Positions 1 to 24,000 of a stretch of 24,000 nucleotides of DNA are shown here, one piece after another. The notes below the pieces were generated by a model. That model did no database searches. It was not told the origin of the DNA and worked only from the letters and a program-made list of their open reading frames with translations. A program made the position numbers and the translations under genes. The stretch lies in NCBI RefSeq assembly GCF_000737575.1, contig NZ_CP006270.1, positions 41,163 through 65,162 on the forward strand, read 5' to 3'. The number at the start of each line of letters is the position of its first letter. Within the stretch, counting starts at the first letter, position 1. The stretch comes from Synechococcus sp. KORDI-49 (lineage in GTDB: Bacteria > Cyanobacteriota > Cyanobacteriia > PCC-6307 > Cyanobiaceae).

Positions 1-248
1 TCAACAGGTCTGAGCGCGTCGATGACGAGGATTGCGCTGCCAGCATCACCCCAGCTGCTGCGGCTGCTCCGACAGCAGCAGCCATGGCGACGCGTCCAAA
101 ATCCCCGAGCAAACTGTTGATGACCGTCATCAGGGCTGAGCGTCTTCTTTCACCATCCCTGAGACGTTGGCCCGAAAACATCCCCCGAATGGGTGATTTT
201 TGCCTTGTCCAATCGTGCTTGCCCCGAAGCACGCCTTCCGTGCCCCGT

Positions 249-476
249 TCAGTTGGCGGCAGCTTTCTCCAGGTCCCGGCGGATCAAGGCAAGCAGATAG
301 GACGGGGACTTGTAACGGGTCGGCAGACACCGGTTCAGGGTTTCGAGATGACCCCAACAGACCGTTCTTTCAATGTCTTTCGGTGATTTCCCCTGCTGCA
401 GCAGCCTTCTGAGTGCCTTGCAATACATCGGATATCCCGCCTCAAGCTCCCCGATCGTCAGCTTCGCCTGAGGCAT
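249..476 (-). CDS. hypothetical small protein (75 aa)
   Basis: ATG-initiated ORF. Its composition is protein-like (K/E/L/Y-containing), unlike the R/P/G/S-rich shadow ORFs overlapping it. It is co-directional with ridA and the hypothetical gene upstream, and lies in a patch that looks lower in GC by eye. No family recognised. Confidence 0.35.
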   Translation of the reverse strand: MPQAKLTIGELEAGYPMYCKALRRLLQQGKSPKDIERTVCWGHLETLNRCLPTRYKSPSYLLALIRRDLEKAAAN

Positions 477-518
477 GGGATCCGAATCGGCTGTCTCATC
501 AACCTATGTGGTCACGGG

Positions 519-944
519 TCAGCTGTTCGGACCCAGCCCTGCCAGGTGAAGCACCACCTGGCACTGGTTCTGTTCAGCGAGCTGTTCGATCTGATCAATC
601 GGCCCCTGCAGCCAGCGGGCCACCTGCAGCATGTTGCTGAGCCTGAGGGGCTCTGCTGTGCCGTTGGAGGATCCGCTCATCCTGCTGAGCGTGCTCTGTT
701 CAACCCCCTGTTCCTCCAGCCACTGACGCAGCGGCACGCTCAGTTGCCGGTTGCAGGCTTCGATCCACAGATCCCAGTCCTCAACGTCGTCGGTGAGCGG
801 GATCTGAAGGCTGATCTGCAGGCTTTCACTGGGGTCCAGCAGCGTGACGCTGGCACGCAGTGGCGTCAGCCCCGTGTAGAGCAGTCGCCAGCCGTTGTTC
901 CGCAGGGATTCGGTCGCTTGCTCACGCAAGGCCAGTCGTTCCAT
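519..944 (-). CDS. hypothetical protein (141 aa from first ATG 'MERLALREQ...'; an in-frame GTG at 1001 would give 160 aa)
   Basis: The 256-aa track ORF (519..1289) runs into ridA, so I trimmed it to starts downstream of the ridA stop at 1063. The C-terminal 140 aa have a balanced, acidic, protein-like composition (DDVEDWDLWIEACNRQL...). No family recognised. Confidence 0.5.
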   Translation of the reverse strand: MERLALREQATESLRNNGWRLLYTGLTPLRASVTLLDPSESLQISLQIPLTDDVEDWDLWIEACNRQLSVPLRQWLEEQGVEQSTLSRMSGSSNGTAEPLRLSNMLQVARWLQGPIDQIEQLAEQNQCQVVLHLAGLGPNS

Positions 945-1062
945 CGAACGGCTGGCCAGATTCTCCGGAGGTGCAAAGGCGGGGGTTGAGAGGGTGACCA
1001 CATCTGCCTCAATTGCCGCTGATTCTCTTAAGGGATTTCGCCGCGGAAACGGGTCAGCTCGA

Positions 1063-1470
1063 TCACAGGGTCTGTGAATCCCCACCAAGCCAGGCGATGC
1101 AGTCGATCTCAACCCTGGCTCCCTTCGGGAGCGCCGCCACCTGCACGCAGGCTCTGGCCGGGCTGATCCCTTCACCGAACACCTCGGCGTAAAGGGCGTT
1201 GACAGTCTGGAAATCAGCCAGATCCGCGAGGAACACGGTGGTGCGCACCACCTGGGCCGGTGTGGCTCCGGCTGCCGCGAGCACAGCATTCAGGTTGCGA
1301 AGCACCTGACGGGTTTCAGCCGCCACATCCCCATCTCCCACCATGGCCCCCGTGTCGGGATCGAGGGGGATCTGACCGGAGCAGTAGAGCCATCCTCCGG
1401 CCAGGACGGCCTGGTTGTAGGGCCCGACCGGAGCAGGGGCCGCTGCGGTGGTGATGGCTTGGGCGGTCAT
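1063..1470 (-). CDS. ridA: RidA/YjgF/TdcF-family reactive-intermediate deaminase (135 aa)
   Basis: From the internal ATG (cat at 1468-1470): 'MTAQAITTAAAPAPVGPYNQAVLAGGWLYCSGQIPLDP...ETRQVLRNLNAVLAAAG...VRTTVFLADLADFQTVNALYAEVF...PARACVQVAALPKGARVEIDCIA'. This is the characteristic RidA sequence over its full length. The N-terminal 75 codons of the track ORF are R/S/P-rich and overlap the ABC gene, so I trimmed them. Confidence 0.9.
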   Translation of the reverse strand: MTAQAITTAAAPAPVGPYNQAVLAGGWLYCSGQIPLDPDTGAMVGDGDVAAETRQVLRNLNAVLAAAGATPAQVVRTTVFLADLADFQTVNALYAEVFGEGISPARACVQVAALPKGARVEIDCIAWLGGDSQTL

Positions 1471-1484
1471 GGCCGGATCGCAGA

Positions 1485-2648
1485 ATGAAGGCTGATCATC
1501 GCGTTCTGCTGTTGTCGCCTGCTTCGAGTCCCGTTGAATTGCGCGGTCTCTGGCATCGCTACGGCGATTCGGCGGAGTCCTGGACGTTGAGAGGGGTGGA
1601 TCTGCAGCTCTCCGAAGGGGAGCTGATCGGCCTGCTGGGGCCCTCTGGATGTGGCAAGACCACCCTGCTGCGCCTGATCGCTGGCTTCGAGACACCGTCC
1701 AGAGGCAGCGTGCATCTGCAGAATCGGCCCGTCGCCGGAGAGGGGCGCTGGCTTCCCCCCGAGCGCAGGGGTGTGGGCATGGTCTTTCAGGACTACGCCC
1801 TCTTCCCCCATCTCACCGCCTGGCAGAACGCCTGTTTCGGTCTTCGCCCCGGTCAGGACGACAGCAGGGCCAGTTGGCTTCTGGATCTTCTCGGTCTGGA
1901 GGGTCTGCAGCAGCGTTACCCCCATCAGTTGTCCGGAGGACAGCGCCAGCGCCTCGCCCTGGCGAGGGCCCTCGCCCCGGCTCCGCAGGTGGTGCTTCTC
2001 GACGAACCGTTCTCCAATCTCGATGTGGAGGTGCGTCTGCGGCTTCGCAGTGAGCTCTCCACCGTGCTGCGCCTCTGCGGTGCCAGCGGCCTGCTGGTCA
2101 CCCACGATCCCGGCGAAGCGCTGGCGATCTGCGACCGGGTCGCCGTGATGCGGGATGGCGTTCTGCATCAGTGCGCCAGTCCACGATCCCTGGTGCAGGA
2201 CCCGGCGACACCTTTTGTTGGTCGCTTCGTGCTTCAGGGCAATCTGCTGCCGGTGGATCAGGAGACGGATGGCCGGCTTCGCTGCGATCTCGGCCTGCTC
2301 GAGCCGGTTGACGACATGCCGATCGACCCTCTCCCGGACCGCTCAACGGTGCTGGTGGATCCTGGTGCGATCGCGCTGGAGGTGGACCCGGAGGCCGAAC
2401 CCTGTGTGATGGGGCGTGAGTTTCTGGGTCAGGCCTGGCAGTACCGCATTCAGGCCGGTGACCTGCATCTGCGGCTGAGTGTTCCCCTGGATCAGGATGT
2501 TCCTCGTGGAACGCGATGCCGGCTGACGTTCCGGCCGGAGGCCACAGCCATCCTCTTTCCCCATCGGATCAGGGTGCGCGCCAGTGATCCTTGTGATGAC
2601 GCAACTCAGCGAGCTGTTCCGCGGACTCGGCCTGCAGAAAAAGGTTGA
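1485..2648 (+). CDS. ABC transporter ATP-binding protein (CysA/PotA/FbpC-type importer ATPase with a C-terminal regulatory, TOBE-like extension)
   Basis: Walker [11 protein letters not shown]-loop [11 protein letters not shown], signature [15 protein letters not shown], Walker [14 protein letters not shown]-loop LLVTHD, followed by a ~140-aa C-terminal domain. No permease or binding-protein gene is adjacent. The start could lie a few codons downstream. Confidence 0.9.
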
Positions 2649-3318
2649 TGCGCCGCTCGGCCCCGATCGAGCTCGGCAGGCTCAGCTCTCCCCTCCGGCG
2701 CAGGGCCACCACGTCCCGATAGCGGCTGGCGATCGCTTCATCGTTGGGCCGATGCTGCAAAGCCCAGTGCAGATTCGCTTCCGTGTATTCATGGGCGCAG
2801 CAGACCTTGGTGCGGTCCGGCAGGCCAGCCAGCCGCTGCATCGCCCGGTGCATGTCCGCCGGCGTTCCTTCCATCAGTCGTCCGCACCCAGCTGAGAACA
2901 GGGTGTCCCCGCAGAACAGGACGGGGCCGAGATCCGGGTCCTCCTCTTCAGGCAGCAGGAAGGCGATGTGATTGGCGGTGTGGGCCGCCACATCGAGCAC
3001 CTGCAGCTGGCGCCTGAGCAATGGCACCGCATCCCCGTCCGCAACGGAGATGGTCTGGAAGGGGATCCGTGTCCTGTCAGACGCTGCGGCGATCACATCT
3101 GCCGTCGGCCACCGCTCCAGCAGCGCTGGAGTTCCGCCGATGTGGTCGGCATGGTGATGGGTCTGCAACACCGCCACCAGCGTCAGATCCCTCTGCTCCA
3201 GCCAGACCTGAACGGGTTCGGCCACCGCTGGATCCACCACCACGGCGTTCCCGTCGCGCTCCCAGATCCAGATGATGTTGTCCTGCAGCACCGGCAGGGC
3301 ATGAAGCGCGGAACGCAT
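2569..3318 (-). CDS. gloB: hydroxyacylglutathione hydrolase (glyoxalase II), 249 aa
   Basis: From the internal ATG (cat at 3316-3318): '[20 protein letters not shown]...'. Metallo-beta-lactamase motif [10 protein letters not shown]; [12 protein letters not shown]; [14 protein letters not shown]; C-terminal [11 protein letters not shown], typical of GloB. The upstream 68 codons of the track ORF are discarded. Confidence 0.9.
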
Positions 3319-3349
3319 CGTTAAAGTCCAGCCTTGTATCCCGGCCCCC

Positions 3350-4000
3350 ATGATCACCGTCGCACTGGCCAAGGGGGCGCTGCTCAAGGATTCGGTGACC
3401 CGATTCGCGGCGGCCGGGCTCGATTTCTCCGCTGTTCTCGACAAGAACAATCGCCAGTTGATGTTGCCCACCCCCTGCGGTCGGGCCCGCGCCCTGCTAG
3501 TGCGCAATGGAGATGTTCCCACCTACGTGGCCTATGGCCAGGCCCAGCTCGGTGTGGTGGGGTACGACGTTCTTCGGGAGCACCAGCTCCCCGTCGCCCA
3601 GCTGGTGGACCTCGGTTTCGGCGGCTGCCGCATGGCGGTGGCGGTGAAGGCCAGCAGCGGTTACACCCGTGCCGCCGACCTGCCCCCCCACTGCCGTGTC
3701 GCCAGCAAGTTCACCCACTGTGCCCGGGCGTTCTTCGATGCTCTCGACCTGCCTGTGGAGCTGGTGCATCTGAACGGTTCCGTCGAACTCGGCCCGATCA
3801 CCGGCATGTCGGAGGCGATCGTTGATCTGGTGGCCACCGGCCGCACCCTGCGGGACAACGGGCTGGTGGCGATCGAGGATCTGTTCCAGTCCACCGCCCG
3901 CCTGGTGGGCCATCCCCTGTCCCTGCGCCTCGACACGGGCGAACTGGGAGCCATTGTTGACGCCATGCGCCTTGCGCAACCGGTCGGAGCCATGGCCTGA
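3350..4000 (+). CDS. hisG: ATP phosphoribosyltransferase, short form (216 aa)
   Basis: '[15 protein letters not shown]...[27 protein letters not shown]...[15 protein letters not shown]...[28 protein letters not shown]' matches HisG along its whole length. The length fits the HisZ-dependent short form. Confidence 0.92.
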
Positions 4001-5778
4001 TGAATGTCATCGGGGACTGGCAGCGGGTTCGCCGCCTCGGGCGATACCTGGCTCATGACCGGCGCCGACTGGTGCTCACCGTGCTGCTGCTGCTGCCCGT
4101 CGCTCTGGCGGGGTCGATCCAGCCTCTGCTGGTCGGCCAGGCGATCAGTGTGCTTCGCGGCGAAGCGAGCCTGCCGTGGCTCGCGGATCGCTCCACCCAG
4201 GAGGCGATGCGGATCATCGTCGGGCTGCTGCTCTGCGCTGTGCTGCTGCGTCTGGGGCTGCTGGGGCTGCAGACCTTCAACATCCAGGCGGTTGGGCAGC
4301 GTCTCACCGCCCGCATCCGAGACGATCTGTTCAAGCACGCGCTGGCGCTGTCGCTGCGGTTTCACGACTCCATGCAGGTGGGCAAGTTGCTCACCCGACT
4401 CACCAGTGATGTGGATGCCCTCGCCGAGGTGTTCGGCAGCGGTGCCGTCGGCGTGCTCGGCGATCTGGTCAGTCTTGTGGTCATCGCCGTCTCGATGCTG
4501 CTGATCGAATGGCGCATCGGTCTGCTGTTGCTGGTCACCCAGATTCCCGTGACCATGGTGGTTCTCTGGCTGCAGGGCCGCTACCGCGTGGCCAACTACA
4601 GCGAAAGGGAAGAGCTTTCCAAACTCAATGCCGACTTCCAGGAGAACCTGCAGGGTCTGGAGGTGGTGCAGATGTTCCGCCGCGAGGAGGTCAACAGCCG
4701 GCGCTTCCTGAAAACGGGTCTTGCCTACCGCCGTGCCGTCAACGGCACCATTTTCTTCGACAGCAGCATCTCCGCCTTCCTGGAATGGGTGGCGCTCGGA
4801 GCGGTGGCCTTCGTCCTGGCGCTCGGCGGCTGGATGGTCACCGACGGAGCGATGGGTCTGGGCATCCTCACCACCTTCATCCTCTACTCCCAGCGACTGT
4901 TCGATCCCCTGCGGCAGCTGGCGGAACGATTCACGCAGATCCAGCGCGGCCTGACGGCCGTGGAGCGCATCGGTGAACTGATGGAGGAGCCCCTCGAGAT
5001 CCTGGAGGCCAGAGACGCGCGCCCGCTCAACGGCAGCGGCATCGGAGAGGTGATCTTCGAGGACGTCTGCTTCGGTTACAGGCCGGATGAGCCGATCCTT
5101 CACCATCTCTCCTTCCGGATCGCTCCCGGCGAACACGTGGCCCTGGTGGGACCCACCGGCTCCGGTAAGACCACCGTGATCCGTCTGCTCTGCCGTCTCT
5201 ATGAGCCGCAGCGGGGACGCATCCTTCTTGATGGTCGCGACATCCGCAGCATCCCGATCGCCGATCTGCGGCGGCAGCTGGGGGTGGTGCTGCAGGACAC
5301 CTTTCTGTTCAGCGGCAACGTCGCCGACAATCTGAGGCTCAATGCCGACATCAGCGACGGGGAGCTGCAGGGGATCTGCCGCGACCTCGGCCTTGATCCC
5401 CTCTTCGCCCGTCTGCCCCAGGGTCTGCAGACTCCGCTGCGGGAACGGGGCGGCAATCTCTCCTCCGGAGAGCGCCAGCTGCTGGCGGTCGCCCGGGTGG
5501 CGATCCGCAACCCCACCGTGCTGGTGATGGATGAAGCCACCGCTTTCATGGATCCAGCGACGGAAGCCACGTTGCAGCGGGATCTCGACCGCCTGCTGCA
5601 GAGACGCACCGCCGTGGTGATCGCTCACCGGCTGGCGACAGTGGAGGCTTCCGACCGCATCCTGGTGTTGCGCCGGGGTGAGCTGATCGAGCAGGGCACC
5701 CACCTTGAGCTGCGCGCTCGCGGGGGCCTCTACGCCCAGCTGGCGGATCTGCAGGAGCGGGGGTTGGCCAGACTGTGA
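4000..5778 (+). CDS. ABC exporter, fused permease/ATPase (MsbA/MdlB-like), 592 aa
   Basis: N-terminal six-helix ABC membrane domain followed by Walker A GPTGSGKTT, signature LSSGERQLLAVARV, Walker B VLVMDEATAFMD and H-loop VIAHRL. The ATG at 4000 shares one nucleotide with the hisG TGA (TGATG). Confidence 0.9.
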   Translation: MNVIGDWQRVRRLGRYLAHDRRRLVLTVLLLLPVALAGSIQPLLVGQAISVLRGEASLPWLADRSTQEAMRIIVGLLLCAVLLRLGLLGLQTFNIQAVGQRLTARIRDDLFKHALALSLRFHDSMQVGKLLTRLTSDVDALAEVFGSGAVGVLGDLVSLVVIAVSMLLIEWRIGLLLLVTQIPVTMVVLWLQGRYRVANYSEREELSKLNADFQENLQGLEVVQMFRREEVNSRRFLKTGLAYRRAVNGTIFFDSSISAFLEWVALGAVAFVLALGGWMVTDGAMGLGILTTFILYSQRLFDPLRQLAERFTQIQRGLTAVERIGELMEEPLEILEARDARPLNGSGIGEVIFEDVCFGYRPDEPILHHLSFRIAPGEHVALVGPTGSGKTTVIRLLCRLYEPQRGRILLDGRDIRSIPIADLRRQLGVVLQDTFLFSGNVADNLRLNADISDGELQGICRDLGLDPLFARLPQGLQTPLRERGGNLSSGERQLLAVARVAIRNPTVLVMDEATAFMDPATEATLQRDLDRLLQRRTAVVIAHRLATVEASDRILVLRRGELIEQGTHLELRARGGLYAQLADLQERGLARL

Positions 5779-6281
5779 TGATGCAGTCCCTACCGATGCC
5801 GACGGAAGAGCTGCTGCAGCAGTACGGCGCTGATGCCCGCCTCTGCCCGTGTGCCAACGACCAGCTCACCCTGGTGTTCAGTCAGACGCATTCCTTCGAT
5901 CTGGTCGAACTGGAGCAGCTGCTGGAGGCGGTCGGCTGGAGTCGCCGTCCGGTGCGGCGGGTCCGCAAGGCACTGGCCAACAGCCTCCTGAAGGTGGGGC
6001 TCTGGCGTCATGACCCGCGCATTCCACGCCTGGTGGGTTTCGCCCGCTGCACCGGCGATGGTGTGTTCGAAGCCACCGTGTGGGACGTGGCCGTGCATCC
6101 GCTGTATCAGGGAAGCGGCCTTGGCCGTCAGATGATGGCCTATGTGCTGGAGGCGCTCGAGCAGATGGGCACCGAAAGGGTCAGTCTGTTCGCGGATCCC
6201 GGTGTGGTGTCCTTCTATCAGCGCCAGGGCTGGGAACTGGAGCCCCAGCAGCATCGCTGTGCCTTCTGGTACGCCAGCTGA
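5775..6281 (+). CDS. GNAT-family N-acetyltransferase (~166-168 aa)
   Basis: Acetyl-CoA binding motif 'VAVHPLYQGSGLGRQMMAYVLEAL' and C-terminal 'FYQRQGW'. Candidate starts are GTG 5775, ATG 5778 and ATG 5781, which overlap or abut the exporter stop codon (5776-5778). Confidence 0.8.
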   Translation: MMMQSLPMPTEELLQQYGADARLCPCANDQLTLVFSQTHSFDLVELEQLLEAVGWSRRPVRRVRKALANSLLKVGLWRHDPRIPRLVGFARCTGDGVFEATVWDVAVHPLYQGSGLGRQMMAYVLEALEQMGTERVSLFADPGVVSFYQRQGWELEPQQHRCAFWYAS

Positions 6282-6293
6282 GACAGGCTCAGC
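6277..6293. terminator. short hairpin GCTGAG-ACAGG-CTCAGC between the convergent GNAT and GT2 genes; both stop codons lie inside it
   Basis: 6-bp inverted repeat read directly from the sequence. The + strand TGA (6279-6281) and the - strand TGA (tca at 6289-6291) are inside the arms. No U-tract follows, so any terminator function is speculative. Confidence 0.2.
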
Positions 6294-6975
6294 GTCTGTA
6301 ATCCCGAGCCAGGCCGTCTGCTGGTGCGCCCCGGGCCCAGCGACGCCTCAGCAGAGCGTTACGCCAGGCCAGGTGCAGCACCCCCTGTCGTCGCCAGCGA
6401 CGGCCGCTCGTGATCAGGGGGTGACCGATCCGCCGGAGCCGGGTTTGAGCGCCGAGGCGCTGGACAAGGTCAAGATCCTCCATCAGAGGAATCGGCCGAT
6501 ATCCCCCCACAGCGGAGTAGAGCCTGCGGTGGATCAGGAGCCCCTGATCGCCGTAGGGGCGTTGCCGCCAGCGACTGCGCCAGGCCACGGCCGCCTCCAG
6601 CAGACGCAGCATCGGGCGCTGTTCCGAGACCCTGAAATCGAAGTACCAGGCCTGTCTCTCCGCGTCAGGACGTTCCAGCACCGCTGTGACGGCGTCGACC
6701 CAGCCCATGGGCAGACGGCTGTCGGCATGCAGCACCAGCAGCCAGGGTCCGTGCGCCTGGGCGGCCCCCCAGCGCAGTTGCTGCCCGCGGCCAGCGACAG
6801 GGCTTCGCAGCAGGCCGGCCCCGCCGATGCGGGTCACCGCAGCCGTGGCATCGCCACTGCCCCCATCCACCACAAGAATCTCCAGATCCCCCGGCCATGT
6901 GGCCAGATCCGCGAGCAGCAGTGGGAGGGTGCCGGCTTCGTTGAGGGCCGGAATCACCACGCTCAGCCCAGCCAA
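6289..6975 (-). CDS. family-2 glycosyltransferase, the type that pairs with DUF2064 proteins (228 aa)
   Basis: 'LSVVIPALNEAGTLPLLLADL...EILVVDGGSGDAT...GRGQQLRWGAAQAHGPWLLVLHADSRLP' is a GT-A/GT2 fold with a DxD-like DGG/HAD pattern. The start overlaps the upstream DUF2064 gene by 13 nt. Confidence 0.85.
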   Translation of the reverse strand: MAGLSVVIPALNEAGTLPLLLADLATWPGDLEILVVDGGSGDATAAVTRIGGAGLLRSPVAGRGQQLRWGAAQAHGPWLLVLHADSRLPMGWVDAVTAVLERPDAERQAWYFDFRVSEQRPMLRLLEAAVAWRSRWRQRPYGDQGLLIHRRLYSAVGGYRPIPLMEDLDLVQRLGAQTRLRRIGHPLITSGRRWRRQGVLHLAWRNALLRRRWARGAPADGLARDYRR

Positions 6976-7613
6976 GGCCGCAGATCCGTCAGCTGATCGA
7001 GGTCGTTGCGTTCCCCCAGCAGCATCGTGCTGACTCCGCGATCGGCCGCCTGCGCCAGCGTGCTGGCGAGCACCCGTTCCCCGCCCCAGGGGATGCCGCT
7101 CAGCGGCCAGAGCGCCGGTTGCCTCAGCAGCTCCCGGGACAGCCCGATCAGCCAGTAACCGCCGTCCTCCGCCGGCCCCAGCACCAGGTCGCTGCGTTGG
7201 AGCATCTCGATGGCCGCCAGCAGGTCACGGCGGTTCAGCCACGGCAGATCCGTTCCGATCACGAGGGTCGGACCGTCGGTTCGGCGGGACAGCAGCAGCT
7301 GCCGTCGCAGCCGCGTGCCCAGCCCTCCGCCTCCCTGAAGCCGGACGGAGCCGACGCCGAGGCTGCCAGCCCAACGCCTTGCTGCGCCAGGCCCTGTTCC
7401 ACTCACCGCCAGCACAACATCCAGTTGCCCGTCCTGTTGCAGCCGCTTCGCCACGGCCAGGGTGTGTCCGGTCAGCCGTCGCTGAATGTGCGCTGCCCGT
7501 TCGGCGGCAACGGGGTGCTGCAGCACCTGGCTGAGATCGTGCGCCAGGCGACGTTTGCAGCGTCCTGCCGCGGGCCAACGGGCCATCACCACAAGCGCGG
7601 CTCCTGGCGGCAT
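6963..7613 (-). CDS. DUF2064-family (GT-A-like/nucleotidyltransferase-like) protein, 216 aa
   Basis: From the internal ATG (cat at 7611-7613): 'MPPGAALVVMARWPAAGRCKRRLA...' matches the DUF2064 N-terminal K/R-x-P-x-x-G-x-x-K-x-R-L motif; 'DLVLGPAEDGGYWLIGL' is also typical. The start lies 1 nt after the HtrA stop. Confidence 0.8.
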   Translation of the reverse strand: MPPGAALVVMARWPAAGRCKRRLAHDLSQVLQHPVAAERAAHIQRRLTGHTLAVAKRLQQDGQLDVVLAVSGTGPGAARRWAGSLGVGSVRLQGGGGLGTRLRRQLLLSRRTDGPTLVIGTDLPWLNRRDLLAAIEMLQRSDLVLGPAEDGGYWLIGLSRELLRQPALWPLSGIPWGGERVLASTLAQAADRGVSTMLLGERNDLDQLTDLRPWLG

Positions 7614-7614
7614 C

Positions 7615-8742
7615 TCAGCTCTTGCGCGGCAGTTCCTTGGGACGCACCTCAACGGTGAGTGGCTGCCCCTTCCGCTCCAGCATCAGCTGCATCGGTTCGC
7701 CGACCTGACCGCGATCCACGGCCAGCTGCACCTCCGAGGGGTTGCTGACCTCGGCACCGTCCACCTTCTGAATCAGGTCGCACTGCTGGATGCCGGCTTC
7801 GGCCGCCGGGGTGCCGGGCACCACTTCCACCACCAGAACGCCGTTGACCTCCGGGACTTCGCAGGTGTTGCCCGTGGCGTTGATCTCGCGGGCCAGCTGC
7901 GGGGTGAGGCTGCGCAGCTGCACGCCGATGAACGGATGGGAGGCCTGTCCGGTGCTGACGATCTGCTGGGCGATGCGCTTGGCCAGGTTGATCGGCACCG
8001 CGAAGCTGAGGCCGGCACCCGGTGCCTGCCGGATCGCCGTGTTCATTCCGATCACCTGGCCGGAGGCATTGATCAGCGGGCCGCCGCTGTTGCCGGGATT
8101 CACGGCTGCATCCGTCTGGATGTAGGGAACCCGCTGGCCGGCTCCGATGGCGTTGGTGCGGCCCACGGCACTGATGATGCCGGCGGTGACGGTGTTGTTG
8201 AGGCCGAAGGGATTGCCGATGGCGATCGCCCATTCCCCCGGTCGCAGCGTGTTGGAGTCCCCGAGGCTGGCCACGGGCAGGTTTTCGGCCACCACCTTCA
8301 CCACCGCCACGTCGGTGAGTGGATCGCCACCGAGCACCTTCCCATTGAAGCTGCGGCCATCCGGAAGTGTCACGGCCACGGTGTCCGCTCCCCGCACCAC
8401 ATGTTCGTTGGTGAAGATCAGACCGTTGGTGCGGGTGATGAACCCGGAGCCCTGCCCCTGCTGGCGCTGGGTCGACGGCCCAAATCCGAACATGCTGCCC
8501 AGCGGGTTGTTCACCTCCTTCACCGTGTCGATCCGGACCACCGCAGGGCCTACGCGATCGACCGCTTTGACGATCACGTTCTCGCCCGGTTGAAGCGGTG
8601 CCGTCCGGGGTTCGTCGTTCACCACCGGCGGCAGTGTCACCGGTGCCTCCTGCTCCAGCCCCAGCTGCTGCCGCAACTGGGCGCAGGAGCTGAGGCTGGT
8701 GGCGATCAGGGCGATCCCGATCCAGGCGATTGATCGCTGCAT
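7615..8742 (-). CDS. HtrA/DegP-family serine protease with one C-terminal PDZ domain (HhoA/HhoB-like), probable lipoprotein
   Basis: Trypsin-like core with FTNEHVV (His), DVAVVKV (Asp) and GNSGGPLIN (Ser). PDZ segment 'GVLVVEVVPGTPAAEAGIQQCDLIQKVDG'. The N-terminus 'MQRSIAWIGIALIATSLSSC' has a signal peptide ending in a lipobox-like LSSC. Confidence 0.9.
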   Translation of the reverse strand: MQRSIAWIGIALIATSLSSCAQLRQQLGLEQEAPVTLPPVVNDEPRTAPLQPGENVIVKAVDRVGPAVVRIDTVKEVNNPLGSMFGFGPSTQRQQGQGSGFITRTNGLIFTNEHVVRGADTVAVTLPDGRSFNGKVLGGDPLTDVAVVKVVAENLPVASLGDSNTLRPGEWAIAIGNPFGLNNTVTAGIISAVGRTNAIGAGQRVPYIQTDAAVNPGNSGGPLINASGQVIGMNTAIRQAPGAGLSFAVPINLAKRIAQQIVSTGQASHPFIGVQLRSLTPQLAREINATGNTCEVPEVNGVLVVEVVPGTPAAEAGIQQCDLIQKVDGAEVSNPSEVQLAVDRGQVGEPMQLMLERKGQPLTVEVRPKELPRKS

Positions 8743-8816
8743 CCCGACTTGGTGTCTCCTGCTTCATTTAAGGCGGGTTTGCCGGGGCATCCTGCGTAGA
8801 TTCGGCGCTGAGGGAG

Positions 8817-10199
8817 ATGGCAGTGGCGGTGCTGACGGGCGAGGAGCTCTGGAACCAGGTGCAGCAGGGGCTGCAGACCAAGCTCAGCAAGCCCACCTTC
8901 GAAACATTCATCCGGCCCACGGGCTGCAGCGGCTTCGCCAACGGAGAACTGAAGCTGCTCGCTCCCAACCCGTTCGCCAGCATCCGGCTGAGGGAGCAGC
9001 TGCTCCCCACCATCGCCGAGCTGGCCAGCTCGGTGTGCGGTCAGGCAGTGCAGGTCACGGTTCTGGCGGACACCGCTCTGGCGCCACCCGACAACGCCCC
9101 GTCCGACCCGGTGGAGGCGCCTGCACCGGCTCCCTCAGGAGGATCCGGGCCTCCACCACGGCGCTATCTGCCGGGACTGAACCCCCGCTATGTGTTCAGT
9201 CGCTTCGTGGTGGGTCCCAACAGCCGCATGGCCCATGCCGCTGCCCTGGCCGTGGCGGAAGCTCCCGGCCGTGAGTTCAATCCACTGTTTCTCTGCGGCG
9301 GCGTCGGTCTGGGCAAGACCCATCTCATGCAGGCCATCGGTCACTACAGGCTTGAGATCGATCCCGATGCCCATGTGGCCTACGTCTCCACCGAGACCTT
9401 CACCAATGACCTCATCGACAGCATCAGCAAGAAGAGCACCAAGGCCTTCCGCGACCGCTACCGCGCTGCAGATCTGCTGCTGGTGGATGACATCCAGTTC
9501 ATCGAAGGCAAGGAGTACACCCAGGAGGAGTTCTTTCACACCTTCAATGCCCTGCATGAGGCGGGAAAGCAGGTGGTGATCGCCAGCGACAGGCCCCCCA
9601 GTCAGATCCCCCGACTGCAGCAGCGGCTGATCTCTCGGTTCCAGATGGGGCTGATCGCCGACATCCAGGCCCCGGATCTGGAGACCCGCATGGCGATTCT
9701 CCAGAAGAAGGCGGAGCAGGAGCGCATGGCGTTGCCCCGCGATCTGATTCACTACATCGCCGGACGCTTCACCTCCAACATCCGCGAGCTGGAGGGGGCT
9801 TTCACAAGGGCTGTGGCCTTCGCCTCGATCACGGGCCTGCCGATGACGGTGGAGTCGGTGGCACCGATGCTCGATCCCACGGGGCAGGGGGTGAAGGTGA
9901 CGCCGCAGCAGGTGATCGAGAAGGTGTCGGAGGTCTTCGATGTCACGGCCGATGAGATGCGCAGCAGCACCCGTCGCCGTGCGGTCAGTCAGGCCAGGCA
10001 GGTGGGCATGTACCTGATGCGCCAGGGAACGGATCTCAGTCTTCCCCGCATCGGCGACACCTTCGGCGGCAAGGATCACACCACCGTGATGTACGCGATC
10101 GAGCAGGTGGAGAAGAAGCTCTCTGCGGATCCTCAGCTGGCCGGCCAGGTGCAGAAGGTGCGGGATCTGCTCCAGATCGATTCACGCCGGCGCCGCTGA
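8817..10199 (+). CDS. dnaA: chromosomal replication initiator protein DnaA (460 aa)
   Basis: Domain I '[24 protein letters not shown]'; AAA+ Walker [11 protein letters not shown]; Walker [10 protein letters not shown]; 'NIRELEGA'; C-terminal DNA-binding helix '[11 protein letters not shown]'. A GAGGGAG purine stretch sits immediately upstream of the ATG. Confidence 0.95.
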
Positions 10200-10217
10200 T
10201 CAGCGGCAGGCCTTTTT
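10192..10217 (+). terminator. perfect 16-bp palindrome GCCGCTGATCAGCGGC followed by a T5 run; candidate dnaA terminator
   Basis: The palindrome (10192-10207) was read directly and contains the dnaA TGA (10197-10199) and the minus-strand TGA of the ParB-like gene (tca at 10200-10202). TTTTT at 10213-10217 follows after a 5-nt spacer. A usable stem would be only about 5-6 bp once a loop is allowed. Confidence 0.3.
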
Positions 10218-10892
10218 GTCTCCGCGCCAACCGGCCATGTCGGAAGCGGCAGGGGAACAGACCAGACGGCGGGCCGGAGCAAGCGCCGGTTCCAGACTCC
10301 GCGAACTGAAGGGAGGCAGAGGGCGGCGGCGCAACCAGGCTCCCCAGCGGAATTCGTGATACGGGATCTGGGGCTGCGGTTTGATGAATCCCTCCTTCTT
10401 CAGCTTCCAGACCAGGCTGCGATAGGGATCATCGTCAAGATCCAGCAGCGAACCCGGCAGTTCCGCTGCCATCCGGGGTCCGTTGCCCCGTCCATCCACC
10501 AGGTACAGCCAACCCTTCGCTTCCAGAAAGGCCAGCACCTCCTGCGGATCGCTCACGGCTGGTTCCGCAATCACGTATCCCCATGCCGAGGCGTGGGGAT
10601 CCAGTCCGAGCAGGCCGCGCAGCCGGTGATGTCGATCCACCATCCAGAGATCACCGGCCGCGCTGCGCACCAGAGGAACCGGCTTCTGCCGGAGAGCGCT
10701 GAGGCGTTCCTCCCGGCTTTCCTGGGCGAAGTCCTGCTGCCGGGCCCAGACCTCTGCCAGACCGACGCACCACTGGGTCGGGCGAAGCCTGGCGACGGGA
10801 ACCTCCAGCAGCTGTGTGCCTTTGCCCGCTTCTGGAATCGGTTCGAAGGCCGGGAGCTGCAGGGGCACGCGTGGGTGCAGGCGCACCGTCAC
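10200..10892 (-). CDS. ParB-like nuclease-domain protein (ParBc_2-type, ParB/Srx superfamily), ~230 aa
   Basis: 'LLEVPVARLRPTQWCVGLAEV...LVRSAAGDLWMVDRHHRLRGL...DDPYRSLVWKLKKEGF' shows the LRPTQ and DRHH motifs I associate with the ParBc_2 family. I placed the start at GTG 10892 (or GTG 10886), just downstream of the GST-like stop at 10919. The track ATG at 11018 would overlap that gene by 100 nt. Confidence 0.65.
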   Translation of the reverse strand: MTVRLHPRVPLQLPAFEPIPEAGKGTQLLEVPVARLRPTQWCVGLAEVWARQQDFAQESREERLSALRQKPVPLVRSAAGDLWMVDRHHRLRGLLGLDPHASAWGYVIAEPAVSDPQEVLAFLEAKGWLYLVDGRGNGPRMAAELPGSLLDLDDDPYRSLVWKLKKEGFIKPQPQIPYHEFRWGAWLRRRPLPPFSSRSLEPALAPARRLVCSPAASDMAGWRGDKKACR

Positions 10893-10918
10893 TATGGCGG
10901 AGCAGGCCTGGGTTAGGG

Positions 10919-12175
10919 CTATCTCAGAAAGGCCTGGGGATCCTGGTCGTATCGATCCCGGATCGGCAGCGGTCGGGGAGCGGCCGGGCCATCCAGTGCT
11001 GCCGTCGCCTCGAGACACTGCCGCAGCAGCCGCGCCGCCGGCAGCGGCATGTCTCTCGGAACGGAGATTCGATCCCGGAGATACCGCAGTCCGGCTGCAC
11101 TTCCGGAGGTCGGTCGGCAGGGGCGTCCGGTGATCAGCTGGGTCAGTGCGGCGCGCAGGGGCTGATCGAACCGCTCGCTCCCGAGGGGGTTCAGCGCCAG
11201 CAGCTGGTCACGGTGTCGCATCACCCGACCAAGGGCAAGAGCTGTTGTCCGCTTCGGATCGTCGTCGGTCCAGCTGGTTTCGTCCTGTCCGAGCCCGTCG
11301 CCGCGATCAATGGCTTCCGCCAGTGACTGCTGGCTCTCGGAAACATCCGGCCAGCAGCCGCCCATCTGCGGCGGAAGATCATGGGCATGGGTGTGCATGT
11401 CGCTCTGGGTGCCCCGGTAGGTCTCCAGCTGTTCAAGAGCCGCAAACCAGCGATCGATCGCCGGATGTTCGCGACGGAGGCGATAGCCCTTGTAGTAGGC
11501 CAGGGAGGCGTTCATCCGCTCCACGTAGGGCACGAACACCAGGTCCACGCCGCCCGGTCCCTGGTCATCCAGCCACGGACCAGGGGTCTGCTCCAGGGCC
11601 TGTTCCATCCGTTGCGCCGTGCGCTGGAACTGGTCGCGGGCCTGCTGCTGCTGTCTCGGCCTCAGGCCCGGGGAGCAGAGCCAGAGACACCAGGCCCGGA
11701 AGAGCAGACGCTCCAGCTGCCGCAGCTCCAGAGCCCGTGGATCCATCAGCGGCAGGCCGAGCGGTCCGAAGGCCTGCTCCAGGCTCAGCAGGATCACGTC
11801 GCTTTCGGTGATCAGCTGTCCGTCCAGCTCAAGGGCGGGAAGCATTCCCGATGGCACCAGCTGCAGAAACCAGGGCTCCTTGCTGCCGTAGCAGCGCATC
11901 GTCACCTTGCGGATGCGGTACGGGATGCGCTGGAACTCAAGCCACAGCCACACTTTCTGGCAGTAAGGGCACCAGGCGTGATGGTCGCGGTAGAGGGTGA
12001 CCCTGACGTCGGATTCGGAGTGCCCGAACAGACGCAGAACGGCCTGGGAGCTGGTGGGACCGTTGATGCGGTCCGGTTCCTGGCCGATGTACTGACTTAA
12101 CTGCTCCCAGCTCTGAGCTTCAGGAGTTGCCGGTGTAGGGGGCATGCAGGATCGGCGCGACGTTCCCTCTGCCAT
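10919..12175 (-). CDS. glutathione S-transferase-like protein with a glutaredoxin-type CPYC motif (418 aa; 408 aa if started at ATG 12145)
   Basis: 'VTLYRDHHAWCPYCQKVWLWLEFQRIPYRIRKVTMRCYGSKEPWFLQLVPSGMLPALELDGQLITESDVIL' is a thioredoxin-fold GST_N pattern (CPYC, cis-Pro region, ES motif). It is followed by a long helical C-terminal region. Confidence 0.8.
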   Translation of the reverse strand: MAEGTSRRSCMPPTPATPEAQSWEQLSQYIGQEPDRINGPTSSQAVLRLFGHSESDVRVTLYRDHHAWCPYCQKVWLWLEFQRIPYRIRKVTMRCYGSKEPWFLQLVPSGMLPALELDGQLITESDVILLSLEQAFGPLGLPLMDPRALELRQLERLLFRAWCLWLCSPGLRPRQQQQARDQFQRTAQRMEQALEQTPGPWLDDQGPGGVDLVFVPYVERMNASLAYYKGYRLRREHPAIDRWFAALEQLETYRGTQSDMHTHAHDLPPQMGGCWPDVSESQQSLAEAIDRGDGLGQDETSWTDDDPKRTTALALGRVMRHRDQLLALNPLGSERFDQPLRAALTQLITGRPCRPTSGSAAGLRYLRDRISVPRDMPLPAARLLRQCLEATAALDGPAAPRPLPIRDRYDQDPQAFLR

Positions 12176-12362
12176 AGGACTGCCAGTCGCCGAGTTCTTT
12201 CATCAGGGCCAGACAGTCCTGCTGGCGGCCCTCACGTGCCAGCTGATCAAGGCGTTGTTTCAGGTCGTCCATGGTCAGCATCATCACGATTTCGCGACGC
12301 TGAGCGCTGGGAGCCTGCTGCAGGTCAGGGGACTGCTGAGAGTGACGCTGGGGTTGTTTCAT
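12120..12362 (-). CDS. hypothetical small protein (80 aa; could start at the internal MM at codons 27-28)
   Basis: ORF with a protein-like C-terminal half ('MDDLKQRLDQLAREGRQQDCLALMKELGDWQSYGRGNV'). It is transcribed divergently from gor, and its 3' end overlaps the GST-like start by 26-56 nt. No family recognised. Confidence 0.4.
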   Translation of the reverse strand: MKQPQRHSQQSPDLQQAPSAQRREIVMMLTMDDLKQRLDQLAREGRQQDCLALMKELGDWQSYGRGNVAPILHAPYTGNS

Positions 12363-12419
12363 CGGTAAGAGGGCTCAAGCAACTGCGGAACGGCGGTTTA
12401 CGGGTCCTTCAGGACATCT

Positions 12420-12488
12420 TTCCCGGACCATAACTCTGCCTTTACCTAAGCGCAGGTGTTCCCGGGCACCCGTCTCCGCTTCCCGGGC
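12420..12488. promoter_or_regulatory. three copies of TTCCCGG(G/A)C in the gor / small-ORF divergent intergenic region
   Basis: Exact 9-mers TTCCCGGGC at 12459-12467 and 12480-12488 (21-bp spacing), plus TTCCCGGAC at 12420-12428. Each contains the palindrome CCCGGG or a near copy. They lie 34-100 bp upstream of the gor ATG at 12522. Confidence 0.25.
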
Positions 12489-12521
12489 GTCAAGAGAATG
12501 GGACCCCCTGAGGTGTTGCGG

Positions 12522-13898
12522 ATGGATGCCGATTTTGATCTGATCGTTCTGGGAGCGGGTTCCGGTGGTCTGGCTGCCGCCAAGCGGGCGGTTCGCCACG
12601 GGGCGCGGGTGGCGATTGCGGAAGGAGATCGGGTCGGGGGGACCTGCGTGATCCGTGGCTGTGTTCCGAAAAAGCTGCTGGTCTACGGCGCGCAGGCCCG
12701 GCATCAGCTGCAGGACGCGCCCTCCTATGGCCTGCACGTGGAGGCTGTGCGCTCGGATGTGAGTGAACTGCTGGAGCGCGTGCGTTCGGAGGTTGATCGC
12801 CTCAACCTCCGCCATCGCCAGATGCTCTCGGAGGCCGGGGTGGAGTTGCTGCAGGGCTGGGGCCGGTTCACGGCTCCTGATCGCATCGGTCTGTCCGCCA
12901 CGCCCGGTGGACCGATCGAGCGAGAGCTCGGAGCAGCCCGGATTCTGATCGCCGTCGGCGGTCAGCCGATCCGGCCCTCGATCCCCGGCGCGGAACACAC
13001 CTGGCTGAGTGACGACATGTTCCTGCAGGAGACCTACCCGGATCAGGTCGTGGTGGTGGGTGCTGGATTCATCGCCTGTGAATTCGCCTGCATCCTCCGG
13101 GGCCTCGGGGTCTCGGTGACCCAGGTGGTGCGGGGCTCCCGTCTGCTGCGGGGCTTTGACCATGAGCTGGCCGATGCGGTTCTGACCGGGATGCAGGACA
13201 GCGGCATCCAGGTGTTGTTCGATCGCACGGTCCATGCCGTCGACCGCGTGTCGCCCGATGACCCGTCAGCCGGGTTGACGGTGGAGCTGTCTGATGGCCG
13301 CCACCTCCCCTGCGGCGGCGTGCTGATGGCCACGGGCCGTCGTCCCCGGCTGGAGGGGCTCGGCCTCGAGATCGCCGGCGTCGCGGTCGACCGTGGACGC
13401 GTTCTGGTGGATGCGGATCAGGCCACGTCCGTGCCCCACATCCATGCCGTCGGCGACGTCACCGATCGGATCAACCTCACACCGGTGGCCATCGATGAAG
13501 GCAGGGCCTATGCCGACAGCGTCTTCGGCGGCAGGCCGCGGCAGGTGAATCACGACCTGGTGGCCACCGCGGTGTTCTCCGACCCGGAACTGGCCAGCGT
13601 CGGATTGTCGGAACAGGCTGCGATCGAGCGCTTCGGCGAGGAAGCGGTCACGGTGCACCGGGCCCGCTTCCGTTCGATGTCCAGAGCGCTTCCCGCCAGC
13701 GGTCATCGCTGTCTGCTGAAGCTTGTGTTGCAGCGGGAGGGAGGCCGTGTGCTCGGCTGCCACATGGTGGGAGAGCACGCCGCGGAGATCATCCAGATGG
13801 CGGCCATCGCCGTTGGAATGGGAGCCACCAAGGCTGATTTCGATCGCACCATGGCGCTGCATCCCTCCGTCTCGGAGGAGTTCGTGACCATGGGGTGA
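12522..13898 (+). CDS. gor: glutathione-disulfide reductase (458 aa)
   Basis: From the internal ATG 12522: 'MDADFDLIVLGAGSGGLAAAKRA' (FAD GxGxxG); redox-active disulfide 'GGTCVIRGCVPKK'; NADPH site 'VVVVGAGFIACEFA' with 'VVRGSRLLRGFD'; C-terminal 'ALHPSVSEEFVTM' (His-Glu pair). ATG 12498 is an alternative start. Confidence 0.9.
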   Translation: MDADFDLIVLGAGSGGLAAAKRAVRHGARVAIAEGDRVGGTCVIRGCVPKKLLVYGAQARHQLQDAPSYGLHVEAVRSDVSELLERVRSEVDRLNLRHRQMLSEAGVELLQGWGRFTAPDRIGLSATPGGPIERELGAARILIAVGGQPIRPSIPGAEHTWLSDDMFLQETYPDQVVVVGAGFIACEFACILRGLGVSVTQVVRGSRLLRGFDHELADAVLTGMQDSGIQVLFDRTVHAVDRVSPDDPSAGLTVELSDGRHLPCGGVLMATGRRPRLEGLGLEIAGVAVDRGRVLVDADQATSVPHIHAVGDVTDRINLTPVAIDEGRAYADSVFGGRPRQVNHDLVATAVFSDPELASVGLSEQAAIERFGEEAVTVHRARFRSMSRALPASGHRCLLKLVLQREGGRVLGCHMVGEHAAEIIQMAAIAVGMGATKADFDRTMALHPSVSEEFVTMG

Positions 13899-13920
13899 TG
13901 ATCCGGATCGGCTCTGTCAA

Positions 13921-13937
13921 GCAGGTCAGTGACCTGC
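13921..13937. promoter_or_regulatory. perfect 17-bp palindrome GCAGGTCA-G-TGACCTGC between gor and the exbB-like gene
   Basis: Read directly from the sequence. It lies 23 nt after the gor stop and 37 nt before the exbB-like TTG start. A TAATTT -10-like hexamer sits at 13956-13961, so the right arm falls at about the -35 position. No U-tract follows. Confidence 0.3.
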
Positions 13938-13973
13938 AGAACCAGTGTTTCGACCTAATTTCTGGGCATTCGC

Positions 13974-14486
13974 TTGATCCGGTTGTTCGGCGCTGAGGCA
14001 CTGAAGCAGGGAGGTGCGCTGATGGCACCGTTGCTGCTGCTCTCCATCGCTGTGCTCTCAGCAGGATTCGAGCGCCTGATCTACTGGCTGAGCTGGAGGC
14101 GGGAGCAGCCCGGTTGCCTCGATGCCCTCCGGACCTCCCTGTCAGGGCTGACCAACGCCGAAGCCAGCAGGGTGCTCGAACAGAAACTGCGCCGACTGGA
14201 TCGCCAATTCAGCCGCTGGGAGCCCAGCCTTGATCTGGCGATGGTGCTGGGTCCCCTGATGGGGTTGCTCAGCACGGTGCTGGGACTGATGAAACTTCTC
14301 CAGGCCCTCGGTCCGGATCTCCTGCTTCCCAGGGGGGAGACCCTGCTGTCGGATTACGGGACCATTCTGGTAGGCACGGCTCTCGGGCTGGTGGTGGCGA
14401 TGGTGGCGCTGCTGGTGCAGCGCATCAATCGCATGCAGCGCCGGTCCGTTGTGGCGCAGTTGCGCGAGGCCTGTCTGGAGGTCTGA
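13974..14486 (+). CDS. MotA/TolQ/ExbB-family proton-channel protein (170 aa from TTG; 154 aa from ATG 14022)
   Basis: Three predicted TM helices. 'KQGGALMAPLLLLSIAVLSAGFERLIYW', 'LGPLMGLLSTVLGLM' and 'GTALGLVVAMVALLVQRI' match the family signature helices (canonical APLLGLLGTVxG and ALxTTAxGLxVAIPA). The TTG start retains the conserved segment preceding TM1. Confidence 0.8.
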   Translation: MIRLFGAEALKQGGALMAPLLLLSIAVLSAGFERLIYWLSWRREQPGCLDALRTSLSGLTNAEASRVLEQKLRRLDRQFSRWEPSLDLAMVLGPLMGLLSTVLGLMKLLQALGPDLLLPRGETLLSDYGTILVGTALGLVVAMVALLVQRINRMQRRSVVAQLREACLEV

Positions 14487-14843
14487 ATGCCGCTTGTCCT
14501 CGCCCTCAGCGCTGTCACCGTGACGTTGACGACAGCCCTGGCACTGCTCCCGAGTGCTCTAAGAGAGACACCGATCGAGAGTCCAAGCGTCCCCCTGGTC
14601 GACAGCCAGGCCGAACGCTGGTTCGTTGTGCGCTCCTCCAGCGGCAGCTGGTATCTGAACGGCGAGCCGATGGCCTCCAATCTTCTGGCTCGGATCCTCA
14701 TGGGGCCGGACCTGCCTCCGGGTGGCGTCAGCTTCCTGCCGTCCAGTGCCAGATCGGCCTCGCTGGTGGCCGACGATCTGGCCTGGCTACAGAGCAACAG
14801 CGCTGGTCCGGTGCGTCTGCAGCTGGAGGAGATCCAGCTGTGA
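14487..14843 (+). CDS. divergent ExbD/TolR-like protein 1 (118 aa)
   Basis: The ATG directly follows the exbB-like TGA. It has a single N-terminal TM (MPLVLALSAVTVTLTTALALL). The ~90-aa periplasmic part, 'WFVVRSSSGSWYLNGEPMASNLLARIL...VSFLPSSARSASLVADDLAWLQSNSAGPVRLQL', follows the ExbD pattern: strand-turn-strand, L-N-G-x-P, then a slowly varying block ending in a V-x-L strand. It has no cytoplasmic tail and no TM Asp. Confidence 0.5.
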   Translation: MPLVLALSAVTVTLTTALALLPSALRETPIESPSVPLVDSQAERWFVVRSSSGSWYLNGEPMASNLLARILMGPDLPPGGVSFLPSSARSASLVADDLAWLQSNSAGPVRLQLEEIQL

Positions 14844-15196
14844 CCTCCTCCTCTCTGCGCTGGTCGGTCGGTTTCTCCCTGGTCGCCGTGTCCCAGCTGC
14901 TGCTGATCACGGGATTGATCGTTCTGCCCCAGTGGCGGGCCCAGATGTCTGCCCGGGATGGGGTGATCACCTTCTTCGTGGGTAGGGACGGTTCAGTCCG
15001 TCTCTGGAATCGCCCCATCGATGCGGCGGTGATGCCCGCCCTGGTTCAACGGGCCGAACGCTTCAACGCCACCGCCCGCGTGCGGCTGGTGGCGTCACCC
15101 GGGGTCACCTGGGGTGTGGTGCAGGACCTTGTCTCCCTTCTTGATCAGACATCACTCGATGTTGAACTTCAGCTCCCTCCGACAGCGCGCTCCTGA
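14840..15196 (+). CDS. divergent ExbD/TolR-like protein 2 (118 aa)
   Basis: The GTG start overlaps the preceding stop (GTGA). TM 'WSVGFSLVAVSQLLLITGLIVL' is followed by 'VITFFVGRDGSVRLWNRPIDAAVMPALVQRAERFNATARVRLVASPGVTWGVVQDLVSLLDQTSLDVELQL', which has the same ExbD-like layout as the gene before it. No TM Asp. Confidence 0.5.
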   Translation: MTSSSLRWSVGFSLVAVSQLLLITGLIVLPQWRAQMSARDGVITFFVGRDGSVRLWNRPIDAAVMPALVQRAERFNATARVRLVASPGVTWGVVQDLVSLLDQTSLDVELQLPPTARS

Positions 15197-15827
15197 GCTG
15201 CTGCTGCTCGCACTTCCCGTCGGCCTCTCTCTGGTTGTTCACAGCGTCTGGATCTCCAGAGACGGCGCTGAAAGCAGAGTGGGTGATTCGGACCAGAGCG
15301 TCAGCATCGACAACACCGCCCAGCTGGTGCGGATCACCCGACGGGCATCACAACAGCAGACGCTGGCTGCTGTGGGGTTGGATCTGAGCGGCACGCTTCC
15401 TCCCCCGGCTGCCGACGTGCTGCAGAAGATCGAGCTGCCTGACCCCAAGCCGGACTGCCCACCCCAGCAACAACGGGTGACCACCAAGGTGCTGCCGGAT
15501 GTCAGTGCACCAACGGCGATTCCGGCACCCCAGGAGCAGACGGCTCAGCGGCAGGAATCGGTCGTTGCAACGGCGCCGAGCGCGCCGTTGCAAGCGCTGG
15601 ACGGGGTCGCTCTCGATCGGCTGTGGGGACTGGCGATGGGGGTGCCGGTCTGGCCGGAAGACCTGCTGGGGCCGAAGCCGGTGATCGGAGAACTGCGGGA
15701 GCTCTCGCTCGACGACGTTGCCGACATGGATGCAACGGATCTTCATGAGCTCTCCGTTGAGGCGGAGTCCGGCACCTATCTGGTGAAGGTTTTCGGAGAC
15801 AGGGTTTTCCTGCTGAGAGAACCCTGA
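15159..15827 (+). CDS. TonB-like membrane-anchored protein: SxxxH anchor, Pro-rich spacer, unassigned C-terminal domain (222 aa)
   Basis: From ATG 15159 (38-nt overlap with the previous gene): 'MLNFSSLRQRAPELLLLALPVGLSLVVHSVWI'. A basic patch precedes a TM helix containing S-L-V-V-H (codons at 15228-15242), compared with E. coli TonB S-V-C-I-H. A Pro/Gln-rich stretch follows ('LPPPAADVLQKIELPDPKPDCPPQQQ...PTAIPAPQEQ', about 15391-15540), then a ~75-aa C-terminal domain without the TonB_C YP motif. Confidence 0.55.
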   Translation: MLNFSSLRQRAPELLLLALPVGLSLVVHSVWISRDGAESRVGDSDQSVSIDNTAQLVRITRRASQQQTLAAVGLDLSGTLPPPAADVLQKIELPDPKPDCPPQQQRVTTKVLPDVSAPTAIPAPQEQTAQRQESVVATAPSAPLQALDGVALDRLWGLAMGVPVWPEDLLGPKPVIGELRELSLDDVADMDATDLHELSVEAESGTYLVKVFGDRVFLLREP

Positions 15828-15898
15828 GTCGGTCGCAACAGCGACAGGGACCGGGCCAAGAGGACCTTATGGTGAAGTTAAGAATGCGTTAATGCCTG

Positions 15899-16378
15899 AT
15901 GCCCACTCTCCTGCTTCTGCTCCTCGCGTCGTGGCTTGGGGTGGGAACCGTGCAGGGGGGCGAGTGGTGCAGGTCTCAGGAGGGGGCGGTCGGCAGTTAC
16001 GACCCCGGACGGCAGGAGATCAACCTGTGCATGGAGCGGATCCGTGAGAAACAGCGATCCCCGATGGAAGTGGCGCGGCACGAGCTGTTTCATGCCGTGC
16101 AGCACCTGTTCGGGCGCAATGGCCGCAGTTTCCTCAGTGATGACCAGATCACGCCCCTGGTGCGCTGGCTGATGGACGACGGTGAAGTGATGGCCGTGCT
16201 CATGCTCTATCCCAGTGAGGAGATCAACAGCGAGCTGGAGGCACGTCTCGTGTCGCGATTGCTGCCCAATGAGGTCATCGGTGGTGCTCTGCTGGCAGGT
16301 CGGCTGCTCCAGGACGCACCACAGCAGGGACCGATCGGATCCTTGCGGGCCTACCTGCTCGGTCGCCCTGATTCCTGA
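15899..16378 (+). CDS. secreted small protein with an HExxHxxxH metal-binding-type motif (159 aa)
   Basis: Signal peptide 'MPTLLLLLLASWLGVGTVQG'; two Cys (C24, C44); 'VARHELFHAVQH' forms an HExxH zincin-like motif with a third His four residues later. It resembles the 'HELxHVxQ' core I recall from DUF4157. It lies on the same strand as the TonB-like gene, 71 nt downstream. Confidence 0.6.
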   Translation: MPTLLLLLLASWLGVGTVQGGEWCRSQEGAVGSYDPGRQEINLCMERIREKQRSPMEVARHELFHAVQHLFGRNGRSFLSDDQITPLVRWLMDDGEVMAVLMLYPSEEINSELEARLVSRLLPNEVIGGALLAGRLLQDAPQQGPIGSLRAYLLGRPDS

Positions 16379-16388
16379 TGTCCGACGC

Positions 16389-17894
16389 TTAGGCGAGGGT
16401 GTCCGCCAGGCGAAGGGCCAGCGCGATCACCGTGAGGCCCGGTCCGACGCTCGGACAGCTCGGGAAGACACTCGCATCGGCGAGGTAGAGGTTGTCAAGC
16501 TCATGGCACTTGCCGAAGCCATCGACCACGGAGCTCGAGGGATCCTCACCCATGCGGCAGGAACCGCAGCCATAACCCACAACGCTCATCGGTGCTCCAC
16601 CGCGGGCATGGGTGGGTGCCTTCAACACCACCTTGGTCACCGGATCCTTCTCCACCTCCTTCAGGGTGTCGATCCAGCGGTAGACCAAGCGGTCATGCGC
16701 TTCCCGGTTGTTGTGGATGTAATTGATCCTGATCTGGTCGTTGTGCAGCCAGATCTTGTTATGGGGATCCGGCATCACCTCCGTCATCGCCCACCAGGCG
16801 ACGGAGCGGGACGCCAGTCGCTCAAGGCCGAAATCGGGGATCATTTTGCTCACCAGGGAAAGCACTGGTGGTGACTCGGCAAACAACGCGTCCTGCAGAA
16901 CGCCTCCGGCTGTCTGGATGTGGCCAAGCGGGAAGCTGACGTTCTTGTCACCCCAGTAGTAGTCGTTGATGCCCAGAGAGCGCCCGTATCTGCCGCTGTT
17001 GCGTTCCGTGGCCAGCTGCAGGATCGAGGTGAGCTGAAGATTCATCAGATTGCGGCCCACCTGATCGGAGCCGTTGCTGATGCCTTTGGGGTGGTGCGAG
17101 TTCGCCGAACGCAGCAGGATCACCGGGGTGTTCACGGCCCCGGCCGCCAGCACCACGACATCAGAGCGGAACAGCCAGGTGTCGCCATCCAGCTCCGCCT
17201 CCACGGCCTTCACCTCACTGCCGCTGGGGTTCACATGCAGTCGCAGCACCCTGGCGTTGTCGCGGATGGTGAGCCGGTCTGGATCTCCGGCTTCAAGGCC
17301 GAACAGCTGGGAATCGCCGCTCGGGTCGTCCCGATCTTCGGACCAGCTGATCGGAATGTCGTACGGCTGGCATCCCTGGCGTTGCAGCGCGGCACGCAGG
17401 GGTTCGAGGAACGGCTCCACCGGCTTGGGCATGGCCACGTAATCACCGTTGCGGCCCGGCTCGGTGGGGTCCACCCCCGCCTTGCCGTGCACCCGGTACA
17501 ACTGCTCCGCCTGCTCGTAGTACGACGCCAGTTCGCCGTAGTCGAATGGCCAGGCCGGCGAGATCCCCTCCTGAAGAGGAACTTCGCCGAAGTCCTGCTC
17601 GCGCATGCGCTCGAGCACAGCTCCCCAGATCTTGGTGTTGCCGCCGCGGGCGTAGGTGGTCTGGGGCGCGAAGGGATCGCCGTCCGGCCCGAACCAGCGT
17701 TCGTTCTTGGGGTGGTAGCGGTCCTTGCGGAACAGATCCACGTCGGCGACGTTCTGGTCCTCGAGAGCCATGGCCCCGCCGCGCTCCAGCACCAGCACGG
17801 ATTTGCCCTTGCGGCTGAGGGCACCGGCCAGGGTGCCGCCACCGGCTCCGCTGCCGATGACGATGACGTCGTAATGGCGGTCGTCGATGATCAT
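16389..17894 (-). CDS. GMC-family FAD-dependent oxidoreductase (501 aa)
   Basis: N-terminal 'YDVIVIGSGAGGGTLAGALSRKGKSVLVLERGG' (FAD ADP-binding fold), mid 'VVVLAAGAVNTPVILLRS', C-terminal 'LYLADASVFPSCPSVGPGLTVIALALRLADTL' (GMC_oxred_C). The start lies 4 nt after the ctaE stop. Confidence 0.88.
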   Translation of the reverse strand: MIIDDRHYDVIVIGSGAGGGTLAGALSRKGKSVLVLERGGAMALEDQNVADVDLFRKDRYHPKNERWFGPDGDPFAPQTTYARGGNTKIWGAVLERMREQDFGEVPLQEGISPAWPFDYGELASYYEQAEQLYRVHGKAGVDPTEPGRNGDYVAMPKPVEPFLEPLRAALQRQGCQPYDIPISWSEDRDDPSGDSQLFGLEAGDPDRLTIRDNARVLRLHVNPSGSEVKAVEAELDGDTWLFRSDVVVLAAGAVNTPVILLRSANSHHPKGISNGSDQVGRNLMNLQLTSILQLATERNSGRYGRSLGINDYYWGDKNVSFPLGHIQTAGGVLQDALFAESPPVLSLVSKMIPDFGLERLASRSVAWWAMTEVMPDPHNKIWLHNDQIRINYIHNNREAHDRLVYRWIDTLKEVEKDPVTKVVLKAPTHARGGAPMSVVGYGCGSCRMGEDPSSSVVDGFGKCHELDNLYLADASVFPSCPSVGPGLTVIALALRLADTLA

Positions 17895-17898
17895 GGGA

Positions 17899-18495
17899 TT
17901 ACTGCCAGACGTAGATGAGGAGGAAGAGGATGATCCAGATCACATCGACGAAGTGCCAGAACAGGCTCACCGAAGCGACGCCCATTTCGCCCTTGTCGTA
18001 ATTCCCCGGACGAAAGGAACGCGCCAGCATCAGGCCCATCAGCAGGATGCCGGTGATCACGTGCAGACCGTGAAAGCCGGTGAGCAGATAAAACATCCCG
18101 CCGAACACACCGCTGCTGAGGCTGAAGGTGAGCTCCGACCATTCGACGTACTGCCCGTAGACGAAGTACGAGCCCATGGCCATGGTGAGCAGCCACACCG
18201 CCCGGAAGCCCCAGAGGTTGCGCTGATGCAGGTAGCGCTCAGCGAAGTAGGCAACAAAGCTGGAGCTCACCAGCACCACGGTGTTGATCAGTGGCATGCG
18301 CACCTCCAACCCCGCGACACCATCCGGGAGCCATTGGGGGGCCGTGAGCTTGAGCACCGCGTAGCCGGCGAAGAAGGCCAGGAAGATCACGCTCTCGGAG
18401 CAGAGGAAGATCACGAAACCGGTCATGTTGTGACCGTCGTGCTTCACATGCCCGGGGGTGTGATTCAGCTGCAGATCGGGGTTGACGCTGGTCAT
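17899..18495 (-). CDS. ctaE: heme-copper oxidase subunit III (198 aa)
   Basis: 'GFVIFLCSESVIFLAFFAGY...FGGMFYLLTGFHGLHVITGILLM...SVSLFWHFVDVIWIILFLLIYVW' is the typical COX3 sequence. The start lies 4 nt after the ctaD stop. Confidence 0.93.
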   Translation of the reverse strand: MTSVNPDLQLNHTPGHVKHDGHNMTGFVIFLCSESVIFLAFFAGYAVLKLTAPQWLPDGVAGLEVRMPLINTVVLVSSSFVAYFAERYLHQRNLWGFRAVWLLTMAMGSYFVYGQYVEWSELTFSLSSGVFGGMFYLLTGFHGLHVITGILLMGLMLARSFRPGNYDKGEMGVASVSLFWHFVDVIWIILFLLIYVWQ

Positions 18496-18499
18496 CGGG

Positions 18500-20188
<1,689 letters not shown>

Positions 20189-20196
20189 GGCGCGTC

Positions 20197-21132
20197 TCAG
20201 GCGTCGTGGGGGATGGAGGGATCGCCGGGGTCGTTCACCATCGGAGCCGGTGCGGGTGGCACCGTTGCCCAGCCCTTGTCACCGCGGGCGATGCGGCGGT
20301 CATACAGCGGGCGGCCTGGATCGAGTCCGGGCTGCAGAGGCTGCTGGGCTGTTGTTTTCAGCCAAGCGCTGAAGGCCTCCTCCGATTCGACGATCACGTC
20401 GGTCTGGTTCTGCGAGAAGTACGCGCCGCTGAACATGGCGTCGCGCAGCCGGAAGCGGCCTTCTTTGGTTGGCGTGAGGCTGTAGGAAATGATGCTTCCG
20501 GGGATGATGTCCTGCTTCAGACGGAAGGCCGGAACGAAGAAGCTGTGCAGCACGTCTTCCGAGATCAGCCGGAAATTGACCCGTTGATCAATCGGAAGAT
20601 GCAGTTCTGAACTGCGCACACCATTGGGGTAGATGAATTCCCAGCTCCACTGGCGGGCGATCACATCGATCGGTCCCACATCCGCCATGGGATCGGCTTC
20701 CATCAGTGCGGTCGGATCGGTGCCGATGACGTATTTGTGCTTCGGACCGAGGGTCTGAAGCTTCATGTTCACGTTCATCGTGTAGGTGGCGATCACAAAG
20801 ACCGTCACCAGCGGAATGATCGTCCAGATGATTTCCAGCTTGGTGTTGCCTTCGATCGGAGCACCGTCGCTTTCGTCGTACTTGCCGGCCCGGTTGAACA
20901 GCAGCACCCAGCCCATCACTCCGGTGCAGCCGAAGAAGATGAAGGAGCCGATACCGGTTTCAAGCGCGAACAGATCGTCGACGTAGGACGCTGCACTGGA
21001 TGCCTGCGGCGGGAACCAGCTGTACGACCAGGTCGCCATCAGTTTGGCGATCACCAGGTTGATCGCCACGGCGATCGTGATGCCCACGATGGCGCCGATG
21101 TTCGGGCTTTTCTTGGGGGCAGTGGTGGTCAT
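20197..21132 (-). CDS. ctaC: heme-copper oxidase subunit II lacking the CuA centre (ARTO/quinol-oxidase-type CtaC), 311 aa
   Basis: COX2 fold: two N-terminal TMs, 'ARQWSWEFIYPNG' and 'SEDVLHSFFVPAFRLKQDIIPG'. Where the CuA pattern V-x-H-x(34)-C-x(3)-C-x(3)-H-x(2)-M is expected, the sequence reads V-L-H196-x(34)-D231-x(3)-S235-x(3)-F239-x(2)-N242. Confidence 0.9.
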   Translation of the reverse strand: MTTTAPKKSPNIGAIVGITIAVAINLVIAKLMATWSYSWFPPQASSAASYVDDLFALETGIGSFIFFGCTGVMGWVLLFNRAGKYDESDGAPIEGNTKLEIIWTIIPLVTVFVIATYTMNVNMKLQTLGPKHKYVIGTDPTALMEADPMADVGPIDVIARQWSWEFIYPNGVRSSELHLPIDQRVNFRLISEDVLHSFFVPAFRLKQDIIPGSIISYSLTPTKEGRFRLRDAMFSGAYFSQNQTDVIVESEEAFSAWLKTTAQQPLQPGLDPGRPLYDRRIARGDKGWATVPPAPAPMVNDPGDPSIPHDA

Positions 21133-21749
21133 GGCAGCACCTCCTTCAGATCGGCACCGGCGGCGAGCAGCTGATCCGCGGTGATGTGCACGCCGAAATC
21201 ACTGGCCAGCCAGGCGCCGAGACTGCCGTGCAGACCCATGACCATCAGCATCGAGGCCCCGCAGAACAGGTACAGCCAGGTCACCTGGCGTCCCAGATCC
21301 CTGCGCCAGACGAAGCGCTGGTAGCCGCGCCAGACGGTCATGGCGACGATCACCAGAAGAATGGCGACCCCCCCGATGGCATGCCACAGCATGGTGTCGA
21401 TGGCGGTCTGGCCGAGGATGCTGCGGATGCCGGGCAGCGGCACCGCCAGCAGCATTTCGTAGAAACCGGCGGCCACCGTGAAGAAGGTGATGCCGCTGCA
21501 GGCCACCAGGTTGTACCAGCCCACATCGTGGAAACCGCTGCGGGTCACCGGCAGGGCCAGGAAGCGGAACAGCCGCTTCTCCAGCGGATAGAAGGCACCG
21601 GCGAAGTCGAAGGCGATTCCGATCGCAAACAGCCCGATGGTCAGATGAACCAGATTCGGGTGCAGTGGAATCGCGTAGGGAAGATCATTGGCACCGAGAG
21701 AGTCGGCGATTTCGTTGATCGGCGATGGGATGGCGGCGAGCAGGGTCAT
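21129..21749 (-). CDS. DUF2231-like polytopic membrane protein B (206 aa)
   Basis: From the internal ATG 21749 ('MTLLAAIPSPINE...'), which overlaps the upstream stop (ATGA). Its own stop overlaps the ctaC ATG (ATGA). It has 4-5 TM helices and conserved His motifs 'LHPNLVHLTIG', 'MLWHAIGG' and 'MGLHGSLG'. Confidence 0.7.
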   Translation of the reverse strand: MTLLAAIPSPINEIADSLGANDLPYAIPLHPNLVHLTIGLFAIGIAFDFAGAFYPLEKRLFRFLALPVTRSGFHDVGWYNLVACSGITFFTVAAGFYEMLLAVPLPGIRSILGQTAIDTMLWHAIGGVAILLVIVAMTVWRGYQRFVWRRDLGRQVTWLYLFCGASMLMVMGLHGSLGAWLASDFGVHITADQLLAAGADLKEVLP

Positions 21750-22246
21750 GACACCACTCCCTGGCGGATCGCTTCCACCACCGGCACGGTGTGCAATCCG
21801 TAGACCCACACCAGTTTGTCGCCGAGATACACCTGGACGAACACCAGACCGGCCAGCACGAGATCAAGAGCCAGAAAGCCCTTCGGCAGGACAGTGGGAT
21901 CCTTCTGGCGAGCCACGTAGCGCCATCCGGTGAGCAGAGCCAGCACACCGGCAAGGGACCAGCCGATGGTGCTGTGGACATTGAGGATGTCTCGCGAGGC
22001 CCCGTAGGGATTGGCGAGGCCGGCTTCGATCTGTCCGAAGATGATGGCAACGAAGATCGCTACTGTGGCGACGAGCAGATTCCAGAAGCTCACTTCAAAG
22101 AGGTTCTTCTTTCCGGTCACCACCCCGATCACGTCGAAGACGACCGTGATCAGTGCCATGGAGATCACGAAGTGGACGACGATCGGATGAATGACGTCGA
22201 GCCAGGGGAGATTTTTATCGTTGAGCGCAGGTAGAAGATCGAGCAT
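21746..22246 (-). CDS. DUF2231-like polytopic membrane protein A (166 aa from ATG 22246; 172 aa from GTG 22264)
   Basis: 'MLDLLPALNDKNLPWLDVIHPIVVHFVISMALI...NVHSTIGWSL...YGLHTVP' has four TM helices and carries the same His motif set as protein B (HPxxVH, HxxIG, GLH). It is the first gene of the oxidase block. Confidence 0.7.
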   Translation of the reverse strand: MLDLLPALNDKNLPWLDVIHPIVVHFVISMALITVVFDVIGVVTGKKNLFEVSFWNLLVATVAIFVAIIFGQIEAGLANPYGASRDILNVHSTIGWSLAGVLALLTGWRYVARQKDPTVLPKGFLALDLVLAGLVFVQVYLGDKLVWVYGLHTVPVVEAIRQGVVS

Positions 22247-22339
22247 CGGCAAGCCGAGAGGCACGCTTCCAAAGCATGGACATCGTTTTCGGGACGGTCA
22301 TCCCTGAATGTGGAAATACAACTGGCCTGGTTGTCTGAC

Positions 22340-23449
22340 TCACCTGAGGGAGTGATCGGCGCTACGGCGCGTCGTGCGCCAGTAGATGACCGCCTGCGTG
22401 ATGATCAGAATCATCACGATCGGCATCACCAGGCAGAGAATCGCCAGCCGGTATTCATCAGACCATTCCGACAACTGGGTTCTGGGAAGAACGTTGTCGG
22501 TGATGTACAGCACATAGAGGCCGAGCAGCAGCCCCCCTTCCAGACGGCTGATCTGACCTCGGGTCCAGAAGATCGGCAGGCAGGCCAGGCTGGTGAGCAG
22601 CATCACCGGAAGGTCTTCGCTGATCAGCTCCGGGCTCACGTCCAGGCCGCGCCCTGCGGCCATCAGGGCTCCGCCGCCCAGCACCATCATCAGATTGAGC
22701 AGGCAGCTGCCCACCACGTTGCCGATCGCCAGATCGGTGCGCCCCCGCAACGCCGCCACCAGGGAGGTGATCAGCTCCGGCATCGAGGTGCCCGCCGAGA
22801 CAATCGTGAGTCCGATCACGGCTTCACTGACGCCGAGCAGTGTGGCCGCTGTGGTGGCTCCGCCCACCAGCACCTTCGATCCAATCGTCAGCACGACGAT
22901 GCCGGCGAGCAGCTTCAGAACCGCCACCTGCCAGCCACCACTGGCCGCATCCGCATCGATCTCCGGTTCCGCCCCTTCGGTGGCATCCGGTTCCTCCCTG
23001 GCCGTGCGGATCTCCCAGATGGTGTTGATCACAAGGCCCAGCAGCAGGGCGATGCCGGCCTGCCAGGTCAACCGTCCTGCAGAGGCCATGCCCCAGACCG
23101 CTGCGGAGATGGCGATCATCAGCGGAACATCCCGACGCACCAGTCGGCTTTCAACGCGCAGCGGCAACACCACGGCGCTGCTGCCCAGCACCACCATCAC
23201 ATTGAAGATGTTGCTGCCCACCGCGTTGCTCACCGCCAGGGCATCAGCGCCCTGCAGCACTGAATTGATGCTCACGAACAGTTCGGGAGCGCTGGTGCCC
23301 AGAGCCACCACGGTCAGGCCGATCACCAGCTGTGGGATGCCGAAGATCACCGCCAGGGCGACGGCCCCCTGCACGAATAGTTCGCCGCCACCGAACAGCA
23401 GGGCGATACCGATCAGCACTTCCAGTGACGCCTGCAGGAATTCCGGCAT
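22340..23449 (-). CDS. CaCA-family cation/Ca2+ antiporter (YrbG/NCKX-like), 369 aa
   Basis: Two alpha-repeats, 'GLTVVALGTSAPELFVSI' and 'GLTIVSAGTSMPELITSL', each followed by 'GN(A/V)VGSN/C'. About 10 TM helices with a central acidic loop (EEPDATEGAEPEIDADA). Confidence 0.9.
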   Translation of the reverse strand: MPEFLQASLEVLIGIALLFGGGELFVQGAVALAVIFGIPQLVIGLTVVALGTSAPELFVSINSVLQGADALAVSNAVGSNIFNVMVVLGSSAVVLPLRVESRLVRRDVPLMIAISAAVWGMASAGRLTWQAGIALLLGLVINTIWEIRTAREEPDATEGAEPEIDADAASGGWQVAVLKLLAGIVVLTIGSKVLVGGATTAATLLGVSEAVIGLTIVSAGTSMPELITSLVAALRGRTDLAIGNVVGSCLLNLMMVLGGGALMAAGRGLDVSPELISEDLPVMLLTSLACLPIFWTRGQISRLEGGLLLGLYVLYITDNVLPRTQLSEWSDEYRLAILCLVMPIVMILIITQAVIYWRTTRRSADHSLR

Positions 23450-23527
23450 AGAACCGTCAATCGTGGGGGGATTCTGCTCTGCCGGGAACCGGCTTAGGGT
23501 TCGGCCTCTCTAGACACAGCTCAGGGT

Positions 23528-24000
23528 GTGCTGAATCGCTTCAACACCAACAATCTCCGTGGAGATGCTTTCGGAGGTCTCACGGCGGCTGTGATCGCAC
23601 TGCCGATGGCCCTGGCCTTCGGTATCGCGGTCGGCAATGCGTCCGGGGTTCCGGAGGTGGGTGCTGCCGCCGGTCTGTGGGGCGCCGTGATCATCGGCCT
23701 GGTGGCGTCCCTGTTCGGAGGGACCCCCACGCTGATCTCGGAACCCACGGGTCCGATGACGGTGGTGTTCACCTCGGTGGTGATCAGCTTCGCCAGTACA
23801 GCGGAGAGTCCTGAGAAGGCCCTGGCGATGGCCTTCACGGTCGGTGTGCTGGCCGGCGTCTTTCAGATTCTGTTCGGCCTGTTCCGGCTGGGCAGATACA
23901 TCACGATGATGCCCTACACAGTGATCTCGGGCTTCATGTCCGGTATCGGCATCATTCTGGTGCTGCTGCAACTGGCGCCTTTCCTCGGCCAGGATCCGAA
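23528..24000 (+). CDS. SulP-family anion transporter, BicA-like (5' partial; continues beyond the window)
   Basis: Not in the ORF track because there is no stop within the window. From GTG 23528: 'VLNRFNTNNLRGDAFGGLTAAVIALPMALAFGIAVGNASGVPEVGAAAGLWGAVIIGLVASLFGGTPTLISEPTGPMTVVFTSVVISF...YITMMPYTVISGFMSGIGIILVLLQLAPFLGQDP'. This closely follows the SulP/BicA N-terminal membrane domain as I remember it. The in-frame upstream stop is at 23495-23497. Confidence 0.85.
   Translation, partial: MLNRFNTNNLRGDAFGGLTAAVIALPMALAFGIAVGNASGVPEVGAAAGLWGAVIIGLVASLFGGTPTLISEPTGPMTVVFTSVVISFASTAESPEKALAMAFTVGVLAGVFQILFGLFRLGRYITMMPYTVISGFMSGIGIILVLLQLAPFLGQDP

Follow-up and report, generated by a model that had tools for sequence, protein, structure and literature searches.

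Synechococcus sp. KORDI-49, a marine strain of clade WPC1 within subcluster 5.1, carries a module of four same-strand genes (genes 1 to 4; 13974-15827, + strand; positions are those of the window, the whole 24,000-nucleotide stretch of DNA that was analysed) that we judge, with a probability of about 60%, to be specific to picocyanobacteria and to descend, with much divergence, from trans-envelope machines of the Ton/Tol class. Ocean photosynthesis is dominated by marine Synechococcus and related cells, which are usually described as being without Ton-type energy transduction and whose outer-membrane physiology is poorly understood. A conserved Ton/Tol-like module in these cells points to an unrecognised energy- or force-coupled envelope process, which might let nutrients or metals enter, stabilise the outer membrane, release vesicles or remodel the wall.

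All four genes abut or overlap. Gene 1 (13974-14486, +) encodes 170 residues from a TTG at 13974, or 167 residues from a TTG at 13983, and is followed by the open reading frames of gene 2 (14487-14843, +; 118 residues), gene 3 (14840-15196, +; 118 residues) and gene 4 (15159-15827, +; 222 residues). The packing described in an earlier, sequence-only reading of this DNA is seen at each of the three junctions as claimed: the TGA of gene 1 is directly followed, with no gap and in the same frame in KORDI-49, by the ATG of gene 2 (14484-14489), the gene 2 stop overlaps the GTG start of gene 3 (GTGA, 14840-14843), and the gene 4 ATG at 15159 lies 38 nt upstream of the gene 3 stop at 15196. The start of gene 1 had to be corrected, as it cannot lie at 13921, the first position of the range given in that reading, because of an in-frame TAA at 13956-13958. 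The 170-residue form from the TTG at 13974 is RefSeq WP_253912777, its N-terminal stretch FG.eAL.qGG..m.PLLLLS is kept at the protein level among orthologues, and the internal ATG at 14022 is changed to ATC in three orthologous loci.

On sequence grounds, gene 1 encodes a short MotA/TolQ/ExbB-family protein with three membrane helices, presumably forming a pentameric shell. This family assignment, made before any database search, is borne out by Pfam PF01618, which matches over TM2-TM3 with an E-value of 5.7e-13 and a score of 49.2 bits, well clear of its curated cut-off of 22.9, and hhalign aligned gene 1 to ExbB plus TolQ with a probability of 94% (E 2e-7). A PDB profile search placed it roughly equidistant from TolQ (0.015), ExbB (0.025) and MotA (0.034), and its best scores against the NCBIfam ExbB/TolQ/MotA equivalogs were 13-21 bits, compared to cut-offs of 135-403. 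Gene 1 retains equivalents of ExbB P141, T148, T181 and S34; the first three align to P78, T85 and T119 (numbered from the ATG at 14022), with T85 changed to Ser in one orthologous locus (L029). Among the retained residues is the TM1 Ser, seen by cryo-EM in contact with the His of TonB/TolA (PMC12215075). Equivalents of ExbB W38, E176 and P190 are absent from gene 1 in the hhalign alignment.

Genes 2 and 3 had both been called ExbD-like, a description that stands for the fold of gene 3 (by model and Foldseek), but not at the level of an ExbD profile match for either gene, and that applies only probably to gene 2. Neither protein matched any Pfam or NCBIfam profile at E<=1, ExbD/TolR PF02472 included, so that among genes 1-3 the significant Pfam match is that of gene 1 to MotA_ExbB, and PDB profile searches with the gene 2 and gene 3 families returned no ExbD or TolR at E<=10. 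Gene 3 encodes a membrane helix and a periplasmic domain, and Foldseek searches with its AlphaFold2 model (pLDDT 75.5) retrieved the ExbD chains 8pek, 8p9r, 8vgd and 8vgc with E-values of 3.9e-5 to 2.6e-4 and a probability of 1.0 (rmsd ~2.1 A over 71 columns), as well as TolR 5by4 (E 5e-3). Together with the in-register hhalign alignment of gene 3 to ExbD plus TolR (E 0.005), the model indicates that the gene 3 periplasmic domain has the ExbD/TolR alpha-beta fold. Gene 2 has a Thr-rich N-terminal membrane helix with no cytoplasmic tail and a periplasmic domain of ~85 residues. Its family aligned to that of gene 3 over 95 colinear columns (hhalign E 7e-4, probability 27%; E 0.003 in another run) and in register, albeit not significantly, to E. 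coli ExbD. Gene 2 is thus probably a distant paralogue of gene 3, and a divergent ExbD/TolR-like subunit.

Neither subunit carries the membrane aspartate. The membrane Asp (ExbD D25, TolR D23, MotB D32) is described as essential in proton-driven motors of the class (PMC12204202), yet the membrane helices of 15 orthologues of gene 2 and 16 of gene 3 contain no Asp or Glu at all. ExbD D25 aligns to Ser8 of gene 2 and to Ala16-Gln19 of gene 3, and we found no conserved polar substitute at the depth of the Asp in either helix. We rejected an alternative start that would give gene 2 or gene 3 a longer, Asp-bearing N-terminus because, in both frames, no other start codon lies between the preceding in-frame stop and the start used. 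Nor is Asp71 of gene 1 (Glu in distant orthologues) an obvious replacement carboxylate, since it is placed where TM2 meets the cytoplasm and is ~14 residues away from the Thr of the pore. The sequence-only reading did not mention the absence of the membrane Asp.

Gene 4 is TonB/TolA-like in layout. A basic N-terminus is followed by a membrane helix (approximately residues 12-33) that bears His28 (15240-15242), by a juxtamembrane motif that is invariant in the family alignment (DNTAQLVRxTRR...LDLS..LPPP, residues 51-83, 15309-15407) and lies 15-20 residues past the helix, by a variable Pro/Ala/Ser/Gln spacer of 60-170 residues in the family with LPPP and DCPP motifs, and by a C-terminal globular domain of ~75 residues (residues ~148-222, 15600-15824). 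AlphaFold2 modelled the latter with a pLDDT of ~90 (residues 150-222) and the spacer with low confidence (pLDDT <50). His28 is near-invariant, being replaced by Asn or Gln in a few members. In TonB itself, Asn is a functional substitute for His20. The TonB architecture proposed earlier for gene 4 therefore stands with regard to layout, membrane His and Pro-rich spacer, but not with regard to the Ser of its SxxxH anchor, as the residue four positions ahead of His28 is Ala in most relatives, nor for the C-terminal domain of TonB. Pfam returned no match for gene 4 or 10 distant relatives, with TonB_C (PF03544) and vWA both absent, a PDB profile search with the family gave no genuine match, and Foldseek against the PDB gave no E-value under 0.79, with neither TonB nor TolA among the best 50 chains listed. 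As modelled, then, the domain at the C-terminus is something other than TonB_C and resembles no fold solved so far. The PDB profile matches obtained for the gene 2, 3 and 4 families (WD40, antibody light chains, LarA) were dismissed as chance. The gene 4 family numbers only 34 representatives among 1.84 billion proteins, and all relatives with retrieved DNA context reside in picocyanobacterial-type sequence.

The module is conserved as a unit. Locus scans with gene 1 alone yielded 0 loci among genome contigs, compared to 3 loci with alignment-based scans and a further 14 from metagenomes. The synteny of the block holds up: the order gene 1-gene 2-gene 3-gene 4 is kept in all of the >25 related loci that cover enough sequence, whose GC content ranges from 50% to 67%, including freshwater or Cyanobium-like and ~50% GC relatives. 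The 4-nt overlap recurs among these loci and the 38-nt overlap is found in nearly all of them, though not in the Cyanobium-like L017, and the module is intact even where its flanks differ (L017, L029). Pairwise dN/dS values, mostly 0.08-0.4 for all four genes, indicate purifying selection across deep picocyanobacterial divergence, and the position of the module is that of the core genome. It has nonetheless decayed to a gene 1 fragment in Synechococcus MIT S1220 and to gene 4 alone in L016, and is therefore dispensable there. A mobile-element origin is unlikely, as tblastn searches with gene 1 against phages and with gene 4 against plasmids gave no match. NCBIfam and PADLOC returned nothing for genes 2-4, Zorya-type systems included.

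The conserved unit may extend to a fifth gene. Two Cys and the motif RHExFHxxQH are invariant in the product of gene 5 (15899-16378, +; 159 residues), which also has a signal peptide. The gene lies ~70-100 nt past gene 4 in most module loci, including distant ones at 54-58% identity, but is missing in L010 and L017. The small secreted HExxH protein that had been listed among the neighbours is thus present, but not incidental, and on the basis of synteny gene 5 is possibly a fifth member or a partner of the module. Pfam gave it a weak, sub-threshold match to Zn_peptidase_2 (E 0.004), and designed Kelch 'SAKe' proteins retrieved from the PDB with its profile were rejected as a repeat artefact. 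As stated in the sequence-only reading, the flanks hold no TonB-dependent transporter, siderophore or Tol-Pal gene: Plug, TonB_dep_Rec, Tol-Pal and siderophore genes are all absent from the 24-kb window, no TonB-dependent transporter is encoded in the window or in any retrieved module locus, the same is true of tolB, pal, cpoB and ybgC, and no motility genes adjoin the module.

The statement in that reading that marine picocyanobacteria are generally reported to lack TonB-dependent receptors agrees with the literature, which has them absent from most such genomes. Prochlorococcus has no TonB-dependent transporters (PMC2771747), such transporters occur in 47 of >700 genomes (PMC9122953), and the picocyanobacterial fecA-tonB-exbBD genes are rare accessory gene families (PMC9122953; PMC10119275 supplements). 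Strains with receptors encode them on islands that include a canonical tonB, exbB and exbD (PMC9122953).

Set beside known machines, the module resembles Ton systems, including clusters of the exbB-exbD1-exbD2-tonB type, in its tight packing, in a MotA/TolQ/ExbB shell protein with the TM2 Pro, two pore Thr and TM1 Ser, in the predicted ExbD-fold periplasmic domain of gene 3, and in a last gene whose product crosses the membrane once, bears a His in that helix and continues into a conserved juxtamembrane segment and a spacer rich in Pro. It differs in the absence of ExbD and TonB_C profile matches, of the membrane Asp from either ExbD-like protein and of the W38, E176 and P190 equivalents from gene 1, in the unmatched fold predicted for the gene 4 end domain, and in having no adjoining TonB-dependent transporter, such transporters being rare in the lineage. 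Gene 1 is as near to TolQ as to ExbB and the transducer layout is also that of TolQ-TolR-TolA. By analogy, a Tol-Pal-like role in envelope integrity, where receptors are absent, is plausible. Unlike Tol-Pal, which is reported in Gracilicutes only (PMC12204202), the module has two different TolR-like genes instead of one and lacks tolB, pal, cpoB, ybgC, TolA domain III and the Asp. The vWA-type motor-driven force transducers (Williams-Jones et al. 2025, PMC12204202) likewise combine a His-bearing helix, a disordered region containing a 'motor box' and a linker with a C-terminal domain of neither TonB nor TolA type. They are, however, found in PVC, Proteobacteria and Bacteroidetes and retain the Asp, whereas the module described here is cyanobacterial and lacks it, has an end domain of ~75 residues with no vWA signature, and is accompanied by no TPR gene.

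On the preferred reading of a diverged Ton/Tol-class machine, gene 1 would form the MotA/TolQ/ExbB-type membrane shell, presumably a pentamer, and genes 2 and 3 would supply two heterologous ExbD/TolR-like subunits, with their helices in the gene 1 pore and their periplasmic domains paired just over the membrane. The gene 4 helix would dock on the outside of the shell via its conserved His, and the juxtamembrane motif may be held by the periplasmic domains of genes 2 and 3, in the manner of the TonB D-box by ExbD. The Pro-rich spacer would then span the periplasm, so that the end domain of 75 residues could reach a partner located in the wall or the outer membrane. Stoichiometry, docking, capture of the motif and client are inferred, as is any ion drive. 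Since the module occupies a core position in genomes that mostly lack transporters, and siderophore islands bring their own tonB-exbBD, this partner is most likely something other than a classical receptor, and we favour an envelope function, for example outer-membrane or wall linkage or the handling of a periplasmic or outer-membrane protein, with the secreted HExxH protein of gene 5 as a candidate partner.

It is also conceivable that the complex is an ordinary, over-diverged ExbB-ExbD-TonB set that energises TonB-dependent transporters encoded elsewhere, or the uptake of inorganic iron that has been reported for ExbB-ExbD of Synechocystis. The IMG annotation of gene 1 as 'ExbB' and of gene 3 as 'ExbD' would fit such a set, as would the frequent separation of tonB from receptors (PMC12204202) and the existence of basal cyanobacteria with ExbBD and receptors and no recognisable TonB (bioRxiv 10.1101/2021.11.08.467730). 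We nevertheless consider it improbable, as Pfam, PDB profile and Foldseek searches all fail to find TonB_C in gene 4, most picocyanobacteria have no receptors to energise (PMC2771747; PMC9122953), the islands that do encode them carry their own canonical tonB, exbB and exbD (PMC9122953), and the module is conserved in its core position regardless of receptors. The gene content, one shell protein with two heterologous TolR-like proteins, is that of the Myxococcus AglR-AglQ-AglS gliding motor, and some marine Synechococcus swim by a motor that is unknown. That the module is such a surface-motility or surface-layer motor seems highly improbable, however: AglR-AglQ-AglS has no TonB-like fourth gene of the gene 4 kind and keeps the motor Asp that is absent here, no motility genes adjoin the module, and its distribution does not track motility but spans non-motile lineages, freshwater or Cyanobium-like and ~50% GC relatives included. 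Swimming, in contrast, is known from a single marine clade.

A more serious, though still unlikely, rival is a Ton/Tol motor reduced to a static remnant, which would still assemble and would use gene 4 to tether the inner membrane to either the wall or the outer membrane, but with no ion conduction or rotation. The loss of an otherwise essential Asp from all orthologues of genes 2 and 3, of the E176, P190 and W38 equivalents from gene 1, and of the module from some lineages can all be read in this way. On the other hand, gene 1 has kept its TM2 Pro and the two Thr that line the pore, which is unexpected for a functionless pore, purifying selection acts on all four genes across deep picocyanobacterial divergence, and the invariant juxtamembrane motif of gene 4 suggests a site of dynamic coupling. 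We tentatively raise the possibility that the module represents an undescribed picocyanobacterial branch of the 5:2 motor/force-transducer superfamily with a new end-domain fold, either energised without the carboxylate common to characterised MotAB, ExbBD and TolQR motors or acting as a non-rotary tether. If so, the most abundant marine phototrophs would own a trans-envelope machine with a client other than a TonB-dependent transporter. A branch energised in this way would imply a new ion-coupling chemistry, and a module devoid of the Asp offers a natural test of which residues of 5:2 machines are indispensable and of how motors evolve into other things.

We found no description of the module in the literature. 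Three of its four genes are 'hypothetical protein' in RefSeq, and profile-based surveys, for example iron-uptake censuses, therefore miss it.

Scans for sigma-70 and terminator consensus and an Rfam scan of 13500-16500 gave nothing meaningful. The spacer between gor and gene 1 does contain a palindrome, GCAGGTCA-G-TGACCTGC (13921-13937, +), that forms the central stem in the minimum-energy fold. In orthologous spacers the stem is kept with two-sided changes (GCATG/CATGC in L021, GCAAA/TTTGC in L006), and this hairpin probably serves gor as a 3' stem-loop and would thereby set its transcript apart from that of the module.

ORF calling and the sequence itself define four packed plus-strand genes (13974-15827): the TGA of gene 1 is directly followed by the ATG of gene 2 (14484-14489), genes 2 and 3 meet in a GTGA (14840-14843), and gene 4 begins at ATG 15159, 38 nt 5' of the gene 3 stop at 15196, all three junctions matching the sequence-only reading. 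Gene 1 cannot begin at 13921, the start given there, because of an in-frame TAA at 13956-13958. The gene starts at TTG 13974, giving the 170-aa product of RefSeq, or at TTG 13983; its N-terminal FG.eAL.qGG..m.PLLLLS is kept at the protein level in distant orthologues, and its internal ATG 14022 is ATC in three of these. Genes 1 and 2 share a reading frame in KORDI-49, with the TGA alone between them, and overlap by one base in different frames in other lineages. We gathered related genome and metagenome loci by exact-protein look-ups, one genome scan and one metagenome scan, and synteny across these picocyanobacterial loci held: the order 1-2-3-4 on a single strand is kept in every sufficiently long locus, from relatives of about 50% GC (L018) to Cyanobium-like contigs of 66-67% GC (L017, L024-L029), the window itself having 60-70% GC. 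The 4-nt overlap recurs in related loci and the 38-nt overlap in nearly all, L017 being the exception (its called gene 4 begins 14 nt past the gene 3 stop), and dN/dS is mostly 0.08-0.4 for all four genes in several pairs (Nei-Gojobori). Genes 1-4 are real genes and form one unit.

Most marine loci have gor and a GMC oxidoreductase/cta operon on the two sides of the block, whereas L017 and L029 have other upstream neighbours, yet the four genes remain together; there the place next to gene 1 on its 5' side is taken not by gor but by an island (L029 450-3730, L017 1339-4424) encoding an ArsR-family HTH protein, a metallo-beta-lactamase-rhodanese, a rhodanese/YgaP protein and TauE. The phage and plasmid collections searched do not contain the module, and it has decayed in one lineage, that of Synechococcus MIT S1220, whose complete genome retains only a 116-aa gene 1 fragment beside the GMC oxidoreductase (L015 5962-6312); on a related Tara contig gene 4 is intact but is the only one of the four left, preceded by an AT-rich insert (L016 553-1272). 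Window proteins are identical to Synechococcus sp. KORDI-49 entries AII44911 (KR49_00310), AII44912 and WP_253912777, the last named 'MotA/TolQ/ExbB proton channel family protein' in RefSeq, where genes 2-4 are hypothetical; IMG annotates gene 1 as ExbB and gene 3 as ExbD. KORDI-49 belongs to clade WPC1 of marine subcluster 5.1 (supplement, PMC10119275), and MAG contig GCA_045559935.1 is near-identical to the window.

The gor-gene 1 spacer (13914-13963) holds two short motifs, CTGTCAAGCA and a -10-like CCTAATTTC about 10-20 nt 5' of the gene 1 start, whose retention in several subcluster 5.1 lineages suggests that the module may have its own promoter with a very short leader; a sigma-70 consensus scan found nothing. 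A palindrome, GCAGGTCA-G-TGACCTGC, lies at 13921-13937, 23 nt 3' of the gor stop and at the position of the discarded start. It probably serves gor as a 3' stem-loop, and the stem is retained in orthologous spacers despite changes in both arms (GCATG/CATGC in L021, GCAAA/TTTGC in L006).

That gene 1 encodes a MotA/TolQ/ExbB protein was borne out by Pfam (MotA_ExbB, E 5.7e-13, well over threshold), with the NCBIfam equivalogs exbB, exbB2, tolQ and motA all far under their cut-offs and TolQ (0.015), ExbB (0.025) and MotA (0.034) about equal when its family profile was searched against the PDB. Aligned with E. coli ExbB and TolQ (94% probability across TM2-TM3, hhalign), the short product, whose cytoplasmic loop spans about 45 residues, retains the TM2 Pro (ExbB P141), the pore threonines T148 and T181 and the TM1 Ser (ExbB S34/TolQ S28) that touches the TonB/TolA His in cryo-EM structures (PMC12215075), and it has no equivalents of ExbB W38, E176 and P190. 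Where TM2 reaches the cytoplasmic side, an acidic residue is conserved that neither ExbB nor TolQ of E. coli shares: Asp71 (14232-14234; numbering from ATG 14022), which marine lineages keep as Asp and for which L017 and L029 have Glu.

The claim that genes 2 and 3 are ExbD-like stood for the fold of gene 3 and is only probable for gene 2, neither gene having a match in Pfam, NCBIfam or PDB sequence searches. The AlphaFold2 model of gene 3 (pLDDT 75.5; 20 close relatives) shows a single long helix at the N-terminus and a beta-beta-beta-alpha-beta-alpha-beta domain, which Foldseek places on the ExbD periplasmic domain (8pek, 8p9r, 8vgd, 8vgc; E 3.9e-5 to 2.6e-4 at probability 1.0, with about 71 columns superposed at an rmsd of 2.1 A), with TolR 5by4 at E 5e-3; a broad gene 3 profile also aligns in register with ExbD and TolR (E 0.005). 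Gene 2 is less conserved (5 word-based matches only) and is probably a distant paralogue of gene 3, as broad profiles built from the loci are colinear over 95 columns (E 7e-4), including the helix and every secondary-structure element. The module's most unusual feature, unnoticed in the sequence-only reading, is the missing membrane Asp. ExbD D25, TolR D23 and MotB D32 are protonatable motor residues, described as essential and as kept even in newly found relatives (PMC12204202); ExbD D25 aligns to Ser8 of gene 2 and Ala16-Gln19 of gene 3, and neither Asp nor Glu occurs in the helix of any of 15 gene 2 and 16 gene 3 orthologues. Its polar residues (Thr in gene 2; Ser and Gln in gene 3) vary in distant lineages. 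Upstream extension of either ORF is impossible.

Gene 4 had been credited with a TonB architecture, which holds for its basic N-terminus (MLNFSSLRQR), the nearly invariant His28 of the following hydrophobic helix and the Pro-rich spacer, but not for the SxxxH Ser, which is Ala in most relatives. His28 is replaced by Asn or Gln in a few relatives, which parallels the reported ability of Asn to stand in functionally for TonB His20. About 15-20 residues past the helix begins an invariant motif, DNTAQLVRxTRR..QQ..V.LDLS..LPxP, followed by a DCPP motif, a variable Pro/Ala/Ser/Gln spacer and a conserved C-terminal stretch. Among 1.84 billion representative proteins, a full HMMER search returned only 34 relatives, which comprise low-GC and high-GC forms and share these landmarks, and none of ten distant members has a Pfam domain. 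AlphaFold2 is confident (pLDDT about 90) for residues 150-222 only, which form a small alpha/beta domain with a three-strand meander at its end; the best Foldseek match of the model in the PDB had E 0.79, with no TonB or TolA chain among the 50 best matches listed, and the family profile returned nothing from the PDB. In architecture the protein thus resembles TonB/TolA, but it lacks the C-terminal domain that defines TonB. The invariant motif occupies the position of the TonB D-box, the short segment right after the anchor that the ExbD dimer captures via strand addition (PMC10907165), and by analogy may work like it.

We read the module best as a lineage-specific, strongly diverged Ton/Tol-class trans-envelope machine, in which gene 1 would form the MotA/TolQ/ExbB shell, genes 2 and 3 a heterologous ExbD/TolR-like subunit pair, and gene 4 the transducer, anchored through its His and carrying a new end domain on a linker. 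Compared with the force transducers published in 2025 (PMC12204202), the end domain is again different and the module is without the Asp. That absence gives substantial weight to a non-rotary, tethering descendant of a Ton/Tol-type motor, as an alternative less likely than the diverged machine. A motility motor is less likely: the module also occurs in non-motile lineages, no motility gene adjoins it and the motor Asp is missing.

So is an ordinary Ton system. As the sequence-only reading had it, no Plug, TonB_dep_Rec, Tol-Pal or siderophore gene was found in the window, nor was any in the fetched related loci. Published surveys detected no TonB-dependent transporter in Prochlorococcus (PMC2771747), and siderophore-transport clusters, defined by a receptor with canonical TonB (PF03544), ExbB and ExbD (PF02472), occur in only 47 of >700 picocyanobacterial genomes (PMC9122953); the Synechococcus subclades listed with them do not include WPC1, and the canonical TonB/ExbB/ExbD genes are separate, rare gene families in Cyanorak. 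The earlier observation of a four-gene module is confirmed and its interpretation partly supported. For the diverged Ton/Tol-class machine, the client (the envelope partner of the gene 4 end domain) and the energisation are directly testable questions, which make the module of real, moderate-to-high interest.

Gene 5 (15899-16378) encodes a predicted secreted product of 159 aa in which two Cys and an RHExFHxxQH motif are invariant. It comes after gene 4 in most loci, distant ones included, and is absent from L010 and L017; it may be a partner and fifth member or merely a stable neighbour. It was assigned to no known family, its zinc-peptidase match being sub-threshold only, and the designed Kelch 'SAKe' proteins that its profile matched in the PDB are artefacts of repeats. 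In MAG TMED177 (L014 7805-10280) about 2.4 kb separates genes 4 and 5, with no long ORF within the first 1.9 kb. Around the module lie glutathione-related genes (2569-3522, 10919-12175, 12456-13898), a set comprising a hydroxyacylglutathione hydrolase-like gene, a large GST-like protein and glutathione reductase, and a conserved 80-aa minus-strand ORF without a family (12120-12362) recurs in related loci.

What the first reader, a model, noticed from the sequence alone, without database searches (positions are those of the whole stretch)
14487..15196. Both ExbD-like paralogues lack the transmembrane aspartate and the cytoplasmic tail
In ExbD, TolR and MotB a single Asp within the N-terminal TM helix is regarded as essential for proton-driven function (E. 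coli ExbD D25, TolR D23, MotB D32). Here the predicted TM helices are 'MPLVLALSAVTVTLTTALALL' and 'WSVGFSLVAVSQLLLITGLIVL', and neither contains an acidic residue. Protein 1 starts directly in the membrane with no cytoplasmic N-terminus. The periplasmic parts still follow the ExbD pattern and resemble each other, which suggests a tandem duplication. Either the stator uses a different ion-coupling residue, the proteins act as non-energised scaffolds, or my homology call is wrong.
Basis: partly seen in the sequence, partly recalled or inferred. Interest (0 to 1): 0.6.

Follow-up and report, generated by a model that had tools for sequence, protein, structure and literature searches.

The report
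ExbD pair without membrane aspartate
Two small genes next to an ExbB-type channel gene in a marine Synechococcus are true but very diverged ExbD proteins. Both have lost the membrane aspartate that every studied motor of this kind needs, as have their relatives across Cyanobium and Synechococcus, yet the genes are still conserved.

Summary
D1 (14487-14843) and D2 (14840-15196) have no Asp or Glu in their membrane helices, and neither ORF can be extended upstream. The ExbD call is also right. A sister clade of the same four-gene operon keeps the canonical Asp in both proteins, and its D1 passes Pfam ExbD. A profile of Asp-less D2 copies alone hits solved ExbD domains (E=4e-5). AlphaFold models of both proteins match ExbD and TolR periplasmic domains best.

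The loss is a lineage trait. It holds in 60 D1 and 63 D2 copies from Cyanobium, freshwater Synechococcus and marine WH7803/WH8017. It also holds in about 50 of 56 family-level representatives among 1.84 billion proteins. The partner ExbB keeps both pore threonines, but its Glu176 equivalent has become variable (Thr here).

The genomes tested have no other ExbD, no TonB C-terminal domain and no TonB-dependent receptor. dN/dS is 0.13-0.57, so selection is purifying but weaker than in the Asp-bearing clade.

My best reading (about 0.45) is a trans-envelope ExbB/ExbD1/ExbD2/TonB-like assembly that no longer uses proton-driven Asp cycling. A carboxylate-free ion pathway cannot be excluded. This is a new variant of a known kind. 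I found no published description.

The parts
13974..14486 (+). ExbB/TolQ/MotA-family channel subunit (170 aa), the only one in the genome
   Evidence: It scores 49 bits on Pfam MotA_ExbB, above the 22.9-bit cut-off, and is the single hit in the complete genome. The profile hits E. coli ExbB at 6e-16. Thr101 and Thr135 correspond to ExbB T148 and T181 and are invariant. The E176 equivalent is Thr here.
14487..14843 (+). ExbD1-like protein D1 (118 aa): membrane helix from residue 2, no cytoplasmic tail, Ser at the Asp column
   Evidence: The sister-clade orthologue passes Pfam ExbD at 41-42 bits. The AF2 model has pLDDT 85.6. Its best PDB matches are the ExbD periplasmic domain (E=7e-3, probability 1.0, TMt 0.62) and TolR. 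The Asp column is shown.
14840..15196 (+). ExbD2-like protein D2 (118 aa): long membrane helix, Ala at the Asp column
   Evidence: A profile of Asp-less copies alone hits ExbD 8pek at E=4e-5. The AF2 model has pLDDT 90.5. Foldseek gives ExbD 8pek/8p9r at E=5e-5, TMt 0.78, rmsd 2.1 A.
15159..15827 (+). TonB-like anchor protein T (222 aa from ATG 15159): membrane helix with His, a conserved motif after the helix, a Pro-rich spacer and an unclassified C-terminal domain
   Evidence: It is the fourth gene in every locus. The helix carries H or N at one column. No Pfam family matches any of 24 members. hhalign of the C-terminal domain against TonB_C gives probability 0.2%.

Best explanation
Shown: D1 and D2 are the two diverged ExbD paralogues of a four-gene picocyanobacterial module, ExbB-like, ExbD1, ExbD2 and a TonB-like anchor protein. 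One lineage, which includes this genome, replaced the membrane Asp of both ExbDs with small or neutral residues. It also removed D1's cytoplasmic tail, shortened the ExbB cytoplasmic part by about 22-28 residues and relaxed the ExbB Glu176 position.

Inferred: the proteins still assemble like a 5:2 ExbB-ExbD complex with the TonB-like protein. The two Asp-less helices would sit in the ExbB pore, where the threonines are kept. The ExbD-fold periplasmic domains and the anchor protein would reach into the periplasm. Without a protonatable group, the complex cannot run the canonical Asp protonation cycle. It would then act as a passive envelope-spanning tether or scaffold with a structural, Tol-like or TonB2/SjdR-like role, not as a proton-driven energiser of outer-membrane transport.
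For: Homology and fold.

Lineage-wide loss.

Single origin: in the ExbB tree clade B has support 0.99 and clades A+B together 1.0.

Co-variation in ExbB: Glu is kept in clade A and the outgroups, but is Q/D/M/T/E in clade B.

No carboxylate in trans and no Ton targets: the genome has no other ExbD, no TonB_C, no TBDT barrel and no Plug. Five other clade-B genomes give the same result for Plug and ExbD.

Still functional genes: ORFs are intact in more than 60 genomes. dN/dS is 0.13-0.57, against 0.05-0.10 for clade-A ExbB. Metatranscriptome contigs cover the operon.

Literature: in E. coli ExbD, 18 of 19 substitutions of D25 abolish all activity and D25E keeps 5-10% (bioRxiv 10.1101/2022.09.26.509584). 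Cyanobacterial TonB-like proteins with envelope rather than transport roles are known (PMC8262864, PMC8597729).
Against: No experiment addresses function. Both complex predictions fell below the mark and are uninformative.

Conservation of the pore threonines and of the helix sequences could equally mean that an ion path is retained.

The Asp-bearing sister clade also lacks TBDTs and TonB_C. The unknown target is therefore the same in both clades, and loss of energisation is inferred from residues alone.

The RNA-library contigs may include DNA carry-over.
Confidence: 0.45

Rival explanations
1. The complex is still an ion-driven 5:2 motor. It would use a carboxylate-free pathway, such as the Ser/Thr/Gln pore residues and water, or the ExbB acidic residue where that is present.
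For: Both ExbB pore threonines are invariant. The helices are conserved, with a small residue at the Asp column. Part of clade B keeps D or E at the ExbB-176 position. Selection is purifying.
Against: No candidate residue is conserved across the clade. The ExbB-176 position is Thr here, Met in L019 and Gln in many copies. The D or E at the D2 helix edge occurs in 28 of 63 copies and not in the window. Every studied ExbD, TolR, MotB and PomB needs the Asp (10.1101/2022.09.26.509584; established knowledge).
Confidence: 0.25
2. The genes are remnants drifting towards loss after the energised function became useless.
For: Constraint is relaxed compared with clade A. Distribution is patchy: 31 of 151 family genomes and 0 of 5 other genomes of the same genus. 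One locus (L021/L078) has a broken ExbB and a truncated D1.
Against: All four ORFs are intact, in conserved order with translational coupling, across many genera and about 50 clusters at 50% identity. dN/dS is well below 1. Periplasmic motifs are conserved. Synteny with gor is kept in marine strains.
Confidence: 0.1
3. An unrecognised Asp-bearing membrane partner encoded elsewhere supplies the proton-binding site.
For: Only that absence of evidence is not proof. Small membrane proteins are easily missed.
Against: No ExbD, TolR or MotB-like hit exists in a complete genome. The ExbB pore holds only two helices in all solved 5:2 complexes (PMC11658791).
Confidence: 0.05

Closest known systems
ExbB-ExbD (Ton) and TolQ-TolR (Tol) 5:2 proton motors of E. 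coli, Serratia and Pseudomonas
   Same: The gene order is a channel subunit followed by single-pass plug subunits. The ExbB family signature and both pore threonines are present. The periplasmic domains have the ExbD/TolR fold. A TonB/TolA-style anchor protein has His in its helix and a Pro-rich spacer.
   Different: Neither plug subunit has the membrane Asp (D25/D23). D1 has no cytoplasmic tail. The ExbB Glu176 position is not conserved. There are two different plug paralogues instead of a homodimer. The genome has no TonB_C domain and no TonB-dependent receptor.
The Asp-bearing picocyanobacterial sister operon (clade A, loci L025-L031) and other cyanobacterial exbB-exbD-exbD operons
   Same: They have the same four genes in the same order. 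D1, D2 and T are orthologous, and TBDT and TonB_C are also absent in the clade A genomes tested.
   Different: Clade A keeps Asp in both ExbDs, Glu in ExbB TM3, cytoplasmic tails and a longer ExbB cytoplasmic part. In some other cyanobacteria the first ExbD has Asn or Thr and the second keeps Asp (L042, L056). L046 and L059 show a single Asn-type ExbD in the fetched stretch.
Anabaena TonB-like proteins SjdR (TonB1) and TonB2
   Same: They are cyanobacterial TonB-style anchored periplasmic proteins whose mutants affect peptidoglycan or outer-membrane integrity rather than siderophore transport (PMC8262864, PMC8597729).
   Different: I found no sequence relationship to T. Their ExbB/ExbD partners are canonical as far as is known.

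Membership tests
ExbD/TolR (Pfam PF02472) | Score above the Pfam gathering threshold | tested here: not met
   The window's D1 and D2 have no ExbD hit. Clade-A D1 scores 41-42 bits, above the 25.4-bit cut-off. Fourteen of 24 D2 members and 7 of 24 D1 members match at E<=1.
ExbD/TolR (Pfam PF02472) | Profile-level homology to solved ExbD | tested here: met
   The clade-B-only D2 profile hits 8pek at E=4e-5. The D1 profile with both clades hits 7ajq_F at E=1.4e-4. The clade-B-only D1 profile reaches only E=0.51, though ExbD is still the top hit.
ExbD/TolR (Pfam PF02472) | One N-terminal membrane helix plus the ExbD/TolR alpha-beta periplasmic fold | tested here: met
   The AF2 models have pLDDT 85.6 and 90.5. 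The top Foldseek PDB hits are ExbD and TolR.
ExbD/TolR (Pfam PF02472) | Conserved Asp in the membrane helix (ExbD D25, TolR D23) | tested here: not met
   The column is Ser7 in D1 and Ala16 in D2. It is G/A/S/T/V/M/P across the clade.
ExbD/TolR (Pfam PF02472) | Encoded directly after an ExbB/TolQ gene | tested here: met
   The starts abut or overlap the preceding stops. The order is the same in all loci.
MotA/ExbB/TolQ (PF01618) | Pfam threshold and pore Thr residues (ExbB T148, T181) | tested here: met
   The score is 49 bits. T101 and T135 are invariant and map to T148 and T181.
MotA/ExbB/TolQ (PF01618) | Conserved TM3 Glu (ExbB E176) | tested here: not met
   It is Thr in the window and Q/D/M/E elsewhere in clade B. 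Glu is kept in clade A and the outgroups.
TonB | N-terminal anchor with conserved His, and a Pro-rich spacer | tested here: met
   One helix column is H or N in nearly all aligned T sequences (L016 is the exception), and all have a PPPP-type stretch. H20N is functional in E. coli TonB (10.1101/2022.09.26.509584).
TonB | TonB_C domain (PF03544) | tested here: not met
   There is no Pfam hit in 24 members. hhalign gives probability 0.2%. The genome has no TonB_C.
Ton system (functional unit) | TonB-dependent outer-membrane receptors in the genome | tested here: not met
   The own genome has no PF00593 or PF07715. Ten related genomes have no Plug domain.
Tol-Pal system | TolA, TolB and Pal partners | not tested
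   I did not search for these families. T shows no Pfam TolA match.

The most novel reading that the evidence does not exclude
A whole lineage of 5:2 ExbB/ExbD-type complexes still transduces energy, or moves, without any membrane carboxylate in the plug subunits. If so, the Asp protonation cycle is not the only way such motors can be coupled.
Probability: 0.2. Interest if true: 0.85.

Novelty: new variant of a known kind. Interest (0 to 1): 0.62.

Why it matters
The membrane Asp of ExbD, TolR and MotB is treated as the one indispensable element of all 5:2 ion-driven motors. This is a natural family in abundant aquatic picocyanobacteria in which both plug subunits lost it, yet the genes stay intact, conserved and apparently expressed.

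An Asp-bearing sister clade provides a built-in control. The pair of clades makes it possible to ask what an ExbB/ExbD complex does when it cannot cycle protons, and what these modules do in cells that have no TonB-dependent receptors at all.

Tried and rejected
- Direct Pfam, NCBIfam and PDB sequence searches of D1 and D2 found nothing.
- BLASTP of D1 against D2 found nothing.
- Complex prediction for D1+D2 and for D1+D2+T(1-90) scored 0.23 and 0.29, below the 0.32 mark, and is not evidence either way.
- The protein atlas gave only unnamed clusters for T.
- The search for related loci failed on the broad alignments and on the window protein. It worked with a narrower alignment.
- An alternative start codon that would supply an Asp is rejected because there is an in-frame stop directly upstream.
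- An ExbB-D1 read-through fusion is probably not a conserved feature. In L007 and L009 the D1 start overlaps the ExbB stop by four bases, which puts it in another frame. I did not tabulate this junction across all loci.
- Recent horizontal acquisition is unlikely, because the gor-operon synteny is shared with WH7803 and WH8017.
- Literature searches found no description of Asp-less ExbD. The library is limited.

Full report
**Anatomy.** The + strand carries four translationally coupled genes:
- an ExbB-like gene, 13974-14486
- D1, 14487-14843, whose ATG directly follows the ExbB TGA
- D2, 14840-15196, starting in a GTGA overlap
- T, a single-pass Pro-rich protein, 15159-15827

The ExbB-like protein passes Pfam MotA_ExbB at 49 bits. 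D1, D2 and T match no Pfam or NCBIfam model. The genome is one 2.59-Mb contig, 99.98% complete. It holds only this one MotA/ExbB gene. It has no PF02472 ExbD, no TonB_C, no TBDT barrel and no Plug domain.

**Observation.** Neither membrane helix contains an acidic residue, and neither ORF can be extended upstream. D1 has one residue before its helix.

**Homology.** A scan of 151 genomes of the same family found the D2 gene in 31. In the 30 loci fetched from them, the ExbB-D1-D2 order is the same wherever the locus is complete, and a T-like ORF follows D2. The loci fall into two clades.
- Clade A (L025-L031) has the canonical ExbD motif with Asp in both D1 and D2, and cytoplasmic tails. Its D1 scores 41-42 bits on Pfam ExbD, above the cut-off. 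Its D2 scores 19-22 bits.
- Clade B (the window and L003-L024) aligns helix to helix with clade A but has G, A or S at the Asp column. The window has Ser7 in D1 and Ala16 in D2.

A D1 profile aligned to solved ExbD (7ajq_F, E=1.4e-4) puts D25 on that column. A profile of clade-B D2 copies alone hits the ExbD periplasmic domain 8pek at E=4e-5. The clade-B D1 profile alone gives only E=0.51, though ExbD is still the top hit.

The AlphaFold2 models have pLDDT 85.6 and 90.5. Their best PDB matches are ExbD periplasmic domains and TolR:
- D2: E=5e-5, TMt 0.78, rmsd 2.1 A
- D1: E=7e-3, probability 1.0, TMt 0.62

D1 and D2 are related to each other only at profile level: hhalign probability 86.7%, E=4.4e-6, 20% identity. 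BLASTP finds nothing. They are old paralogues, not a recent duplication.

**Extent of the loss.** Named loci show that clade B covers the following:
- Cyanobium usitatum and C. gracile
- freshwater Synechococcus and Vulcanococcus
- marine Synechococcus WH7803 and WH8017

The two marine strains share the gor-ExbB-D1-D2-T-HExxH synteny with the window.

None of 60 D1 copies has D or E in the helix. In D2, 28 of 63 copies have an acidic residue, but only at the cytoplasmic-edge position of the helix segment, about two turns from the canonical site in the one copy I indexed. The window's D2 has none.

A full HMMER search of 1.84 billion representatives with the D1 profile gave 147 hits. Among the 56 full-length representatives with E below 1e-10, about 50 have G/A/S/T/V/M/P at the Asp column and five have Asp. 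The generic ExbDs further down have Asp, except four that have Asn.

In an ExbB tree, clades A and B together have support 1.0 and clade B has 0.99, so a single loss is likely. The nearest outgroup operons in other cyanobacteria sometimes have Asn or Thr in the first ExbD and Asp in the second.

**Changes in the partner.** Mapped on E. coli ExbB, the window's Thr101 and Thr135 correspond to T148 and T181 and are invariant. The E176 position is Glu in clade A and the outgroups. In clade B it is Q, D, M, E or, in the window, T. Clade-B ExbB also lacks about 22-28 cytoplasmic residues.

**The fourth protein.** T has, in order:
- a helix with H or N at one column
- a conserved acidic motif after the helix
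- a Pro-rich stretch
- a conserved C-terminal domain of about 75 residues

This matches TonB logic: in E. coli, H20N is functional (10.1101/2022.09.26.509584). The C-terminal domain, however, matches no Pfam family in 24 members. It shows no profile similarity to cyanobacterial TonB_C (probability 0.2%).

TonB_C was found in 79 of 121 cyanobacterial genomes but in 0 of 7 of this family. Ten clade-A and clade-B genomes have no Plug domain. Five clade-B genomes have no other ExbD.

**Are the genes alive?** Nei-Gojobori dN/dS values:

| Gene | Clade B | Clade A |
|---|---|---|
| ExbB | 0.13-0.55 | 0.05-0.10 |
| D1 | 0.18-0.56 | 0.12-0.26 |
| D2 | 0.17-0.57 | 0.16-0.34 |
| T | 0.25-0.56 | 0.15-0.43 |

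Selection in clade B is purifying but relaxed. The pairs compared are few and not independent.

Marine metatranscriptome assemblies contain the operon. One 2978-nt contig spans 13134-16111 at 99.2% identity. This is consistent with transcription, although DNA carry-over cannot be excluded.

**Mechanism.** In E. coli, 18 of 19 substitutions of ExbD D25 abolish all activity, and D25 is held to be the only PMF-responsive residue of the system (10.1101/2022.09.26.509584; PMC11658791). By that rule the clade-B complex cannot run the canonical cycle. No replacement carboxylate is conserved in ExbB, D1, D2 or T.

I therefore favour a complex that still assembles but works passively as an envelope-spanning tether or scaffold. 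This step is inferred. Precedents exist in the cyanobacterial TonB-like proteins that act on peptidoglycan or outer-membrane integrity (PMC8262864, PMC8597729).

Retention of the pore threonines keeps a carboxylate-free ion path possible. Both complex predictions fell below the mark and carry no weight.

**Novelty.** Literature searches found no description of Asp-less ExbD or TolR families. I class this as a new variant of a known kind.

Noticed in passing
window 15899-16378: A small secreted HExxH protein follows the T gene. Homologues at 51-54% identity sit in the same position in Synechococcus WH7803, WH8017 and one MAG. None was found in the freshwater Cyanobium loci fetched. It may be a marine-specific accessory of the module.
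   Followed up: partly
L042:935-1375, L056:1318-1743, L046:1309-1716, L059:1312-1719: In other cyanobacteria the first ExbD after ExbB has Asn or Thr at the Asp column. A second ExbD, where present (L042, L056), keeps Asp. In L046 and L059 only the Asn-type ExbD was seen in the fetched stretch. L042 and L061 have a periplasmic-binding-protein-like ORF downstream, which looks PstS-like by eye and was not tested.
   Followed up: partly
proteins P0111, P0127, P0129, P0140: Four generic ExbD representatives from the 1.84-billion-protein library carry Asn instead of Asp in an otherwise canonical helix motif. Their origin and context are unknown.
   Followed up: no
window 14484-14489: ExbB and D1 are in the same frame, separated by a single TGA. 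In L007 and L009 the D1 start overlaps the ExbB stop by four bases, in a different frame. The in-frame junction is therefore probably not a conserved feature, but I did not tabulate it across all loci.
   Followed up: partly
L021 / L078 (Synechococcus sp. CS-1330): This copy of the operon looks damaged. The ExbB frame is disrupted, D1 is truncated at the N-terminus and T is only 71 aa. It may be an example of ongoing loss, or an assembly error.
   Followed up: no

Follow-up and report, generated by a model that had tools for sequence, protein, structure and literature searches.

The open reading frame at 15159-15827, here called T, is the final gene of a translationally coupled four-gene set in the window (the whole stretch of 24,000 nt that was analysed), and on balance its product appears to serve an orphan complex of the ExbB/ExbD type as a force transducer or tether, a counterpart of TonB and TolA that lies outside the TonB family. 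T is a genuine gene, conserved in marine Synechococcus and in the picocyanobacteria related to it, and the same reading, held with the same moderate confidence, takes the module to be specific to picocyanobacteria. By analogy with the known systems, T probably couples the complex to a partner further out in the envelope. The genes of the module and the parts of T are as follows:

13974-14486, forward strand: minimal MotA/ExbB-family protein, 170 aa, TTG start (PF01618)
14487-14843, forward strand: orfB, first ExbD/TolR-like protein, 118 aa (from its relation to orfC)
14840-15196, forward strand: orfC, second ExbD/TolR-like protein, 118 aa (AF2 and Foldseek)
15159-15827, forward strand: T, TonB/TolA-architecture protein, 222 aa (homologues, conserved overlap with orfC)
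15189-15257, forward strand: N-terminal membrane anchor of T, aa 11-33, with Pro20 and His28 (hydropathy, AF2)
15306-15410, forward strand: juxtamembrane conserved block of T, aa 50-84 (family alignment, dN/dS)
15411-15596, forward strand: variable Pro/Ala/Gln-rich linker of T, aa 85-146, predicted disordered (AF2, family alignment)
15597-15824, forward strand: C-terminal globular domain of T, aa 147-222, with a predicted small alpha/beta fold (AF2, profile and fold searches)

A conserved four-gene module

The module runs 5' to 3' from the MotA/ExbB-family gene through orfB and orfC, which encode two distinct ExbD/TolR-like proteins, to T. The ExbB-like gene meets orfB at a TGAATG junction, orfB and orfC overlap by GTGA, and orfC and T overlap by 38 nt, this last overlap being kept also in L001, L015 and L018. 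Each of the 12 related loci that extend far enough to reveal the full set carries all four genes (L001, L002, L003, L007, L008, L010, L016, L018, L019, L020, L021 and L022), and in L010, L016, L018, L019, L020 and L022 the module is intact among different flanking genes. The first-pass annotation had staked its proposal in part on orthologues of T staying linked to the ExbB-like and ExbD-like genes, and this linkage holds at about 24-98% identity despite the changed flanks. In one lineage, T is split from the upstream genes by a 470-nt spacer (L017) or by an unrelated ORF (L009).

Close homologues of T number 27, with an equal length of 222 aa and a shared N-terminus (MLNFSSLRQ), and 38 representatives were found among the 1.84 billion proteins searched. 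The alternative that T is a chance ORF in G+C-rich DNA is given essentially no credence; high-GC DNA does yield long shadow ORFs, here on both strands, but the reading is refuted by homologues that keep the same domain order down to ~24% identity, by a coding-like GC content by codon position in the T frame (0.73/0.45/0.74), by a C-terminal domain confidently folded by AF2, and by constraint that differs between the domains of T. The frame as originally called is thus borne out, as is the expectation that automated annotation would miss the gene, since every named database copy is labelled 'hypothetical protein'; Pfam, NCBIfam and PADLOC return no match for T, orfB or orfC.

Pattern scans of genomes and metagenomes returned 2 and 4 loci, counts that are no measure of distribution because the search patterns were strict. 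A BLAST search of the module against a phage collection gave zero matches, PADLOC on T and its neighbours gave no defence-system (Zorya-type) signal, and a promoter/terminator consensus scan of 13700-16500, which is uninformative for a cyanobacterium, gave nothing. Literature searches turned up no publication that describes the cluster in either Synechococcus or Prochlorococcus.

Architecture of T

Hydropathy analysis indicates a single hydrophobic segment in T (aa 11-33), modeled by AF2 as part of a helix spanning residues 5-39; Arg8 and Arg10 precede the segment, and the N-terminus would be cytoplasmic by the positive-inside rule. Pro20 is present in 22 of 26 family members. The S-x3-H pair that had been likened to the signal anchor of TonB is indeed present at 15228-15242 (S24, codon 15228-15230; H28, codon 15240-15242), but its Ser does not hold up across the family, being Ser in 2 and Ala in 23 of 25 members, whereas the His28 column passes with 22 His, 3 Asn and 1 Gln among 26 aligned; only the His/Asn is conserved. 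By itself, an S-x3-H within a membrane helix is hardly informative; what stands above chance is the His/Asn conservation together with the gene linkage.

In the TonB family, the pair belongs to the SHLS motif, S-x3-H-x6-L-x3-S (PMC12215075), of which one of four positions (His) is conserved in the T family; the positions at +7 and +11 from H28, where the Leu and second Ser would stand, are D35 and S39, both outside the hydrophobic segment. The His of T is flanked by ~14 uncharged residues before and 5-12 after, against 11 before and 16 after in E. coli TonB, and it therefore lies about four residues closer to the periplasmic end. The P-x3-(S/A)-x3-H spacing of T aligns with P12/S16/H20 of E. 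coli TonB in hhalign; the alignment of the T family to this protein covers only the membrane helix (15 residues, E 0.14, not significant) and nothing C-terminal, and that to E. coli TolA covers 11 residues just past the helix (E 0.21, not significant).

The best-conserved part of the T family is the block at aa 50-84, which lies 16-50 residues past the helix and follows the motif (V/I)-D-N-T-x-(Q/E)-L-(V/L)-R-x-(T/S)-R-R ... L-x-L ... L-P-P-P-P. L56 and P83 are invariant, T53, R58, P81 and P82 are conserved in at least 90%, and LPPPP as a whole is near-invariant; the dN/dS of the block is the lowest in the protein (0.11-0.19, against 0.3-0.5 for the rest of T, with dS saturated). The D-box of TonB has a like position (PMC10907165), standing directly after the membrane helix (PMC10907165, PMC12204202), and on these grounds the block is a putative 'motor box' or D-box analogue at which the ExbD-like proteins may dock with their periplasmic domains. 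AF2 predicts a helix at aa 50-63 with a pLDDT of ~55-64, where a motor box is expected to be a beta-strand.

The claim that the middle of T is rich in Pro, Gln and Ala proved accurate: of the 67 residues at 80-146, 14 are Pro, 10 are Ala and 9 are Gln. AF2 gives a pLDDT below 50 for aa 86-144, and across the family the linker ranges from 41 to 175 aa with 8-23% Pro.

The C-terminal domain of about 75 aa is modeled with a pLDDT of about 85-93 and the elements H149-158, H167-170, E178-182, H184-187, H192-195, E198-202, E205-212 and E215-221; W156 is invariant in the family. It had been described as acidic, without a YP motif and unlike TonB_C, with a TonB_C score in a profile search named as the result that would count against the proposal. 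No such score was obtained: at E<=1, neither T nor any of 26 family members matched TonB_C or any other Pfam or NCBIfam family, while E. coli TonB, put through an identical search as a positive control, is matched to TonB_C at E 5.8e-20. A PDB sequence-profile search with the T family alignment was empty, and Foldseek, run on the full-length model, gave no significant match in the PDB (best E 0.26, no TonB or TolA among the 50 matches listed) or in BFVD (best E 0.099). By sequence profile and predicted fold, the domain is not TonB_C and has no detectable relatives beyond the T family. The absence of YP from the last 75 aa was likewise upheld; the acidity is true of T itself (pI 4.1) but is a trait of this clade only, the pI of the domain ranging from 4.1 to 10.7 across the family. 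Two other identities were considered and rejected: Roadblock/LAMTOR matches are due to chance (Foldseek E ~0.9 or higher, target TM-score ~0.35), and an ExbD-type identity found nothing in hhalign of the T family against the orfB and orfC families.

The ExbB-like and ExbD-like proteins

The ExbB-like protein matches PF01618 at E 5.7e-13, over the cut-off, with weak ExbB/TolQ/MotA matches in NCBIfam and the PDB; PDB matches of its N-terminal 40 residues to antibody heavy chains are spurious. Many gene callers begin the ORF at Met17, giving 154 aa; the N-terminal extension is kept in divergent loci. Three membrane helices (as hydrophobic segments) and a short cytoplasmic loop are present, and most of the cytoplasmic domain is missing. 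In the alignment with ExbB/TolQ, T101 and T135 correspond to Thr148 and Thr181 of E. coli ExbB and S24 corresponds to Ser34; judged by these sequence features, the product is a member of the MotA/ExbB/TolQ family with the Thr pair of TM2/TM3. Ser34 of ExbB contacts TonB/TolA, and Trp38 and Pro190 relay the TonB contact (PMC12215075); equivalents of Trp38, Pro190 and Glu176 are absent from the ExbB-like protein. Between the window and L011, the gene has 0 non-synonymous and 8 synonymous changes.

For orfC, the AF2 model (mean pLDDT 78) shows a single membrane helix followed by a periplasmic domain with the ExbD fold. Its best five Foldseek matches are the periplasmic domain of E. coli ExbD (E 1.2e-4 to 8e-4, rmsd 2.0-2.1 A), including 8pek, 8p9r, 8vgd and 8vgc, followed by TolR 5by4; among the five, 8pek has a target TM-score of 0.62 and the rest have 0.77-0.80. 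One homologue has been named ExbD by JGI. Pfam PF02472 is undetected in orfC, and an hhalign comparison with E. coli ExbD falls short of significance (E 0.095); as modeled, orfC has the ExbD/TolR architecture of an N-terminal helix and a periplasmic alpha/beta domain. The orfB protein, with no Pfam match, is related to orfC end to end (hhalign of the two families, E 1.5e-4, 105 columns), and its membrane helix begins at residue 2 (TM aa 1-25) and holds no acidic residue.

The canonical protonatable membrane Asp is D25 in ExbD and D23 in TolR. In the window and in L001, L003, L007 and L018, the membrane helices of orfB and orfC hold neither Asp nor Glu, and neither ORF can be extended upstream; only L016, L019 and L020 carry an Asp where the orfC helix begins. 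As neither ExbD-like protein has the canonical membrane Asp, a simple reading in which the complex is energised like TonB is weakened. The ExbB-like protein has a conserved Asp/Glu in TM2 (D86, the Asp of 'SLDLAM') exactly where L016, L019 and L020 have Gln, which from the sequences may be a relocated charge. Charge-swap covariation between TM2 of the ExbB-like protein and the orfC helix is suggestive, in few lineages and broken by L022.

Known systems and competing explanations

T resembles TonB in its single membrane helix at the N-terminus, where a conserved His stands eight residues past a Pro, in its conserved segment soon after the helix, proline-rich periplasmic spacer and small globular C-terminal domain, and in a gene that adjoins exbB-like and exbD-like genes. 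It differs in lacking TonB_C by profile or fold, in keeping only the His of SHLS and placing it nearer the periplasm, in a block unrelated in sequence to the TonB D-box QPISVTMVTPAD, in partners that are a minimal ExbB and two distinct ExbD-like proteins without the membrane Asp, and in having no known Ton-box partner. With TolA of the TolQ5-TolR2-TolA complex, T shares the three-domain logic and the motor type; unlike TolA, it has no PF06519 match, no hhalign similarity, no tolB/pal nearby, and a disordered Pro/Ala/Gln-rich spacer in place of a long helix. Cyanobacteria are not known to have Tol-Pal, and a Tol-like envelope role would thus be vacant in them. With an end domain other than TonB_C, T probably has a target other than a classical Ton box, and by analogy a Tol-like envelope-maintenance or tethering output is more likely.

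The nearest precedent is found in the vWA-type, motor-driven force transducers described from PVC bacteria (Planctomycetes-Verrucomicrobia-Chlamydiae), Proteobacteria and Bacteroidetes (Williams-Jones et al., Mol Biol Evol 2025, PMC12204202), which are TonB-shaped, have a non-TonB C-terminal domain and lie beside one tolQ-like and two distinct tolR-like genes. T shares with them the TonB/TolA shape, a membrane-helix His, a disordered or Pro-rich linker, an end that is not TonB_C and a gene 3' of one tolQ-like and two distinct tolR-like genes, but it ends in a 75-aa alpha/beta domain rather than a vWA fold, lacks the TPR gene and the SHLS Ser, and belongs to picocyanobacteria; PMC12204202 mentions cyanobacteria twice, both times about earlier TonB surveys. 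As in TonB/TolA-like transducers generally, T has a single N-terminal helix with a conserved His (in a topology that is predicted), a Pro-rich domain II that is predicted to be disordered and leads into a globular C-terminal domain, and ExbB/TolQ-type and ExbD/TolR-type genes alongside. Of the features of the TonB family (Pfam PF03544, used in the search criteria of PMC9122953), it lacks both TonB_C and SHLS.

The original suggestion of a TonB analogue with a different target-recognition domain therefore stands in its architecture, non-TonB_C end and gene linkage, but not in the S-x3-H pair or the acidity as defining traits. By analogy with ExbB-ExbD-TonB and TolQ-TolR-TolA, an ExbB-like pentamer would surround an orfB/orfC heterodimer, with the T helix packed on the exterior of the pentamer; the ExbD-like periplasmic domains would hold the juxtamembrane block, as ExbD holds the TonB D-box, while the linker would cross the periplasm and the C-terminal domain would bind peptidoglycan or an outer-membrane partner. 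The transducer or tether reading is favored, on balance, by the gene coupling, the 12-locus set, the PF01618 match with its Thr ring and Ser, the ExbD fold of orfC and the relation of orfB to it, the layout and conservation of T, the strong constraint on its juxtamembrane block, the D-box-like position of that block and the vWA-type precedent; weighing against it are the lack of significant similarity of T to TonB/TolA, the single SHLS position, the shifted His, the loss of ExbB Trp38/Pro190, the block as a low-confidence helix and the absence of the membrane Asp in the clade. Tentatively, marine Synechococcus and Cyanobium-type picocyanobacteria may carry an ExbB/TolQ-family envelope machine of their own, consisting of a minimal ExbB, an ExbD-like heterodimer whose proton-binding Asp has either disappeared or shifted to the ExbB-like protein, and T with a new-fold end acting on the outer membrane or peptidoglycan.

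Few phototrophs on Earth are as abundant as marine Synechococcus and its relatives, and very little is known of how these cells power processes at the outer membrane. Surveys that seek TonB through its C-terminal domain have reported ExbB/ExbD without a recognisable TonB in several cyanobacteria (bioRxiv 10.1101/2021.11.08.467730); a TonB-shaped partner with another end domain would, if true, be the output arm of such an orphan complex, and T would be a concrete handle for finding what the complex acts on. This would broaden a recent proposal in which the C-terminal domains of transducers driven by ExbB/TolQ-type complexes are interchangeable (PMC12204202), and the missing Asp of the ExbD-like pair raises the mechanistic question of how, or whether, the complex is ion-driven.

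The orphan systems in those surveys could also suggest that T is a true, highly diverged TonB orthologue whose C-terminal domain binds Ton boxes and energises nutrient uptake, as could the layout and neighbor types shared with tonB-exbB-exbD and the P-x3-(S/A)-x3-H spacing. This is very improbable given the lack of any TonB_C signal in the 26 family members beside a strong control, the empty PDB profile search, the absence of TonB/TolA from the 50 Foldseek matches listed despite a pLDDT of ~90, and the absence of a TonB-dependent transporter gene within the 24-kb window. The order of secondary-structure elements in the domain also appears to differ from that of TonB_C. Most marine picocyanobacteria are not known to have TonB-dependent transporters, and where these occur they are accompanied by a canonical set of TonB, ExbB and ExbD. 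Less easily set aside, though still unlikely, is the view of the module as a degenerate relative of ExbB/ExbD that ions do not drive, in which T would be a passive envelope-spanning tether, scaffold or signalling adaptor. It would account for a membrane Asp that is absent from both ExbD-like proteins of the marine clade and universal nowhere in the family, for the lost equivalents of Glu176, Trp38 and Pro190, and for the reduced cytoplasmic domain, but it fits poorly with the retained Thr ring, which faces the Asp in known motors, with the Asp at the orfC helix start in L016, L019 and L020 and the ExbB-like Asp/Glu opposite their Gln, which may be a relocated charge, with the conservation of four genes as one unit, and with the purely synonymous divergence of the ExbB-like gene from L011.

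It is improbable that T, though co-transcribed with the ExbB/ExbD-like genes, works apart from their products, whether as an assembly factor or as a periplasmic binding protein anchored in the membrane. The lineage with a spacer or unrelated ORF before T speaks for such independence; the strict linkage across divergent loci with changing flanks argues otherwise, as does the finding that the helix His/Asn and the juxtamembrane block are the most conserved parts of T, which is expected of an interface with membrane partners.

Composition and conservation of the gene module

T, the 222 aa protein under study, is encoded by an ORF at 15159-15827 (+) and starts MLNFSSLRQRAPELLLLALPVGLSLVVHSVWI. Close homologues share its length and an identical N-terminus, thus ATG 15159 is the correct start; GC by codon position in this frame is coding-like. 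The first-pass annotation expected T to have been missed by automated annotation, and all named database copies are indeed 'hypothetical protein' (e.g. in Synechococcus sp. BS301-5m-G54); a literature search found no paper on the gene cluster. The T gene is the fourth and last of four tightly packed genes, all on the + strand:

13974-14486 (+), MotA/ExbB-family protein (the ExbB-like protein); PF01618, E 5.7e-13; three membrane helices
14487-14843 (+), orfB; 118 aa; one N-terminal membrane helix; no Pfam match
14840-15196 (+), orfC; 118 aa; one N-terminal membrane helix; no Pfam match
15159-15827 (+), T

The junctions are, in gene order, TGAATG, a GTGA overlap and a 38-nt overlap, the last found again in other loci, and this arrangement suggests that the genes are translationally coupled. 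The rest of the window is what would be expected of the chromosome of a marine Synechococcus rich in G+C, with genes for ABC transporters, an HtrA-type protease, a GST, glutathione reductase, a GMC oxidoreductase, cytochrome oxidase and a Na/Ca exchanger, as well as dnaA.

At 154-170 aa, the ExbB-like protein is unusually small; it largely lacks the TM1-TM2 cytoplasmic loop and the C-terminal tail of E. coli ExbB/TolQ. Most gene callers start it at Met17, and conservation in distant loci of the 16 residues before this Met (FGxxALKQGGxLM) favours a TTG at 13974 as the true start. For orfC, hhalign aligned E. coli ExbD in register over 55 columns at a non-significant E of 0.095, and TolR at E 0.15. 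The AlphaFold2 model of orfC (mean pLDDT 78) found as its best five Foldseek matches solved E. coli ExbD periplasmic domains (E 1.2e-4 to 8e-4; rmsd 2.0-2.1 Å over 70-72 alignment columns), with target TM-scores of 0.77-0.80 except for 8pek (0.62), and TolR 5by4 as the next match. The predicted structure thus marks orfC as ExbD-like, whereas sequence profiles do not. Since hhalign matches the orfB and orfC families over their whole length (E 1.5e-4, 105 columns), the module is composed of one ExbB-like protein, two different ExbD/TolR-like proteins and T.

A word-indexed search with T returned 27 relatives, and HMMER, run exhaustively with the family profile on 1.84 billion representatives, gave 38 matches at E<=1e-3, of which 20 reach E<=1e-10; each has the same architecture or is a fragment. 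The proposed linkage to ExbB/ExbD-like genes is kept: gene order is identical in 12/12 related loci long enough to show all four genes (L001, L002, L003, L007, L008, L010, L016, L018, L019, L020, L021 and L022). As the flanking genes differ in six of these (L010, L016, L018, L019, L020, L022), the four genes form a conserved unit. Family GC is high in L010, L015 and L016 (67-69%) and ~48-50% in other members; L019, Cyanobium sp. CZS 25K, is among the high-GC members.

Domain organization of T and comparison to TonB

The following parts are recognized in T:

aa 11-33, membrane helix; Pro20 in 22/26 members; position 28 is His in 22, Asn in 3 and Gln in 1
aa 50-62, juxtamembrane block, (V/I)-D-N-T-x-(Q/E)-L-(V/L)-R-x-(T/S)-R-R; then L-x-L and a near-invariant L-P-P-P-P at 80-84
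linker, 41-175 aa across the family; 8-23% Pro, Ala up to 30%; predicted disordered
C-terminal domain, ~75 aa; Trp156 invariant; (L/V)-R-x-L-(P/S)-L and G-D-x-(V/L)-(W/F)-L-L-R-x-P conserved

Across the family the juxtamembrane block is conserved more strongly than any other part, and its dN/dS is the lowest (0.11-0.19, elsewhere 0.3-0.5; dS is saturated). The Pro/Ala/Gln-rich character ascribed to the middle of T is borne out, as residues 80-146 contain 14 P, 10 A and 9 Q out of 67. AlphaFold2 predicts the C-terminal domain with a pLDDT of ~85-93 as a helix, a loop, a strand, two short helices and a three-stranded meander. T aa 69-84 (15363-15410; LAAVGLDLSGTLPPPA) resemble the orfC C-terminus at aa 101-116 (15140-15187; LDQTSLDVELQLPPTA), at a non-significant hhalign E of 0.2; this may be chance or a common short strand-plus-proline motif.

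The view that T does not end in TonB_C holds. No Pfam or NCBIfam match was obtained at E<=1 for the window protein and 26 diverse family members, while in the same search E. coli TonB found TonB_C at 5.8e-20 and TolA found TolA_C at 2e-38. The family profile matched none of the PDB sequences, and in hhalign neither TonB nor TolA was matched in its C-terminal part. With the T model, no Foldseek match in the PDB had an E below 0.26, none of the 50 listed was a chain of TonB or TolA, and no match in BFVD was significant (best E 0.099). The domain was also considered as ExbD-like and rejected, having no relation to the orfB/orfC domains by hhalign, and at HMMER sensitivity it was found in no other architecture among the 1.84 billion representatives. 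The final 75 residues are acidic (pI 4.1) and lack YP, as had been read from the sequence; however, acidity is peculiar to the clade of the window and not a family trait (pI 4.1-10.7).

A TonB-like S-x3-H anchor had also been proposed. S24 and H28 sit at these positions in T, and across the family the His is conserved but the Ser is not (Ser 2/25, Ala 23/25). The full SHLS motif is S-x3-H-x6-L-x3-S (PMC12215075), whose last two positions land outside the T membrane segment. Around the His, T has ~14 uncharged residues before and 5-12 after, compared to 11 and 16 in E. coli TonB, so that it lies closer to the periplasm by ~four residues; the P-x7-H spacing equals that of TonB P12/H20. ExbB Ser34 contacts TonB S16/H20, and ExbB Trp38 and Pro190 relay the contact (PMC12215075). 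The ExbB-like protein has an invariant Ser at the place of Ser34 in the alignment, and conserves neither Trp38 nor Pro190. An hhalign comparison to E. coli TonB aligns the membrane helix only, H28 on H20 and S24 on S16, at E 0.14, which reads as resemblance and not as evidence of homology. Judged on these alignments, the S-x3-H argument appears weaker than originally claimed.

Proposed role of T and the missing aspartate

T is best supported as the output subunit of the ExbB-like/ExbD-like complex, as its anatomy fits the three-domain plan of TonB/TolA and its gene context fits their motors. By analogy, the T helix would pack outside an ExbB-like pentamer, the orfB/orfC pair would hold the juxtamembrane block with its periplasmic domains, the LPPPP motif and linker would cross the periplasm, and the C-terminal domain would bind a wall or outer-membrane target. 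The block lies ~16-18 residues after the helix, compared to ~11 for the TonB D-box QPISVTMVTPAD (residues 43-54). Williams-Jones et al. 2025 (PMC12204202) provide a direct precedent: TonB-shaped proteins of unknown function that end in a vWA domain, likewise not TonB_C, and whose genes lie downstream of a tolQ-like gene and two tolR-like genes that differ from each other. Since the C-terminal domain is not TonB_C and no transporter gene is near, T is more likely to serve the envelope in a Tol-like way than to act in classical TonB-dependent import. The earlier idea of a TonB analogue thus survives in architecture and gene context, although T is not a TonB family member and the anchor argument is weak. 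T probably belongs among the periplasmic force transducers attached to ExbB/TolQ-type complexes; new in this system are the unusual features of the motor and a C-terminal domain without detected relatives. The system carries no annotation and is conserved in very abundant organisms.

The membrane Asp of ExbD, TolR and MotB binds protons and is essential. No canonical Asp was found in the orfB or orfC helix of the window and its marine relatives, and extending either ORF upstream to gain one is impossible. As this absence from both ExbD-like helices of the marine clade leaves the usual ion drive in doubt, appreciable weight is kept by the alternative that T is a passive tether in a complex not ion-driven in the usual way. 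Across 11 loci (window, L001, L003, L007, L010, L016, L018-L022), an Asp at the orfC helix start is present only in L016, L019 and L020, which are three of the four loci with Gln at the start of ExbB-like TM2, 14 residues before a conserved Thr. The seven loci with Asp/Glu at that TM2 position (D86 in the window, 'SLDLAMVLGPL') lack an acid at the orfC helix start. This pattern resembles a swapped polar pair and may represent a relocated charge, with few lineages sampled and L022, which has neither acid, as an exception.

Sequence divergence and downstream genes

Window 13974-16378 is 99.2% identical to 2816-5220 of the metagenomic contig L011, and 5/6 amino-acid changes in the module fall in T, which therefore evolves much faster than its partners; the T gene has 5 non-synonymous and 2 synonymous changes, the ExbB-like gene 0 and 8. 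Within the ~48-50% GC lineage, L017 has a 470-nt spacer (656-1126) between orfC and the T orthologue, and in L009 (1-553) an unrelated AT-rich ORF precedes the orthologue, where elsewhere orfC and T overlap.

Downstream of T, a 159-aa ORF (15899-16378, +) has an N-terminal hydrophobic leader MPTLLLLLLASWLGVGTVQG, a HELFHAVQH (HExxH) motif and a weak match to Zn-peptidase PF04298 (E 0.004). In the window, L001, L002 and L021 this ORF comes after the module, which it does not in L010, L016, L018, L019, L020 and L022. Window 16389-22264 holds the GMC oxidoreductase, the cytochrome oxidase genes and two DUF2231 genes (assigned by synteny with L001), and the Na/Ca exchanger gene (22340-23449) lies ~6.5 kb beyond the module. 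Since Na/Ca exchanger and SulP genes come straight after the module in L010 and L018, the 16389-22264 block is lineage-specific.

Follow-up and report, generated by a model that had tools for sequence, protein, structure and literature searches.

Background

The cyanobacterial alternative respiratory oxidase (ARTO) has been studied genetically in Synechocystis and Anabaena, and is linked in the literature to heterocyst function and iron uptake. Of the marine Synechococcus reference genomes, 85% carry it. It is taken to reduce O2 at the cytoplasmic membrane, and plastoquinol is the presumed donor, with details that the literature itself treats as debatable. In Anabaena ARTO has been reported as one operon, alr2729-alr2730-coxB3-coxA3-coxC3, and NtcA is described as binding a site ahead of alr2729. 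It is treated as a three-subunit enzyme, and the literature says nothing on the role of the two upstream proteins. Doré et al. 2023 list one gene cluster in marine Synechococcus and Prochlorococcus made up of two DUF2231 genes, ctaC2/D2/E2 and a choline-dehydrogenase-like flavoprotein. According to text that cites Kranzler et al. and Doré et al., low-iron populations of Prochlorococcus are enriched for the cluster and a Synechocystis ctaDII/ctaEII mutant is impaired in Fe reduction and uptake.

Other systems bear comparison as well. The bo3/aa3-600 quinol oxidases (CyoABCD, QoxABCD) share with ARTO an A-family catalytic core and a subunit II that has lost CuA. ARTO differs from them in lacking the CyoB quinol residues and in having the D-channel Glu replaced (an A2-type YS motif), and the KORDI-49 operon has neither a subunit IV gene nor a heme O synthase gene. 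The membrane-linked FAD sugar dehydrogenases (B. cepacia FAD-GDH and Gluconobacter FDH) have catalytic subunits homologous to the flavoprotein described below and are also encoded beside respiratory components.

This work will focus on a six-gene block in Synechococcus sp. KORDI-49, within a 24,000-nucleotide stretch of DNA that we call the window. We read the block as the ARTO operon of cyanobacteria in its complete form, in which the DUF2231 pair would serve as the electron-entry module and the GMC-like protein as an accessory; we give this reading a probability of roughly 0.45. ARTO, the six-gene cluster in picocyanobacteria and the Anabaena alr2729-alr2730-coxBAC3 operon are already known. 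What our analysis adds is the absence of a bo3-type quinol site from ARTO, the four invariant His of each DUF2231 protein, placed on the periplasmic or lumenal side, and the fusion of DUF2231 to redox domains elsewhere.

Gene order and its conservation

The block consists of six co-directional ORFs, all on the minus strand, at 16389-22264 (ORF list and Pfam). From first gene to last the order is DUF2231-A, DUF2231-B, ctaCII, ctaDII, ctaEII and GMC-like. ATGA overlaps join DUF2231-A to DUF2231-B (21749-21746) and DUF2231-B to ctaCII (21132-21129). The remaining junctions are gaps of 8 nt between ctaCII and ctaDII (20196-20189), 4 nt between ctaDII and ctaEII (18499-18496) and 4 nt between ctaEII and GMC-like (17898-17895). 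The original prediction had described these overlaps and gaps exactly. A Na/Ca-exchanger gene (22340-23449) precedes the block across a 75-nt spacer on the 5' side of the first gene (22265-22339, minus strand), which is the sole promoter-sized room in the block; a sigma-70 consensus scan of this spacer gave no match. Read by eye, the spacer contains a GTA-N8-TTC motif at 22319-22306. At the other edge a convergent gene ends at 16378. No terminator-like sites lie between the six genes, and the scan as a whole gave about as many such sites as chance predicts. The usual neighbours ctaA and ctaB had been called absent, and the window ORFs that we scanned include neither. An ExbB-like gene cluster adjoins the block in the window.

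The gene content matches the cluster in dataset 6 of Doré et al. 2023. Our genome scan returned at least 583 DUF2231-B loci, and the best 80 are all cyanobacterial and come from many orders. DUF2231-A is directly upstream of DUF2231-B in 82 of 82 clusters, with a 1- or 4-nt overlap between them in 76 of the 82. Downstream of the pair we find ctaC in 76, ctaD in 70 and ctaE in 60, with the losses mostly at contig ends. Wherever the contig continues, the next gene in every sampled locus is a CuA-less ctaC, and the pair adjoins only CuA-less oxidases in the 73 cases sampled. In 40 of 60 loci the GMC-like gene comes after ctaE in the same orientation (in 9 of them at less than 30 nt, going by alignment ends), and it is missing from about one third of the ARTO loci with space to hold it. 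All six genes recur on a Prochlorococcus-like contig and on plasmid A of Trichormus variabilis (RefSeq annotation), where the cluster adjoins a TonB-dependent receptor gene. Both in Trichormus variabilis and at every Nostocales locus sampled, ctaC has two DUF2231 genes upstream of it.

The ARTO of Synechocystis and the cox3 locus of Anabaena PCC 7120 share with KORDI-49 the CuA-less subunit II and the C-D-E order. The Anabaena cox3/Qox operon likewise has two small genes upstream, and alr2729/alr2730 are probably the DUF2231 equivalents. As described, that operon, which is functional, has no GMC gene, unlike the KORDI-49 block. The linkage of the DUF2231 pair to ARTO is ancient and not unique to KORDI-49. 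The view that these genes form one tightly packed, conserved unit stands. The comparative genomics that the original prediction had proposed finds the DUF2231 pair with every sampled CuA-less oxidase and the GMC gene with about two thirds of them. The oxidase is not an uncharacterised one: it is ARTO, and the six-gene cluster was already listed by Doré et al. 2023.

The oxidase

Judged by its sequence, the oxidase is the known ARTO, ctaCII-DII-EII, with its nearest homologues in Synechococcus, Vulcanococcus and Prochlorococcus. The catalytic subunit I, ctaDII (18500-20188, minus strand; COX1 E 1.3e-153), has H83, H264, H313, H314, H399 and H401 at the positions of H106, H284, H333, H334, H419 and H421 of E. 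coli CyoB. These six His, the ligands of the low-spin heme, the high-spin heme and CuB, are kept in 64 of 64 ARTO sequences. The D-channel Glu, CyoB E286, is Ala266 in all 64, within the local sequence FYSHPAV, and this YSHPAV Tyr-Ser motif marks CtaDII as an A2-type heme-copper O2 reductase. Subunit III, ctaEII (17899-18495, minus strand), matches COX3 at E 2e-33.

Subunit II, ctaCII (20197-21132, minus strand; Pfam COX2 and COX2_TM), was predicted to lack CuA, and we agree. Compared with Thermus caa3 subunit II, Asp231, Ser235 and Phe239 replace the Cys, Cys and His ligands of CuA, and the ligands are likewise gone in 70-73 of 73 CtaCII orthologues. The second-best PDB match of CtaCII is the B. 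subtilis quinol oxidase subunit QoxA (6kob). The quinol site of the bo3 enzymes is also missing: CyoB R71, D75, H98 and Q101 become V51, L55, V75 and G78 in CtaDII, and these positions are non-polar or small in 64 of 64 ARTO sequences. By these alignments, ARTO has neither a CuA site nor a bo3-type quinol site.

The DUF2231 proteins

DUF2231-A (21746-22264, minus strand; PF09990 E 1.6e-37) is a four-helix membrane protein. Its probable start is ATG 22246, giving 166 aa, and not GTG 22264, because orthologues are 165-166 aa long and begin at the aligned Met. DUF2231-B (21129-21749, minus strand; PF09990 E 3.6e-36) is its paralogue, about 24% identical to it and carrying an insertion between TM1 and TM2, and is at least about 71-72% identical across picocyanobacteria. 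Both cover profile positions 2-138 of 139. The two had been described as paralogous His-rich membrane proteins; they are indeed paralogous DUF2231 proteins, but "His-rich" overstates totals of 4 and 6. Four His are nonetheless invariant in each: H26, H31, H97 and H158 of DUF2231-A (100% in 71-82 orthologues) and H30, H35, H123 and H188 of DUF2231-B (81-83 orthologues).

An AF2 model of DUF2231-A (pLDDT 88, pTM 0.80) has helices at 25-50, 54-84, 88-121 and 128-154. In this model the invariant His fall where TM1 begins, in the first part of TM3 and shortly past TM4, which would put them on one side of the membrane, with the Lys/Arg-rich loops on the opposite side. We infer from the secondary structure of the model that they face the periplasm or lumen. 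A transmembrane di-heme cytochrome b of the b561/NarI kind would have two His pairs at two depths of the helix bundle; we reject this, as the helix positions of the model turn all four His toward one face.

Foldseek with the model found no solved look-alike (best match E 0.5, TM at most 0.54), and a PDB profile search with DUF2231 gave 0 matches. The weak Foldseek matches, none significant, include the heme lyase CcmF (6zmq, probability 0.57), STEAP1 and cytochrome b561. Distant DUF2231 proteins also retain HPxxVH and the His of TM3. In Chondrinema the DUF2231 C-terminus is fused to a c-type cytochrome domain, and a metagenomic protein joins DUF2231 to a Rieske 2Fe-2S domain. The fused proteins have the same four-helix domain, HPxxVH and TM3 His, whereas the ARTO proteins are two unfused, diverged paralogues, each with a further invariant His beyond TM4. 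Outside cyanobacteria, DUF2231 genes have varied neighbours that show no general association with oxidases. Our literature search found no biochemical evidence for heme or metal binding by DUF2231 or for its co-purification with ARTO.

The flavoprotein

The last gene (16389-17894, minus strand) encodes a GMC-like FAD protein, with GSGAGGG at residues 14-20 as the FAD-binding GxGxxG. It scores 66.3 bits for GMC_oxred_C and 26.9 bits for GMC_oxred_N, against Pfam cut-offs of 24.6 and 23 bits. The nearest solved relative is the B. cepacia FAD-glucose dehydrogenase alpha subunit (6a2u/8hdd, E 2.5e-25); another is the large subunit of Gluconobacter fructose dehydrogenase (7w2j, E about 7e-22). The original prediction had asked for the enzyme's relatives and active-site residues, and the answer does not favour it: the kin are sugar dehydrogenases, but the catalytic His of the HxxGT motif is Tyr441 and the catalytic Asn near the C-terminus is Gly484. 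Relatives outside cyanobacteria retain His, Asn and a four-Cys Fe-S motif. Position 441 is S50/Y45/F23/H1 in 120 picocyanobacterial sequences and H22/N12/Y5 in other ARTO-linked copies, where position 484 is mostly Ser. The CxxCxxCx4C Fe-S segment is deleted here and in 120 of 120 picocyanobacterial copies, and is present in only 3 of 39 other ARTO-linked copies. A CxxC, CGSC at 443-446, is conserved.

The protein has no signal peptide and so should be cytoplasmic. The block holds no gene for a cytochrome c subunit or a Tat small subunit (ORFs and Pfam). The GMC-like protein is unlike FAD-GDH and FDH, which are periplasmic, have both of these partners and a 3Fe-4S-type Cys cluster, and keep the catalytic His and Asn. 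The protein is 66-99% identical among picocyanobacteria, and this high conservation shows an important role, beyond what the ARTO account proposed here specifies.

Competing explanations

In our preferred reading, DUF2231-A and DUF2231-B would form a 1:1 membrane heterodimer within the oxidase complex. Each would bind a redox cofactor through its His, near the periplasmic or lumenal surface, the side where CuA normally sits; the simplest candidate is a b-type heme ligated by the His of TM1 and TM3. The pair would take electrons from plastoquinol or another P-side donor and pass them to the low-spin heme of CtaDII, standing in for the missing CuA or quinol site. The loss of CuA, the lack of a bo3 quinol site, the invariant His and the redox-domain fusions together make the pair a plausible electron-entry module. 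The GMC-like protein would be a cytoplasmic, dispensable accessory; its canonical dehydrogenase machinery appears lost in KORDI-49, so it would not be the main electron source. If still redox-active it may act via the quinone pool or its own conserved CxxC-plus-FAD site. A bolder version makes ARTO a five-subunit enzyme in which DUF2231-A/B are an unrecognised heterodimeric entry module, with a His-ligated cofactor at the outer membrane face, replacing both CuA and the quinol site, and the CxxC-bearing GMC-like protein a cytoplasmic partner that is not a dehydrogenase, for example in thiol-linked or regulatory redox; this we offer only tentatively. The modelled one-sided His are at odds with a classical transmembrane di-heme cytochrome b, which counts against our preferred reading, as do the missing fold match, the lack of a general DUF2231-oxidase link outside cyanobacteria and the high conservation of the GMC-like protein.

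The tight operon linkage counts against the subunit reading too, since it would fit dedicated chaperones equally well. The DUF2231 pair could be ARTO-specific assembly or maturation factors that give heme or copper to CtaDII from the periplasmic or lumenal side. Clusters of His on the outer face are typical of membrane proteins that handle heme or copper, and the weak CcmF match points the same way. However, heme and CuB must also be inserted into the canonical cyanobacterial cytochrome c oxidase, and still the pair sits beside CuA-less oxidases only in the 73 cases sampled. The cytochrome c and Rieske fusions argue for electron transfer and not cofactor delivery, and the high conservation and near-universal start-stop overlap of A and B suggest a stoichiometric structural pair. 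We consider assembly factors unlikely, if a serious competitor to the entry module.

The original prediction placed the GMC flavoprotein at the head of a self-contained substrate:O2 branch, oxidising a small organic substrate and feeding ARTO via quinone or the DUF2231 pair. Choline dehydrogenase, like some other GMC enzymes, reduces quinone directly. The gene follows ctaE at most loci and belongs to the picocyanobacterial cluster, the solved relatives are catalytic subunits of membrane-linked sugar dehydrogenases, and the relatives outside cyanobacteria are sugar-dehydrogenase-like with an Fe-S relay, one followed by a gene for a DoxX membrane protein and another adjoining cydAB. The idea is nevertheless poorly supported because Tyr and Gly replace the catalytic His and Asn and the Fe-S motif is gone; the absence of the gene from many ARTO loci and of the partner subunits from the block also weighs against it. 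Transfer from DUF2231 to the oxidase is plausible, but direct transfer from flavin to DUF2231 is topologically awkward, since the flavoprotein is cytoplasmic and the DUF2231 His are predicted to lie on the opposite side. We think this branch quite improbable. A role mainly in iron acquisition, with electrons leaving via the outward DUF2231 His to periplasmic Fe(III) as in ferric reductases, would suit the mutant phenotype and low-iron enrichment relayed in that citing text, the TonB-dependent receptor gene in Trichormus variabilis, the ExbB-like genes in the window and the STEAP1 and cytochrome b561 matches. But those matches are not significant, the literature link to iron is indirect, the one-sided His offer no obvious transmembrane electron path within DUF2231, and no residue required for O2 reduction has been lost from the oxidase. 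We regard it as very improbable.

Conclusions

The "GMC oxidoreductase" annotation in ARTO operons is not safe at face value. It is important to realize that ARTO is widespread. By its sequence it lacks both known entry sites, and at all the cyanobacterial loci sampled it has constant DUF2231 partners, so that its electron supply can now be put to a defined experimental test. The entry-module reading would also be the first functional lead for DUF2231.

The ARTO block and its oxidase

Six ORFs, all in the same direction, run on the minus strand from 22264 down to 16389 of the window. They are a new case of a system that is already known, the cyanobacterial alternative respiratory terminal oxidase (ARTO). 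The order is DUF2231-A (21746-22264) and DUF2231-B (21129-21749), both Pfam PF09990 (E 1.6e-37 and 3.6e-36), then ctaCII (20197-21132, COX2/COX2_TM), ctaDII (18500-20188, COX1, E 1.3e-153) and ctaEII (17899-18495, COX3) for oxidase subunits II, I and III, and finally a GMC-like gene (16389-17894, GMC_oxred_N/C). The original prediction described this as one translationally coupled operon without the usual ctaA and ctaB, and its reading of the junctions stands: ATGA start-stop overlaps lie at 21749-21746 and 21132-21129 on the minus strand, and ctaD, ctaE and the GMC gene are separated from the gene in front by 8, 4 and 4 nt. Our scan of window ORFs turned up neither ctaA nor ctaB. A convergent gene with its stop at 16378 limits the block downstream, and 75 nt separate its first gene from a Na/Ca-exchanger gene upstream. 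The start of DUF2231-A is most likely the ATG at 22246, giving 166 aa, since the orthologues are 165-166 aa long and begin at the aligned Met.

Consensus scans of the block found terminator-like sites at chance level and no sigma-70-like promoter, which neither supports nor contradicts a single transcript. The NtcA consensus is GTA-N8-TAC. We spotted by eye a GTA-N8-TTC, one base off, in the 75-nt spacer (22306-22319, minus strand), some 42 nt ahead of the GTG. In Anabaena the cox3 operon depends on NtcA; a review gives the Anabaena ARTO operon as alr2729-alr2730-coxB3-coxA3-coxC3, with NtcA bound upstream of alr2729.

The claim that the oxidase is CuA-less is borne out. Aligned with Thermus caa3 subunit II, CtaCII has lost all CuA ligands after the first His, and C-x-E-x-C-G-x-x-H reads D-A-M-F-S-G-A-Y-F. 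The B. subtilis quinol oxidase subunit QoxA, its second-best solved match, also lacks CuA. Compared with E. coli CyoB, CtaDII keeps all six metal-binding histidines and has an A2-type YSHPAV in place of the D-channel glutamate, but the bo3 quinol site R71, D75, H98 and Q101 is V51, L55, V75 and G78. We reject a bo3-type quinol oxidase because these residues are missing. The alignments show what should be an A2-type O2-reducing heme-copper oxidase that lacks both CuA and a quinol site of the bo3 type, and by its sequence the enzyme is ARTO, ctaCII-DII-EII, also written ctaC2D2E2. The loop that replaces CuA (CtaCII residues 230-243, consensus R-D-S-Q-Y-S-G-T-Y-F-A-x-M-Q) is almost invariant in 73 ARTO subunit II sequences, so the former CuA pocket seems still to be selected for some function. 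Our literature search found no ARTO structure, and in reviews as late as 2026 ARTO is still an enzyme of three subunits, with details open to debate.

Conservation of the gene arrangement

The composition of the window (GC about 63%) and its nearest homologues, which are in Synechococcus, Vulcanococcus and freshwater Cyanobiaceae with Prochlorococcus further off, place it among the picocyanobacteria. We scanned one genome per prokaryotic species with a DUF2231-B alignment and found at least 583 encoding loci. The best 80 of these are all cyanobacterial and include Chroococcidiopsidaceae, Xenococcaceae, Leptolyngbya, Pseudanabaena, Nostocales, Spirulina, Crocosphaera, Thermosynechococcaceae, Elainellaceae and Microcoleaceae among others. 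Picocyanobacteria are not among the best 80 and were examined separately, through the dataset of Doré et al. 2023 and a marine Prochlorococcus-like contig, which also carries the six-gene set.

We read synteny by running the six window proteins through tblastn and applying simple ORF logic. The best 80 loci hold 82 DUF2231-B clusters, and DUF2231-A lies directly upstream in every one (82/82). Then ctaC comes after DUF2231-B in 76 clusters, ctaD follows in 70 and ctaE in 60, with contig ends accounting for most of the losses. The linkage described in the original prediction is not unique to this genome. Of the 60 clusters with ctaE, 40 have a same-strand GMC homologue no more than 4 kb from it; about 17 loci, mostly Nostocales, have no GMC gene despite room for one (at least about 2.4 kb). 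None of the 73 subunit II sequences linked to the pair has the CuA cysteines. In 76 of the 82 clusters the end of A overlaps the start of B by 1 or 4 nt, which is far beyond chance even though taking the nearest start codon biases these statistics toward short distances. Other junctions are looser, with a median of 179 nt from ctaE to the GMC gene. In the loci sampled, then, the ARTO oxidase is always encoded with a translationally coupled DUF2231 pair and often with a GMC-like flavoprotein.

The RefSeq annotation of Trichormus variabilis ATCC 29413 plasmid A gives DUF2231, DUF2231, subunit II, ctaD, subunit III, GMC and then cydAB. This ARTO cluster (locus L084, NC_007410.1) is on a conjugative plasmid, with cydAB directly after it and a TonB-dependent receptor, an MFS transporter and a BlaI/CopY-type regulator pair before it. 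Several cyanobacteria have two DUF2231-ARTO clusters near each other (loci L001, L021, L039 and L075).

Published work already contains both parts of this, the Anabaena operon in the review cited above and the picocyanobacterial gene cluster. Doré et al. 2023 report ctaC2D2E2 in 85% of Synechococcus reference genomes, and their dataset has one co-occurring adjacent gene cluster made of two DUF2231 clusters, ctaC2, ctaD2, ctaE2 and a 'choline dehydrogenase-like flavoprotein'. Neither they nor the Anabaena ARTO review discuss the role of the extra genes.

The DUF2231 pair

The two DUF2231 proteins are about 24% identical to each other, and each is strongly conserved; DUF2231-B keeps at least about 71-72% identity across picocyanobacteria including Prochlorococcus. 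Among about 82 cyanobacterial orthologues, H26, H31 (the HPxxVH motif), H97 and H158 of DUF2231-A and H30, H35, H123 and H188 of DUF2231-B are 100% invariant. A model of DUF2231-B from a picocyanobacteria-only alignment was unusable (pLDDT 55), and we modelled DUF2231-A from a deeper one (AlphaFold2, 150 sequences, pLDDT 88, pTM 0.80). The model has long helices at 25-50, 54-84, 88-121 and 128-154 and a short C-terminal helix. Its histidines fall where helix 1 begins, in the first part of helix 3 and right behind helix 4, and judged by these positions they all appear to lie toward one membrane face; the Lys/Arg-rich loops are on the opposite face.

PDB sequence and profile searches with both proteins gave no match, a Foldseek comparison of the DUF2231-A model with the PDB brought up nothing beyond generic four-helix bundles (E of 0.5 or more), and a literature search on DUF2231 and PF09990 found no functional study. 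Single-sequence phmmer with DUF2231-B against 1.84 billion representatives gave only 99 matches, mostly fragments, and showed that the subfamily is narrow. Some DUF2231-B orthologues from non-picocyanobacteria (P0254, P0260 and P0265, of 303-312 aa, and loci such as L001:639-1547) are longer by about 100 residues at the C-terminus, a stretch that holds the conserved motifs …YYG…LNERxW…LQxALL and is absent from the window protein.

Outside ARTO, a Bacteroidota protein encoded on a Chondrinema litorale plasmid (L082:5953-7353) has, C-terminal to DUF2231, a Planctomycete-type cytochrome c domain with a CxxCH motif and LRR domains, and a metagenomic protein (L116:311-1216) joins DUF2231 to a C-terminal Rieske 2Fe-2S domain. 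Both keep HPxxVH and the helix-3 His. These fusions are the only direct hints of DUF2231 electron transfer that we found. By analogy the cytochrome c fusion fixes the DUF2231 C-terminus, and hence presumably the histidine face, on the periplasmic side. A metagenome scan and a pooled Pfam scan of non-cyanobacterial loci found heterogeneous neighbours and no recurrent redox partner, so the oxidase link belongs to the cyanobacterial subfamily; tblastn of a proteobacterial DUF2231 against plasmids returned only the self-match.

The GMC-like protein

The GMC-like protein is soluble as first proposed: it begins straight at the FAD-binding GxGxxG motif and has no signal peptide or membrane segment. 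Among solved structures it is closest to the catalytic subunits of B. cepacia FAD-glucose dehydrogenase and Gluconobacter fructose dehydrogenase. Rhizobia, Burkholderiaceae, Streptomyces, Bacteroidota and Priestia contain full-length relatives at 33-38% identity, usually encoded among sugar-metabolism genes. These relatives have the canonical catalytic His (HQxGT), its partner Asn (AVNP) and a CxxCxxCx4C motif, whose place we take, with the alignment gap, to be the Fe-S-binding Cys-rich region of the B. cepacia enzyme. In the window protein, Tyr441 and Gly484 stand in for the catalytic pair and the Cys-rich segment is gone.

We counted residues in 120 picocyanobacterial homologues and in 39 sequences linked to ARTO, 38 from the loci and one from the window. 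Position 441 is S50/Y45/F23/H1 in the former and H22/N12/Y5 in the latter; position 484 is G104/P13 in the former and mostly Ser in the latter; the Fe-S motif is in 0/120 and 3/39. These counts point to a stepwise loss of the standard dehydrogenase machinery in the ARTO-linked clade, apparently under strong purifying selection. The window protein is real and important, but we very much doubt that it works as an ordinary alcohol or sugar dehydrogenase. A CxxC at 443-446, immediately past the lost catalytic His position, is conserved in picocyanobacteria (118-119/120; CGSC in the window, CGTC in most) and nearly always present in ARTO-linked sequences (35-36/39). It might be a redox-active disulfide beside the flavin; non-cyanobacterial relatives rarely have both Cys.

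Plasmids of Paraburkholderia fungorum (L087) and Streptomyces canus (L086) carry relatives with canonical His/Asn and Fe-S motif whose neighbours are membrane or respiratory genes: in one case a DoxX-family membrane protein and a gluconolactonase come next, in another the GMC gene and cydAB lie back-to-back. The ancestral GMC enzyme may therefore already have been tied to the respiratory chain.

How ARTO may receive electrons

We believe the DUF2231 pair could be the cofactor-bearing electron entry module of ARTO, at a probability of about 0.45. DUF2231-A and DUF2231-B would form a 1:1 heterodimer that is part of the oxidase and would bind a redox cofactor through histidines close to the outer face of the membrane; the simplest candidate is heme b, held between the histidines of helices 1 and 3. 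Electrons would enter there from plastoquinol or another outer-side donor. The pair might instead be a dedicated heme or copper insertion factor, a reading we find doubtful; the redox-domain fusions and the association exclusively with CuA-less oxidases modestly favor electron entry over a pure assembly role.

The original prediction had the GMC enzyme driving a substrate:O2 branch that ends in this oxidase. The active-site losses count against that idea, as do the optional presence of the gene and the location of the GMC-like protein and the DUF2231 histidines on opposite sides of the membrane, and we now consider it improbable. Least probable of all is an outward electron path for Fe(III) reduction, which has a published iron phenotype and nearby TonB/ExbB-type genes in its favor but no structural support.

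Those genes converge on the ARTO block. Behind an ExbB/MotA-family gene (13974-14486, plus strand; PF01618, E 5.7e-13) come, up to 15827 on the same strand, two ORFs of 118 aa each and a proline-rich one of 237 aa without a Pfam match. Together they look like an ExbB-ExbD-TonB-type set, which may bear on the proposed ARTO-iron link. The window also has three glutathione-related genes: hydroxyacylglutathione-hydrolase-like (2569-3522, minus) and GST-like (10919-12175, minus), and a glutathione-reductase-like pyridine nucleotide-disulfide oxidoreductase (12456-13898, plus). They are probably ordinary core-genome context near dnaA (8817-10199), and we mention them only because the flavoprotein carries a CxxC.

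Beyond the literature we found, this work adds that the DUF2231 pair accompanies every CuA-less oxidase in the 80 loci, across many cyanobacterial orders. It also adds invariant, probably outward-facing histidines coupled with the absence of both known donor sites, and an ARTO-associated flavoprotein whose catalytic site is degenerate. With the DUF2231 pair, its histidines, the missing donor sites and the degenerate flavoprotein in hand, how ARTO gets its electrons becomes directly testable.

Follow-up and report, generated by a model that had tools for sequence, protein, structure and literature searches.

How electrons enter ARTO, a haem-copper oxidase whose subunit II lacks the CuA centre, is an old question in cyanobacterial bioenergetics. 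According to the literature, about 85% of marine Synechococcus genomes encode the enzyme, as do Prochlorococcus from low-iron waters; heterocysts cannot function without it, and it has been implicated in reductive iron uptake. ARTO is usually pictured on the model of the bo3 quinol oxidase of Escherichia coli. The window analysed here, 24,000 nucleotides of the genome of Synechococcus sp. KORDI-49, contains an ARTO operon in which the three core genes are preceded by two genes for small membrane proteins of the DUF2231 family (DUF2231-A and DUF2231-B, hereafter A and B). What these two proteins contribute to an oxidase of this kind is the question raised by the locus.

The operon and its core oxidase

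The five genes and the stretch upstream of them are listed in Table 1. The start of A is placed at the ATG at 22246 by its orthologues and by the protein on record, the alternative GTG at 22264 giving a protein of 172 aa; the same two sources place the start of B at the ATG at 21749 instead of the GTG at 21809. The stop codon of A (21748-21746) and the ATG of B (21749-21747) overlap within an ATGA, as do the stop codon of B (21131-21129) and the ATG of ctaC (21132-21130). In the window, the genes of the operon either overlap by 4 bases or are separated by only a few, and the A/B overlap is kept in 17 of 20 loci. A and B are translationally coupled to each other and to the CuA-less ctaCII-DII-EII (ARTO) operon. 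A promoter scan of the stretch between the Na/Ca antiporter gene and A gave no sigma-70 consensus match, and a GMC oxidoreductase gene lies 3' of the operon.

Table 1. Features of the ARTO operon, in positions of the window
Feature	Position	Strand	Length	Evidence
DUF2231-A	21746..22246	-	166 aa	Pfam, 129 bits; AF2 model, pLDDT 90.8; protein on record of 166 aa
DUF2231-B	21129..21749	-	206 aa	Pfam, 124 bits; AF2 model, pLDDT 86.9
ctaCII, oxidase subunit II	20197..21132	-		Pfam COX2 and COX2_TM; alignment with CtaCI and 33 ARTO-type CtaC
ctaDII, subunit I	18500..20188	-		Pfam COX1, 512 bits; alignment with E. coli CyoB
ctaEII, subunit III	17899..18495	-		Pfam COX3; NCBIfam
Intergenic stretch, Na/Ca antiporter gene to DUF2231-A	22247..22339	-		Presumed operon promoter region, from the ORF map

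When CtaCII is aligned with the canonical CtaCI of the same genome, it reads RDAMFSGAYF where CtaCI reads CAELCGPYHGGM, and it lacks the CuA cysteines and the second histidine ligand. The replacement of the CuA Cys, Cys, and His by D, S, and F is found in the CtaC of the window and in all 33 linked CtaC. CtaDII keeps all six histidines that bind the haems and CuB, as well as the cross-link tyrosine (Y288), in the alignment with CyoB. The locus hence combines a CuA-less subunit II with an A-family subunit I that has intact haem and CuB ligands, which is the definition of a type-1 ARTO. Cytochrome bo3 (CyoABCD) is likewise a haem-copper oxidase with a CuA-less subunit II. ARTO differs from it in subunit I, where the CyoB quinol-site residues R71, D75, H98, and Q101 are replaced by V/I, L/F, V/L, and G/A, respectively, in CtaDII and in 30 of 30 ARTO orthologues. 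To our knowledge, the bo3 operon has no DUF2231 partner. Judged from these alignments, the core subunits of ARTO lack both CuA and a bo3-type quinol site. An earlier note on this DNA had proposed that A and B substitute for the missing CuA route with two haems each. Its first premise is strengthened by the loss of the quinol-site residues, a new argument, but the two-haem substitute finds no support (see following).

Two DUF2231 paralogues dedicated to ARTO

DUF2231 (PF09990) is a large family that occurs across bacteria. A and B match only this family in the Pfam search, each over a single full-length stretch and far above the gathering cut-off (129.1 and 124.4 bits, cut-off 26.4 bits). They share 27% identity (E = 5e-8), and a profile comparison with hhalign gives a probability of 99.4%. 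By these comparisons A and B are paralogues, as the earlier note had held together with their membership of DUF2231. Both show the four helices of the family, its conserved Gly, the HPxxVH motif at the start of TM1, and a histidine near the start of TM3; the positions H20, P21, H25, and H91 (A numbering) are conserved in 94-98 of 100 diverse DUF2231 members and are found in both A and B. The subfamilies linked to ARTO differ from the rest of the family by a fourth invariant histidine, which follows TM4, and by a Glu where TM2 ends, and that of B differs further by a fifth histidine and a cytoplasmic insertion. A third cyanobacterial DUF2231 subfamily exists and has no oxidase linkage. In the literature searched, the term DUF2231 appears in one paper only, on an unrelated topic.

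The co-occurrence of the pair with CuA-less oxidases, suggested by the earlier note as a check, is strongly positive across cyanobacteria. Among the 301 genomes sampled, 76 encode an ARTO-type CtaC, and all 76 have at least two DUF2231 matches. Genomes with two or three ARTO-type CtaC hold four to seven such matches, and in three genomes of the same family that lack DUF2231 the canonical CtaC is the only one. The KORDI-49 genome contains exactly two DUF2231 genes, both in this operon and none at the canonical cox locus. The pair adjoins the CuA-less ctaC in 31 of 35 cyanobacterial loci, being directly upstream of it in 17 of the 20 primary loci and in 14 of the 15 loci of the second type. The order A-B-ctaC-ctaD-ctaE is also found in sampled loci from the larger genomes (5-8 Mb) of other cyanobacterial families. 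The pair and the ARTO genes lie apart from each other in Synechocystis-like genomes.

The phylogenies of A, B, CtaC, and CtaD all recover the same 13-row clade of second-type operons (support 98/96, 100/99, 95/99, and 100/100, respectively). This indicates that each oxidase paralogue has kept its own A-B pair ever since the whole operon was duplicated long ago. Given the strict co-occurrence and the co-divergence, A and B are dedicated partners of ARTO, and they are its only constant extra components besides the three core subunits.

The linkage itself is already in the literature. In Anabaena sp. PCC 7120 the cox3 operon (Qox, a type-1 ARTO) is alr2729-alr2730-coxB3-coxA3-coxC3, with a promoter in front of alr2729, and alr2729 and alr2730, annotated as hypothetical, are co-regulated with coxB3 (PMC6616624, PMC3898017, PMC4390870). 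These two genes occupy the place of A and B upstream of coxB3-coxA3-coxC3 and are probably their orthologues, judging from gene order alone (the same order is found in 17 of 20 sampled loci). A published function for alr2729 or alr2730 was not found in the literature searched.

An outer-face histidine cluster and its possible roles

The model of A has four TM helices and a short C-terminal helix. In B, an extra cytoplasmic helix is inserted between TM1 and TM2 relative to its paralogue. The topology places both termini of each four-helix bundle outside. Over 35 orthologues of each protein, the invariant residues include H20, H25, H91, H152, D17, E74, Q138, and Y149 in A and H30, H35, H123, H174, H188, and E98 in B, that is, four and five invariant histidines. 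The conserved histidines stand where TM1 and TM3 begin and where TM4 ends. They were previously thought to be spread within the membrane, and they lie on one face of it instead, none further than about 10 residues from the outer ends of the helices in the AF2 models, in the periplasmic third of the bundle. The invariant His/Glu cluster is on the face poor in K and R and is surrounded by acidic residues, and ahead of TM3 the family consensus has many His, Glu, and Met residues. The invariance of these His and Glu residues in the orthologues, together with the conservation of three histidines in 94-98 of 100 members across the family, argues for ligand binding.

The three motifs from which a common four-histidine pattern had been drawn do occur in both sequences as quoted. 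The part of this pattern that stands is the conservation of the histidines among orthologues; across DUF2231 only three of them are conserved, and the third motif was misaligned. The YGLH of A (H152) aligns with FGVH in B (H188), whereas the MGLH of B (H174) is an additional histidine found in B only. The GLH position is a histidine in 4 of 100 DUF2231 sequences.

The reading we prefer, tentatively and at somewhat less than even odds, is that A and B are dedicated subunits of ARTO through which electrons enter by way of a metal centre on the outer face. The two proteins would most likely be extra subunits that form an A-B heterodimer physically associated with the oxidase. The invariant four or five His and the Glu on the periplasmic (or lumenal) face would hold a redox-active metal cofactor, which may be copper or no more than a single haem b per protomer, and not two haems per protein. 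This site would supply the entry that the core enzyme lacks: it would accept electrons from plastoquinol or from a donor in the periplasm and hand them on to the low-spin haem of CtaDII. We know of no haem-copper oxidase in which electrons enter at a mononuclear metal site embedded in the membrane. The prediction of a complex of A, B, and CtaCII scored 0.00, which counts neither for nor against such an association. The unlinked pair of Synechocystis-like genomes speaks against the preferred reading, as do the metal-related contexts of the non-cyanobacterial relatives, which fit metal handling or loading at least as well. A broader proposal is more doubtful: A-B might be a new kind of haem-copper-oxidase subunit, a His/Glu redox metal gate that replaces CuA and the bo3 site and might also reduce external Fe(III)/Cu(II), DUF2231 then being a small membrane redox/metal module that serves periplasmic acceptors. 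If the work on A and B is borne out, it would give DUF2231 its first function.

Almost as likely as a subunit for electron entry, though well short of even odds, is a copper-loading factor. In this alternative the outer-face His/Glu cluster would deliver copper to the CuB site of CtaDII during assembly, and A and B would not be subunits of the working enzyme. Cox11 or the CtaG of Bacillus would then be their functional analogues. The nearest non-cyanobacterial relatives are found in contexts of copper and heavy-metal homeostasis, not in respiratory ones: among the nine distant relatives examined, seven have copper or heavy-metal proteins as fusion partners (HMBD or YHS domains) or as neighbours (a CopA-type ATPase together with a cupredoxin, CusB/OEP efflux genes, or HMA, YHS, or LTXXQ genes). 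Other relatives have His-rich or CpxP-like tails that the topology would place in the periplasm, and the His/Glu/Met-rich consensus before TM3 favours copper handling as well. The role of copper insertion is moreover vacant in KORDI-49, since its genome (99.98% complete) lacks Cox11, Sco, Caa3_CtaG, and PCuAC (a profile search gave no match to PF04442, PF02630, PF09678, or PF04314 anywhere in the genome). These factors (Cox11/CtaG_Cox11, the Caa3_CtaG of Bacillus, Sco, and PCuAC) resemble A and B in being membrane proteins or membrane-anchored, encoded with oxidase genes, and provided with metal ligands on the outer face, but they have no sequence relationship to A or B, and A and B are tied to ARTO only and not to the canonical oxidase. 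Against copper loading, the canonical oxidase of the same genome, which has both CuA and CuB, is without such a pair, and genomes without ARTO have no pair and yet have the canonical oxidase. ARTO also needs less copper than the canonical enzyme. Finally, all duplicated ARTO operons retain a co-diverging pair of their own; a generic chaperone would have no need of this.

Longer fusion proteins were looked for as well: a search with the DUF2231 region from a 462-aa relative returned nine matches and no redox domain. A CxxCH motif is absent from the longer, fusion-type relatives, the sole case being a 131-aa sequence (P0361). The gene contexts in non-photosynthetic relatives of cyanobacteria were uninformative.

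Two further alternatives are both unlikely, and to about the same degree. One is an outward metal reductase, in which the outer-face site would bind Fe(III)/Cu(II) as substrate and electrons would leave ARTO through A-B. Such a reductase would explain the part that ARTO is reported to play in reductive iron uptake, the literature having tied the enzyme (ctaDII/EII mutants) to Fe(III) reduction and to the low-iron niches of marine picocyanobacteria (bioRxiv 10.1101/2022.08.17.504260), and it agrees with the metal contexts of DUF2231 and with the His/Glu cluster on the outer face. The pair is, however, conserved to the same extent in ARTO operons of the heterocyst type, which serve to consume oxygen (PMC6616624), and a metal reductase leaves the entry of electrons into the enzyme unexplained. 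The other is a pair of passive structural subunits similar to subunit IV of other oxidases, the His cluster holding a structural ion or no cofactor at all. The tight operon linkage and the co-divergence are consistent with it, as is a likeness in fold, non-significant at a TM of about 0.5, between these proteins and the four helices of oxidase subunit III, but the four or five His and the Glu that are invariant over 35 orthologues each speak against it, and it too leaves the enzyme without an electron entry.

Comparison with cytochromes b

The weakest alternative, and a highly improbable one, is that of the earlier note, in which each protein is a di-haem cytochrome b with four intramembrane histidines in two bis-His sites and oxidises quinol. 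Di-haem cytochromes b have two pairs of histidines, each pair at its own depth in the membrane, with a typical spacing of 13-14 residues along a helix. A and B are four-helix bundles with conserved His and with conserved Gly on TM2-TM4, and H174 and H188 of B are spaced by 14 residues. Neither protein has the two-layer pattern. All conserved histidines being in the outer, periplasmic third of the bundle, there is neither a second layer of ligands nor a further haem site deeper in. H20 and H25 share a helix at a distance of five residues, the fourth histidine of A is located after TM4, the spacing of H174 and H188 is particular to B, and only three histidines are conserved family-wide. The acidic residues around the cluster also speak against a di-haem cytochrome.

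The similarities to cytochrome b families are non-significant. Ni_hydr_CYTB (PF01292) gives sub-threshold Pfam matches, for A at 15 bits and E = 0.018 (cut-off 30.1 bits) and for 2 of 109 relatives at E = 1.3e-5. Homology to PF01292, PF03188, or PF13301 was not detected for A or B by Pfam or hhalign. By language-model features the nearest families outside DUF2231 are DUF4079 and cytochrome b561 (scores 0.57-0.66, a lead only), and the protein-atlas neighbours outside DUF2231 score 0.53-0.66, also leads only. Kinship with DUF4079 is rejected by hhalign, which gives a probability of 0.5-1% against the 99.4% of the A-B control. Neither a profile search of the PDB sequences nor a comparison of folds gave a match for A or B, and there is no significant resemblance to solved haem, quinone, or copper proteins. 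Foldseek searches of the PDB with both models returned nothing beyond generic helical bundles (best E = 0.16 and 0.79), among them Dcytb, b561, STEAP, and subunit III at a non-significant TM of about 0.5. What A and B have in common with Ni_hydr_CYTB, b561, DUF4079, and the haem-binding four-helix halves of CtaA/COX15 is that these are small helical bundles with histidines on alternate helices. With cyanobacterial CtaA the likeness extends to a suggestive His register only, as the hhalign alignment places H25 and H91 on histidines of CtaA at a probability of 25%.

Two DUF2231 paralogues at the head of the ARTO operon

The membrane proteins DUF2231-A and DUF2231-B (hereafter A and B) belong to the Pfam family DUF2231, with scores of 129 and 124 bits for a cut-off of 26.4, and are paralogues of each other (27% identity, E 5e-8; 99.4% in a profile comparison). 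The nearest named relatives of A are in Synechococcus CC9605 and KORDI-52. The five genes from DUF2231-A to ctaEII are closely packed on the minus strand, and at both the A/B and the B/ctaC junction the stop codon and the next start codon share an ATGA. Hence, the earlier note was right in placing two paralogues of this family beside a CuA-less ctaC and in describing both overlaps. As to start codons, orthologues and the recorded protein place that of A at the ATG at 22246 instead of the GTG at 22264, and B begins at the overlapping ATG (21749) instead of a GTG at 21809.

Genes of the ARTO operon and its flanks in the window
Gene	Position	Strand	Remarks
Na+/Ca2+ antiporter gene	22340-23449	minus	ends 93 bases upstream of DUF2231-A, same strand
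DUF2231-A	22246..21746	minus	166 aa; upstream GTG at 22264 would make 172 aa
DUF2231-B	21749..21129	minus	206 aa
ctaCII	21132..20197	minus	
ctaDII	20188..18500	minus	
ctaEII	18495..17899	minus	
GMC oxidoreductase gene	17894..16389	minus	starts 4 bases past ctaEII stop; PF05199, PF00732; FAD

Because it begins so close to the stop of ctaEII, the GMC oxidoreductase gene is probably in the same operon, and its product could be a dehydrogenase feeding ARTO. A GMC gene also follows ctaEII at loci L024 (same family, 81% identity) and L011 (another family, 48% identity), and in L038 a GMC-like fragment separates A from B.

Both DUF2231 genes are covered, with few mismatches, by contigs from four marine metatranscriptomes, one of which spans the A/B junction. 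One contig of 3.1 kb, which covers window positions 21498-22500 and continues beyond, reaches from inside B across A and the adjoining intergenic DNA to the region of the antiporter gene; read-through and DNA carry-over are indistinguishable here. These contigs weakly support transcription of A and B in the sea, DNA carry-over being possible.

Linkage of the pair to ARTO among cyanobacteria

The complete genome, a 2.59-Mb marine Synechococcus-type chromosome, has exactly two DUF2231 genes, both in the window, and two subunit-I genes, the second being the canonical cox locus elsewhere. In the phylum, DUF2231 is present in 116 of 301 sampled genomes, frequently as a tandem of a short and a long gene. 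Among 20 fetched tandem pairs, 17 have ctaC directly downstream, then ctaD and ctaE where the contig permits; the exceptions (3/20) come from one genus, with a Synechocystis-like genome in which the ARTO genes are scattered. Another 15 ARTO-like ctaC genes were examined, most of them a genome's second copy, and 14 are preceded by an A-B pair of their own. In each of the 76 genomes of the sample that encode an ARTO-type CtaC (E at most 1e-45), DUF2231 is matched at least twice, which bears out the co-occurrence of such pairs with CuA-less oxidases raised in the earlier note. Genomes with two or three ARTO-type CtaC hold four to seven, and three genomes of the window's family lacking DUF2231 have canonical CtaC only. 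For five genomes of the class, DUF2231 is matched twice or more but CtaC not at all at this threshold; one of them (L006) does carry the operon, so the threshold search misses some.

In maximum likelihood trees of A, B, CtaC, and CtaD (30 loci), second-type operons form one and the same 13-row clade with strong support, and the smaller groups also agree. The four genes have descended and duplicated together, each oxidase paralogue keeping its own pair; as the genomes are related and the genes linked, this agreement shows co-inheritance, not physical interaction. In conclusion, the partnership of the A-B pair with ARTO is genuine, conserved, and exclusive to this oxidase.

Neither the arrangement nor the family is new, the former being known and the latter catalogued. 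In Anabaena PCC 7120, the operon alr2729-alr2730-coxB3-coxA3-coxC3 has been described, with an NtcA-bound promoter preceding alr2729 and with alr2729 and alr2730 listed as hypothetical (PMC6616624, PMC3898017, PMC4390870). ARTO is reported from 85% of the genomes of marine Synechococcus and from Prochlorococcus of low-iron regions, and a link to Fe(III) reduction has been drawn (bioRxiv 10.1101/2022.08.17.504260). In the literature searched, 'DUF2231' turns up in one paper, on an unrelated matter. The value of the association is that an old question becomes directly testable.

Two ARTO loci are unusual. In a genome of another family (G143, L018:2639-5368, plus strand), ctaC and ctaD form one 909-aa open frame with no intervening stop, which may be a natural subunit II-I fusion or an assembly error. 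In G147 (L020:4598-6646), the ctaD match is interrupted around residue 314 by about 2 kb of other DNA; an intron, intein, or mobile element within subunit I could account for it.

The missing electron entry of ARTO

CtaCII has RDAMFSGAYF where the genome's own CtaCI has CAELCGPYHGGM, the CuA ligands being absent, and the CuA cysteines are lacking in all 33 linked CtaC. When CtaDII and 30 ARTO orthologues are aligned with CyoB of E. coli, all six haem/CuB His and the cross-linked Tyr are kept without exception. The ubiquinol-site residues of bo3 have changed in every ARTO sequence, R71 to V/I, D75 to L/F, H98 to V/L, and Q101 to G/A. By these alignments, the three core subunits have neither CuA nor the known quinol site, which strengthens the earlier premise that something else must supply electrons.

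Both subunit-I proteins of the genome (window 18500-20188, minus strand; L003) have Ala at the proton-channel Glu position (E286 of CyoB), in the motif YSHPAV, which suggests that both use an alternative Tyr-Ser type D-channel.

The histidine cluster and its metal context

AlphaFold2 models of A (pLDDT 90.8; helices 16-44, 47-77, 82-115, and 122-148) and B (pLDDT 86.9) are four-helix bundles. Lys and Arg are frequent in loops 1-2 and 3-4 (1.9 and 4.2 per loop in A, 3.0 and 4.6 in B) and rare (0.1-1.5) in the N-terminus, loop 2-3, and C-terminus; hence, by the positive-inside rule, the termini of both proteins face the periplasm or lumen. Among 35 orthologues of each, A has four invariant His (H20, H25, H91, and H152), B has five (H30, H35, H123, H174, and H188), and a Glu at the TM2 end is likewise invariant in both (E74 and E98). 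The His named in the earlier note are conserved in orthologues of both proteins, but across 100 diverse DUF2231 members only three are kept (H20 in 98, H25 in 95, H91 in 94), the fourth position (GLH) being His in four. Nor is this third motif shared by the paralogues, as the YGLH of A (H152) aligns with the FGVH of B (H188) and not with its MGLH (H174), both among the diverse members and in orthologue alignments. The conserved His all lie on the outer face, about ten residues or less from helix ends: where TM1 and TM3 begin, and where TM4 ends or just beyond. D17, E74, and Y149 accompany them in A, as does E98 in B.

Nine of the closest non-cyanobacterial relatives were inspected. Four carry a fused metal-binding domain, HMBD or YHS, one of these four lying beside a CopA-type ATPase and a cupredoxin and another beside an OEP gene. 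Three non-fused relatives adjoin metal genes (a CusB/OEP efflux pair; a YHS protein together with an LTXXQ metal-resistance protein; an HMA protein). Relatives beyond these nine have a tail rich in His/Asp/Glu or a CpxP-like domain that ends in poly-His. By topology, such appendages are periplasmic, next to the His cluster, and His, Glu, and Met are common in the family consensus ahead of TM3. Together, these features favour a metal ion, probably copper, over a porphyrin as the ligand.

Our preferred reading, held tentatively and at somewhat less than even chances, is that A and B are extra ARTO subunits whose outer-face metal centre would be the point of electron entry, because the pair goes only with the one oxidase that has neither entry route, has stayed with each duplicate of the operon, and heads the operon in translational coupling. 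That they are instead a copper-loading factor is almost as likely, being favoured by the metal-domain fusions and metal-gene neighbours of the family and by a vacant chaperone role: the oxidase copper chaperones Cox11, Sco, Caa3_CtaG, and PCuAC all lack a match in the window's genome. This genome has two haem-copper oxidases, and copper supply to either is unexplained by known factors. An outward metal reductase is improbable, and a passive structural subunit equally so.

Two haems stacked across a membrane require two ligand layers, which the single-face arrangement does not give; with three family-wide His, all on one face, the earlier proposal of a quinol-oxidising protein binding two haems through four intramembrane His is very improbable, although either protein may still bind haem. 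A profile search of PDB sequences gave no match to A or B, and Foldseek with both models gave nothing below E 0.1, generic bundles including Dcytb, cytochrome b561, STEAP, and oxidase subunit III appearing at TM ~0.5. Pfam matches to Ni_hydr_CYTB and COX15-CtaA are sub-threshold only, and hhalign with cyanobacterial CtaA gives 25% probability, H25 and H91 landing on CtaA His. The prediction of an A+B+CtaC complex scored zero, which counts neither way. DUF4079, the nearest family by language-model features, was rejected as kin (hhalign 0.5-1%).

In a non-photosynthetic relative of cyanobacteria (G070, L088:3570-7656, plus strand), a divergent DUF2231 gene is followed directly by a typical one, and this in turn by the gene of a 920-aa protein without Pfam match. 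A third cyanobacterial subfamily (L040-L044, e.g., L042:3472-4011; Pfam E ~1e-41 to 1e-45), too distant for tblastn with A or B, consists of single genes away from oxidase genes, with neighbours including a hemerythrin-domain protein, GST, DUF2809, and a DAO-type FAD oxidoreductase. A copy of it lies 11-13 kb from the ARTO operon in some large genomes (G095, G217, and G243).
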